Made by a program: the position numbers and the translations under genes
The notes under the pieces: generated by a model
Databases searched by the model: none
What the model was told of the DNA's origin: nothing
Seen by the model: the letters and a program-made list of their open reading frames with translations, nothing else
From: Pelomyxa schiedti
Lineage: Eukaryota; Protista; Evosea
Direction of reading: 5' to 3'
Assembly: GCA_020536535.1 (NCBI GenBank)
Contig: JAHLWZ010000455.1
Location: 1 to 64,000, forward strand
Length of the DNA: 64,000 bases
Part shown: one piece after another, positions 1 to 64,000 of the stretch
Numbering within the stretch: the first letter of the stretch is position 1
How the letters are laid out: the number at the start of each line of letters is the position of its first letter

Positions 1-432
1 CAACGAACTGCCAACAAGTCCGCGCGTAGTTGCAAGTCGCGAGCGGGTTGGCGTGCCAATGCTTGGATCTCGGCGTTCCTGGGTCGATTGACGCAGTGCT
101 TGCTGCCATTTATCTATCTGGCGTTTGTTGTATCGGTCTGTTTTTGTTGTTGTATGACTGCGCACTTCTTTTTTTTCTTTTTCAGTACAAGAGTCGAAAC
201 TTGGCAGCGCCCTCATTCGAAACAAAACAAACAACTTGCAACGCCCACACAATTTGGGTTGGTGTTTTTAGTGGAAATCAGACTTCACTGATAACATGCT
301 TTTTTCCCGGCTGGCCTGAGGATTCGGCCAGTATGGTTGCTGCTAGCTCCTCTACACACTTAGAAAACCCATTTCTCATATGACCCATTTAAAGACATGG
401 CTAAAAATATTTATTGTGATGGATAAGATAGG

Positions 433-981
433 CTAGGTGTTTTTGGTCATTGTTGTTGTGGTGGTTGTGGTAGTTGTGGGTGGAGTGGGGGTTGTTGTGG
501 AGTGGGACTCAGGCGGTGGGAGGGGGGTGCTGGAGTCTGGTGTGGTTGGTTTTGTGGGTTTTGCAGGATGTTGGTGGTGATGTTGATGCTGGTGCAGGTT
601 GTGTGGTTTGATGTGCTTCCTCTTCTCACCTGGGGGTTTGTTTGTGACTAGTGACGGCTTCTCTTGCACTGGAATGTGTGCTTTCACGACTGTGCCGACA
701 GGTGACCCTGGCGGCCTCACATCAAGTGTGCCAGTGGCCCCACTTTGAGTGCTGCTCCTGGCTCGATGCTCTTCANNNNNNNNNNNNNNNNNNNNNNNNN
801 NNNNNNNNNNNNNNNNNNNNNNNNNNNNNNNNNNNNNNNNNNNNNNNNNNNNNNNNNNNNNNNNNNNNNNNNNNNTTCCCTTTTCCTTTTCAAATACCAA
901 AGTCCCACCAAGTTTAGAGGAGTTCTCTGTTTTGACCGTATCTAGAATTACACCGTTGTACATGGGTTTTTTATGGTTCAA
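433..981 (-). CDS. Hypothetical Pro/Thr/His-rich protein fragment spanning the assembly gap
   Basis: 182-codon ORF read through the Ns; low-complexity C-terminus; no recognisable domain; frame across the gap cannot be verified. Confidence 0.3.
   Translation of the reverse strand: MNHKKPMYNGVILDTVKTENSSKLGGTLVFEKEKGXXXXXXXXXXXXXXXXXXXXXXXXXXXXXXXXXXEEHRARSSTQSGATGTLDVRPPGSPVGTVVKAHIPVQEKPSLVTNKPPGEKRKHIKPHNLHQHQHHHQHPAKPTKPTTPDSSTPLPPPESHSTTTPTPPTTTTTTTTTMTKNT
776..875. other. Scaffold gap (exactly 100 N)
   Basis: Run of 100 n, typical placeholder for a gap of unknown size. Confidence 0.98.
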
Positions 982-1011
982 ATGCCCTTGTCAGGATCCT
1001 TCACTTGTGAA

Positions 1012-1084
1012 GGGGGTGTAGCTCAATTGGTAGAGCGCTCGTTTTGCATACGAGAGGCAGGGGGATCGAAACCCTCCACCTCCA
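1012..1084 (+). tRNA. tRNA-Ala (anticodon TGC), intronless
   Basis: Cloverleaf: acceptor GGGGGTG/CACCTCC with the G3:U70 Ala identity pair, D-arm GCTC/GAGC, anticodon stem CTCGT/ACGAG around TT-TGC-AT, T-loop ATCGAAA, discriminator A; no encoded CCA. Confidence 0.97.
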
Positions 1085-1086
1085 AC

Positions 1087-1093
1087 TTTTTTT
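1087..1093 (+). terminator. RNA polymerase III oligo(T) terminator
   Basis: T7 run 2 nt after the tRNA 3' end. Confidence 0.75.
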
Positions 1094-1312
1094 CCCCCGA
1101 CACCCGGTTTTTCGACTAGGATGCATACGGATACTGAGCTAGTCAGAACCTTATCAGTGACACAAAATGCAACAAGCTACGGGATACACTTTGTAGAACC
1201 CTGTCAACGTGGTCAAAAAAAAAACCCATTTTTTTCCGTTCTTCATTCTGGTGGCAAGTCATCACAATCGGAAACACAACGCCGAAGGGAACACACACAA
1301 CACACAGCAAGA

Positions 1313-4300
1313 ATGAAGCCGCACTCGGGGAGATCTACGAGGGAGGCCACGCGCACCGAGATCGTGGCTGGCGAACTACGTAGCATGATAACAACCATGA
1401 GGCTGATGATGGACATGTCGTCACACCCCGCAACCCCCACAACGTAATGTTTTTTTCTTTTTTTCTTTTTTTGTTTTTCCCCCCCTTTTCTTTCCCCTAT
1501 TGTGGTTTTCCTTTTTTTTTTGTGTTTTTTTTTTGTTTTTTTTTTTGACGGCAATTAATTGTAATTCCATAATATAGCATACACAGTGTACCTCGGTCTT
1601 CGTCCCCTCTTTTTACTGCACCACCTTCGCCGTCAACGAGACCTCCTTCTCCTTCCCCTCTCTCTGGAAACTCTCCTTCAAATGGCACTGTAAATACTAG
1701 TCAAACTACAAACGGAGCAGCTACTTCGCCACTGGCAGCACAAGCTGCATCATGGGCACCCCCTTCTGCTTCTGCTATTATGGCTGCGAGAGCAGTTTCT
1801 CCAGTAGCCTGCGTAGTGCCATTGGCCCCACCCCCTCTTTCTAATTTTTCATTGCCTGCTGGTGTGAGCAGTGGTGACAAGCGGCCAGCTTTATCCCCAG
1901 TTGCCTCAGCTGTGGCAGCTGAGGGAGCAGCCACCTTGGAGAGCATGACTGCTTCCTGGACAGCTTTAGTGCAGCACAAGGCTCTTGCCTCGGAGGATGA
2001 AAAAAAAGCACTCAATGCCCCCAGGACTGATGCACCTTTGACGACAACTTGTTCCTCTGTGTCTGACACCAATCTTGACAGCTCGAAATCTGAGTTGCAA
2101 CTTCAACTCTCTAATGAACAATGGCACGGGAGATGGTTATTCACCGCTGCCGCCGCATCGGCAGCGGCAAATGCTGACACAGGGGAGCCACCAATCTTGA
2201 CATCATTTGTGGTGGCACTGGCCAGAATACAAGCAGGTGGTTTTTAATCACTAAGAGACCAATGTATTTTATTCTCCTAATTACGCCAAAGCCTCTGGAT
2301 TCCTCGACTTTCTGGATCCTCTTGAATATGTACAGCCATTTTTGACGGTGATTCGTACTGAGAAGACCACTGCCCCAATAGCGGGGGTCGCTTTGTCTTC
2401 TGTTCAGAAATTTTTACTTTTAGTTTTGGACTCCAGTCTACCAAATATATCAAAGTAAATAATCTCATTCTGCTTTCAACTGTAATTCTTCTTCCTTCCA
2501 GTGTAATGGCAGAGATAGCAGGAGCTGCAACTCACTGCAAGTTTGACCCTACCGACTCGGAATTGGATCAAGTAACGTTGTCGAAACTACTGCAAGTGAT
2601 TCTAGCTTGTGTTCAGAGTCAGGCTGGTATATCTTCATCTTATCTTTTTGCCGATTTAGAGTAAAGGCATAACTGCACACAACAGGCATAGTTCTGTCCA
2701 ATTGTCACATCATGGAGTTATTTGAAACTTGCTACAGAATGACTCAACCATCTCGGCAAATTTCCACTCTATTGAGGTTGATTCTCTATCTCAATACTCC
2801 ATTTACATTTTTCTTGAAGATCACTTGCCGAATCAACCTTGATCCAATTCGCACAGACAATTTTCACAAAGTAATAAGCTTCTGCTCAATTTCCGTGACA
2901 CCCACACATCTTTCAGGTACATTGCAGAACATCCCCAGGGCTCTTCACAGCTACAAACATTGGGCCACTATGAGAGCAGCAGTTCAAATTACGACCAGGT
3001 CTTCTTCACTAACCAGCACGGTAACGGTGAACAAAGTAGCACATTTTCTCATATAATGCAAGGTATCTGTTTTTCTACCAAACCAGGAGATCCTCATTCC
3101 TCAACAGACACTCCACAACAAGAAGTAACTGCCACTCTGAAAGGAACCCCTGATCCCAATTCGGTACCACTGCCACCATATGGCACAGAAGGATTGCTCC
3201 AAGTGCTCATGTTTGCTACGTCACTATTGTCTCCGGAGGTTTCCACGCCATCGACAAGAGGAAGCCCTGGCAATGGTCCTATTATTGGGACCACGAAGCT
3301 TGAGACAAAATTCCTTGGGCTGAGCATCATCAACGCAATTTTCGAAGTAGCTATCGTGTCTTTAGCTCAGTGGCCCGATTTTAAAGCACACATCCAGGTT
3401 TGATTCGAATGTTTAACCACACCAATCAACAATTTTTAAAGAAAGATCTTGGCTGCAAACTTCTGCAATTGGTGCATGTTCCGCACCTGTCTGTACTGTC
3501 AATGACCATAAGAGTATTCCTCACGGCAGTAACACACCTTAAGCCCATTATGAAGCTTCACATTGAAGCCTTCTTCATAACACTTTTAAAAATGGTGTCT
3601 GACCCAAAGGCCTTGCAGCAGTAAGTCTTTTTTTTTTTGGCGGGAGATGCCTTATTCAAATGCTTCAACTCAGATTTGAGCTGACTGAGCTCGTACTGGA
3701 GACTCTGCTGGGTCTACTAAAGATTCCAGATTTTGTTCTTGAGCTCTACGCCAACTTCGACTGTGACATTTATACCACAAATCTATTTAAAAATACTGCC
3801 GATTTTCTCTACAAAGCGGTTGTTCCCAGAGGCTTATCTGGTCTGGGGCCACTTCAATTGCTCGCCCTGGAATCACTTCTAGCAATCTTAGCTGGCTTCA
3901 CCAGGTGCACATATTTTCAATCATTCCGTAAATAACGATAAAAAAGACCCCAAACCCCTACTGAACTGAATGTTGATACTCAGCGTCTGAGACATGTGAA
4001 ACAAAAGAAGACACTTTTAGCCACAGGTGTTGAATTGTTCAACAGGTCGCCGAAAGTATACTAGCGTTTTTGTTCCTCTTCTTCTCCATAACGTACTTCA
4101 GGAAGGTCTCGACTTCCTCAAAGTTCAAAAATATTTACCGGACCCACCTGATGCACGAAGTACGGCCTTATTTTTAAGGAATGCACCAGGCCTCCACAAA
4201 CAAGGTATTTTCATTCTGTGTTTAGTACTGCCACAACTTGTTGTAAGATCTCCTACAGTTGTTGGTGATTATTTGGCCGGGAAACTTCCATTCAATACCG

Positions 4301-7300
4301 CTGTTTTGAAGGAATATTTACAAAGCTTTGGGTAAAATGTCTTAGTTACTGTTGAAAATTCATTGACCACAAAAGACTTGTACAGAAGCCGTTCCTTGCA
4401 GCATTCCGCGAATTCATTGAGAGCTTCAAACTCCCAATTGACTCCAACCTCATTAATCGAATCGTCGAAGCCTTTGGAACAGAATATTGTCTGGGTGTGG
4501 CAACCGAAAAAAATCCATTTGAAAATGCCGATGCCTGCTATGTTCTGGCCTACAGCTGTGTAATATTGAATGTTGACCAGCACCGTGCTGAAGTAAAAAC
4601 GCCAATGACGCCATCTGAGTTTGTTGCCAACAATCGAGGGATAAATAACAAAAAAGATTTACCCGAGGAAATGCTTCTTGAGATATACTATGGTAAGTGG
4701 TCTTTCGATGCAACTAAACTTATTATACACTCGAAGACATCAAGAGTAATGAAATGAGAATACCAGAAGAGTTCCCCACTGGGCTCAACACACCAAAGTC
4801 GTGCCATGACATGTTGATGCGTCTACCCAGAGTTTCGTCTTGGACTGATGCCACTGTTCTCAACACATCTGAGTTTGGTCGTGATGCATTGGTGGCACTC
4901 TGGGGCCCCTTGATTTCCACCTTACGTGTTGTCTTTGAGAGTGCGGTGTGCTTAGTGCTTCACTTCTATAAATTCACTCATTCACATCAAAGGCAGATGA
5001 ATTAGCCCTCCACAAAGCGTTGAGTGGGTTTGAATTGTGCTGCGCTGTATCTGCTCAGCACGGTTTATCCGATTACATTGACAATATCGTTATTTATTTG
5101 TGCAAGTACGATCTTGTTATCATTTATTGTAATTTTTAAAACATCTTCATAGACAGTCCACTTTACTTGTACCTGGACTTAACCAGAACTCCGTAATATT
5201 ATTTGGTACAAACAGGAAAGCGAACCTTGCCTCGATTGCAGTTTGTAAATATGTGTTCATATTCTTATCTAACAATGATAGGCTTGTTCTATGTCCCGAC
5301 TTCACTCAAATCACATTCAGGAAGGCTGGCCCAATTTAATATCCATAATGTCATCGATGCGCAACATGGGTCTTCTCACAGACACACCCGCACTTCCCCA
5401 CCTCACTCTGGGTGATTCTTATCCCCCTGCCCCATCTCCACCACCACCTCCACCACCCAAGTCTTCTTCTTGGTTTTCCTCGTTTTTCTGGGGCTCAGGT
5501 GTGTTGACACTCCAGATTTCACCTACTAAGTTCGCATAGATTCTTCTGGAGCCGAGGTAATGTCCCCGGAAGAGAAGGAAGCTCACGAAAGAGCAATTCA
5601 CTGCATAGAATGCTGCCATGTCAATGAATTAATTCAGGTAAGACTTTTACAGTCTTTAGGTTACTAAACACTATTCAGGAGATTGCAGCTACTTCAAGTC
5701 AATCTCTTAATTACGTAATCAATGCAACTATTCAATACAGTAAGTTCCCCAAAACGGTTGCAGAGGAAGGAATAGCTCTTTTTTCTTTGGACCTACTAAC
5801 AAAGGTTTAACCTTTAATAAATAATTCACTCAAGGTCTCAATCATCTCTTTAGGTCATACTCTTGGCTGGCACTGGAGGGCATGACCACTGGAACACCTT
5901 TTTCATGCACATGAGAGACTTACTTCAGTCAATCAGCAATCGGTCACCTTTTGCAGAACGTGTCGTTCAGAGTGTATTTATTGTTTGCATTGATGTGCTG
6001 TATGTGTAAGTAGTGGGTGGGGGTCTATGACTCGTTTTCCACTGTTTACGCACGTTGTTTCACAGCCCAGACATGGCTACAGTTGCTTCAAATGGACTCG
6101 TACTCCTTGCAAATATGAAGGAGCCAGCGTTACAGGAACTGACAGATGTACTTGTTTGTGGAGTTCTTGGGGTACTTCGTTGCATCCACGATAGAGCTAA
6201 CGAGGGCACAACCTCTGAGGTAGCAACAGACTCTTTTTTCTTTGCAACGTACAGCTCAACAGTCTACAGGAGAACAATTCCCTTTGTGGTCCCACATCAC
6301 CTCCCCCACTTCTTACGGAACACGCATGTTTATCCGTTATTAAGCTAATTTCACTTGCTACTACACATGCCAAGCTATTTGCCAGAGGGCTGGAAATGCT
6401 GTCTTCTGCAGTTGGACCTAAGTCGCAGTTCCTATTGGTCAGCCCATCTTGCATTTCGTTATGTGTAGACTGTCTCCTTGCCTTCCGATCAAATGTATGG
6501 TAAGCCTTCTTGTTATTGTAACTTATGCCTGCTCAGGCCCCAACACCGGAAATTGCTACTCAATGTGCGATGCAGTGCATTGACATGTTACATCTACTCT
6601 TAGAGCGGCAGTTGGCACACCTCAGCAGCTCCCCTGCGTCCCCAGCTTTGCCCACTTCCCCTGTGCAGACGACTTCCAATCTTACCACAATCTCCCAAAT
6701 TCAATCCCCACAAATTCCCAGTACAAGTCCAGTACAAGCCTCATCCTCAACTCCACCAACGGTGGTAGAACAAGGTTGGGCGACCTTCTTCAAAGTACTT
6801 TCCACTCTCACCGATATGTGCCGCTCTCAGCAGGTACCACTGTGTATTAAATTTTCCCCACTCTTCTTAAAAATCCAGGTCGAAGTGCGATTTCAAGCTC
6901 TTCTGGTATTCCAGCGGGATCTCCTTGCTGTTCAAATGGAGTCCCTTGGGTCGGACTTCTGGTGCTCAGTTTTCCGCCGTTTCTTGTTTCCTTTGCTCTT
7001 AGATTTACTGAATCCTCATGTGTACACTCTGCACATTTACGTTCCTCACTTTCACTCACAATTAACCAGCTATCCGGCACACGAGACTCCATTGATGATA
7101 CAAGACTGAGGGCCTCAGTTTTGTTATCAAAGGTTGTCTCCTTTAAAATAGCATTATCTGATCTCACAAGTCCCATAAAAGGTGTTCTTGCAAAGACTGC
7201 ATTTGCTTTCTCACTCGGCCAATTTTTCCGTTATATGGTTAGACATCATAGAACTAATTCACCGATACATGTAGTGCTCCTCCCTATCCCCTAAGGACAG

Positions 7301-7735
7301 TTCTTACAACATAAAAGGCACGCTGGCGGCTCCGATTTACTCCACGAAGCAGTGCCAGAAGCACTGAAGAACATGCTTCTAGTCATGACAACATCCGGCT
7401 ACCTCGTTGCACCACCAACACCAACACCCACACCCACACCGGCAACCACAACGACAGCCGCACCCACCGCAACCGCAGGCACAACCCCAAGCACCGCGGA
7501 AGCCGCCGTGCCAACTACATCAGCGGCCTCCACAAACGCCAGCAACCAAGCGATACCCTCCACACCAACAGAGGCACAACCCAACACCACATTAACGCCG
7601 CAAGAGCAACTATGGTGTATCACCTGGCAGACGATTGACAAATTCCTACCACACCTCAAGGACGAAATATCTTGCCGCATAACCCCACCACCACAACAAG
7701 TCGCCGCACCACCAAAACAAAGCACCAAGGAGTAA
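1313..7735 (+). CDS. GBF1: GBF1/GNOM-type large Arf guanine-nucleotide exchange factor (DCB-HUS-Sec7-HDS), multi-exon
   Basis: N-terminal EIVAGELRSMITTMR; DCB motif PFLTVIRTEKTTAPIAGVALSSVQKFL; HUS-like LYANFDCDIYTTNLF; Sec7 motif ADACYVLAYSCVILNVDQH; C-terminal MPEALKNMLLVM; intron 1444-1577 keeps frame. Confidence 0.9.
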
Positions 7736-7792
7736 GAAAATAAATACCCCCCGTCTATCTGTTGTCTCGTCTGAGGGGAGTCCTCTGAGACC

Positions 7793-8501
7793 ATGGCGAT
7801 TCGGCTCCTTACAATAATCACCAGAAACACCCTGGAGTTTGCTTCCAAGTTGGTGCCAGAACAAAGACCAAGGCGGCTGTGATCGATACCATCCCGGTCA
7901 GAAAAAAAAACGCCGCAACTGTGGGGATGTGCTGGTGGGAAGCATTTTTTGGCTTAGTGTGCCACTGGTGTGAGTTGTGCAGGGTAAAATGTTATATTGG
8001 TGGATACTTGTTGGGGTGGAAAGTGGAACTTGTCTTTAGAGGATTGGTGGGATGCATATCTGGATCAGTGGGCAGTGATTTTTTTCCCTATCAAAAGTGA
8101 ATCATCACCAAAAAAATCAATGCTTGGGGTGATAATTAATTATCTGAAGTTGAGAACTGTGCAGATTATTGGAGTGAGAACCCTTTGTACAGAAATGAAG
8201 GGAGGCAAAATTTTATGTCTTTCTGGTTGGGCATCTTCTACAATCACCTACACAAAGCGAGGTGGGTGATTCCCAATAACTGTGGGGACCCCATCTGCAC
8301 TTCACACAAAAATTCCCGAATTGTTTACTCATCCAAAGAGTGGTGTTTCATTCACAGACACCTTCAAGTGAGTTCCCAATTTTTTTTGCCAACAAAGTAA
8401 ACAGCAACAGAGATGGCCATTGATGATCTCTGGGGGTGGTTTGTATGTTATCTTGGTTAAATAACTTTCTACAGGCTGTTCTTCACTGTCTTCTAACCTA
8501 A
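7793..8501 (+). CDS. Hypothetical multi-exon protein (boundaries uncertain)
   Basis: Plausible exon fragments (LVDTCWGGKWNLSLEDWWDAYLDQWA; ENCADYWSENPLYRNEGRQNFMSFWLGIFYNHLHKAR) flanked by GT/AG. Confidence 0.35.
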
Positions 8502-8520
8502 CCTGCTAAACAACAAAACT

Positions 8521-9120
8521 TTATTTCCATTCTAAAACACCCTCAGTGTGAATATCATCCAGTACAGCTTGGTGTGCACCATAGTCAACCCTCCGGATGA
8601 ATTCTTCTTCAAATTCATCTTGACTCTCTGCTTCATTGACAAGTATTGATTGCATGCTTCCCAGCAAAGGCAGTGTACTTGGTTGTGATGATTGTGTCAA
8701 TTGTGTTTGCCCACCATCTAGAAAGTGTAAACTTAAAAACAAATAATTGACTTGTACTTTGGTTGGTGCCATCAACAACAGATGTAGTTGAAGATGTGGT
8801 TGACATTGGAAGAAAACCAGTGACAGAACCTGAAGAAACAAATGGTAATAGGCTGCCTGACTTCCCCCTAATATTAAATCAATAAACAACACAACTTTCA
8901 GTCACCACTTTGTTGATGGCATCCATGGCACAGTAACTTAAGTTAAAAAAAGGAAGAAAAAAAAGAGCAGATTTCTGATAACCTCCAATCTCTGGAGGGT
9001 CAGTGCTTAGCACACTACTCAAGAGTAGGTTGGTTGTTTGAGACGGTGCAGGTACCCATTGGATATCTTCAAGTGGCTGAATAAAAAAAACACCAGAATG
9101 ATTGATTTCTGGGAAAGGTG
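8521..9120 (-). CDS. Hypothetical protein (start uncertain)
   Basis: Terminal exon ...SILVNEAESQDEFEEEFIRRVDYGAHQAVLDDIHTEGVLEWK* plus an upstream Ser/Thr-rich exon. Confidence 0.35.
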
Positions 9121-9183
9121 CCTTACCACCAAATTGGTTGCAGAAGGAAGAAAGAAACCACAGGTTAATCGTGTTACTGGCTC

Positions 9184-11519
9184 ATGGGACAGTCGCCCTC
9201 AAGGGGGAATGCCACATACAACCATGGGCGCGCACGACCTGTCAATGTCACTGACACCTTCAACGACTACGTAGACTCCTACGAAGACGACGAAGAAACG
9301 GACCAGGCCGCCGCCTCGGGGCCCACAGCGCCCCCTGCCTCGCCCGTTATTCCTGCTGCCTCTTCAACGGCCTCGGCGGCGGAGACGTCTGCGGCTGCGG
9401 AGTGCGACATGCAGATCGACGGCGTCGACGGTGACCGCGGCAGTGCGCTTTTGGTCGCGGATAATGATGGGACGCTGCACGTTCGAGAATCTCCATATTT
9501 GGATGCTTCTGTACGTTGGTGGTGCCGTTTGTTCGGTGCTGTTTCCTAAAACGTTCTACTTTTAGGTTGAAAATAATAACGCGAGGCCTCATGTTGTTTC
9601 ATTTATTGGGGAGACTCAAATTGGCAAATCGTTTCTGACTGATAGCCTGTTGACTGTCCTGGGGTATGGCCCAGACCTGCCAAGGTAATAATAACCTAGT
9701 TTGACTTTCTCCTTTTTCAACAATCAAAGGCCACAGATTGGTGCTGAAATAGCCTCGACAACCAAGGGTGTTCACTACTACACTGTTGGAGACACCTTTT
9801 TTCTGGACTTTGAAGGTTCACATGCACGTGTGTCAGAGCCCAAAGTAGGTGATACTCCCTTGTTTGTGTCCTGCTTAGAGAATTAGCAGGAAAACGTTAT
9901 CAATTGCATTTTCCCCAGAATTGCTTACTCTATCAGTTCCACAATTGTGTACATCACTAGAAGTACCGCAGCGAGTAAGACACCCCTGGATGACCTGTGG
10001 TCCCCTTTAAATAATGTGGCACTGATGATCAAATGTGCCTTTTTGTAACATCATCAGCTTCTTACCCCAACATTTGCAGGAATCCTACAAGAAACCCGAT
10101 CTTGTGATCGTCTTTAACGGCTCTCACGCTGAGAAATTCGATGACAAACCATTGAGGACTGATCCACGGTACAATCAACTGGAGTCTTTGTTCTCTCACG
10201 TTGACGGCTTCTACTTGTGTGATAAAGCGTATAAAAAGAAGTTCCAAACTCAACTGGCGAATCTAATAGTACTTTGTTATGATAACAATAGTTTTAATTA
10301 ATACTTGTGAATAGCATACTTTGCTGCACCACCAACTCCCACTGGCATCACACAAATGGATTCGTTTAGTTAAAGCTGTTGTTAACTGGGTACCCTTATC
10401 TTGAATAGTTTTTTAAACTTCCGTAGTAATCTTCATTACATAGTTCAACAGTCCCAAAAGGGGTGAGCCAATACCATTGTGCAATATTTATGCCTCCCTG
10501 ATTGATGACTTGGAACCACCTCTTGACCGAGTTCAACGACTATTCTTGGACTGCATACCAAACCGTGTGTGCACTCATCAGCAGTTTATAGAGTGCTGTG
10601 CCTGGGCAAAACGTGCACTGCCTGTAGTTGTTGCAGTCCATTTACTCCACTTACAAGTTGAAGAAGTTGTCAGCTATGAAAATTAATTTTTCTAACAAAA
10701 CTGATCCTAGGTCTCCAGTGCCCACTACCGGAAACAATATGACATTTTGGTTACCTATCTTAGGTCTTTTATTCCCTGTGCTGCCTGCATTGAACTGGGT
10801 GGAATCACCTATAAGTGTGGTGTTCAGCACCGTTTTCACTCAAATCACAAGCACGAAGCAAACAACGGGGAACAAATAGTAAAGAAATGGAGAAGCGAAT
10901 TTGAGCCAGTGGGCTACATTGAAGATGATGCAGAAGGTGTACGCCAAGCAGAGACAGCTGCTATATTAAGAGTGATTCTTGGTAACAAGGTATCTTCCTA
11001 ATTTTTTATGACTGGTATGACCTACCATCAGGCCAATCACATTGATTGTAATTGGGTAGAGCAACGTCATGACTGGGGCCCACATCATGGAGCTTTACCA
11101 CCCAAGGCTAAGAAAGTGCTCAAAGAATTCATGGCCATTCGTAAAATGAACCTCTTGATCAAAAATGCTGGCCTAGGTGTAACACTAGGAGCTTCAATAG
11201 GGGTGGCTTGTGCCACCCCCATTGCAATTGGGGTTGGCTTTGCCACAATGGGCCTTGGAATTCCTATTTCTGTGATCATCGTAGGCAAGTATTACCATTT
11301 TATCTTTCAATTCAAGAACCAACAGGTGCTGGTGGAACACTTGGTGCATCTATTGGTGGAGCCGTTTGTGCTGCTAATGCAGAGAGAAAGCCTGAGGAAG
11401 CTAAAAAAGAAATGATGGAGGCTGCTTCCTTGTTGGCTTATGCCAAGGGGGGCTGGAATGTTGTGACACTCGTTGAGAGCCTAGACCACATAATCTTTGT
11501 AAAGATTGACAATATCTAA
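9184..11519 (+). CDS. GB1/RHD3 (GBP/atlastin-like) P-loop GTPase with C-terminal Gly-rich hydrophobic hairpin
   Basis: VVSFIGETQIGKSFL (G1), STTKG (G2), FLDFEG (G3); C-terminal GVTLGASIGVAC...GGTLGASIGGAVCA; Gly2 N-terminus MGQSPS. Confidence 0.7.
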
Positions 11520-11876
11520 TGAGACTGTATTTTTCAGCATATGCCTTGTTGGCATACCAATGAACTGAGTACGAGCTTGTGCACAGTAAGGTGACTTGAA
11601 TAGGAACACACAAATTCCAAGTGGGGTTCATCATGATGGCAGAAAATGCAACCAGTACAGCACACTCAACCAACACCATGCATACAACAAAACATAATGA
11701 CAGAGAGTAAGTTTCTCACAACAATTCGATCTCTTAGACTACCCTGTGGAGAGATGGGTGTCCGCAGAAATTGCCCCAGCTTCTCGTTCGGCGTAACAGA
11801 TTGATGGGCGTCCACTTTTTCTTCCCCAGCGGAGACGAAAATAAACAAAAAAAAAACAAAGAAATACGAGGTGGCG

Positions 11877-14800
11877 ATGCGGTCGAGTGGCGCAACGGCA
11901 TCAACAGCGCCCAGTGGAGGGGGAAGGGGAAGAGGGTCAGCGGCCCCGAGCCCGTCATCATCAGGGGGCGGGGCACGAGGAGGCGGGCCCACGGGGCAGC
12001 AGCAGCCCCAGCAGGGGCAACCCCAGCCGCAGGCCACGTCCACGGCCTCGGGGGGCGCGCAGCAGCAGCAACAGGCCCAGCAGCAGCAGGCGGCGAGGCC
12101 CGCAGTGTCGCTGCTGTCCAACGCCGTGGTGAATTTGGCTGCGCTCAGGGAGAGGGACAGAAGGAGGCTGGCTCAGATTCTTCAAGTCCATCAGTGTGTC
12201 TTCTCTTCATCTGCGTTTTGTTAGTCGCCAGTTTTATTGGTTTATTTTTATGTTGATTGTTTTTTGTTCCTAACTTGTCATAATGAAACGCAGTACATTT
12301 GTCACGGGACAAGGCATTAAGGCTTTGGTTCTGGATCAGTACTTAATGGGGCCACTGGGGTATATTTCTGAAGTAGCCTTCCTGAAGGTTAATTCCACAG
12401 TTGTTTCTTGTGATAAGAATATTAACTCCACTAGGCAAATGGTGTGGATAAAATTTGGCATTTGCAGCAAAGTATCGACTTTGCATGCTCTTCAGTACTA
12501 TACATCTTACGCCCAAAGTAAATTCTCTCTAGAATGCAGCGAGGAACTCATTCAAAGACAGAGTTGCATTGACAAAACTGCTTATACGAAGTCTAAACAA
12601 TGTAATGAAGACAGCCAAAAATGTGGTGTGCACAGTTTGCTTCATGCCACGAAGGACATACAATTGTGACTTGGTGTGGATATAATCTTTGATATTGGAA
12701 TAACTTCAAGTAGATTCTTGAGGAATCAGGTCTTAGTAAATTTGTGTCTGTGACAGAATTGGGAATGGATTTGATCCCCATTGATGACGATTTGTTATCT
12801 CTTGAACTTGAAGATGATTATCGTGAATGCAAGCTGGTGAGTGATTTCATATCTTCAGCATGGACAAGAAAAGAGTGATGTAACTATTAAAAAAAAGGAA
12901 GGAGATAGAACTTCTCTTTTCAGTGTGGCCAAAGCAATCATGAAACTGCAACAACTTTTCGGCTTCATACCACAAGTAAAATATAAAGGAAATGCTGCAA
13001 AGGTTTCTTGTCATATGTTTGTTCCTGTACAGACTTTTTGCCTAGGAAGTGTGTGATATGATCCTCCGAATGAGGCAAGAACTGATTACGGAAGAGGAAC
13101 CTCTGCCACCTATCACACCAGAAATAGATACCCTAATTTTGCTTGATCGTGATGTGGATATGGTAACACCTGTCCTTACAACACTAACATATGAAGGTTC
13201 TCAATATCCTTTTAAATTCCTTTTGGACCATAAAAATCTTTTTTAGGATTTGTGGATGAGCTGCATGGAATTCGCAATGGTAGTGTATTATTCAAGCAAA
13301 AATGGAGCTTGACAATATATCCTCTTATTTTTAGGCTTTGTGGAGCTACCTGTCGAAGTTGTTAGTCCGCCTTCTACTGATAAGACAACCCCAGCACCCC
13401 CTCAACCACCTCCTGGTACCAAAGTGCGGTATCCTCTGAACAACAATGACAAGCTGTATCAGGAGATCCGTAACATGAATTTTTCCACTGTTGGTCCCAT
13501 TCTCAATAAAAAGGCTCGCGACATCGATCAGTATTACAAGGTTTGTGCCTAACGCAACTCTGTTTGACGTTGTAACTACAGGAACGGAGGGATAACAAAA
13601 CCTTAAATGAGTTGCGTGCTTATGTTAAGAAGATTGGTGTCACCCAAGCTGAGCACAATGCTTTGCGAATCTGTATGTTACAATTCCGAGGAAATCCTCT
13701 CTCTGCACCACCACTTTTTTACATGAAGCTACTGTGTTCACCCCCATCCAGATACATATCTAGCAGAAAACATTCTAACTGAGACAAAGAAGCCTTTGTT
13801 TTCACAGCAATTGACTGAAGAGCAATGTTTGTTTTTGAGATACGCTAATGAACTGACTCATAGCTGACAGCATTAATTGTTGGAAATGACACAGAGAACA
13901 CATTCTTGGAGAACTGCATTGGCAGACAAGAGCCCCTGCCAAAGATACTACGTTTATTGGTTTTGCAAAGTATTACTTTGGGAGGGTTCAAACCTAAAGT
14001 GTACGAATTTCTGAAGACAGAAATCGTTCAGGTTTTCATTTTGCCAACAAGAGACATGTGTGCACCCAACATCATTTATAGACATATGGGTTCTCTGCTC
14101 TTTACACGTTGGAGAATTTGGAGCGCCTTGGGCTTATTCATCAACAACAGGGTTCAAAGTGGCCAGCAACAATTTCAACACCCTCTGTAGGTGGCTTAAG
14201 TAGTGTAACATTCAATACACCCTCATTTGCTCCTCCGTTCATGAGTGCACCTCCGTTTGCTACAGTCAGAAAGTTGTTGCGCCTGGTGGTTGAGGATGTT
14301 AAATTGAATCCTCCCTCCGACATAGCATACACGTTTTCTGGGTTAGTAGTCCTTTTCCACATGTGACAACTCATTACAAAAAAAAAAAAAAAATTTGTAG
14401 CTATGCACCTGTTAGTGTAAGGTTGGTAGAAGCTGCACTCCGCCCAAGTGGTTGGAGGGAGATTGAGGAGGCTCTGAGAGCACTACCAGGCACCCAAAAC
14501 GAACTTCAACAGGTTTTTCAGAGTCCAGATAAATATGAATAACGAAATACTACCCGCAGGAATTGCAAGAAGGGGTCCAATATGAACCCCCTTCATCCCA
14601 TTCCCTTTCCGTCTCTACACCAAGTGAGCAAAAAACGCGCAACAATATTGTGCTTGTTTTCTACATTGGTGGATTGACTTACCCCGAGTTGGCAGCACTT
14701 CGGCACGTTTCTACCAGCGAAGGTTTGTTTGGCCCAAACGTTTCCCACACCAATTTGACGACACAACCAAAACAAAATTGCAGCCAACCAGTGCGACATC

Positions 14801-15499
14801 ATCGTCGCCACCACCAGCCTCGTCAACGGGTCGACTCTCATGTCATCCCTGATCGAGCGGCTCCCGGCCTCGCCGCTCGCCACCGGCGTCTCCCCGTCGT
14901 CGGCCCCGGTCGTCGATGACGACCTCATCTGCCCGTATTCGTTTGGAGGAGGTGCCAGTGCCAGTGCCGGCATCGGCTCCACCGCCACCGCCGCGCAGCA
15001 GCCCTCGTACCCGACCTCTCCATCGACCTCACCACCGCTAACGACCTCCGCACCGGGGAAAGGCCGCACGCCGCCTCCCAGCAGCAGCGCCTCATCGACA
15101 TCACCAGGCCTCTCGACTTCGTCGTCTTCTTCATTATCCACATCCACATCGACTGCGGCATCCAAAAGCAGCTCCGTGCCATCATCGTCTCCACCCCCGG
15201 CTCCTACGAACCCGTTCGAGTCTGACTCACCTTCTTACCACACAAGCGCCCGTTCTTCTTCTTCCTCGTCGTCGTCTGCTTCCGCTTCTTCCGCGGCTAG
15301 CACAAACCCCTTTGAGAGCAACACAACACCGACTTCAACCAACCCGTTTGACAGTGACTCCCCATCAACGGCTTCAACAGCCTTTGCCAATCTGACCAAC
15401 GCACCAAGGGCGGCACTGGGAATGGGACGCACGGCTGTAGCCAATCTACCAAATATCTCTGTCACTGGTTTGTTCAACAAGCTCGGCAATAAGAATTAA
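11877..15499 (+). CDS. VPS33: Vps33 (Sec1/Munc18 family; HOPS/CORVET) with long Ser/Pro-rich C-terminal extension
   Basis: NLAALRERDRRRLAQIL, KALVLDQYLMGPLG, LILLDRDVDMVTPVLTTLTYEG, LNNNDKLYQEIRNMNFSTVGPILNKKA, VFYIGGLTYPELAALR, IIVATTSLVNGSTL. Confidence 0.92.
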
Positions 15500-15641
15500 T
15501 TAATTGGATTTGTCAAAAAAGAAAGCCCAAACACTATTGTTTTCTATTGTTGTTCATTATGTTTGAGCATTCATTGTTTTGGTTTGGGGTGTGGTGCTGG
15601 CAAAGAGCCACAAATACTACAACAGCTGGATTGCCAAATGT

Positions 15642-16813
15642 TTAGAGTTTGATTTTGGTTCCCGTTAGGAGCTGCAGGGCATTTACAAGGTTTGTCACAG
15701 CATTGTTGACATCTTCATAGTCCAGTGCCGAGGCTGCGTGCCTGCACATTTTCTGGGCTTTCTCAACATCCTCCATTGAAGGGTTGTAATGTACCATTGG
15801 TGTAACTGGGGCTGGAGTGGTTGTGACGGGAGCCTTGGTAGGTTGGGTTCTGGTTGGGGGTTTTGAGGTTGGTTGGCTAGTTGGTTGTGTAGGTTTAGGA
15901 GGCATGGAAGGGTTCATAAATGTACCTTGGGAAGGGGGAATTATGGTGGATTGTGCTGGTGGTTGCATTTGATCGGGGAAGAAATTTACTTGCGGTGGGG
16001 TAACTGGCAAAAAAACTGGTTGCTGTGTTGAAGATTCATCAGGAAGCCCCTGGATATGCCGTTCCGTTGTTGTCAAAAAGAAAGAGTGGATAGTACTTGC
16101 ATAGACTCATCACCCCCAGGGGGGCCAGGGGTGGGTCTGAGGCCCATTTTTATTGCCTTCGCAATGTCAGCTGCTTTCCATCTGGCATACTTCACCCTCT
16201 CAACAATCTAGTATGCCTTAGAATTAGAGGAAATCGTGGAGAATATTCTAAATCTAACTCTAACGCACATCGTCTGATAGAGGGCCAAATTGTGATAAAA
16301 CTTCTAGGAAGTAACTTGCAGAAGAGAAGTTCTCTGCTGTGCGCCTGGCTTTTTTGTTTATTCGTGAACATACATAAATTGGGTTACATAGTGGCGTTTC
16401 CTGCCCTGTCTTCCTCGTCAGCCATCTGGAATACATTCAACGCAAACTGCTCCACATATTCTTTCCCCATGCCCTCTTGTGTCAGAGTAGACTCGAGCTG
16501 CGCTTTTTGCTATTGCCAAAGTTCGTGCATTAAAAAAGAAACAAAGAGTAGAGTAATACCTGTTCAACGGACACCATCCACGACAACAATGTCTTTTGTG
16601 AAGCTTCATCACGTGCACCAGACGTTTTTTCAATGCCCAGTTGCAGCACGTAAACCATGCCTTTCAATTTAAACCACAAAGTCACCGGAAAAGAGTGTAC
16701 GCACAATAATAAGCCAACACCGGATCTCTGGTAGCCAACACGTTTGCTCTCTTCAAAACCGGCGCCACTGCCTGCAGTTGTGCCGGCAGAGATCCAACAC
16801 CCTGTTGTGCCAT
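15642..16813 (-). CDS. VTA1: Vta1/LIP5 (Vps4 cofactor, ESCRT)
   Basis: N-terminal LATRDPVLAYYC, YVEQFALNVFQMADEEDRAG (MIT); C-terminal VSL domain KAQKMCRHAASALDYEDVNNAVTNL. Confidence 0.93.
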
Positions 16814-16989
16814 ACTTTGTTTTCAACTTTTTGGGATTCAGCTGTAACAGCAGAGACATTTTTCCATGAGCCTGGCAGGCGTAGATGTGCCACAGCTCTC
16901 ATGGGGAGAGGGCGAAGATAAGATTCAGGCCGCCCACTTGCCAGAGGGATCTGCAATCTAGAGCGAAACGAAACACCCTTAGAAGAAAA

Positions 16990-19136
16990 ATGATTAACGG
17001 GTTTTTGGCTGTTGTTCTGGCTGTGGCGGCAGTTGTGGTTGTTGGTGCACGTGTGGAGGACCTTATCACTGATCTACCTGGAATTGTGGGTGTTGGGGGG
17101 GTTTTTTATGTTGTTGTTAATGGTTGAATGCAGGAAAATGTTACTTTTGCACAGTACTCTGGTTACATACAGATTGATGCAGTGACTAACAAAAATTTGT
17201 TCTACTGGTTAGTTTCTTTGTTTCCAGGGTATTTGCTTCTGACTCTCCTTGGCTTTTCAGGTTTGTGGAATCACAACGAGACCCAACTACTGATCCTCTT
17301 ATTTTGTGGATGAATGGAGGCCCTGGGGCATCATCACTCAACGGATTCTTCACGGAACATGGTCCCTTCTGGTACAGAAAGAGACTGCCATTGTGTCATA
17401 CTCATTTTGTTTCTTTTCATCAAGGCCAAATCCTGATGGCGCAACATTACACGCGAACCCTTATGCCTGGAACAGAATTGCCAATATGATTTATCTAGGT
17501 ATTTCTTCCATTCGGGTTTCTATCAAGTCATGTTGATGCAGAGGCTCCTGCTGGTGTTGGCTTTAGTTACAGTGATGACAAAAAGGACTATTTTACTGGA
17601 GACGTTCAGACAGGTATGCACTTCGAAAAAATACTGAGAATCTCAATTTTTGGATATAGCCTTGGATAACTACAATTTCTTGGTTTCGTGGTTCAAGCTT
17701 TATCCAGAATTTCAAGAAAATCCCTTCTTCATATCTGGAGAGTCATATGGGTAATTTCTACCTCCTTTTCCACTATTTCCTTCCACCTTCCTTTCAGGGG
17801 GCACTATGTACCTGAACTTGCTGAAAATATTATGAACTTGGATACCACCCATAGCATTAACATGAAGGGAATCCTCATTGGGAATCCATTGATTAATTCT
17901 GATTCCTTCCTGCGCGTTGCAAACCCTAGCGCAGATGCCTATCCTTTTCTAAATTTCATGTTGTTTCATGAGCCAATCAACAGGAATACATGACTCATAC
18001 TGTTATTACTCCAGGTACACACATGGGCTTATACCAGTTAAGACTTATGGAGAGGCTTCTGAGATATGCAATTGGGGAAGTTACCTTTCTGACTGCACCG
18101 GCAACTACACAAATCCCTCCTCAGAGTGCCTCAGTGCCACGGAGGTGAGTGTTTTTATCGGGAACGGAGTCTTAAACAAACTAGAAATGTCTACGGTACA
18201 TTCCGTCAAATTTAGATCTATACAATGTGCTGGCTCCTGTCTGCCTGACCAGTACTGCCACTGAGCGGGTGAAGTACGTATCCAGCTGGAATCCACTGAT
18301 AAAATTGACAGCGTATCTTCACATCCTCTAATAAAAGGAGATTTAATTCTTTTTTTCTCCTCTATAGTGAACTCCAAGAGAAGAAAGCCACGAGAAACCC
18401 GGTAGCGACTGCTTCATATGATTACGATTATGATCCCTGTGTACTGGATACCACTAATGTGATGCTATCAGATCTAACTCTTATTAGTTGGAAGACTATA
18501 CAACTACTTATCTTAATCTACCGGAAGTTCAATCTGCAATACACGCTCAACCCACTGAGTGGGCTGTGGTAAGTCCATTTCGACTACATCACAAATATAA
18601 TTTTCGGCCAGTTTGAGAATAATATCCACTATAAACTAGCTGACACTTACATAAATATCATTCCCGTGATACAAAATATCCTAGATAACACTGAGTGGAC
18701 TATTTTTGTGTACTCAGGTTTGACTCTCAGCCAACAAGGTTCTAAATTCATCCTTATGCAGGTGCTATTGACGGTTGTGTACCATTCATTGGTACCCAAA
18801 GGTTGGTTGTTCCCCTCCCCTCCAATAATAAGAGGCACCAAGGTGGATTTCTTGCCTTGGGAGGACAATAATAAATGATTGGCGTGGGTGGGACTTTGAG
18901 TCACAGGGTGCTGGAACAGTAATTGATTATGATAGGCTCACTTTCATGACTGTCAAGGCTTCTGGACATATGGTACTAGTACCACTACTAAAAATTCTCT
19001 TTCAAACTCACTCTCAAAGGTTCCCATGTACACCCCCAAAGAAGCTTTTGGTACTCCTTTCCCTGCTTAGTCTGTTTCACAACTAATTTTTTTTTTAGCC
19101 ATGTTCCAGTGCCGGATGGATAACAAGAGTTGCTAG
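16990..19136 (+). CDS. Secreted/lysosomal serine carboxypeptidase, peptidase family S10
   Basis: Signal peptide; [49 protein letters not shown] (catalytic Ser), SGAIDGCVP (Asp), GHMVPMY (His). Confidence 0.93.
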
Positions 19137-19566
19137 GAGTTCTATGGTTCATTTACTTCACCTCATTTAAAAAAAAAAACAGCTACGTCTCATGTATGCT
19201 GTTCACAGTGTGTTTGGCCAAAGAAGAAAAAACTTTTGTTACGTCTCTCAGCACCCTTTTCCTTTCACAACAAGAAAAAGACAAAAAGCCGACTTCGAAC
19301 CCAGGACCCAAGGGAACGAGAGCTCACCTAGAATCAACTGAGATTTTGCTGACCCCTCTCCTTCCACACCCGTGCCCTATCTGCTTAAGATGGGATGAAT
19401 GAATTTGCCTTCCAAGTTGGGTTGAACAGAGGGTGAAGCCATGGACTGCACCTTAGTCGACTGCTCATACTAACGCAAAAGGCATGAATAATCCTACAGG
19501 AGTCCCAGTCGTTTCAGGAGTCACCTTTCGCCGCACTTTCATCTACTGAGTGGGGAAATAAAAGTG

Positions 19567-22500
19567 ATGCAGCAGGGTGTCAGTAGTCGCGTTGCGGCCG
19601 GCAACTTGTTCAGAACGCACTCGCTCAAAGATGTTGCCAATGTGCTGCAAGAAAAATCGTATGGTTCCCCCCCCCCCCCCCCCCCCGTTTTTCGTCGTGT
19701 CGTGGGGCTGATGACAGGAGAAAAGGCGGGAAGAGGTGAACAAAGGGGCAGAGTTAAGGGCTTTCATTGGCGAGCATTATAGAGAACTTCTGGAGTCGGC
19801 TGATGTCACACTCGCCATTACTCGTGAGGCCGCGGAGTTAAAGAAAGGAATTGACACACTTGCTTCTGTGTGGAAAATATGCACATCATAAATTCATTTC
19901 TCATTCCGCCCCCGCCCCTTTGTTTGCAGAACTGGAATATTCAGTCTTTCACTGGGAAGACTCCTAGTCGCGACACGCAGGAGACACTCAAATTGCGTCA
20001 GCAATATGCAATTGCTCTCAAGTTTAAAGTTATCATTGAAACAAATAGTATGGTGCGAGGTACCAGGCTCATGGATACCATCTCATCAAGTGTGGTTCTC
20101 TATCCCAGGTTCAATCTGAGTTGCGTGCCTGGAATTGCCTGGGAGCTGCTCTTCTTTACTTGAATTCTCAGAAGGAATTCCTGCTTCTACAATCCAACCC
20201 CGATCCCCAAGTTGTATCGATGCTTGTGTGTCACTATTCCAGTCACTTATGTGATTCTCATATTTTTCTTGATTACTCTTGTTGTTAAGTTCAGGCATCC
20301 TGCCCTTTAGTGGCACAACAGTGGTCTGTTTGTTCCAATTTGCCACAAAAAGTGATCGACAGAGCTTGCCAACTTCTGTCTCGCCGTTGTCTGACATCTG
20401 ACGTATATCTCCCATCTCTAGTGGTAGTTGTTCACTTTGATCTTTGAATAAAAGGCTTATTGTAATGGACTGGCAGCACTCTTTCTCCTTTCGAATTCTA
20501 CTCCCGTTTGCCTATTTCAAGAACTTCTCGATGCACAATTGCGTAATCTCACTTCAGTAGCACCTGGTTCTGTGGCTATGGAAGGCACTACTGTTTTGAA
20601 CTCAATTGCGTCATCTGTGTGCATTCACAATAAGACAACTAAACAAAAAAATAAACTGATTTCTATTCTCTTTTTTAGATTTGCTGTACTCTTACTACTG
20701 CTTACTCGGTGTTTATGTGCAGCCCCGGTATAGTATTTCTTTTTTTGCCTCTAATTCTCATTGCTCGACAGGTCAACCTCTCCCCCTTCTTGTAACCACT
20801 CTACAATCAGCAGCCGTGCCTTCCCGGGATCCCCATTCCTCTGATACTCCCAGTTTATTGCAAGTTGTGAACAACACCAGCGCTGCATCTGATATTACAT
20901 TTATTGCAACACTTGCCAAAACACCAGGGTCTCCAGGTCTTATGGAACGCGAAACGCTGAGGAACGTTGTCACTTTGTGGTCCGCACAATGTTCAGTAAA
21001 GTGCCAACCGCAAATTACTGCAGTCCTGGAACGGTACTTTGTCCCATAGTTCTAATTGTTACTGACATTGTCACCGAAGTATCAATACACCAGCAGAATT
21101 GGCATCCATTGCGACACAACTACACACACACATCTCTACCCTTCAAAAGCCAAACACTTTTTCTAAGGTCCTTTCTCCTTTTTCTCCCTTTTTTTTCGTT
21201 TCAATAACCATTACAGTTGGACATTTGGGCACTGCTATTTGAAACACCATTTGTGGAGCGCGCCAAAGTTGTTTCAAATAAGTCTCTATCACAACTGGCA
21301 GCATTCTCCTCCATGTTAGACAGTCTTCTTTCATCTGGTCTGTTCACCTAATTCTTTGTGATTTTTTCCTCTTATATCATTCCACAGAGGAGTCCCAAAT
21401 CAGTGGTTCGTCTCTCTGGTGCAATATCGCCATTGGTTCCCCAAAGAAATCGCCTCAGCCTTTGTATCAGGGATTAAATGGAAATACTCCAACAACTCCC
21501 GTAAATTGGAGAATCAGAGATCGAGCTGCTTTTGTGTCTCCTGGAGTGTCCAGTGTTATACAATTTGTTGAAAACTGCCTACGGACATGCACAGAAGAGA
21601 CTAAGGCACTGATTTCTTCCTTTCTACCATATGATGCTGCTTCGTCTGTTGGACATGTTCTTATCAAGTAGGCTTCGATGGAAACATTTATCACAACTCA
21701 AAGCCCACTTCAGGGAACATCCACTCGTCTCACATGTACGTCGGCAGTGTTGTGATTCCCTTTCATCGATTTGCAGTCAAATGATGTCAAAAATTGAATC
21801 CCTCCGTCCTTCAGCCGTTAAATCAGATTCACGATCTTTGAGTGAGATACTAATAATAGGGCGTTTTGCACACACCATTATTGAAAGCTGTGGTATGATC
21901 AAAACAGCCCTCACACCTCAGGGATACCAAAAGTACCACAATTGCTGTTAGAATTCCCTTAAACTTTACAACAGGAATTCTATGAAATTGAACCCTTTGG
22001 CAGGTTTTGTGGCAAAGTAAACTGTACAATTCTGAGACATGTAAAGGTCATTGCGATCTACATAATGAAGCCACCGAACACTTTATACATGTATACACAA
22101 CAGCACACTTTATTTGGGCAGAAATCCTTTCCTCGCGAGCCAGTGAGATGGTTAAAAATTCTCTCAATGCTGAGAATTGGGGTGATTCACAACGAGTTAA
22201 TTCATGGGAAGGTAGATCAAGGCTCCTCAATAATTTTCTCTCATTAGTTAAATTTATTGGTCCATCTAACAGAGTTAAGCTATTTCTTTAAATAGTCCTA
22301 GCTCTGGTTCAGAGGAAAGACCTGATGAACAAATCGTACCTATTGATACAAAAGTCTACCTTCCCCGGATCCCATCACCATACCTCTCGGGACTGCTTTA
22401 CTTTTTATGTCAACAAACAAATAATGCAGTTGGCCACTCCATGTGTCAAGTACTCAAACTTTTTTGCACCGCTTTGTAATCTCTGAAAGTGATTTAGACA

Positions 22501-23598
22501 CTCGGGCAGTTGTGCTTGAAAACAATAACATCTTCCTTGTCCCACACTTTTGGTGAATTCATCCAGACAAAGCAAGCCTCTTTCAACAAGGAAGGTCGGA
22601 TCCAGGTCTAAAATCCCTTGCTACTGCAACAAATAAAATTGTATCTATGGCTTAAATCTTCCCAGTTGTGGCTGGATTTGCTCTGTTTATTCTCATTTTT
22701 ATCATCACGTGCACTGCTCTCATCTCCCAAAGATGACCCTTATTACAAGTCGGTTACATTGTTAGTATGTTAAGTTTAGTTGAGTTTCCTTTAAGTGTCT
22801 GAGTAGAATGGGACACAATGGGAAGATACTGTAACACGAGAAATTCAGCAAAAAGGTGATTTGATTGCCAGTATCACAGCTGATGTGTGTATTTTCTTTT
22901 AAACTCCTTCAAGAAGTCTTACAGTATGTTTATCTAAGCTGGACCCTGTGGACATAGCATTCTATGATTCACGCATAAAAGCTCTGAGCACGACCCACAG
23001 AGCAAGATGTGGAAGTTTATTTGGGTCCGTCCTGCAATACTGCTCTCAACCCGCCCCATCAGATTTACTGACTAAGTTAACATACTTTCTTAACTTTCCT
23101 GCAGTTTATCTCACAACTCAAAGCACCAAAGCAACAGAAGCCTACAACCCGCTTGGGATATTACCTCCCGTTTCCAGGTTTACCTATGTCAAAGCCGCTG
23201 CCCCCCTGCTTGACACGTGGCCCGCCATTCCCACCGCCACCCCGCCCTCCATCTCCCCCGGCTCCCCGCGGCCCGACGGAGTTGAGGGCATCACAACAAC
23301 ATCCGGAAGCTACTCCGCCACTACCGCTGCTGCTACATTCCTACCTCTCCCGCCACCACCGGCCACCTCGCCGGTTCTCGCCCAGTCACTCCCCGTTCAG
23401 ACACCACTGCGCCGGTCAACCAGCACAACGCCAATGCCTCTATCACCAGCTCAAACACCACCTCTTCCCTCCTCCACTCCTCCACCAACCCTCAGCAGCA
23501 GTTACTCAACAGGCACAGCCACACCAGCAAGGCCTGCTACTGGGTTCATGGGCAGATTGAGTTCTTTCCTGGGCACCCAGACTTCAAACCAGACTTGA
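19567..23598 (+). CDS. COG1: Conserved oligomeric Golgi complex subunit 1
   Basis: N-terminus LFRTHSLKDVANVLQEKSREEVNKGAELRAFIGEHYRELLESAD fits the Cog1/Vps51 N-terminal motif; late RARCGSLFG segment; Pro-rich tail. Confidence 0.75.
19667..19686 (+). repeat. C20 homopolymer in COG1 intron 1
   Basis: 20 consecutive C. Confidence 0.9.
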
Positions 23599-23653
23599 AG
23601 GACATAAACCAAAAAAAAAACTTTCCCTCAAGGTGTTTATTGGCTGTATTTTT

Positions 23654-26600
23654 TTACAGGGGACTGTGGTTACTTTTTGGTGTTGGTGTTTTTACACTCA
23701 TGTGGCTGCTTTCATGGCTGTCCACGAAGCTGGACCAGTATTTGTAATTTAGTTGGATGTTGTGGAGGAGTTGTGGTATTGGGAGATAGCCATTGAACCC
23801 CTCAAAAAGAGGCTGTGCAATGATGCGAATGAAATTTGTTTGTGTTTGTGCCACTGTACGGGTTGAAGACTGGCAGCGATCCATGAATGAAGTAACCGGA
23901 AGGCCGTTCTGTTTCTCCATATCACCCTGGTAAAAGAACTCCTCTGTGAGCTTTTGAATCCAAACCTTCATCATCTCTACTGGTCTTGCCACATTGCTTA
24001 CATCCGCCATTTTTAGAATAATTTTCATAAGGAGTAGTCTTTGATCAGCAGAAGAGTCAGTATCAATACTTCCATGTTGCCTTAGAGTGTTGAACTCGCT
24101 CAGTATCTAAGGGAGGTAAATAGAAGATTGGTTCTTGGGTGTATTACTTTCCAATGTTGACCCATATCAGTGCCTGAAGAATAGTCAAAAATGCAGGTAG
24201 TTGATGGAGGTGGGGCTTACTCAGAACAAGGCTTATTACTGTGTCTCTTATTCTTTTAACTGTCGAACAATCCAGGACAGAAATAACACCACTATGAGCA
24301 AGTAAAGAAAGACCAATGTGTGCGTGGTGGTGCTCTAGAGGAGTCTGATCGTTGTAAAGCTTTGCCATACTCTGGAACGAGGAAAAGTTAGTTTATGCCG
24401 AGCCGTTACTAAAAAGGCAGACTTACAGTTTGAGCTAATATCTGAAAGTTGTTATTTAATCCCTGGAAAGGAGTATTAAATGAAGGTATTTGGCTTCTGA
24501 ACTCTGACATACAGGGTGATCAACATCATGAATTACAGCAGCTACAAGCATGGAGAAACAATCAATTGAAGTGAAGTGCAAGCTATCAGCAAACCATAAA
24601 AGAAAGCAATTCTACAAAAAATTAACAGCGACAAACGGCGTCAAAATTAGAGGGTACCACAGCTTGTACAACATCAGCAGCATGAAAGGCTTTTAGAATC
24701 AGAGCCAAATTCCATTAAGAAACGAAACAAACCTGAATGGAAAGGTACATCACGATACTTCCTTGAAACACTTTTGAAAAAGCGGTAGAGGGTTTCCAGG
24801 GATAGACCAAGCTCGTCTGCATAGCGCCTGGTTGCTGCCATGGCACAGATAGGTAAAACAGTTTCTCTTTCAGAAGAGTCAAAAAGCAGGAAAGACCACT
24901 CATCAAATTCAGTTGGAGTGAGTAAAGTACTCCTATCCAGAGCACATATTGGGCCACTTGATGCTGGGAAAGTAAGAATTGCTAGGGCAACGAATGACTT
25001 ACATGGAGCTAAAGTAAGAACATTGGAAGGTTTCGTAGGTTTCTGTTGGCCATACTCAACACGCAACCACTCTTGGGTTGCAACGTCTAAATTTCCTTTC
25101 TGGAGGTTGGGACTAAAAAAATTACCACTATAGAAATGTGAGGACCTCGAAAAAAGGAAGAGCGAGAACTTGTTGATTCCAGTAATCATCTGAGAAATAA
25201 CACCTTGCAGTCTGGACTTAGAATACAAGTCACTTGTTTGTTCCATTATTTGGTTCAGTGAACTTAAAATTTTTTCAGCTCCACTGTCAAGGTCCAAGTG
25301 GCCAGGAATTTCCAGTGCAGAATGCATTTCGACTGAGACATTTGCCACACGGTTGATGATGACAAATGTTATGACCATCAAAAAGCCAACAGCAATACAA
25401 AGCGTGGACAATGATATCGCTATGGTGCGAGTTGTGTTAGCTTGCAGATCGGCAGTGAATTCCTCTCCTGAGAGAGCTACAAACATGCTCCAGTTGGGGT
25501 AAAGACTGAGGGAATGTGAGATAAATGCTCAAGGAAAGTCAGAAATGAGTACCTCTGATCCAAAGGATAGATACTTGCGTAGACTGGACTGGACATTACA
25601 CCTCCTGAAGGTAACTCCCTTTGTTCAGTTTCATGAAATTCCAGGGGATAAGACAAATTTAATTTTGCCACTATCCGGGAAATCGTCGGATCATCACAGT
25701 TTGAGATTTGAGTCAAGTTGCTGGTTATGTCACCACTCGACGAACAAGGCTCTGAAGAAGCAAGAACAAGCCCATTGTTGTCGCAAATGAAAGCAACGGA
25801 ATCTGACGATATTTCAGAGACTGCGTTCAAGAAGTCTGATACATGACCAATAACAACATCCTTTGCACATAATAAGGGAGGACAATAATACCAGTGAAGT
25901 ACACACAGCGCCAAATACTCCCATATAGACGTCACCTATGAAAACAGGAGCCCAGAACGTAATTATACACTCGGTGAGGTTGTATGAGGTCACTTCCAAG
26001 GAAGTCGAATCGGCCCAGGAACCAGAGTCAAGGTACTCAGGCAGCCATTCGAAAACCTCATACACACCTTTATTTCATTGTTTATTTTGTAAGAACAAAA
26101 AGAAACAGGACTACCCATGTCTGTGTAATTGTACGGATAGGAGGCGTTTTCTCCAGTTTCGTCAAGGAGCCACTCCATTTGGTTAGTAAAAGTGCCATCT
26201 GTATTTAATAGCACCTCCTTGATAAAATTGAGTTCATATACACGGGAAGGAACGAAATCAACCTGTCGATACACTTTGCCAACAATCTCGTCGTATGAAA
26301 GACATGTCATTTCTCCCTCTACCGACGCCCAGTATACATATCGGCAGGTATGGAATGGGTCCAAACGAGCAGTCAAATCAAATAACCACTGTTGAATGGT
26401 AGAGAAGTTCGGCATTTCAGATGTACTATTTCCCGTCTCGCTCGTTGAATTGAGTGCGGCCCAGTCAGTAGAAATGAATGTCATAGTAGAGGCCGATTGT
26501 AAAAATGCAGTACTGTGGGAACTATTAGTAGAGGCATACAAAGGATTTTAGAACGTTTTGACAAATATGGTGCCACATAAGGTATCAGCCAATGGTCTTA

Positions 26601-27256
26601 ATACACTATTTACACTGGAAACTCCAGACCGCGAAGCAACGAAAATAGGGACAACGACTGCATTTTATTAGTTAAAATAAAGAATGCCACTGGAACATCT
26701 CCAGTTAAACTGGGAAAAAATCGGGCTGCAAGAAGACACCAGAAAAAAGAATCACAACAGAAATCGAGAGGCCCAAAAAAGCCTTCAATCCCAGAGACGC
26801 TCGCTTCCATTTTGTAACTTTTTTTTCCGTAGATCTCGCGCCGGCCTCACTTGCAACATACGATGGCCCAGGGCTCCCTTTAATCTCAATAGATCTTGTC
26901 GACACACGGCCGGTGTTTGTCTCACCATCACCGCCGGGCATTTTAATTGTTACTGTTTTCGCCTCCCAAAAAAGGTTCGGATTTCGTTGGCGTTTCAACA
27001 GCTGCTCAACGATGTTAGGTCAAATCTTGCCACTTTTGTTGATTAGTTCTTGATTATTGATTGTACGAGATGAAATTGCAATGAACTCTTCGGGCGTTAC
27101 TGAGGCGATAGCAGCAATTGGTGCTCTCAAGGCGGCGGCGCCCGTGCCCCGCCGGTGGGGCATGTACCATGGCGTCCTCGTGGGATCACGCGCGGCCGCG
27201 CTCAGAGCACCAAAATTGAGGCCACCGGACAAATCTGCTGATTGGGACGTCATCAT
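23654..27256 (-). CDS. Membrane-anchored class I cyclic-nucleotide phosphodiesterase with a TM-flanked extracellular (Cache-like) region
   Basis: PDEase motifs PFH, AAVIHDVDHPGLNN, LYNDQTPLEHHH, KMADVSN, EEFFYQGDMEK; hydrophobic segments (FLGLSISVVILFSGVFL; TIAISLSTLCIAVGFLMVITFVII) bracketing an N-glycosylation-rich domain. Confidence 0.85.
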
Positions 27257-27810
27257 GTGGTGTGTGCACGGAAATTTTGCGTTTTAGGTTTTGTTTTTTT
27301 CAATATTGATGTAGCTTAGGCCTTCTGATCTTGTGGAGGCTTTATCTAGGGGTAACACCAGCACAGGAAAAAGTAACGCACTCAAGTGTGTCAGTTGCAC
27401 AGTACGTTCGCCAGTTCGTGTCATAAATTCAAACACAACTACTGGAGTGGGCAATGGTTCGCCCACTACAGTTTTTGTCGGTGCAGCCGTGGCGCTCTTT
27501 GTTGATAACTTCAAGTTTGATATTGAGGTTCCTGATTCCGGGGACTGCTCGGCCGCATTGATCCTTGGTTGTGGAATTTTTTTACTTACGCGAATTTGAC
27601 ACCACCACAGAAGCTGTGGCAAGCGGGAGTAAAACTGCTGACCAGGCTTTCCTTCCTTTTGTGGGGATTGTTCTCGTTCCTCATATCTCAATTCTTGCAG
27701 CAATCAAGCGGTCTCACCTGCATTTGGGCATTGACTGGAAAAAACATTTCGCCGATTACTGCTCCTTATTGAGGTGACTATTTCCTTTGAAGCGCAATTC
27801 ATAACAAGTT

Positions 27811-28992
27811 ATGTGTAGCTACCAGAACCAGACCACGTTTGGGGAAAAAGAAATGGAGATCATTGCGAGGCGCAGCCTTGAACACAATGCCATTCATCAC
27901 ATTGATTTATCTGCGAGGACTGATCACCTTTGTCTCACAGAGAGTGACTTCCGGCACATGGAAGATGACACTTCACGGATCAAAGCAATTTGCCGATTAT
28001 TGAACAAAAACGCAGAGGAAGTGTTGGAGGAAATATGCACAAGCGGACCAATGTGGTTAAGCGGTTTCATATTACAGAACACTACAGCCCTAGTGAGTGA
28101 AATACTCTCTGTGAGTAATAACGAGATCGCGGCTTCTACAGAAGCCCAGCCCTTGTTCGAGTCGTTCCCTCATTTCATCAATGAACTTATACTAAGGCAA
28201 TTAAATTCTGTAGATCTACGACAGTGTTCCTGTGTTTGCGCAAGGTGGCACAACATTCTGTCTGCATCAAATATCTCTCTGTGGCAAAATCTGTGCGCCT
28301 ACCATGGCTGGAATGACTTACTCTCTTCACAATTCGAATTCACTAGTCCATGTCAACATAAGCTCCTTTACTTCAGTGCCTGGGATACTATACTCGCACT
28401 AAGGAAACAACCTGCCGCCCCTATTTCACCTATGCACTGGAAAACTGACCAGTTGGCGCTACTGACATACACAATTCGGGCAAGAGGTGCTAAATCTGTT
28501 TATACAAACCTGTCAATATTACGAGGTCAGATTGTGACTCCTTCTGCATTTCGACTAGATGCAAACAAAACCCTAGAGAAACTACTCAACAGTGTCACAG
28601 TAGTTAATGTCACTGACCAAAAGACTGGGAACCCCCATAAATTCCAGGCCACAATGAAATCCGCTTATGGAATGTTCTTTATGAACATCAAACAAGGTGT
28701 GAAGCACAATTCCCGAGGTGATGAGTGGCCTGCCAAAGAGGTAGCACTCAAGCAACTCGCTTCCAGTAAGAAAAAACAATGCTTCTTCTGGAATGCAGAT
28801 ACCATGCCCAACCACAATGAATCAAAACCGTGGAGTGATGAGGATTCAATGCTATTCTCTCGACTACCTGTGAGTCTTGTGACTGGGCTTACACTTGTTC
28901 TTATGCCGCCAGTGTACTCCTCTGAAGTGAGGCAATTCGCACTCCACAACCTTTCTCCCAGACAATACCTCATCCACTATAAGTTGTACTGA
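27811..28992 (+). CDS. F-box protein (single 393-codon exon; probably extended 5' by exons at ~27320-27780)
   Basis: F-box motif FESFPHFINELILRQLNSVDLRQCSCVCARWHNIL; C-terminal domain not recognised. Confidence 0.7.
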   Translation: MCSYQNQTTFGEKEMEIIARRSLEHNAIHHIDLSARTDHLCLTESDFRHMEDDTSRIKAICRLLNKNAEEVLEEICTSGPMWLSGFILQNTTALVSEILSVSNNEIAASTEAQPLFESFPHFINELILRQLNSVDLRQCSCVCARWHNILSASNISLWQNLCAYHGWNDLLSSQFEFTSPCQHKLLYFSAWDTILALRKQPAAPISPMHWKTDQLALLTYTIRARGAKSVYTNLSILRGQIVTPSAFRLDANKTLEKLLNSVTVVNVTDQKTGNPHKFQATMKSAYGMFFMNIKQGVKHNSRGDEWPAKEVALKQLASSKKKQCFFWNADTMPNHNESKPWSDEDSMLFSRLPVSLVTGLTLVLMPPVYSSEVRQFALHNLSPRQYLIHYKLY

Positions 28993-29657
28993 GACCCATT
29001 CTACTCCAATGCTCCCTCCCATTTTAGACGAAATCGACCCTTTTTTTCCTCCCCTTTCCAGGTGGTACAGGAACCACCTTTGCCATCATCTGTACTAAGG
29101 GGTGGGCACGTCTACGACAACAGCCCTCCCACCACTACCCTCTATTGCTGTAACAATACAAAATAACAGACGTTTCTTTCTTTTTCTTTCATAACAACAA
29201 ATGTGTTGTGCTTGGAGGGAGGTATTTTAGGTACCTTTTAATTTATCCCAAAAATCTTGTTTCCACTTTTTATTTCCCCACATAGGCCACGTCCCTGTTG
29301 CTTTATTCCCAGAACCAAAGAGTGACAGCCTGAGGAAGGCAGTGCATTCCAGATACTAAGGTTACCTCACCTTATCACAGTTTTGACATTGCCTGTGGAT
29401 GCTTGAAGGAAAGATGTCCAGGAGGGGAGCCACCAAACCCGGTGTCCAGCCAGTACCTCCCACCACATGAAACAATTGAAGAAGCCTTCTGATCCTCTAT
29501 TCCCGGCCTTCCGGCAGTCATTCCAGAATGTGGCTTTCAGCAGTTGTATGTCCCCACACTTGGAACACCACCACAGTTTGTGTGCTCATAAATCCCGCCA
29601 ATACGCCTGTCTCCAAGGGAATCAGCTTTGATATGTGTTGATCTTCACCTGCAGAGA

Positions 29658-30352
29658 ATGAGCCGAGACGCCCCCGCAAGCACCAACACGCGCACTGACG
29701 TTCTAGAGAGCCTGTTGGCCCGCAAGATCTCGGCCTCTCCTCGTGTGTTCGTGCCCAGGCCGCACAGGCACCGCTTCTATCCGGCCGACAAAGTCTGGTT
29801 CACTCAAGTGGCCCTGTGTATCCTAGCAGAGGTAAGGTGTCGTATGACAAAAAGGGGGAGCGGTGAATAAATAAAAAGATAAGAAACACAATGCGGTGCA
29901 GTCAGCGAACAACAAGCAACCCCCCACCCCACCCCACCCACCTCAATTTTTTCGTGGCACCGCTTGCACAGGCCCTCGTTCGTGGCATCGCTATGATCGC
30001 CCGTGTCCTCTGTTATTGATACACCCAACAGGAGAAAAGAGCTCTCAGACGACAGACAAGAGAACAAGCACAAGAAGCACAAGGGGAAAGTGGCTTGGGC
30101 GTTGGTGGTGGGGAGAGTGTCATGCCCGCTGGGCCATTTGCTGAAGTGTCACTGTACATCACTTTGGAAATTCTGGAACAGCTGGCACGGCTGCTATGCA
30201 GAATGGGCAGGCATCCACCAACACCCTCAAGGCAGGAGTTGTTGCAAAGGCAGACCTCAACTGTAATTGACAGGGTTGCAATTATGACTACAAAGATACG
30301 TGGTAGAGGGGTGGACGAGGAGGAGGAAACCAATGACGAGGAGTGGGAATAA
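29658..30352 (+). CDS. Small hypothetical protein (2-3 exons)
   Basis: Exon 1 of 58 codons ending at GAG|GTAAGG (29832); acceptor at 29971; same-frame downstream exon ending in acidic DEEEETNDEEWE*. Confidence 0.45.
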
Positions 30353-30410
30353 TAAGATATGTTTTGACAGTTTAGCTATCCAAAAAAAAAAAAAAGAACC
30401 CCACCACAGC

Positions 30411-32905
30411 TTACTCAGTGTGGAATATGTCAGCTGTGCTCTCGTCTGGAACAAGGCACCACTCTCTATCAAGGGCTCCCACGGCCGCCGCTGTGCTACT
30501 CCGGGCTGAGGCAACTTCATCCCCCATCACTTTAGCCACTTGGTTGAAGAGTGGGTAGTCAACGTTCTCAAAGAGAAGCTTGAGTGCGGCCGTTATTGGA
30601 ACGCTAAGAACAGCACCCGTGATTCCCCACACAACTCCCCAGAACACAAGGGCTACAACAACTGTTTTGGGGGCACGTTAGAATGTAGGTATCAGATATA
30701 AAAAGAAATAAGAAAAAAAAATTCAATGGGACCTGTAATAGGGTGCAGTTCCATGGCTTTGCCAAGAACTTTGGGCTCCACAAAATTGCCAATTATCATA
30801 TCTTGGATAGGTTATGCATTTGGTTGTTTGTGGAACTTCAATACGTATGGTTCCAGGTAATGCAATAACCAAGATAACAGAGGACCACCCTTTAGTGGGA
30901 TCCAGAATAACAATAGGAAGTGGCAATCTAAGGGCATAAAAATTAAAGGAAAGATGGAGCCAAGGAAACATACAATAGGGCAATGAATGGACCAACATTT
31001 GGGATAAAGTTCAGGAAAAAGCTAAGAAGCCCGAAAATAAGGGGAATATCCACTTCAAGCCAGAAAAGCAAACCCCCAGTTATCAGACCAACTGTGAGAG
31101 ATATCACAACCTGGGAAAAATCTCAACAAAAAACATAATTAGGGGTAAACTGACCTTCACTGTAGGGACGTTGGAATCCAAAAAAAAAGGAAAGAAACTC
31201 TTAAGAAGAAGAGTATAATCTAATTTCTACATACCTATTATATATTGTCGTATCTGTGTGTCAACTCGTTCGTGCAAGTCCCCAACATCTGACACAAGGG
31301 GAAGAGATACATGCCCATAAAGCATATATACAAGAAATAGAAAGAGTAAAATGGTGTCAGAGACTGCATGTGGTTAGTACCAACCACTTCTGGGAATGGA
31401 AACAATACCAAAGCCATAGAAATTATTTGCAAATGACATTAGTAGGGCTGAAAATCCAACTTCAGCTTTTAGCTTACCAAAAATTCCTAGTACACAGTCA
31501 CTTAATAAATGCTGCTGATGTCAAACAACAAACCTGCTACGTCACTGTCATATCCATGAGCTTCAAGCCATGTGGAGGTGTGGTTGAGAATTTCGTGAGC
31601 TCTATCAAGATAGACATCAGATTTCTTTTTAAATATCAGCTTTGACCACAGGGTATGGTGGGAACCTTCATTAACTGGTTTATGGATACAGAAACAAGTA
31701 ATCCAAATGCAATAATAACCATCAAGGCTACAAGAAGGGATACAGTTACAGCAATCCAGTGAGGAAGACGCCCAAACAAGAGGAACTGTCAAATATACTT
31801 TAGTTCCTTGAATATTCACATGGTAAGATTTGAAAAGGAAGACGTTAATTATATGTGTTACAATACTTGTCTGCATGAATCTCCACAACAACGGCAAGAA
31901 GTTCCCCCTTGCCTGCAACAAAGGGAGCATGGTCGTGACCCCACATGCAACCATTTGACAATGGGATCCAATACATATTGTAAAAACTGGAGCCAATAAG
32001 GAAGGGAACAACAGGTTTCTGTTGAGAAAAACCTTGGCAAGAACCAGAGGAACAAGCACAAAACGTAGGTACAGTAGCATGGAACCTCAAATGCCAGTGC
32101 GATTACTTCAAAGTGAAAAGGAAGAAAGATAAAAAGAAAGAAAACAAAGACTATGAGAGAAAGCAAGAGAGAACCCCAACAACGAATAGTAGAAACGCAA
32201 AACGCAATAATACTAATTATAGGGAGGTAAGCTGGCAGGACTACCAATTGCAGCAATTGCAAGGATCAAAAGGCAAACCAAAATGAGTTGTTTTCTCACA
32301 GCCTCCTGCCTCGAAATCTTGTCCTCAAGCGGTGCCGTCGCGTCGCGGAAAATTTTCCCGAAGCTACCACCACTCAGCAGCCCAGCGTTCTTCGTACAAC
32401 AGCACCCCGCGTGTCCCGACGACGACTCCCCCCTGTTGTTGCTACTGCGGCTCCTTCTTCTCGACGACGACGACGGAGGCGGCGGCTCCCCGCCCTCCTC
32501 AGGCGACAATTCTTGATGGTGGTGGTGCTGCTGCTGCGTCGTCGCGTGAGCGGGAGGCGAAAGGGGCGAGGAGGACGAAGGGGGCGGAGAGGGTGACAGG
32601 GACGAGGGCGGCCAGCCGACGCCGTCGCCGTCGGGGGAGGAGGAGGAGGCGGCTGTTTGGTTGGTCGTGGTGGCAGTGGTCGCGGAGCCGGATTGTGGGA
32701 AAAGCACTACCGCCGATTGCTGCAACAAAGGCGAACGGTCAGTGCCCGCATCGTGCGCTGTGCTCATATTTTTCGTCAAATTGGTGAACTCATCTCTTAA
32801 GAAGTCCACGCACATGGGAAAGTCCACTCGAAGGTGTTCTTCTTTGGGCCGTTTGTGCCCGTGCAGGGGCCTCCCATCAACGATTTCCTCAGACCCCAGC
32901 GGCAT
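30411..32905 (-). CDS. AI-2E (PerM/UPF0118) family membrane transporter with long low-complexity N-terminus
   Basis: Multiple TM exons; FVLVPLV, YVLDPIVKWL near the start of the membrane domain; C-terminal FWGVVWGITGAVLSVPITAALK signature. Confidence 0.78.
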
Positions 32906-32960
32906 CTGAGGCAATCAAAAGGCTGTTACAACGAAGACTGCGGGAAAGTGTGAGTTGGTG

Positions 32961-33951
32961 ATGCCGTTGTTTCGGGAGGATGCGCTGATCTATGGAGTGA
33001 TGAGATACCCGTGCGCGGCGGGGGCGTGTGCGTTGTGTTTGGGGATATTTCTTTACCAGCTGGCGAAGTCTGTGCCTGTGCACTCTGTGGCGCTCTCCTA
33101 CGAAAGTAAAGTTTTTTTTTTTTTTCCTCAATTCATTGCATTACCGTTCATATATGTTCTTGCATTTAAATGCTCTCAGTGTAGGTGTCGTGGAGAAGTT
33201 TGAGTTTTGGAGGGTGGTGAGTGGTTCACTGTCTCACGCGGGAGTTCTTCACGTGGCGTTTAATGTGTCATCGCTCTGGGCTTTGGCTGCTGTTGAGCCT
33301 ATTCTAGGACATCTTACTTATTTGAGAGTATCTTTCTTTCTGCTGTTTTCTTCAATATCTCTCACTATGCTATGCTACCACGTCATGGTATTCTTTTTTC
33401 TGACCTTGCCAGTTTTAACTTGGTGAACCAGATATTTAGATACGGATGGGAACACTACCGAACTGGTTTAGCAGTTGGTTACTCCTGGTTGTCTCTGTCT
33501 TCACATTTGTGTCATTAACCAACAGAAACCTAGTGTCGTTTTTGGTATTATGACAATAGCACATCAGATGCACCCCGCTGGTGCCTTGATGCTTTTTGGT
33601 CTGCGAATTCCTTTTTCGTTATTGCCACTGGGCTCTCTCATTCTTACCACCATACTGATTCCGCAAGCCAGTTTCATTGTGTGTATGAAGATATTGTACT
33701 GACCGTTAACCAAACTAACTTAGGGTCACACATCAGGCTTGATACTTGGTTACATGTACTCATTCGGCTTCTTCCGTTGGTTTGACACTGGAACATTTTT
33801 CTTGTCCCTATCATGGTAAGTACCCACTGAGCCCTTGTTAAGTACCAACAATACAAGGTGCACTATTGCCGGTCTATGGACACTTAAAAAATCACATCCA
33901 AACCTAATACCGAACCGAATCCTACAGCAACCAACCACCACCAATGTGTAG
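32961..33951 (+). CDS. Rhomboid-family intramembrane serine protease (RHBDL4/RBL-like)
   Basis: FWR loop motif, HAGVLHVAFN, AVGYS (catalytic Ser), PQASFIGH (catalytic His). Confidence 0.85.
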
Positions 33952-34087
33952 ATAACACCAAAAGTTTTAGAAATTTGTTTATACTGTCTTTCCTGTGGAA
34001 TTATTAGCCCGAAGGTCTTGGGTATCTAAGTCCGGCAAACACCGTTCTTCGTTGCAAAATGTTGGAAATTGTTTTTAAATTTTTAAA

Positions 34088-34250
34088 GAGAGGGTGGCGA
34101 TGATCGCCTGCCCTCAACTTGACAGAAATTGTGTACTAGGAATCCCCTTGCGGAGACCCATACCGGAGCTTCGCCTTAGAGTGCAAAGGGCAAAGCTCCG
34201 ACACACGCAACACCCTTAATGATCAGTGAGCGTGAGTACCAGGTAAGTAT
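34088..34250 (-). ncRNA. U1: U1 spliceosomal snRNA, canonical copy
   Basis: 5' AUACUUACCUG; helix H GUAC/GUAC; SL1 loop GAUCAUUAAG (U1-70K); 12-bp SL2 with UUGCAC (U1A); SL3 with GCAA tetraloop; Sm site AAUUUCUG; terminal SL4; ~163 nt. Confidence 0.95.
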
Positions 34251-34303
34251 GAAAGACTTCCTCTGTTGGCCCCCGCGCTGGACTAACCCGCTCCCAAACC
34301 AAA

Positions 34304-34312
34304 TATTATGGG
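34304..34312 (-). promoter_or_regulatory. Upstream sequence element (CCCATAATA, DUSE-like) of canonical U1
   Basis: First C is 62 nt upstream of the U1 5' end; matches the Dictyostelium-type [A/T]CCCA[C/T]AA element at about -60. Confidence 0.75.
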
Positions 34313-34323
34313 TGCAAAAACTT

Positions 34324-34332
34324 CCCATAATA
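34324..34332 (+). promoter_or_regulatory. Upstream sequence element (CCCATAATA, DUSE-like) of variant U1
   Basis: Identical 9-mer in inverted orientation; first C is 60 nt upstream of the variant U1 5' end. Confidence 0.75.
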
Positions 34333-34383
34333 CCGAGCCGAAAACCCCCTCCAAAACCGAGGGGGACAACAATATTCAAACTC

Positions 34384-34542
34384 ATACATACCTGACTGTG
34401 CGCACCCTTGATCATCAAGGAGTGGTGTGCTGTTGTGATGCTGTGCCTGCACTCTGCACAGTGTCTCGGCATGGAATCCCGAAAGGGATATCCAGCAGTG
34501 TAATTTTTGTTTAGCGGAGTTTGCGTCTTGCGCAAACTCCTT
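34384..34542 (+). ncRNA. U1-like snRNA variant (5' AUACAUACCUG)
   Basis: Helix H ACUG/CAGU; SL1 GCGCACC/GGUGUGC with GAUCAUCAAG; SL2 GAUGCUGUGC/GCACAGUGUC with loop CUGCACUCU; SL3 AUCCC-GAAA-GGGAU; Sm site AAUUUUUG; 10-bp SL4 GGAGUUUGCG/CGCAAACUCC; ~159 nt. Confidence 0.9.
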
Positions 34543-34671
34543 CTGTCAAATTCAAAGACAAATAAATGTGGAGGGGATGGGCATGTGTTCAACAGCTCCA
34601 GCTAAAAAGTGCTTTTTTTTTTTTTAACCACAACAGGATATGCCAAATGGGTGTATACAGCGGAGAAAGAG

Positions 34672-35226
34672 TTATCTTGCTTCGAATTGTATCACTAGAT
34701 AAAATATAAACATAAAGCAATGTTCCATGAAAAAAAAATACACACTTTTTGAGGTTCTCTTCTTATATAAAATTCTGTATCCGCAACCTCTGTAGTAAAG
34801 TGAGTCATGCGGGTTAAAGACACACGGCAACTCACTTGCATCTAATGGCGTCGTTTTGTGACATTAACACTTCCATCCCGCAATCTGACATGGTTTTAGA
34901 TTAGGAACCAACAACAAGCAAACGAAAAAACCACAGACACACAAAAGCAAAGCAAAACAAAAACAAAAAACAAAAACAAAAAAAACCCATCGAATGACAG
35001 AGTCACACACACCTCCGCAGACGTAAGTGACTTGGTAGGGCTGCTGGCCGCTGCCCATGCCTCCGGTTGTCGAGGGTGGCGCCGCCGCGCTGGGCGTCGC
35101 CCCCGTGGCCGCCGAGGTGCTCGCTGGCGCCGCTGCCGGCGTCGACGTCCCCGTCGTCGGTGGCGTAGCTGCTGTTGTGGTTGCAGATCCGGTTGGTGTC
35201 GATGCCCCGCTACTACGCCGCGACAT
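34672..35226 (-). CDS. RPB12: RNA polymerase I/II/III shared subunit RPABC4 (Rpb12), with Thr/Ala/Pro-rich N-terminal extension
   Basis: Spliced VTYVCG-DCG...AIRC-..CGYRILYKKRT...QFEAR* zinc ribbon. Confidence 0.92.
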
Positions 35227-35432
35227 GTTGCGTGTGTTGTGTGTTGCTAATTGAGATCCGGGCAATTAAAGATTCGAAATGGACGACCCAGTCCCGCTGT
35301 CTCAGAATTCAGGACACCGCGGGCGGAACACTAACTGCCCCTTCGGAGTGTCAAGGCTCCCCCTGTCTCTGAGAAACTCGGCTTCCTTCTCAGAGTGAGG
35401 GGTTCCCGCCCTTGTTCCTGTAAAAGAAAAAA

Positions 35433-38400
35433 ATGAGGTTCATTTGGGTGTTGGCGTTTGTGGCGTTTTGTTGGGCGCAGGACAACAACCCCATTGCGGA
35501 TCCAAGTGCTATAATTATCCAAAAGGTTGGTGTTGTGGTTTTTTACTTGTTTACAAAGAGACCTCCAACAAGCTGTCAACTTATTTTTTTTTTTGTTCCC
35601 CTTTCGTAGAATGCACGGTTCACTATCCTCACTGATCGAATGGTGAGGATGGAATGGTCCCCAACGGGAGTTTTTGAGGATGCAGCTACTACTGTTGTGT
35701 TGAACAGGAGGACAACTGTTCCTTCTTTCAAGAAGACTCAGTCTTTTTCATCCCTATGTATGTGGATTTTTTGGGAGTTCCTCTGTATTCTAACTTGACC
35801 ACAAAAGCCATCACTACAAATTACTTGTCAATTCAATACACGTCAACTGGTACGAAGTGCCTGTGTACAGTGGTTTTTATGGTATTCATGGTGTATAGGA
35901 TCAGTTCCTTTCTCTGGAAACAACTTGATCATTAGCCTCACTGTTGGGAGCAACGTAGTTGTCTGGACACCAGACAGTGTTGATTCTGGCAATTTTTACG
36001 GCACTGTTCGTACCTTGGATGGTGTAAATGGCACCCTGAACTTAGATTGCCGGACAAATCCAAATGCTGAGCAGTTGTATTGTGCATATGGATTGGTGAG
36101 TCTGACCCCAGTCCTGCAATAAACCTGACACACTCAGGTTTCTGAATTGGGTTGGACTTTAGTGGATGACTCTGAATCCGCACTATTTGATTCTAACGAC
36201 TACCAGTGGATACTACCTCGCAACACAACAGACCAGTACGATTGGTACTTCTTGGGCTATGCCCGTGACCACAAAAGTGCTCTTGCGGACTTCACAAAAA
36301 TCGCTGGCAAAATTCCCATTCCCCCAAGATATGCATTTGGAGTTTTCTTTTCAAGGTACCGTTGAGATCTACTTTTCCTTACCCTAAGGGCATCAGGTGG
36401 TGGGCTTATAGTGACTATGACACCCGGCAAATAGTTACAGAATACGAGCAACACCAAACACCTCTCGACGTGGTTGTAACGGTAACTCCCCCCACATGCT
36501 AACCCTTTTCTAAAATCATTTCCCTTCCAGGATATGGATTGGTAAGGATATGTGTTGGTGACATTTTTGACTATTTCTTCAGGCATATTACATTCTACAA
36601 AGAAGCTGACCAAGGTGTTGTTGACCAAGCAGGGCAGGTAAAAATTTCGAGTTTCCACTTTTTTTTTCACTGTCTTCCAGACAATTGGTTGGACAGGGTA
36701 CACATGGGATACACATTTATTCCCGTACCCTGAGCAATACACTTCTTGGTGCAAACAAAAGGGATTGAAGAACACCGTCAATATTCACCCTGCATCAGGA
36801 GTACCCGTTTTCTGCCTATCTGATCATTTTCTTACCTAATCAGGTGCAACCATGGGAGGAAGAATACCCCCCAATGGCTACCGCTATGGGTATAGACCCG
36901 GCTACTCAGATTTATGTTCCGTTTGACATCAACAACTCCACTTTTGCGTTCAACTTCCTGGATATTGTAATGCAACCAGTGCTGGATAAGGGCATCGACT
37001 TCTTCTGTAAATTTTCTCTTTGATATACTTTTTCCCTCTCATTACTTCTAGGGTTGGATTGGCAGCAATGGACTAATGGTGGGTTCTTGCTTTCATTTTC
37101 TAAGAGTACGGCACTAAACTAAAAAAAGGAAACCCAAATCCTACAATTATGCTGAACTATGGTATTTTTGCTCATTTTCATATTCTTTTTATAACCTCAA
37201 TTCTTCAGTTTTCTTTACCAACCCACAGCGAGTTGGGTCTGACAATAGAGGCATGATACTCCACAGGTGTCTTTCCCTTTAGGTAACATACACAACAACT
37301 AAAAAGTTTCTATTGGCAGATGGGGTGGATTGGGCAATCACCGGTATCAAATGGGATTTTCTGGTGATGTTGTCCCCTCTTGGGAATCACTTGATTTCCA
37401 ACCATATTTCACCTTGACTGCCGCCAATGTACTCTACGGGTAAAGAAAGAATCCCGTCTTCCATTTTATTTATGCTTGACTTAAGGTACTGGAGCCATGA
37501 TATTGGTGGACATACAGAACCTTGTCCTGCTGAACTTTATACAAGATGGGTGCAATGGGGAGTTTGGTCCCCAGTGTTCAGAACTCACTGCACCAAGGAC
37601 CCAGATAACGATAGGAGGGTATCTAATTTCTGTTTTTGCCATCATGTTCAATTTTTTTTAAAAAGATATGGATTTATCCTTTGGAAAACTTTCAAATTAT
37701 GAGAGATGCCATTGCTTTAAGATCGCAGGTTGTTCATTATTTCCTTTCCCAGTATTTCTTTATGCTGAATCACACAAGATGGTACCGTACATTTACAACC
37801 ATGCCAAAGTAGCCTATGACACTGGAGTATCCCTTGTGCATCCTCTATTTTATGACTGGCCCGAGGAAGCTGAGGCGTATGAGTCTAGGTTCTCACAGTT
37901 CATGTTCGGCTCAGATATTCTTGTCTCACCAATTACGGAGCCTGTGGACGAATGGACACAAATGACAACTAAATGTACAGTGCCACACCATCTTTTTTCA
38001 GTTCCTGAGTTGGTTGGTTTTATGCAGACACATTCATACCCGAGGGAACGTGGATACAATGGGCAACCGGGTCAGCTTATACAGGTCCAATGACAATTGA
38101 AAAAGAGTACACTCTGCACGAAACTCCTGTCTTCGTGAAAGCTGGCGCTGTATGGAAATACCTTATTGGTTATTGTATTCCTTTTCTTTTACTGTCACTA
38201 GGTAATACCTATGTTACCTTCAAGCAAACCTCTTACTGGAAGCGCAAAGGAAGCTTACACCTCCCTCCTCTTAACAATTTTCCCATATAAAACTGCTTCG
38301 GGATCCACAACACTGTATGAAGATGATGGTGAGACTGACGACTACCAAAATGGAGTCTATGCAGAGACTACCATCACGTACGAAACAGTTTGGTTTCTGT

Positions 38401-39049
38401 AACGCTAATGAACGCTGATAGGTACACACCACTTTCAAATACACGAATGCAGGTGGTTGTCAATCCTCTTCAGGGACAAATATTCTCGTCAACGCGTACA
38501 TACGAATTCTCATTTGTAGGGGTTATGCCTGCAAATTCTGTTACTCTTAATGGAGTGTCTCTTACATACGTATCTCAAAGAGGTTCGGAGACGTCAGGTT
38601 TGTTTTTTGTACAATCCAGAATAGACCTCATTCGTGAAAACGCAGGTTGGACGTATGACGGTAGCACCTTGACAATTACTGCCTGGACCCTTACACCGCA
38701 GTCTGTCAGCAGCACTCTGACTTTGTTGGTAGATCTTCCTTCAGGTCAAGATCTGTCTCTAGGAGCACTCTCCGGGTATACCGGTTGTATTGCCAGGTTG
38801 CAACTTGCAAAGCAGGCTTATGACAACGAATGGGGCACAGGTGTATACAACGAAGATGTGTATACTATGCTGACACTAGGTGAGTCCGGCGAAAGGATCG
38901 ACTACGAGATCTCGACCGCGTGGGACGAGTACAACTCCCTTATCACAGATCTCCCAACAGCAATCGACGAGATACGGGCCCTTGCCGGTGTTCTAGACGA
39001 GCACGCGTACCAGAAGATCCTCTCCTGGCTTATGACTTGTTCTGCATAA
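35433..39049 (+). CDS. Secreted glycoside hydrolase family 31 (alpha-glucosidase/xylosidase-like)
   Basis: Signal peptide MRFIWVLAFVAFCWA; NNPIADPSA, RFTILTDRMVRMEW; IPPRYAFG; DMDW nucleophile; GFSGD; WSHDIGGH; RWVQWG; LYEDDG. Confidence 0.92.
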
Positions 39050-39247
39050 TAAACAAAAAAAATAATGACAAGTGCCTTGTTTGTTTCTTTCTCCTTCTGC
39101 TTAGAATCTTTGGCATTATTGCCCTGCTTGAGTCCACGAGACTTAACAACCCTACAACCACAAACACAACTTAAAAGCAAGGCCTCAGTACCTACACTGC
39201 CAGAAAGTGATCACTTGAAAAAGAAAAACCCGTACATAGGACAATAG

Positions 39248-41724
39248 ATGTCGGGAAGTGCACCGGCTGACCAGGAACAACAACAAGCAGCCGTCGCTGC
39301 TAGTGCCAGTTCGTCGCCCAAGAAAACAAAGTCTCCAACAAAGGCCAAATCTAGCGCGAAGGAGAAGGCAACCGATGCCCCCAAGGCTCCATGGGGACGC
39401 CTTGTTTCCTTGTCACCCAGTATCCCTTCATTTGATTTGGTGGAGGACAGCTTCATTGTGGGGAGGTACAACATTACCACTGAACAGAACAATCCGTTAC
39501 TGAGCTCCAAACACTGCACCATTTGGCGAGAAAGGACCAAGTCTTCATGGGCTGTTTTCGTGAAGGACACCAGGTTAGTCCTGTTTGCTCACTAACTTTA
39601 GTACTTATCTGTTCAGCACTAATGGCACTTTTGTCAACAATGACGAGGTCCCCCTTGGGAGAGGCAAGAAAATCCTTATTACAAATGGCGCTGATATTGC
39701 TCTCTTAAATCCGAGAAGGAAAGTTGGTAATGCAGCAAGTGGCTGTTGAGTGCTCTTCAGTTGACTCTTTTTAGATCAAGTTACATTTATGTTCATCGAC
39801 ATAGCCGAAGAAGAAAATGAAACCAAACACGTATCTCACCCAAGGTCACACCTTTCTACGAAATTCTAAATCATCCTTAGGGAGGACCACAGTTAAAATA
39901 CGAACTTCGTGAGTTTCTTGGCGTGTAAGCTTCTTCCCTGTCATCTAAAGTGAGGAGAATTATAAATCACATTAATAGGGGCATGTACGCTATGGTTCGT
40001 CTTGTAATTGAGCGGTCCACGGGAATGAAATACGCTATGAAGGTTCTCTTCATCTGTGGTTTTGAAGCTCAATATAAGCAGATTATTGACAAGTACAAGT
40101 TCAAGCTACAGACAAAGCGCAAGAATGCCCTCCTTGAAGAGGTCAAGATCTTGCAGAAAGTACACCACCCAAACATTATTGGCATCCAGGATGTCTTTGA
40201 AACCCCAACACGGCTTTATATTGTACTGGAGCTGTATGAAAATTTCCTGTATTGGTTTTGCCTCAACTTAATCAGTGTGACTGGTGGTGAACTTTTTGAA
40301 AAAATCAAAAACGAGGAACATTTTAGTGAACCACTTTCCCGCGATATATTTATACAATGTCTTCATGCAGTTAAATATCTGCACTCCCAAGGAATCACGC
40401 ACCGAGACTTGAAACCTGAGAACATACTATTAGCCACTCCTGAGAGTCATGTCATCAAGATAAGTGGTACTGCATTTTACTTTGAGGAAACCTGCCAACT
40501 TCTCATCAGATTTCGGCTTAAGCCGCATTTTGGATGAAGGCACTATCACTCAGATGCAAACTGTTGTGGGCACTCCACAGGTTATTTAAAAGAAGGTCCT
40601 CACTTACAACTTACTTCAATTCTAGTATGTTGCCCCTGAAGTCTTATTAGGAAAAGGGTACAGACCCAATGTCGACCTATGGAGGTTTTTTTGAACAGTA
40701 TTGTTTTATTATTTGACGATATGCATATTTTTTTCACAATCGCCTCTCGCTCTTCTCCACGTGAAGTCTTGGAGGTAATGCACAAACTTGTCCCTTGTTC
40801 CTCATTTTCTTAAACCGCCACTTTAGTAATCTTGTATGTAATGCTATGTGGCTACTATCCCTTTGACGAAAATGACAATAAAAAGCTCTACGGTCAAGTA
40901 TGCCTCCATCACTTCCCTTTAAGCTTATTTGCAGTAGATCAAAGTTGGCACTTTCCAGTTTGCGGCCCCTTTTTGGGATCCTGTTTCAGAAAATGGTACC
41001 TGACATACATTAAAATAGCACTTTATTCATGTTTCAACAGCCAAAGATTTAATTCGCAAGCTTCTAACTGTTGATCCGGAAAAAAGAATAACTACTGAGG
41101 AAGCATTGGCGCATCCATGGCTTGAGGGAGTAACTTTCGACCCCATTAAGCCTGTGGTGACAGCAGCTGCGGAAAACACAACACAAACAACTACTACAAC
41201 AGCTCCCTCCGAACCACCGCCCTCTGACCCCTCTACAAGCACCTCAACTCCATCTTCTACCACAGGCAGTGCTGTATCAGCCCAATGCACACAGACATCA
41301 CAGTCTCCTCCCGAAGAATCACCTGCCTCTCCATCCTCAGAAAAGAAGGACAAAGCCAAGAAGAGCAAGGAAGGCAAAAGCAAAAGCAAAGGCAAAGCCA
41401 AGAAAAGCAAAAAAACGTCCGATAGTGATGACAGCTCTGATGATGGTGAGGAGACAGCCTCTGAAGAGGATGACTCTGAGAGCGATGACGACTCGGAGTA
41501 CGAGGACACCTCTGATGATGATTCAGATGAAGATAGTGATGAAGATGACAGTGAAGAATCCAGTGACAGTGACGAAAAGCCCGTTCCAAGTTAGCAAATC
41601 CACTCTACTGTGAATTACAACTTCCCGAGTCTAACCATAACAAGGAAAAAGAGGCCCACCGAGGAGAGCCAAGTCAGCTGCAGCCGTCCAACAGCCTACC
41701 AAACCCAAAAAAAGACGAACCTGA
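39248..41724 (+). CDS. FHA-domain CAMK-group protein kinase (Chk2/fhk-like) with acidic Ser/Asp-rich tail and basic C-terminus
   Basis: FHA: VGR...LSSKHC...DTSTNGTFVN; kinase: YAMK, HPNII, HRDLKPEN, DFG, GTPQYVAPE. Confidence 0.9.
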
Positions 41725-41837
41725 AAGCACTTTTTTTTCCAACCAAAAACTTTTCGTTTCAAACTCAAATACACAACACTTTTTCTTTTTTAGTGTGTAC
41801 ATAGACATGAAGTACAGTCGGCGTGTTTGGATTTCAA

Positions 41838-44800
41838 TTAGCAATTGAGTGTGTGTGGTTGAGGGAGGGATTCAAAGGATGGAGGGTGTGGTTCCCCAGA
41901 GGCTTCCCACAGCCAGTAGTCTTGCATGTGCTTGTGATACTGCTGTAGTGATTTCTCAACATAGACATGGAGGTGTGGATTGTAGTATTCGGCTGATGAG
42001 CATGGTGTAGTGTGGTGTTGGAGGAATTGCAGGTTTTCATCTAATTTGGCCAATAGCATCCTTGGTTTATGAAACCAGTTAGATATGACTATGAGTTGGG
42101 TGTATTCATACATATCTAGGTAGGGCTGGGAGGTAGGAAATGCACTGATTTTGGGCAGCACTGCAGATTCTGAGCGAGGATTTCAGTGCTGGTAAGGTAA
42201 TTGGATTGCGAGAGAAACCTGACCCAGCCTTTGGCTTTAGGGTCCGGATGGCGCTTCTTCTTTCTTCCGTCACCTGTTGGATTATTCAGTTGAGCCCATA
42301 CTGTGTGTTGGCCTTAGGAATTTTATTATCATTTTATGTGGAGAACGAGCACTTTGAAGGCCAAGACTTGATGGAATGCATCCCTCACTCCTAAGAAGAA
42401 TAAGCCATGAATTCACGAGGCATTGCACATACTCAAATCCCAGTGGAGAAATAGAGTAAAGAAATACTTGTGCAGAAGTAAGTCACCAAATAGTTGCTGT
42501 TTCGGTTTAGAGTGTTTAGTGAATGTGACAATTGGTACAGTACCAGTCGTGAATGGTCCAGGAATAGGTCACCATAATCATATATCAATTTTAGAGACTG
42601 CAATTAATAAGGGAAAAAAAGATCCGATAAGTTGAACGAAAAAGCACTTGTGGTATCAGGAAAAAATGGTCTGTTTCGAAAATTTTCTCAATCCCTTCGC
42701 AAAAGAAAGAGTAATTCCAACTCTTGGATAAAAATTTCTTGTGTATGACAAGCTCCTGAAACCACAAACCAATTAAACGCAACAACTCTAAAAGGCAAAA
42801 ACAAACATCAAAGTCAGTGTTATTGGGCGCTGTGTCAAATTGTTACCTGCTACAGCGGCAGAATCATATACAGGAGTTCGTGAGAAGGATACTCTAGTGG
42901 GTGTTGAGTTGAGAAAAACGTTATATCAGCGTGCCTTATTAAATAGTCAAACACATGGGGATGACAAGTTCTGATGACCATGGAATCGATGGTCAAGGCG
43001 TTGGAAGACCGGATGCTGTGGTAGTGATGAAAGAACGCTGTTAATAGGTACTTATAGCCCGGAATGTGAAGCCACTTAATTTCCCTTGAGAAAGATCAGC
43101 TAGTATTAGATTCAGAATCAGGCCAAACCTCGTCCCACAGCATTCCTGAACATGGATGAGCCACTCTTTTAAAAATTGGTGAAAAAAATCCATGCTTGTC
43201 AACAGCATATTTGCCCACTGGTGGAATATTTTGAACATATCAAATACAAATGTATAGAACTTAGATGTACCTGCTTCTTGGCCGTGAGTGTGGCTGGAGT
43301 GGTGGTTGTGGAAGGAAGTGAAGCGTGAAACTGATTCCAACCAAGAAGGGTGGGATAGGACTCTACTAAAGTACGCGACCGTTTGGAGGTACTTGATGGG
43401 AGAGTAAATGATAAAACGTTCCCAAAGTCGGCATGTGGTTCTGAGAATTTGGTACAAATTTCATTTTGCACTTCTTTAAACAGGTAAGAAATAAAGACTT
43501 GGTTAGTGTATAACCGGAAAGTCGGAAAAATAAAACTGCAAGTGCTTTCGAACAAAATGAGGATATCGGCAAGGTCATAAATGTTTTTGCCTGTACTCCA
43601 ACAACCAATTGTGGGAGCTAAGAAAGCATTAACCAATATAAGGAAGACTAGAATGCACATTAATATCATCCAGGCAAGGCTCTCGAAGGAGGTGGGCAGA
43701 TGGTTCCACTGGTGGCGTGCTACTTGAGTTCTGGTGTGTCCCGGTATTGTTGGTAGATGGTTCAGATAATATTGCAGGTGTGGTAGCATATTGTGTTTGA
43801 TTGTGCTGTGTGTTTGTTTCTTCGTCACTGCTGGAGCTGCTGCTACTACTGCTGCTGTAGCTGCTGCTGCTACTGCTGCTGCAACTGCAACTACTAGAAC
43901 TTGAACTGTCACTAGAATGAGAGCTATGACCACTGCCAAATTTGGAACCACTAGCACTCTCCCCACAATGAGTATTTGTTGGTGTGCGTTGCTCGTCAAT
44001 TCTATCAATGACATCGGGAGGGGGAATACCTGTGTCCAATATGGGTGGCTCTGATAGAGGTATTTGTTGGGGGACAAGGGAAGGGGTTGGCTGTGTAGTT
44101 TCTGTGGAGGTAGTAGTTGTGTTGGTGGCTTGATGCAACGATGCCAAGCTATTGTCTATTGAAATGGAATCTTGACAAGTTTCCGTAAAGAGGACTCTTG
44201 GTGTTGGATATTCTCGACAAGGTGGACCTGATTCACCACTTTCTGCGGAGAGGGGCAAGGTTTGTTTTAGTAACCGTGAAGCAATTTCTGCATCCAGCCG
44301 AGGAGGAGAAGATAATGGAGCCAGTGAAGCGAAGTTATAATCCGGAATAGCTAATTCAACGACATTGGTCTTAGTACTAATATGTTCCACATCGCCTGTA
44401 GAGTATTGACACAGCTGATCAGCTACAAGTTCCATGGTGGTGTAAAGTAGCCTTCTATACCGGGCAGCCAAGATGACGTGGTGTTCTAACTGCGGATTTC
44501 GAATAATGCAATCGAATTCTGGCCTACAGGCAAATTACTCCATTGCACCAAACCATGTCAGTAGAATTCTACCTCTTGATAACTGACAGTACAACATTAA
44601 ATACAACAGGATCACATTCCAGAGATGAGGGAAGAGAAGATTGCATAAGGTGATGCCACATGTCGAGTAGACATTGCTTTACAAGAATGGATTCTGCTGT
44701 ACTTAAGGGAACGCTGTGAGTGTAAAACAGGTCGAACAATCCTGCATACTTGAAAAAATCCGGAAGGAAAGAAATGCCCATTGTTGGTTCAATAGTTTTC

Positions 44801-45583
44801 AAACACTCATACAACTTAAAGACAATGGCCTGAGTGAAGTCACCAAGTGGGTTTAAAAAAAAAAAGAAGAATGCAACTTTTCTCAGTGATCCTTCAGGGT
44901 TCTCCTTCAAATTCCACAACATTGGTATCAACCTTCCGTGCACCATTTTACGCAAATCCTCCGACCTTCATTCCAAACCGAATGTATTCATTCAGTCAAA
45001 ACACCCAAACCAAAACAAAACAAAGCAAATTCAGGAGAGGCACACCATCTGCGATACGAGGAGGGCAATTTAGCTTGTGTGTAGACTTGTTGCACTATCG
45101 TCAATGCTCGCGATAGCTTGTCCATCCAAGACAAGAGAAACTCGGTTATTGTGTAAAGGGTTTCGCGTTTGCCGCTTGAATTTACATCACATTGAAACAC
45201 CTTGAGAGTCGCTGAGATTTTCCTCAGGACTTCTCCTGCTCCAGTCTAATTGGGGGTGTTTTGCTTAGAGTATCTATGCAAATCATGATGCGTTTCATCA
45301 ACTCAGAGAGAACAGAGGAGAACCGTTCGCAGCCCAGGATCTGGGATCCAACTGTTTGAAGGACATTGTTGGAGTTGTAACCACAGCCGTAAGCCAATTT
45401 GTTGCTTTTGCGTCGTGCCTCGTTTCGTGTTGTCGTCGATCGAGTACACTTCGTGGTCCGGTGTTGTGCCCATCCGTAGTGGAGCACATAGGCCGGGTGT
45501 GGATTATGGGTCTGCCCTCCCGCCGCTCCCTCCGTAGTGATTTCAGTGCCGACCACCGATCCCATAACTGTATTGCGGCGCAT
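41838..45583 (-). CDS. Large multi-exon hypothetical alpha-helical protein with Ser-rich linker (start uncertain, 45489-45583)
   Basis: Chain of long same-strand ORFs (128-292 aa) separated by GT-AG introns; no family recognised. Confidence 0.6.
43828..43915 (-). repeat. Imperfect trinucleotide (AGC/AGT)n repeat encoding poly-Ser
   Basis: ctg/cta/tag triplet array on the + strand; SSSSSSCSCSSSSSSSYSSSSSSSSSS in the 43629-44471 ORF. Confidence 0.8.
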
Positions 45584-46724
45584 TGTTCGTGGCCCAAAGT
45601 CAGCAGCAGCCCGATCCCTAGGCGTTGGGGAAGGAACTGGGGGTGACGGGAGCAACTACTTGTTTGAATTATGGGTGTCACCTACATTGGGAGTTTGTGG
45701 GCCGTGGCCACTGGGGGCAATTGCTTTGGGCTCTCAATTTGGAATTGCAATTGGGTTCCTTGATAAAGAAAGGCAGAGGTGTTTGGTTCTGGACCCTTCA
45801 TATGGCCTCGTTTCCAAACAAGTCCGTGCCGGAACGAAACGGCGTCGTAGAGCGCGATCGACAGCTGAATTGCGCCATAGGAATTGTCCTGTTGCTGATG
45901 CTTGCATTGTTCGATGTGTTGATGAGCTTGTTCCAGCCTGGCCTACATCATCGGTGCTCTGTTCGTACTTGGTATGTAACAGTGATAAGTGGGTGGTGGC
46001 CTTCCTGCAAAGTACACGAGAGCTTTTTCCTGCGGTCGAGTCTCTTCTCATTTGGAGAGTGCTTGATGGTCGTCGCGTCACCCCGTGGTTGGGTGTTGTT
46101 TGCCCAGATCCGCCGAAAATTATTAAGCTGCTTCCACATACCAGCAAGACTGACTGTGATATTCTTCTCATTGTGGAAACTGGTCGGTTCTTATTTGTTG
46201 ATCTTGGACTCACATTCACTGCTAAAGCACTCGTACCTGTTGTGGAAGTGGACATACATGTGCCGATTTTTTTCTTACTGAACGATTCAAAGTTTGAGCA
46301 CTCGTTGTACTTTAAGAATTCAGGTGAGCCCATCCTTGCACACCTTGATTGTGGAAAACTTTCCCTGAGAGCTGACGGTAGTGTTCAGTCCTTTGAAGAC
46401 ACTTCCATCTGGGTTTGTAGTGCCAAACTTACTGACCAGCTGTTTTGTATTTGGGACAACGTAGCTAGAAGCGGGGCAGTGTATAACATTAATTCACCAT
46501 CCCTTCCCTACGTTTCTCACCGTGTACTGAATCGGGAAGATTTAATTGCGACCTCTGGAGGACTGCTGGTGTTTGTTTGTGGTAGTAACATCCACTTTCG
46601 TGATCCCATAACAATGACCAATGTTCTAACCCTACACAACACATTGGGCATGCCTATTATTGTACATTCCATAGTTGACTCTCTCCAACTTTCCCTCCGT
46701 GGTTCTCTAAAACTGCCTGTTTGA
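45537..46724 (+). CDS. Intronless 395-codon hypothetical protein (no in-frame upstream ATG)
   Basis: Long uninterrupted ORF with beta-rich composition; start codon unresolved. Confidence 0.55.
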   Translation: MISVPTTDPITVLRRIVRGPKSAAARSLGVGEGTGGDGSNYLFELWVSPTLGVCGPWPLGAIALGSQFGIAIGFLDKERQRCLVLDPSYGLVSKQVRAGTKRRRRARSTAELRHRNCPVADACIVRCVDELVPAWPTSSVLCSYLVCNSDKWVVAFLQSTRELFPAVESLLIWRVLDGRRVTPWLGVVCPDPPKIIKLLPHTSKTDCDILLIVETGRFLFVDLGLTFTAKALVPVVEVDIHVPIFFLLNDSKFEHSLYFKNSGEPILAHLDCGKLSLRADGSVQSFEDTSIWVCSAKLTDQLFCIWDNVARSGAVYNINSPSLPYVSHRVLNREDLIATSGGLLVFVCGSNIHFRDPITMTNVLTLHNTLGMPIIVHSIVDSLQLSLRGSLKLPV

Positions 46725-46822
46725 GGCTGAAAGATCAACAAAATATTGGATTGGCTCTAAAAAAGTTCCACACTTTTTGAGTGTTGTTTGTGGCTTTGTG
46801 TGCTTTTTGTACTCTCTTTGCT

Positions 46823-48530
46823 TCACACGTCATCGCCGCGGTAAATTTGGCCAAGCTTGGAGACAGTACCGAGATTCTTGGCGGTAATTGTCATCTCTGT
46901 CCAGTTGGCGTTCTTGTCAATTTTCAGGAATCGTGGCCTGCAGCACTGCTCAATGCTGGAGAACACTGTTGTCACTTTGCCGTCATGTGTATGTGTCACG
47001 CCCTCTGGTGATTCGTCGTGGCTCCGTATAATGTAGGAACAGCCGGTCTCGCACAGGAACGATTCTGTAACGTCCTGTCCCCACATGCAGCAACCCTTCC
47101 TTGTAGGTGAGGGTGTAACTCCGGGAAGAGTGGAGGAAGGGCTACTCCAAAGCAGAGTTGCATTGAGTGGACTGCCGTCTGTTTGGGTTGTGAGAAGAGG
47201 AAGGGAGTGAAAGGAGCGGGTAAACTAACTTGAGGTATCCAGTGGCTCAGCGTTTCTGATCCTGTCCAGGCTCAAATTGTCTCCTATTCCCCCATGTACG
47301 ACGAAAACTCGTTTCGAGCAAGCAGGGAAGGTGATGATTGATGCCAATGGCAACAGCTTGTACAAACTGCAGCACTTCAAAAATATTGTTCTTGCTAGTG
47401 TATCTCCAAATATCTTCCGGAGGCTCTTGTAGTGCCCATAGGTAAAACTTATAATTGTACATTCATGGTTTCCACGATTTAGAAATACATGGCCAGGATG
47501 TAGAGCAAACATTTGGCAGAGGGTGAAGAGTACGTCAAGACCAAAAGCACCTCTGTCAACGAAGTCACCTGATAAAATAGTGGGTGAAAGTAAAAGTTGT
47601 TGGGAAAAGGGAGTCACTGCAGTCAAGATGTAAACTTCTCACCATTGAAGAGATATTTATTATTCTCTGCTGGCTCCCCCGCTGATTCTACGGTACTGAA
47701 GAGAATGTTATTAAATTGAACATTGAATTGCACACGAAACCTGCTCAAGCACTCCCAATTGGCATGCAAATCTCCCACTACATTCACGGATTCTGTCACG
47801 AAAATTTCGTTTAGCAATCCTTGCATAGACCCCAACGATGTAACGGCTCTGCTGATCCAATAACAGGCATTCTCAGCGAGTAACATTTTGTAGTATACAA
47901 AAGCCTCGTTATATATATCCCAGTTTCCTACAACTCGGTGCATCACTGAGCCGCTTCTAACTACAAAATGTATTTGAAATTAATATGAATTCTCTTGCTT
48001 AAGAGAAATAAGCTCACTTGGAAGAGATTGTGGCCTTCTAAACTGCGATCCGTAGCTCCTCTTTTTAACAGGTGCTGTTGAGGATAAGTTTAAAAACGTG
48101 AGGCACGGTAAGTAACTTACGGGGAGGTACTGGAGCAAGTGGTATTTCTAGCATATCTGCAGATTCTGAGGTACTCTGGTTGTCATTGTCAGAGGAAAGT
48201 ATCATAATAGGTGGTTCTGCTGGATATCGATGAGAAAAGCCATTTTTACTAACTATGCAAATACGCGGCATTTCACAGGTGCTAGTGGGAGAAAGGAGTT
48301 CCGGTGTAGAAAAAGTTGCTGTAGTGAACAGTATTTGAAATCTTGGGTGGCCCGTGTCTCGTTGGGGTTTATGTCTGCACTCATTTTTTCTACTGCGCGG
48401 AGACTGGTTTTTTTGTGAGATTGTTAGCAGGCCCCAAAGAAAAAAGCTGGCAGAAAAAACCAAAAAAAAATCCTACCACCCAAAAACGTTCGTCGCGCCT
48501 CAGTCGCACCAGCCGACGACTTTTTCCACA
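46823..48530 (-). CDS. Divergent PPP-family Ser/Thr phosphatase, paralog A (start uncertain)
   Basis: GDLHAN, YLFNGDFVDRG, RGNHE, VHGG, LLWSSP, IIRSHD, VTTVFSS. Confidence 0.85.
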
Positions 48531-49068
48531 TCGATTCGTGATTGGGCGCACGGGGGCGCAGATCTTGGGCGTCCCTACAGATAGTTAACTATGAAAGAGA
48601 GTCCGATGCAGAGGGAGCACAAGAAAAGAAAAGGAAAATGGAAATGATGATAAATAAATAGAAACAAAGGGCAGGAGCACACCGTCTGCAGTTCCACAGT
48701 CGCATCCGGACGGTGCACAGTCTCCGTCATCACGGGATATTAAAGACGAAGAACAGCAGCCAACAGATATCTCATTGTCCGAAATCATAGCCCTCCACGA
48801 TAGTGTCGTAGAACGCAACCCAACAGATCCGATCTATTGCTCTTTGCCCAAACGGATTTGATCTTTTGGAATTCCATTGATACCTGTTCCAACCCTGATC
48901 ACCGAGTTCCTCCCACTTTCACCTTCGCACCCATAGGTAATCTATTGCATCCGAGTTGGACTTTGAGTCCTTGTTTTGTTCTCTGGGAAGATAAGCACCT
49001 TCAAAGAAAAACCGAAGATGTGATCGACGGTTAAAACGAACTTTTTTTTTGATTTGTCTGGTCAGAAA

Positions 49069-52000
49069 ATGCAATCGCATCCATTCAAGGTCGTTGTCGA
49101 GGGGCCGTCGAATGTGGGAAAGGCATGTTATCGTAAATTGGCGCAGCTTTTGCACCGTTTATTCCTGGAGATAACGGTTCTGTTTCGATATCCCATAATG
49201 CCCTTTTTATTGTGCTGAGTAGTCAAGCTTTGTGCATTACATGACACATGGACAACCTTTGCTAGACCCCAGCAGATGCATTGGGTGCAGCTTTCAATGC
49301 ATGAGAATGAAGACTCCAATGGGTACCAGTGTCACCTGCTTATTTCTTTCTTTGTTTTTGGTCAGTTGACTTATCCAAGTGCTTTCTGTATGTATGACTT
49401 ATTTCCTACAGGTGAACTCAAGTTTGAGATCTGGGGTAACTGCACATTACTTTCAATTCATTCTTTTTGCCCATTTACATTCAGATATCCATTCAAGGGA
49501 GACTCGTTGGAATCCTAGGCCAATGAAGTATAGAGGGGCTTCAATTTGTATTCTTGTGATCGCATTAGATAATCCTCAGACTCTAGAAGATCTTCCTAAG
49601 GTGAGTCACCTTGAACTTCATATAACATGGCTTTTCTTACTGGGAAGGCGCAGTTCTTCGACGAGTTTTACGAACAGGCGTCTCCACTAGCCCAAGTTAT
49701 TATGGTTGGGACAAAACTTGATCTTATTGGTTCCACTCCCAAGAACCAACCTGTTCCCTATGACAAAGCTGTTCAGGTTTTTTTTTCCCTTATTCATTCA
49801 TCGTGTTTTGGTTTATGACAGTACAGATGGCAAAAAAATATGGGGCACTTGGTTATGTTGAACTTAGTAACACCACAGGGAAGAATCATGAATGCTTCCT
49901 TAATATTCTCTTAGAGGCTGCTACAATTGAGCTTCCATCTATGTCTACACGCAACCCACCGAGTGCTGTTATAAACACTGTCACTGAGGCAAAACCAGGT
50001 TCCCTTATTAGATTTCTTTTTTTGTACAAACCACAAGGGAAATTTGGGAAGGCTTGTTCGCGTCTCTTTTGTCATTGGTTTCTTCTCCAAAGGCTGCACC
50101 AGAGACCAAGCGTCCTACGTCAAGTTCAAGTGCGAGCAGTCTTCCCATAAACACGGTACCTAGTAGCAGCCCAGCTCGACGGGTTACTCCCAAATCCGGA
50201 GGAACGAACCCATCCTGGGAAGTGTTGTTTGGACAGGAACCTGGGCCGGCTCCACATCCATGGTACTCCCTCAAGCACAATCATGCCAGCTAACCATTCA
50301 TTGAATAGCCATGGCCACGTTTGTGCAGAACACAGGGGAGTACTCTATATTTTCGGGGGAGCAGGAGTTGTAAACCATACTGGAATAATGAGATTTGACC
50401 TTAAATCCAAAAAATGGATAGCACCACTGCCATCTCCCACTCTTGGAAATTTCACAGCAATGGTGAAGGAGACTCATCATATGTACTTGTTTGGTGGTGA
50501 TACTGGAGGAACTCCAAACAATAATCTCTTCCACTTCAACTTGGAGTCACGGGAATGGACAAAACTCTACCCGACAGATGAAGGTCCTGCTGCAACGGCC
50601 CCTGTTCCTCGTTATGGTGCCTCCCTTATCAAGTATTGATCCACCATCTGCACTTTCTTAACCTGAATGCTTTACTTCAAGGTATTGGGAGAGCTTATTT
50701 GTTTTTGGAGGCAGCTCTGGTGATGAATACTTTAGAGACATAAAGAGTTAGGTTTTTCTTTGTAGCCGGCTCTGCTCACTTTCCTAGAGTTCAATCTCAA
50801 CACAAAAAAATGGGAACCCATTCTCCTTGCCGAGGGATCACTTATCCCCCCTTCTCGTTGTCACCATACAGCATTTAGAATAAGGTGCCACTACTTCTAC
50901 TTTGATGACCTAACCTTTTGACAGAAACAAAGAGGCTATTTTCTATGTCTTTGGGGGTTTGTCTGAAGCCCGCGTTAAACTTTCCGACCTATGGGAGTTG
51001 TGCCCAACATCTCCCCTGACATGGAGGCAGCACACTACCACAGGGGCCATCCCCACTCCTCAACGTGGGCATGTGGGCTGTGTTGCTGATAATTCTCTTC
51101 TAATGTTTGGCTCCTCAAATGACAATCCAATTTGCGAGATATCCCGGTAAGTTTTGGAACATATCTTCATCTCCATAAGTCCACATCCCTCTTTCCAGGC
51201 TTGATTTCGATTCTCTGAATTGGACAAGGCTCTCTCCCACTGGCCAATCTCCAAGTGCAAGAGAGGTTGAATCTTTGTCACAAGTAACTTTCTAATATTC
51301 CTAGTTTCATGCCGCGACTTCTTCCCGTGACGATCAGATAATTGTTTTTGGTGGTTTGCTTCGACAAGTTAATTCTGAGCTTCTTGGAGATGCCTTCGTA
51401 TTGAACATCCCAACGGTTCGATCGCTCTCCCTTCTGGCCTTAGCACTGCCTCCATACTGTTGGATGCATATTTGCTCGTTTTTACCACCTGAATCAATTG
51501 CTCTTTTGGGCATGGTCTGTTGCTTCCTCTCCTTCTCCCTTTTTACTTAAATCTCAGTGCTGCAAGGGGTTATATGCATTATGCAACGACGATGAGGTAT
51601 GGAGAGCACTGCTACCACCGTCACTACGAATAGGATCCAAGTTAAAAAAAAAATGTTGGTCTATCCCCTTCAACCTCTCTTATGAGCCACATAGACGTTG
51701 AGCTCTATGTCCGAAAACCTCTGTGGCGGAACCCTAGTCCGAGAACTGTAGAGGAAGGCCTCATTAAATCCTACTACCCAACAAGCTACTACCCAGTCAG
51801 GAGCTACTCTCCCCCAGGGTGTTTCCTTGGGAATGGCATTGTCCAATTGGCCAACTGCACAACCAAGTGAGCCAGTATTAACTAATTATCCGTGGTTGGA
51901 AACAAACTCATGAAGGTATGTGTCAGAAATAGTTCCAGGCGACTTCGTACTCACAGAATCATTGAATGCGAGGGAAGTAGCAAGAGTTTTAACAAGGGAT

Positions 52001-52403
52001 GTCTACAAGGACTATAATTTGGTGTTTCTAAATGGATTGGGACTCACCACTGGACATCCAGTGCTTATTAACGGGAAATGGATGCACCCAACGGATGTTG
52101 CAACCCCCACTAGGCTCTTTGTAACGAAACTATACAACTTTGAACTTGCCGGAGGGAACAAGGTTTACACTTCCCAGTGGAAAACTAATCTCATACTATC
52201 CATGAAAAAGGTACCCGACCATAGTGTGATTATCAACGGATTGGTCCTATGTACCCTGGGAAAGGATTGTGGCATAGAACTGAATGAAAGATTCCCTGAT
52301 TTGAACAACACGTGCAAATTTCCTTTTCCTTTTAACCCACTAATTTCATGGCATAAGGTATGGCATTGGATACTGGAGCAAAACAAAAACCAAACAAGCA
52401 TAA
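49069..52403 (+). CDS. Fusion protein: atypical Rho-like GTPase + Kelch repeats + F-box + C-terminal Hint (Vint-type) domain (may extend further 5')
   Basis: KVVVEGPSNVGK; IWDIHSRE..RPMKY; VIMVGTKLDL; Kelch LYIFGG, MYLFGG, LFVFGG, FYVFGG; F-box LALPPYCWMHICSFLPPESIALLGMVCK; Hint GCFLGNGIVQLAN...GLTTGHPVLINGKW...LYNFEL...HSVIINGLVLCTLG. Confidence 0.8.
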
Positions 52404-52583
52404 AAAATAAGAAATGGAAATTGGGGAGACCTCACATTACCTGGTTCCCTGTGCTGAGCTTAAAAATACAGTGCCACAGTTGCAACAATGGCTCATCAGT
52501 TTCCTTGGACGAAATCAGTGGTTCTTCAACTGGTTTTTTTTGCACTTGTAAAGAAGAAGCATTGGGAGAGTTTGTTTTTCGTT

Positions 52584-54744
52584 TTAGGGGGCCTCTGGTT
52601 GCTGTTGATGGAAAAGTACTTGTTCCAACTTGTCCATGGTGGCAGCAGCTCCCTTGATGGGCATTACCTCATTGAAGTTGGTTGCTGCTATCCTACAGAA
52701 GCACGGATCGGCGCTCTGCTCCGCTGACGAAAAGACAGTGATGACCTTGTTATTATGGGTGTACTGGATGCCGTGGGGGTAGGCGTCATGGCTTCTGATG
52801 ATGCAACACAGATGATTGTCTTGAAGAAACTGGTCAGTTATATCAGGTCCCCAGCACTGGAAGCCTTCACGCACAGACGCTGTCATCCCTGGCTTGTCAG
52901 AGGGGCTGTTCCACAGCAATTCTTTCAGTAAATCAGAGGATACTTTTTTGGACAGCTTTGTTAATCGAACCTCTTAAGAGAGAGGTAAAAGGACACACCG
53001 GAGTTTTCCCAACGCGGAGAATTTTGAATAGCAGTCATGGTGACGTTAGGACCAATGCCACCGTGGGTTACAAAGATTCCTCTTGAAGATTGGAACGATA
53101 TCACTGATGCAAGCGGAAGTTCCTTATACAGATCAACACATTTATCCCATAGACTGTGGGCCATTATTGGCCCAAATACAGCTTGGAGGCATTTGGAGTG
53201 GCCATAACCAGCACTAATGAACGTGCACTCATGGTTTCCGCGATTCATGAAGACCTGACCGGGGTGTGTCACAAGCATCTCGCACAGAGTTGTCAATACG
53301 TCCATCCCAAATGCTCCTCGGTCAATAAAGTCACCTACATTAGAAGACAGTGAGAAAAGGTGTTAGGTTGGCAATTAAAAGACCTCACCATTGAAGAGCC
53401 ACTTGTTGGTTTCGGATGGTACCCCACCAGCACTAATGGCCCTGCATAAAGTTAAAGTTGCGTAAAATAATCAAAGCACGTACTTTGTTAAGCACTCCAA
53501 ATTACCGTGTAAATCCCCAACTATGTTGATGTGACTATCGGTCCCTGTGAGAGTGATTTCATTCAGTAAGTTCCTTGTCTTGAGTAGTTTGGTGGCAGCC
53601 GTGAGCCAGTAAATGTGGGTCTGGAAAAGGGCGGTCTTTATATCTATACAGGTTGGAGAGTATTGATCCCAACTTCCCATGGCCAAATTGTCCAACTTCG
53701 GAGCTGACACTTGCATTAGTTCCAGACTCGTGGAAACATGTAGAAAAGAAGGGCAGAACCCAAACCTGCGTGTGCCCTTGGAGTGCCTATGCTTGTTTTG
53801 CAAATGCTGGGTTTCTTGGAATCTGGTGTACCATCGATAAGAGTCGCAACCACATCAAGGCGATAAACCTGGCGCAGCAGGGGAATCTAGTACCTCAGAG
53901 GGTGGATTCAGTATCGGCTCGGCTTGTCTCTTTCTTCCCGCTACTTAACAATAAAATGTCAGGAGATGTACACTGTGCCATTCCAACAGATAGAGACGGT
54001 GCTCACGCTTCTCAGTGTCACGATTGTTCTCGTCATCAGCAACGTTGGTCTGCTTTGCCGCAGTTTGAAAAACATGGGAACCCTTTCTCGGCGTGACTGG
54101 TGTTTTCTCTGGGAAGTTAATTAACAAACAGTTGAACAGAGAACGTAAAACTAAGTGAACCTTGGCGTGCTGTTTGCAATGGTGACCGCGGACCCAATGT
54201 AAGTACCTTCTTGGTGAGGCATTCCACCTGCCCTGACACAGGGATTTCCGTGGGGGTGTACTGAGCTTGAAGAACTGTAGAACCCGAGGATTTTTCGGCA
54301 GGCGACTTCTTTGTTTCGTACGTAACGAGTATTTAGCAACGGAAATAGGAAAGGTTTGCTTACGGGATAAGTACCAAAACTGGGGAGAAGACCACTTTGA
54401 GTCCGATCGAATGCAGGAATAGTAGTACGAGTAGGAGTGGTTTCTATTGCGCTTTGAGTACGCCCGTATCACGCGTCAACATCGCTGCCGTAATGAAAAA
54501 GATGAAGGAAAATCTTACTGCTAGGGGTAGTATCACCAGCAGAATCAACCGCCGTAGTAGTATTCGTATTCGTGATAGGCGTAGAAGTAGAAGGTGTCGG
54601 CGTATCGGTGACAGAGGTTTTTTGTGCCGGATTAGGCGTAGTTGTACCCGACGAAGACGACTGTTGTTTGCCACTGCCGCGGCGGAAGATACCAAATACG
54701 GTACTAATTATGCTCCACACAGGTGACGACGACTCCTCTGTCAT
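52584..54744 (-). CDS. Divergent PPP-family Ser/Thr phosphatase, paralog B, with long Thr/Ser-rich N-terminus
   Basis: GDLHGN, WLFNGDFIDRG, RGNHE, THGG, LLWNSP, IIRSHD, VITVFSS. Confidence 0.85.
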
Positions 54745-54929
54745 TACTGTTGCTGCTCTCTTTCTTTGTTGAAGAAGATCTATGAGTTTGTGTCGTGTTT
54801 TCGGGTACCGGCACCTCTTTCTCTCCTTTTCTTGTTACTGGTCTTCGAATGTTACCGGCTGAAACCCGGAATTTTTTCAAGATTCTCACAAGTTAGGGTT
54901 CACGGAGTTACACAAAGGGGTCCTTGCTT

Positions 54930-56063
54930 TCACGTTTTGTTGGATGATTCTAGTCTGCGCAAAGCCGCATTTGCAAGTATGTCTCTTCTGGCAGCGGTGT
55001 TGTCTGTAGAGCTTGAGGTGTTAATGGAAGAGGGTGGAATAGGTGCAGAATTTGGGGAGGAGGAAGAGGTTGCATTTGGGGAAGTGGTAGGGTATGAGGG
55101 CATTGCGCTACTGTTAAGTGAATGACCAAGGACATTGCCGGAACCTTATGGAGGGTTAGGAGAAGGCAAGTGGGGGAAGTGGCAAGACACACCAGTGAAG
55201 GATTTTGCGGCTGATGTAGGAGGTAGCTGGGGTGTTGCTGGTGTGGCACCCCCCAATTGAGTGGGTAGTGCCCATTGGAAGTAGGATCCTATGTAAGCTA
55301 ACCTATTGTGATCTATGTGACAAATAAATAAGGAGTATGTGTGGTAAAGGGAATTATTACCTATTGATCCAAGCGGGAATTTCTTTTCCAACAAGTTTTA
55401 AGCATAGTGCATTGCTAAAAGAGTTGCAGTTTCTGTTGGGCAAATTAGCGTGAGTGTGAACACAATATATTGGTTTGGGAATTCCACGTACTTGTTGAGA
55501 GGGTGATAGCTGGTACCAGTGAATTGGGAACCAAGTTCATCAAGTATACTTTGCAAACGAGAATAAGATACATTAGTTGTGCCCATTGCAACTACACGAA
55601 AATGTTATCAATAAGAGCTGAGTGTTGTGAAGAATACCGGATTCGCGAAATGTTGCACCAACCTCGAGATACACGTCAATCATAAAGGAGGGAAAAAAAA
55701 AGGGTATTACCTGAGACCGAGGTGTAATGTCATACACACCACTTCCGTTTCCGGGATGACCTCCAAATGCGTATTCTGTGTTGGAAAGAAGAAGAAGAAG
55801 AAGAAGGAAAAAAAAAAAGACGGGAGTTGTAGGTAGAAAGTAACGAAAATTGGGCTAGACCTCGGTCGTCGACCTGAACACCCGTGTGAAAGGCGCCAAT
55901 ACCAGCAAAGTACCCGTAGTTATTGACTTTGATGAAGTTAGAAGAGGATGGCATTTTAACATGTGGTGACGCGCTCGCACACTCACACACCAGAATGCAG
56001 ATCGTAGACATTGAGCGTCACCACCCGCCCCTTGTCGGGCCCACTTCCGCCGTACTTCATCAT
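54930..56063 (-). CDS. DESI2: PPPDE/DeSI (peptidase C97) deSUMOylating/deubiquitinating isopeptidase
   Basis: VTLNVYDL, GIGAFHTGVQV (His), EYAFGGH, YHPLNKNCNSFS (Cys), IPAWINRLAYIG; C-terminal RRDILANAALRRL. Confidence 0.9.
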
Positions 56064-56114
56064 TCTCTTTTTTCCACGTCGCGATTCCCCTTTCAAAACA
56101 GGAAAGCACCCGTT

Positions 56115-58270
56115 ATGAACAGCGAACCAGAACGGGGACTACAATTACTTTCAGTGCGGCGTCCGAGCGACACCAACAACAACAACACCAGCAGCAGCGG
56201 CCCCGCCATGTTTTTTCGGAACCTACTGCACCGACACCAGCACCAGCCCCCCGCGCCGCCGCCAACGCCCACTCCCACTGCCACTACCGCCGCGGCCGTG
56301 ACAGCTACGACCCCGCCTGCGACTGCGGCTGCGGCTGCGACTGCGACAACGGCGGCGCCGACGGTGCTGCCGCCGCCGCCTGCTGCTGTTTCGGCGAGGG
56401 TGGAGACCAAGGTGTGCCACCACGAGTGCACGCGGCGCAATGTGTCCTGGTGCTGCCCGTGCGACGACCACAGGCCCGTGATGTCCGCATACCCAATGTT
56501 AGTGGTTGTTGACGCTCTCTTGTGTGACACAATGACTCATGAGTGCATGCATGCATGCATGCCTGTCTTGTTGGTTTTTGTTTTTTTGTTTGTCTTTGCC
56601 GTTTATGTGCCCTGGAGCCCCACTATCGGGCCCACATCCCTTTTTTTTTCGTTTTACGTTGGACAAGATATGATGGAAGTGGAATGCTAGTTGGGCGTAC
56701 ATCAAATAGGGCGTATGACTACTGCTCATTTTGTAAAAAGTAGCCCTTTCTCTTGATTTTATTGTTAGTCTTACTTCATTCTCTTTTTTTTTTCCCCTCA
56801 GACGCTACATTGTATGTACTATCCATGTTTTTGGTATTGTGTGAACCCTTTTATTTTACAGCCTCCCACACCTACCCCCGAGCTATTTGTTCCAAAGAAA
56901 TGTGAGCACTCATGGTGTATGATAAAATCCACACCTTTGTGTTGCGCCTGTGCAGATCAACGACCATCTACTGGCAGCTACCCTATGTATCAACATGCCT
57001 CTCAATTTTGAGTGTAAATTTCACTCAGATACGTTGATGGAGTTGGCCACACAGTAACCTCAGATAGGGCAATTCATTATTGTCCTGCTTGCAAAAGGTT
57101 TATTTCTTCTGTTAGGAGCTGTTTTTAATGGGAGCATTGGGGAAAAAATAAAAACAGCAAGTCACCCCATGTGCCACCTTCCGTAAGATATGCTCCTCCA
57201 GTTGCTACAAGGGTGCCACCACCCACTGTATGGCTTTGCCGTCTTTCTTTTTTTTCCCCCAGAATGACCTCATGTAGACCAAAAATTCCTCCCTACACGA
57301 ATCAGAGTGGTATTGCCCGCATAGCCCATTTCCTACTGACTGTCGGCTGTGCGATTCGGCCTCTCTGGAGAAAAGACACGCAAAACAGGCTGCAGCAACA
57401 ATGCCAACACCTGCAGAATCCATACCCACATCATCGGAGTTCGAATCTTCAACAACAGCATCTTCCTTCGCAGTAGTTGATATTCAACCTGCAGTCTCCA
57501 CACCACAATCCCCCTTCTTTTTCACTCATGCACCCCGCATAAAAGAGCTCACTGCTATGGGATTTACTTTATCTTCCATCAATCAAGTCCTGACCAACCA
57601 CGAAGATGAGTGGAATCCCAAAAGGGGGCCGCTGGACATGCAAATGCTAATTAACGACCTGCTCGATCTGCAGACTCGATCACAACAGCCTGATACACAA
57701 ACACAGACCACAGAAACTTCTCAGCCCCAAACTGCACCTCTTCCACAACAAACTCATTCCGAAACTGCCGCACCTAAACAAACTCAGGCAGAAAGTCTAG
57801 CACAAGCACAGCCCCCACAAATTCAGCAACCTCAAGTTACAATTGTTGCACCACAAACAGTGACAACAACGCAAACAACCACACTATCACAGCAACCAAC
57901 CTCAACACAGCCACCCCCAAATGTGACTCCAACAACACCATTAACAACACAATCTCCACCATTTGTTACGCAGTCGAGTGCGGCACCTTCCGCGACAAAT
58001 TCACAGCCAAGTGAGAATTGCATTGTTTGCTTTGTCAACCAGGTTGTGAAGAATGGTCATTTCAGTGTTGCTAATTTTATTAAGGTCAATTCTGTGCTTG
58101 TTCCTTGTGGACACCTTTCATTATGTCACAGCTGTGCCACTCACATAACAGAAACTAGCCACCATTGCCCTGTATGCAGAGCACTTATTTTGATGGTGTG
58201 TATTACCTTCAACCCTTTTTTAAAAAACCTGAATCTCGAACTATAGGCTGTTCAAACCTTCCGTTCTTGA
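56115..58270 (+). CDS. Putative E3 ligase: two Cys/His-rich repeats + UBA-like segment + C-terminal C3HC4 RING
   Basis: RIKELTAMGF (UBA-like); CIVCFVNQVNSVLVPCGHLSLCHSCA...CPVCR; repeated CxH..C..CCxCxDxRP..YPIYxDGxG..R...YCxxCK. Confidence 0.82.
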
Positions 58271-58380
58271 TAAAAAGATGTACAAAAAACAAAAAGTACA
58301 ACACCATGTGTATCACAACAGATAAGTTTAAGTGGAGCAGACCTCCCTTTTCTTAATTGGCCAATGAATAAAAGTGACAT

Positions 58381-61300
58381 TTAATCCATGTCCATCTTCT
58401 GAGTTGGTTTTGGGGATGGTGAAGAAGCTGGGGGAGGTGTTTGGGTGGTGTTTGATGATGTTGGTGGGGGTGTATTTTGAGGAGGGGGTGATTGGGAAGT
58501 TGGTGGTGTTGTTGCTGGCTTCTCTTCTGGTTTGGGTGTTGATGGGGGTGCTGGCTTGGACTTGCTCATAATTGGGTGGCATTGGTTGAACAACTCCTGA
58601 ATGTGGGAATGAGTGGAAGTGTTGAGTGTGGGGTGGGACTACAAACCTGCTTTTTGTTGTTGATCATTGACATGGTAAGTGAGGGCGCCTCATGAAGTTG
58701 GAGTGGTTTTTGTTTGGCAACTTCCATGTCAATCCACTTGCGGACTTCATCACAGTTTGCTACTACCTTGTCTCGATCCTCTTTCCCAATGTGGGAGTAC
58801 TTTTCATCCTAGATTTAGGGTAATGTTGTTTTGTTGTGGAGGTAGTGAAAAACATACAACAGACGCAGCCATCTCCCGGAATTTGGCCAAAGTACCCTCA
58901 AGCAGTGCCAAAGCATTAGGCCTACCTTCAGCTTCCAGCTTGTTTCTTTCCACTGGGTCTCCTATAGCCTGGTATCATGGTTAAAGGAAGCACCTATTAG
59001 CACTACTTAGCACCTTTAGTTGCTTCAATTTCTCCACGAAGACACTCTTTGTGGGTGGCTCATCAAATGAATAAAGCCAGTCATTCACTTCGTCCAACAT
59101 TTGAGAGAAATTCCTTGACTCTGCAGGAAGAATGTACTTGACTAGACTGTTTGATAATTTCTCTCGCATTGAGTAAGTATAGCTTTCGAGAGCATTTTTA
59201 GCTTCGGCAGTTTCCAATACTAGCTTATCTGCTGCAGCCATTACACCTTCGTCTTGGGCAAATTTCTGGAGAGAGTGAGAATCACTGTGGTAGAAGCAGA
59301 GTACCTGAATGAGTGATGTTGGCATTGCTGAAGTTTCTGCAACTAAACGCAATATCTTTCTGTGAGTCCTTTTCCTCACTTCAGTTCGTTTCTTTGGGGG
59401 TGCTGGTGCCTAGACTGTATGTGAGTTTTGATTTGAGAAACAACAAATTAACAGTGGGTGTTGCTGCAGCATCAGTCTGCATTGGTTCAGTCTGGTTGGC
59501 GGGGGAATCATTTGATGCTGGTGGGGTAGCTGGAGTTGCTTCCTTATTTGCTGCAGCTTCCTTTTTGGCGGGAGCCTTGGGTGGCTCTGGTTTTTCTTCA
59601 ATTTCGACTGTTTCTTCAGTAACTTCTTCCATAACACCTGGGAAAGTAAATATAAACGTCTGTCCAAAAAAAAAGTACCTTCTTCAACATTGAAGATTGA
59701 ATGTATATTTAGGGCCGCCCTTATTTTGAGGTCGGGTGTTTTCCCAGATATTGTCGGGGGGATTTCCGGGAATATAAATTTACCTTGATCAATGAGAACA
59801 ACTTGAAGACTTTGTCATAATTACCTATTTCCCTTACTGTGCCAGGTGGGAGGTTCTCTCCCTCTTCATAAAGGGCTGTAAACATGATGGGAGTGCTTCG
59901 GGCAAAAGAAATCATTTTTGGAGCTGGGATAACAGTCCCTTTGGGAATGATCACAGCAGAGCTGTTGTGGTGAATTGATTAGGTCTTTTGCTATAGAAGG
60001 GAAACTTACTCTTGGTCCTCCATTCCTGTGCCTCCTGGCGTGTATGTATTCCACACAATCTTAACAGGGAACCATGTTGAATCTTCAGCTTTATAATCCC
60101 TGACCCGGAAAGCAGGATGAAGCATAGCACACTGAAGAGCTGCGCCTCGGGCAACACTCTCCTCGTTGTTAATAGATCTTGGCCAGTTGAAAAGGAAAAA
60201 AAAAAGAAAAACCGGGTCTTACTTGCATATGATATCGTTCTTCCCAAAGAGCTTGCAGATTGTCTGGTGCACTGAAGACAGTCGTGAACCTCCACCAGTA
60301 ACTTCCACAGAGCAGATGGCATCGGGAGTAAGACCTTTTAAATATGAAAATGCAGACTACTATTGAATATCACGACTACCTGCAGCAGCCAGAGTGGAAG
60401 TAATCAAGGCTGCAAATTTAGCCTGAATAGGCTCAATAAGTTGCTCAAAGGTTTCTCTGAGGACTCTTTAGACCGAAATGGTAAAATGTAGCTGTACCTA
60501 GTGAAAGGAATATTCAAATCTTGATCGTTGGCGAGGTTTTCAATAGAGAGAATCGCTTTTGGGTTGCCTGAACTAATAACTCTCTTGTGGTGGTTATTTG
60601 ACATCAAGTTGAATGGGGCTATACTTTGACTTGCTTTTCACAGGCTGCCAATAGACGCTGCCAAGCACGTGGATTATTCCTGAGGTTCCCAAACTTTGGG
60701 ATGCAATCCTTGGCCACTTGCTCAGCCACTACTTCATCAAAACTGCGCCCACCAAGCAGTGGGTCAAACTCAGCAGCAACAACCTTGTGCCATTGAGTGA
60801 GTCAGTACACATGAGTAGGGGTACCTTGAATCCAGCTTTGGTGAAGAATATCACTGATACCGAAGTTGCACTATGGCCCATATCAACCAAGAGACATTTT
60901 TTAGTCTCTTCTTTTTCAATATCTTGTCGATAGAAACCAGAGAAAAGAGCAGCTTGAAAAAAAGGGTTGAGTTCAATAGTCATTTTAGCATTAAAGTGAA
61001 AGGAACACACTGGCAGAGTGCTCGTTGATAAGTTTGAGAACATTTAAATCTGCAATCTCAGCAGCATCGAGCAGTGCTCGTCGTTGTCTATCGGTCCAGA
61101 ACCCAGGAACGCTGATCACAACATCCTTTACCTTGGTGCCAATTGACTTCTCTGTAGTTGTCTTGAGTTTCCCTAAAAGCATCGCTACAACTTGCTCTGG
61201 AGTGAAAACAGTGTCCGGGTTGTTGTTATAGTTCACAACAATGCCAATATCTTCTTCTTCAACAGGAGGAAGAATTGATGAAACAATGGACGTTGATGAA

Positions 61301-61764
61301 GTTGCCTGGCGTGGTACAACACGGAATGGTAGTCGAGGAATTTCGGCTTGTACAATAGGGTCGTTAAATTTGCGCCCCAGCAGTCTCTTAACCCCTATGA
61401 CTGTATTTCGAACATTCCTTAAAAACTACTCGATATTAGCATACTTCAGGCTAGGGGAAATAAATGAAATTATTTTTGAGACTATTAATTATGATCTTTT
61501 ATTGGTTTTTTCCCATATATTTTATGTATATATGTAAAAAGAAAAAACCATGGTAGCGCCAGTTTCGCCAATGGCTCTTTCCTTTTCCGTGAATGACACC
61601 ATGCATCTATGACAGGTGAGCAGGGGAAAAAACCAATTTAAAATTATCGATAATACATACGGGGTCTGAGCATTAAAGGCCTCATTCTCAATGATGTCGA
61701 TGCCTCCCTTTTGTGCTACCGCAATGACCAAGTTTTGGTTCCCAAAATCGAATCCCACAGACAT
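58381..61764 (-). CDS. HSP110: Hsp110/Sse1-type Hsp70-family nucleotide exchange factor
   Basis: MSVGFDFGNQNLVIAVAQKGGIDIIENEAFNAQTP; VVISVPGFWTDRQRRALLDAAEIADL; VDMGHS; AKNALESYTYSMR; C-terminal MDMD*. Confidence 0.93.
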
Positions 61765-62063
61765 TGGTTTTGAGTATGAGTGTACTTTTTGGTTTTGTGC
61801 TTCCCTCCTGTAGGTCGCTGGCTTGTTGACCACGATGAGATTGATGAAAAAGAAACCCTTTCTTCGCTTTTTTTTCGTTTTGGAGGAATTGCTGATTGTT
61901 CTCCGAGTTGGTTCCGAGGCTTGATCGCCTCTCAGGTTCTCAAAGTTCCTCTGTTTCACACTGGTTCCGTTTCTCTTGATGAGCATGGGAGTTGCAGAAT
62001 CTCGAAAACTCCAGTATCTCTTGTATCTGCAGACCATAGCCAGATCAAGCGGCACTGCGACAA

Positions 62064-64000
62064 ATGAGAGTGAAGACACTGTTGGTGACGTGGCACGACC
62101 GGCAGGCTGTGTGGTCTGTTGACTTTTCTCGTGTGGCAAACATTATGGCAACTTCGGGCGCCGATAATTGCGTGAGGGTGAGTTTTTATCCTTGACAAAC
62201 TTTGGGTCATTTTTAAGTTTGTCTTTTTTCCTTCTCTTTCTTTTTCCCCCTAGTTGTGGCAATTCGACAGAGAAAGTTTGACAGTAACATATTTATGCTC
62301 GTTGGGGAGGCACGTGAGGTCTGTTAATGTGATAAGATTTTCGAATAATGGTATAGGTCTCTTTACCTTAGTATTGTATGGTTTAATTTTTTTTCCTCAG
62401 GCACATATCTTGCTTCAGCTGGTGATGGTGCGTTTTTTGTTGGGCTTGTAACACAAGAAACAACGAACTCATCAATAATCTTAGATGGATTTATCTTTAT
62501 CTGGAAAAAAGATGAGCAGTGGTCCCCTCCTGCCGATTCAGAGGACAAGGAGTGTTGGAAAACTATTGCTAGCTTTCAGTACCTTCCACTATCTCGATTA
62601 TCATGCCTCCAGTTAATCCAATCCAGAGCTGCATCAGCGGAATTTTATGATGTAAGTTGGTCTCCAGATTCGCAGTTTATTGCCGCAGGTGCCACGGACA
62701 ATGCTGTGTATATTGGGGGACTGAAACCTAACAGATGGGTGGATATGAAAAGAGATCATACTCACTTTGTCCAAGGAGTAGCCTGGGATCCTCAAAATCT
62801 GTATGGCCCTATCTTGAGTGATGTTTGACGGCATATTAATAATAGATGTTAATAGTTATTCAAAATGCAAATTCACTCTAAAGGTTATTGGCCTCCTTAG
62901 GGAATGACAAGACATGCAGAATTTACTCAAGGAATGGCACTACTCATAAGCACCACTTTACCTTAAAAAAGAACATATCTTCCCGTGGAATAGCAAGATC
63001 ATCTGTGGTCAGTCACAGTACCTCTCAGTATAAGTAACGGTTTCTTAGATCACCCAAGCTGTAACTCAAGAAAATAAGCCAAGTAAGTCAGATCCTAACA
63101 CTGTGGAACACTCTCCTCCCCCTGTCCCTCAAATCGAAGCCAACATCGTCCAATTACTTCCAAGCAGCGAAGGATCTGCAAGCGGGAAATCTACCACAAC
63201 AGAAAAATCCCTTGCAGAAGCTCAACCCATAAATTTACCCACAAATCCACCCAGCACTGCGTCTACAACAGCTTCGTCTGCTCCTTCAGGTTTGGAGGAT
63301 AAAAGTGACTCCAAATACCGGCAAGCTTTATTTGCTGATGAGTCTGTAATTCTATCGTACGCATTCTTTTAATGCAGCACTCAACTGAGACCATTTTTCC
63401 AAGGTTCTTTCGTCGTCTTTCTTGGTCACCAGATGGAAAATTGCTGTGCACACCTTCAGCTGTATATATGGACATTCAAGGAGCCACGCCTTCATTTTCC
63501 ACTTACTTGTTTTCTCGGACTTCTTTGAAGTAACTCCTCTTTGATAAGGACTCTTACTCACTTTTTTAAGACCCCTTTTTCATTACCCCTCACCTCAATT
63601 TCCTTCACTCGTTAGCCGCTTCAACCCGAGGTTTTTTTCTAAAATAGGTTTCTTACTAACAGTGTGTAATGAATTTATTACAAAACTTACCTTCAATGCA
63701 GAGAACCCGTATATCCCAATACACCAGTACCGCATGATATTTGCCATAGCTTCCAGAAAAGCTGTATCTATTTTTGATACTGCGCACCCACACCCACTAG
63801 CTGTGGTTGAGAACTTACACTATGCTGATATAACTGATCTGTCATGGTGCTTACACAGTTTCACCTATTCAAGTCAGTACATAACGCTAAACAAGAATCA
63901 GGTCTCGTGATGGTTATACACTGGCCATCTCTTCAGCCGACGGATTCTGCAGCTTGATTGATTTCACTGTTGAGGACTTAGGAACTTTACTCCCTGAGTC
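62064..64000 (+). CDS. CHAF1B: Chromatin assembly factor 1 p60 subunit (WD40), truncated at window end
   Basis: MRVKTLLVTWHDRQAVWSVDFS...SGADNCVR; LGRHVRSVNVIRFS; YDVSWSPD; HTHFVQGVAWDP; YRMIFAIAS; NLHYADITDLSW; LAISSADGFCS. Confidence 0.92.

Follow-up and report, generated by a model that had tools for sequence, protein, structure and literature searches.

A U1 snRNA gene with A at position 5 of the splice-site recognition arm, and its divergently oriented canonical U1 neighbour in Pelomyxa schiedti, as a possible member of a pool of U1 forms

Few RNA sequences of eukaryotes are as conserved as the 5' arm of U1 snRNA. Nucleotides 8 to 3 of U1 pair with intron positions +1 to +6, with nucleotide 5 opposite position +4, and a U at arm position 5 counts, to our knowledge, as universal. 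A U1 snRNA with an ACAUAC arm was reportedly described from Physarum polycephalum by Myslinski, Wilhelm and Branlant in 1989. The same paper is cited for Lewy body disease in a neuro-imaging review (PMC11064927), which is an evident citation error. According to a preprint of the Roy laboratory (bioRxiv 10.1101/2022.06.08.495308), P. polycephalum combines an ACAUAC U1 with GUAUGU as the commonest donor, and has modified U1 genes alongside standard ones; the U1 of Entamoeba reads ACAAAC and fits GUUUGU donors, and that of Mastigamoeba balamuthi reads ACGUAC. Changes of the U1 arm track the donor consensus in these related amoebae (bioRxiv 10.1101/2022.06.08.495308). In humans, variant U1 genes (vU1) reach less than 0.001% of canonical U1 expression from their own loci, and few of them affect splicing (PMC10870369). 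The genes of P. schiedti, an anaerobic archamoeba, contain 7.43 introns each on average, of which 98.4% are of the GT-AG type (PMC8887013), and no mention of Pelomyxa U1 was found in the literature searched.

A search of the window, i.e. the whole 64-kb stretch of P. schiedti DNA under study, with Rfam cmscan yielded two U1 genes, a variant and a canonical copy, and no further gene of this kind; their features are compiled in Table 1. The variant gene was assigned to U1 (RF00003) with 79.3 bits (gathering score 69.5, E-value 5.5e-18) by a match that spans model positions 1 to 166 and is not truncated. U11 or another snRNA was rejected as an identity of this locus, U1 being the sole Rfam match there up to an E-value of 1. 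The RNA starts with ATACATACCTG and shows A in place of U at position 5 (34388), as read from one single-cell-derived assembly, the sole assembly with this locus. A pairwise alignment with the canonical copy, which starts with ATACTTACCTGG on the minus strand, revealed identity at 10 of the 11 arm nucleotides, position 5 alone being different; the arm feature AUACUUACCUG of RF00003 is likewise matched at 10 of 11 nucleotides with A5, and the arm remains single-stranded upon folding. Another arm-like match, ATACAAACCTG at 28502, was discarded, as it lies inside an F-box gene and is devoid of a U1 body.

Table 1. Coordinates of the two U1 snRNA genes and of their associated sequence elements in the window
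Feature	Position	Strand	Remarks
Variant U1 snRNA gene, A5 arm AUACAUACCUG	34384..34542	+	159 nt; Rfam RF00003 and own fold
5' splice-site recognition arm of the variant U1	34384..34394	+	Sequence and alignment with the canonical copy
Canonical U1 snRNA gene (AUACUUACCUGG)	34088..34250	-	163 nt; Rfam RF00003, 74.6 bits; divergent from the variant
Spacer common to both U1 genes, holding both promoters	34251..34383		133 bp
CCCATAATA, DUSE-like upstream element of the variant	34324..34332	+	-60 to -52; exact inverted pair
CCCATAATA, DUSE-like upstream element of the canonical copy	34304..34312	-	-62 to -54; exact inverted pair
AAATTCAAAGACAA, candidate 3'-end formation box of the variant	34548..34561	+	6 nt past the 3' end
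AAATTTAAAAACAA, candidate 3'-end formation box of the canonical copy	34069..34082	-	6 nt past the 3' end

Folding of the variant sequence alone with RNAfold resulted in helix H, the stem-loops SL1 to SL3, a single-stranded Sm site and then SL4. The four-way junction of helix H and SL1 to SL3 together with the 3' SL4 represents the minimum-free-energy shape (-66.9 kcal/mol, z = -5.4), and none of 200 shuffled sequences was as stable. The SL1 loop GAUCAUCAAGG is aligned to the model loop and agrees with the U1-70K loop consensus GAUCAnnAAGG, and the SL2 loop CCUGCAC retains the GCAC core of the U1A consensus AUUGCAC with its first bases changed. The Sm site AAUUUUUGU, which resembles the consensus AAUUUNUGG, is located in single-stranded form between SL3 and SL4. 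These data bear out the original prediction of a complete U1 fold at exactly these coordinates with an A at position 5 of its 5' end.

The canonical neighbour, which scores lower against RF00003 than the variant, likewise adopts the U1 shape when folded alone (-62.6 kcal/mol, z = -4.5; 0 of 200 shuffles reach this energy) and contains the Sm site AAUUUCUGU, the U1-70K loop GAUCAUUAAGG and the SL2 loop UUUGCAC. A comparison of the two genes indicated that alignment columns paired in both folds are identical in only 42% of the cases (35/83), whereas columns unpaired in both folds are identical in 75% (33/44). In helix H all four base pairs are altered on both sides with the pairing intact, and according to RNAalifold 10 of the 29 consensus pairs have been retained through double changes between the two copies. 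Both copies preserve the U1-70K loop, the GCAC core within the SL2 loop and the Sm site. Since the stems turn over with compensation and the single-stranded functional parts are spared, a pattern that decay would not produce, the two genes can be regarded as old paralogues that are both maintained as U1. The A5 gene accordingly is a genuine U1 that is seemingly maintained by selection. In this respect the original prediction, which had pointed to stems that differ almost completely and yet pair, and to selection rather than decay, is corroborated.

The same comparison bears on the alternative that the variant is a non-functional copy, i.e. a pseudogene, or that the A at 34388 results from an amplification or assembly error. 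The assembly was indeed obtained from amplified single cells (PMC8887013). An error at exactly this base is improbable a priori, however, and conservation extends to the loops, the Sm site, the other arm positions and the motifs in the promoter and at the 3' end, while the stems diverged with compensating changes. Decay is disfavoured because precisely the functional parts were spared, and a pseudogene or sequencing error is thus unlikely; in our estimate the reading as a whole is highly improbable.

With respect to transcription signals, each of the two genes is preceded by its own copy of the 9-bp element CCCATAATA, so that the original prediction of an upstream element belonging to the variant holds. 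Exact copies of CCCATAATA occur only three times in the 64 kb, and the third one (52751-52759) was taken as a chance occurrence, the sequence on that strand being by reading an open coding sequence. In dictyostelids, a DUSE containing CCC is located about 60 nt upstream of non-coding RNA genes (PMC7919456), and the CCCATAATA boxes fit this element by their position and their CCC core. Inspection of the 133-bp spacer by eye did not bring up a TATA-like box around -30 for either gene. Downstream, a 14-nt motif (AAATTYAAARACAA) follows both genes with an equal offset of 6 nt, and its two occurrences are alike at 12 of 14 positions; as these two sites themselves served to define the pattern, the evidence consists in the equal offset and the 12/14 identity and not in the count of the motif in the window. 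This motif is a candidate for a Pelomyxa snRNA 3' box. Judged by these sequence elements, both U1 genes seem to be equally equipped with signals, and the head-to-head layout suggests that they are co-expressed.

Further annotation of the window provided the following observations. The gene at 34672-35226 on the minus strand encodes RPABC4 (Rpb12), its first exon being 100% identical to the NCBI entry for RPABC4 of P. schiedti, and contains three introns with the donors GTGTGT, GTGAGT and GTGTGT. The NCBI protein is encoded on contig JAHLWZ010000455.1 of assembly GCA_020536535.1, whose initial 64 kb constitute the window. In the deduced product of 109 amino acids, about 60 N-terminal residues form a low-complexity extension, in which T, A, P and S are abundant, ahead of the zinc ribbon; the product is longer than usual for this subunit in other eukaryotes. 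A tRNA-Ala(UGC) gene was detected at 1012-1084 on the plus strand, just downstream of a scaffold gap of 100 N (776-875).

The donor sites of P. schiedti were analysed in two sets of introns. The annotated set, a small sample, comprises 66 introns that were obtained by mapping three P. schiedti proteins exactly onto genomic DNA, namely RPABC4 from the window itself and two GH31 paralogues from contigs other than that of the window (L050 and L051), which were returned by a profile search and stand in for the GH31 gene of the window, and its information content was measured against the intron-interior composition. The predicted set comprises 236 introns of 36 to 80 nt that were called in the window by a purpose-written Viterbi gene finder, whose score includes nothing from +3 to +8. 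The resulting gene limits are identical to those of NCBI at most ends, and product lengths that deviate from NCBI's by a few per cent imply that some of the predicted introns are wrong. A subset of 'forced-donor' introns was dropped, as in-frame stops in GTAA and GTGA would bias position +4 towards A. In the window and in the two GH31 contigs, the introns are very short and uniform, with a median of 45 nt and most of them between 40 and 55 nt, and exons can be as small as 11 nt, as at 36531-36541 in the GH31 gene of the window.

In the annotated set, G is found at position -1 in 65% of the donors (1.11 bit), A at +3 in 58% (0.52 bit) and G at +5 in 50% (0.65 bit), whereas the distribution at +4 (U 44%, A 32%, C 15%, G 9%) corresponds to 0.04 bit (p = 0.31). 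The predicted set revealed the same pattern, with 0.25 bit at +3, 0.23 bit at +5 and 0.01 bit (p = 0.28) at +4 (U 34%, A 27%, C 27%, G 12%). Position +4 is therefore the only one in the duplex of U1 and the 5' splice site that is devoid of information, while +3 and +5 retain a signal; +4U donors are the commonest class in both sets, and there is no dominant +4 consensus. The frequency of G at +5 differs among the +4 classes: it is equal in +4U and +4A donors (46% versus 48% in the predicted set, 18/29 versus 12/21 in the annotated set) and lower in +4C donors (19% in the predicted set, Fisher p = 1.7e-4; 2/10 in the annotated set). Such a distribution is expected if the pairs A5:+4U and U5:+4A are equivalent. 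It agrees less well with a single canonical U1 whose mismatch is compensated elsewhere, as this should affect +4U and +4C donors equally.

By the established geometry, A5 pairs with +4U in Watson-Crick fashion, as had been claimed in the original prediction. Our preferred reading, to which we give slightly better than even chances, is that the A5 gene is a functional U1 paralogue within a pool of U1 forms that jointly cover the free +4 position. A DUSE-type snRNA promoter would drive transcription of the variant in head-to-head orientation to the canonical gene, so that both U1 RNAs would be made together. With its U1-70K loop, U1A-like loop, Sm site and four-way fold, the variant would be expected to assemble as an ordinary U1 snRNP, which would bind 5' splice sites through arm nucleotides 3 to 11, with A5 facing +4U and the canonical U5 facing +4A. 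The pool, represented at this locus by U5 and A5, would be able to pair with any +4 base, as U5 could pair with A (and with G by wobble), A5 with U, and a G5 form, if one is present, with C (and with U by wobble). From thermodynamic considerations, A5-U1 would be the form that chiefly holds +4U introns. We thus infer for A5-U1 expression, assembly into snRNPs and preferential use by +4U introns.

The main rival to this pool is a tolerated neutral variant, i.e. a working U1 in a system in which pairing at +4 adds little, position 5 is free to drift and A5 has no preference for a donor class. A flat +4 position is equally expected if pairing at +4 is irrelevant here and position 5 of U1 is neutral: the composition at +4 is indistinguishable from that of the intron interior, the donors are weak overall, and perfect GUAUGU donors are not enriched (about 6 observed versus about 6 expected from single-position frequencies). 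Moreover, introns with a pyrimidine at +4 are spliced with a canonical U1 in yeasts, Giardia and Trichomonas (bioRxiv 10.1101/2022.06.08.495308). On the other hand, the clear signals at +3 and +5 imply that the helix of U1 and the 5' splice site matters, and a mismatch in the middle of this helix should cost energy. Neutral drift is also less easy to reconcile with an arm that differs at position 5 only, while the stems differ at about half of their positions, with the frequency of +5G in +4U donors, which resembles that of +4A and not that of +4C donors, and with the arm changes that match the donor consensus in Entamoeba and Mastigamoeba (bioRxiv 10.1101/2022.06.08.495308). Neutrality is in our view a possible explanation, but one with chances well short of even.

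The donor data also bear on a strict dual system as envisaged in the original prediction, in which two specialised U1 snRNPs would serve a GUAAGU and a GUAUGU class of donors; such a system might have regulatory consequences. Such a division would be in line with the pairing of both genes under one bidirectional promoter region, with +4U and +4A as the two largest annotated classes and with the presence of the +5G signal in both of them. However, the donors form a continuum without two consensus classes, and between 24% and 39% of them carry C or G at +4. The lack of information at +4 and the occurrence of GUAUGU at its single-position expectation speak against the postulated pair of donor classes, and a common promoter favours co-expression over differential regulation. 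A strict dual system is consequently considered improbable.

Metagenome contigs of JGI were scanned for U1 starts with a base other than U at position 5. The scan yielded 48 pattern matches, most of them chance matches in unrelated sequence, and 8 of the 48 reached the Rfam gathering score for U1. One A5 U1 gene was found in identical form on four contigs (L004:2236-2401 on the minus strand, L006, L036 and L043) and one G5 U1 gene in identical form on three contigs (L007:1638-1803 on the plus strand, L020 and L046). Both genes originate from one sample series (Ga0209914/15/30/35) and score at least the Rfam gathering threshold; they have about 55% G+C and similar 3' halves, their SL1 and SL2 stems are divergent, and a CCATAAA-like box is located near -63. 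The adjoining cap methyltransferase gene has relatives of only about 30% identity. These two genes probably belong to one eukaryote with a multi-arm U1 set like that of Pelomyxa.

Additionally, a contig with 46-47% G+C (L032) contains a G5 U1-like gene (124-290, plus strand) followed in tandem by a U1-like gene with canonical arm (617-785, plus strand), the canonical start being located 493 nt downstream. Both are below the Rfam gathering threshold and possess the U1A loop. The sub-threshold G5 gene is present on a second contig as well (L027:3383, plus strand) and has a clear Sm site; on the latter contig it is preceded by a CCCATAA box at a distance of about 64 nt. Upstream regions were inspected on one contig for each of three genes, namely the four-contig A5 gene, the G5 gene found on three contigs and the G5 gene below the threshold, and CCCATAA- or CCATAAA-like boxes were observed near -63 in them. 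Another A5 gene, of animal type, was detected with 152 bits on contig L010 (3717-3882, plus strand) together with a U2 gene (906-1097), a histone 3' stem-loop (1974-2019) and a second U1 cut by the contig end. Judging from this context, it looks like an expressed-type variant U1 of some animal in an snRNA/histone cluster; this animal-like cluster showed no CCCATAA-like upstream box. The A5 and G5 genes in metagenomes indicate that variation at position 5 among U1 paralogues is not confined to one assembly, and their occurrence in environmental eukaryotes argues further against a pseudogene or sequence error in P. schiedti.

Beyond the single locus, it is conceivable, though we hold it with considerable reserve, that Pelomyxa and perhaps the Archamoebae or other amoebozoans maintain a standing repertoire of U1 forms whose sole difference is the base at arm position 5 (U, A or G), so that every +4 base would find a partner, that this repertoire causes the loss of information at +4, and that each intron is served by the matching isoform. 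If true, such a repertoire would represent a natural, genome-wide splitting of splice-site recognition among U1 isoforms. Why lineages with a pyrimidine at +4 mostly leave the U1 arm unadjusted is an unsolved question of intron evolution. Pelomyxa unites an intron-rich genome, canonical and A5 U1 genes side by side and a loss of information exactly at +4, and these three features together open the co-evolution of U1 and splice sites to direct testing. Moreover, it provides a third archamoebal data point beside Entamoeba and Mastigamoeba.

The comparison with known systems places the locus closest to amoebozoan precedents. As in Physarum, likewise an amoebozoan with common +4U donors, a change of U5 to A makes the arm complementary to GUAUGU, and the changed arm coexists with a standard U1. 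The two organisms belong to distant lineages, Physarum to the Myxogastria and Pelomyxa to the Archamoebae, and GUAUGU is the commonest donor in Physarum, whereas Pelomyxa is without any preference at +4; a head-to-head pairing with the canonical copy has been described for Pelomyxa only. Mastigamoeba and Entamoeba are Archamoebae like Pelomyxa, and in them a change at position 5, accompanied in Entamoeba by one at position 6, restores pairing to donors that are rich in pyrimidines at +4. The A5 gene of Pelomyxa corresponds to these co-evolved systems in that an arm substitution at position 5 or 6 occurs in an otherwise intact U1. However, Mastigamoeba and Entamoeba are reported with a single U1 type for one dominant donor consensus, whereas in Pelomyxa the changed arm is not the sole type, a canonical copy lying 133 bp away, and no +4 base dominates.

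Human vU1 genes resemble the Pelomyxa pair in forming a multigene U1 family, some members of which are expressed, capped and present in snRNPs and have been proposed to act at non-canonical sites (PMC3561869, PMC10870369). In contrast, they are scattered copies with many changes, whereas the Pelomyxa copy has one changed arm base and a full set of promoter and 3' signals, on a par with its canonical partner. Saccharomycotina, Giardia and Trichomonas likewise have introns with a pyrimidine at +4 and donors of the GUAUGU type, but they keep ACUUAC and tolerate the mismatch (bioRxiv 10.1101/2022.06.08.495308), whereas Pelomyxa possesses the matching A5. Accordingly, the suggestion that the system might be undescribed goes too far in view of ACAUAC beside a standard U1 in Physarum, ACGUAC in Mastigamoeba and ACAAAC in Entamoeba (bioRxiv 10.1101/2022.06.08.495308). 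The novelty apparently lies in the head-to-head arrangement, in the equal signals of the two genes and in a +4 position with zero information between informative +3 and +5 positions. Both an A5 arm and its occurrence beside a standard U1 are already precedented in Amoebozoa, and the locus of P. schiedti extends this known but rare phenomenon.
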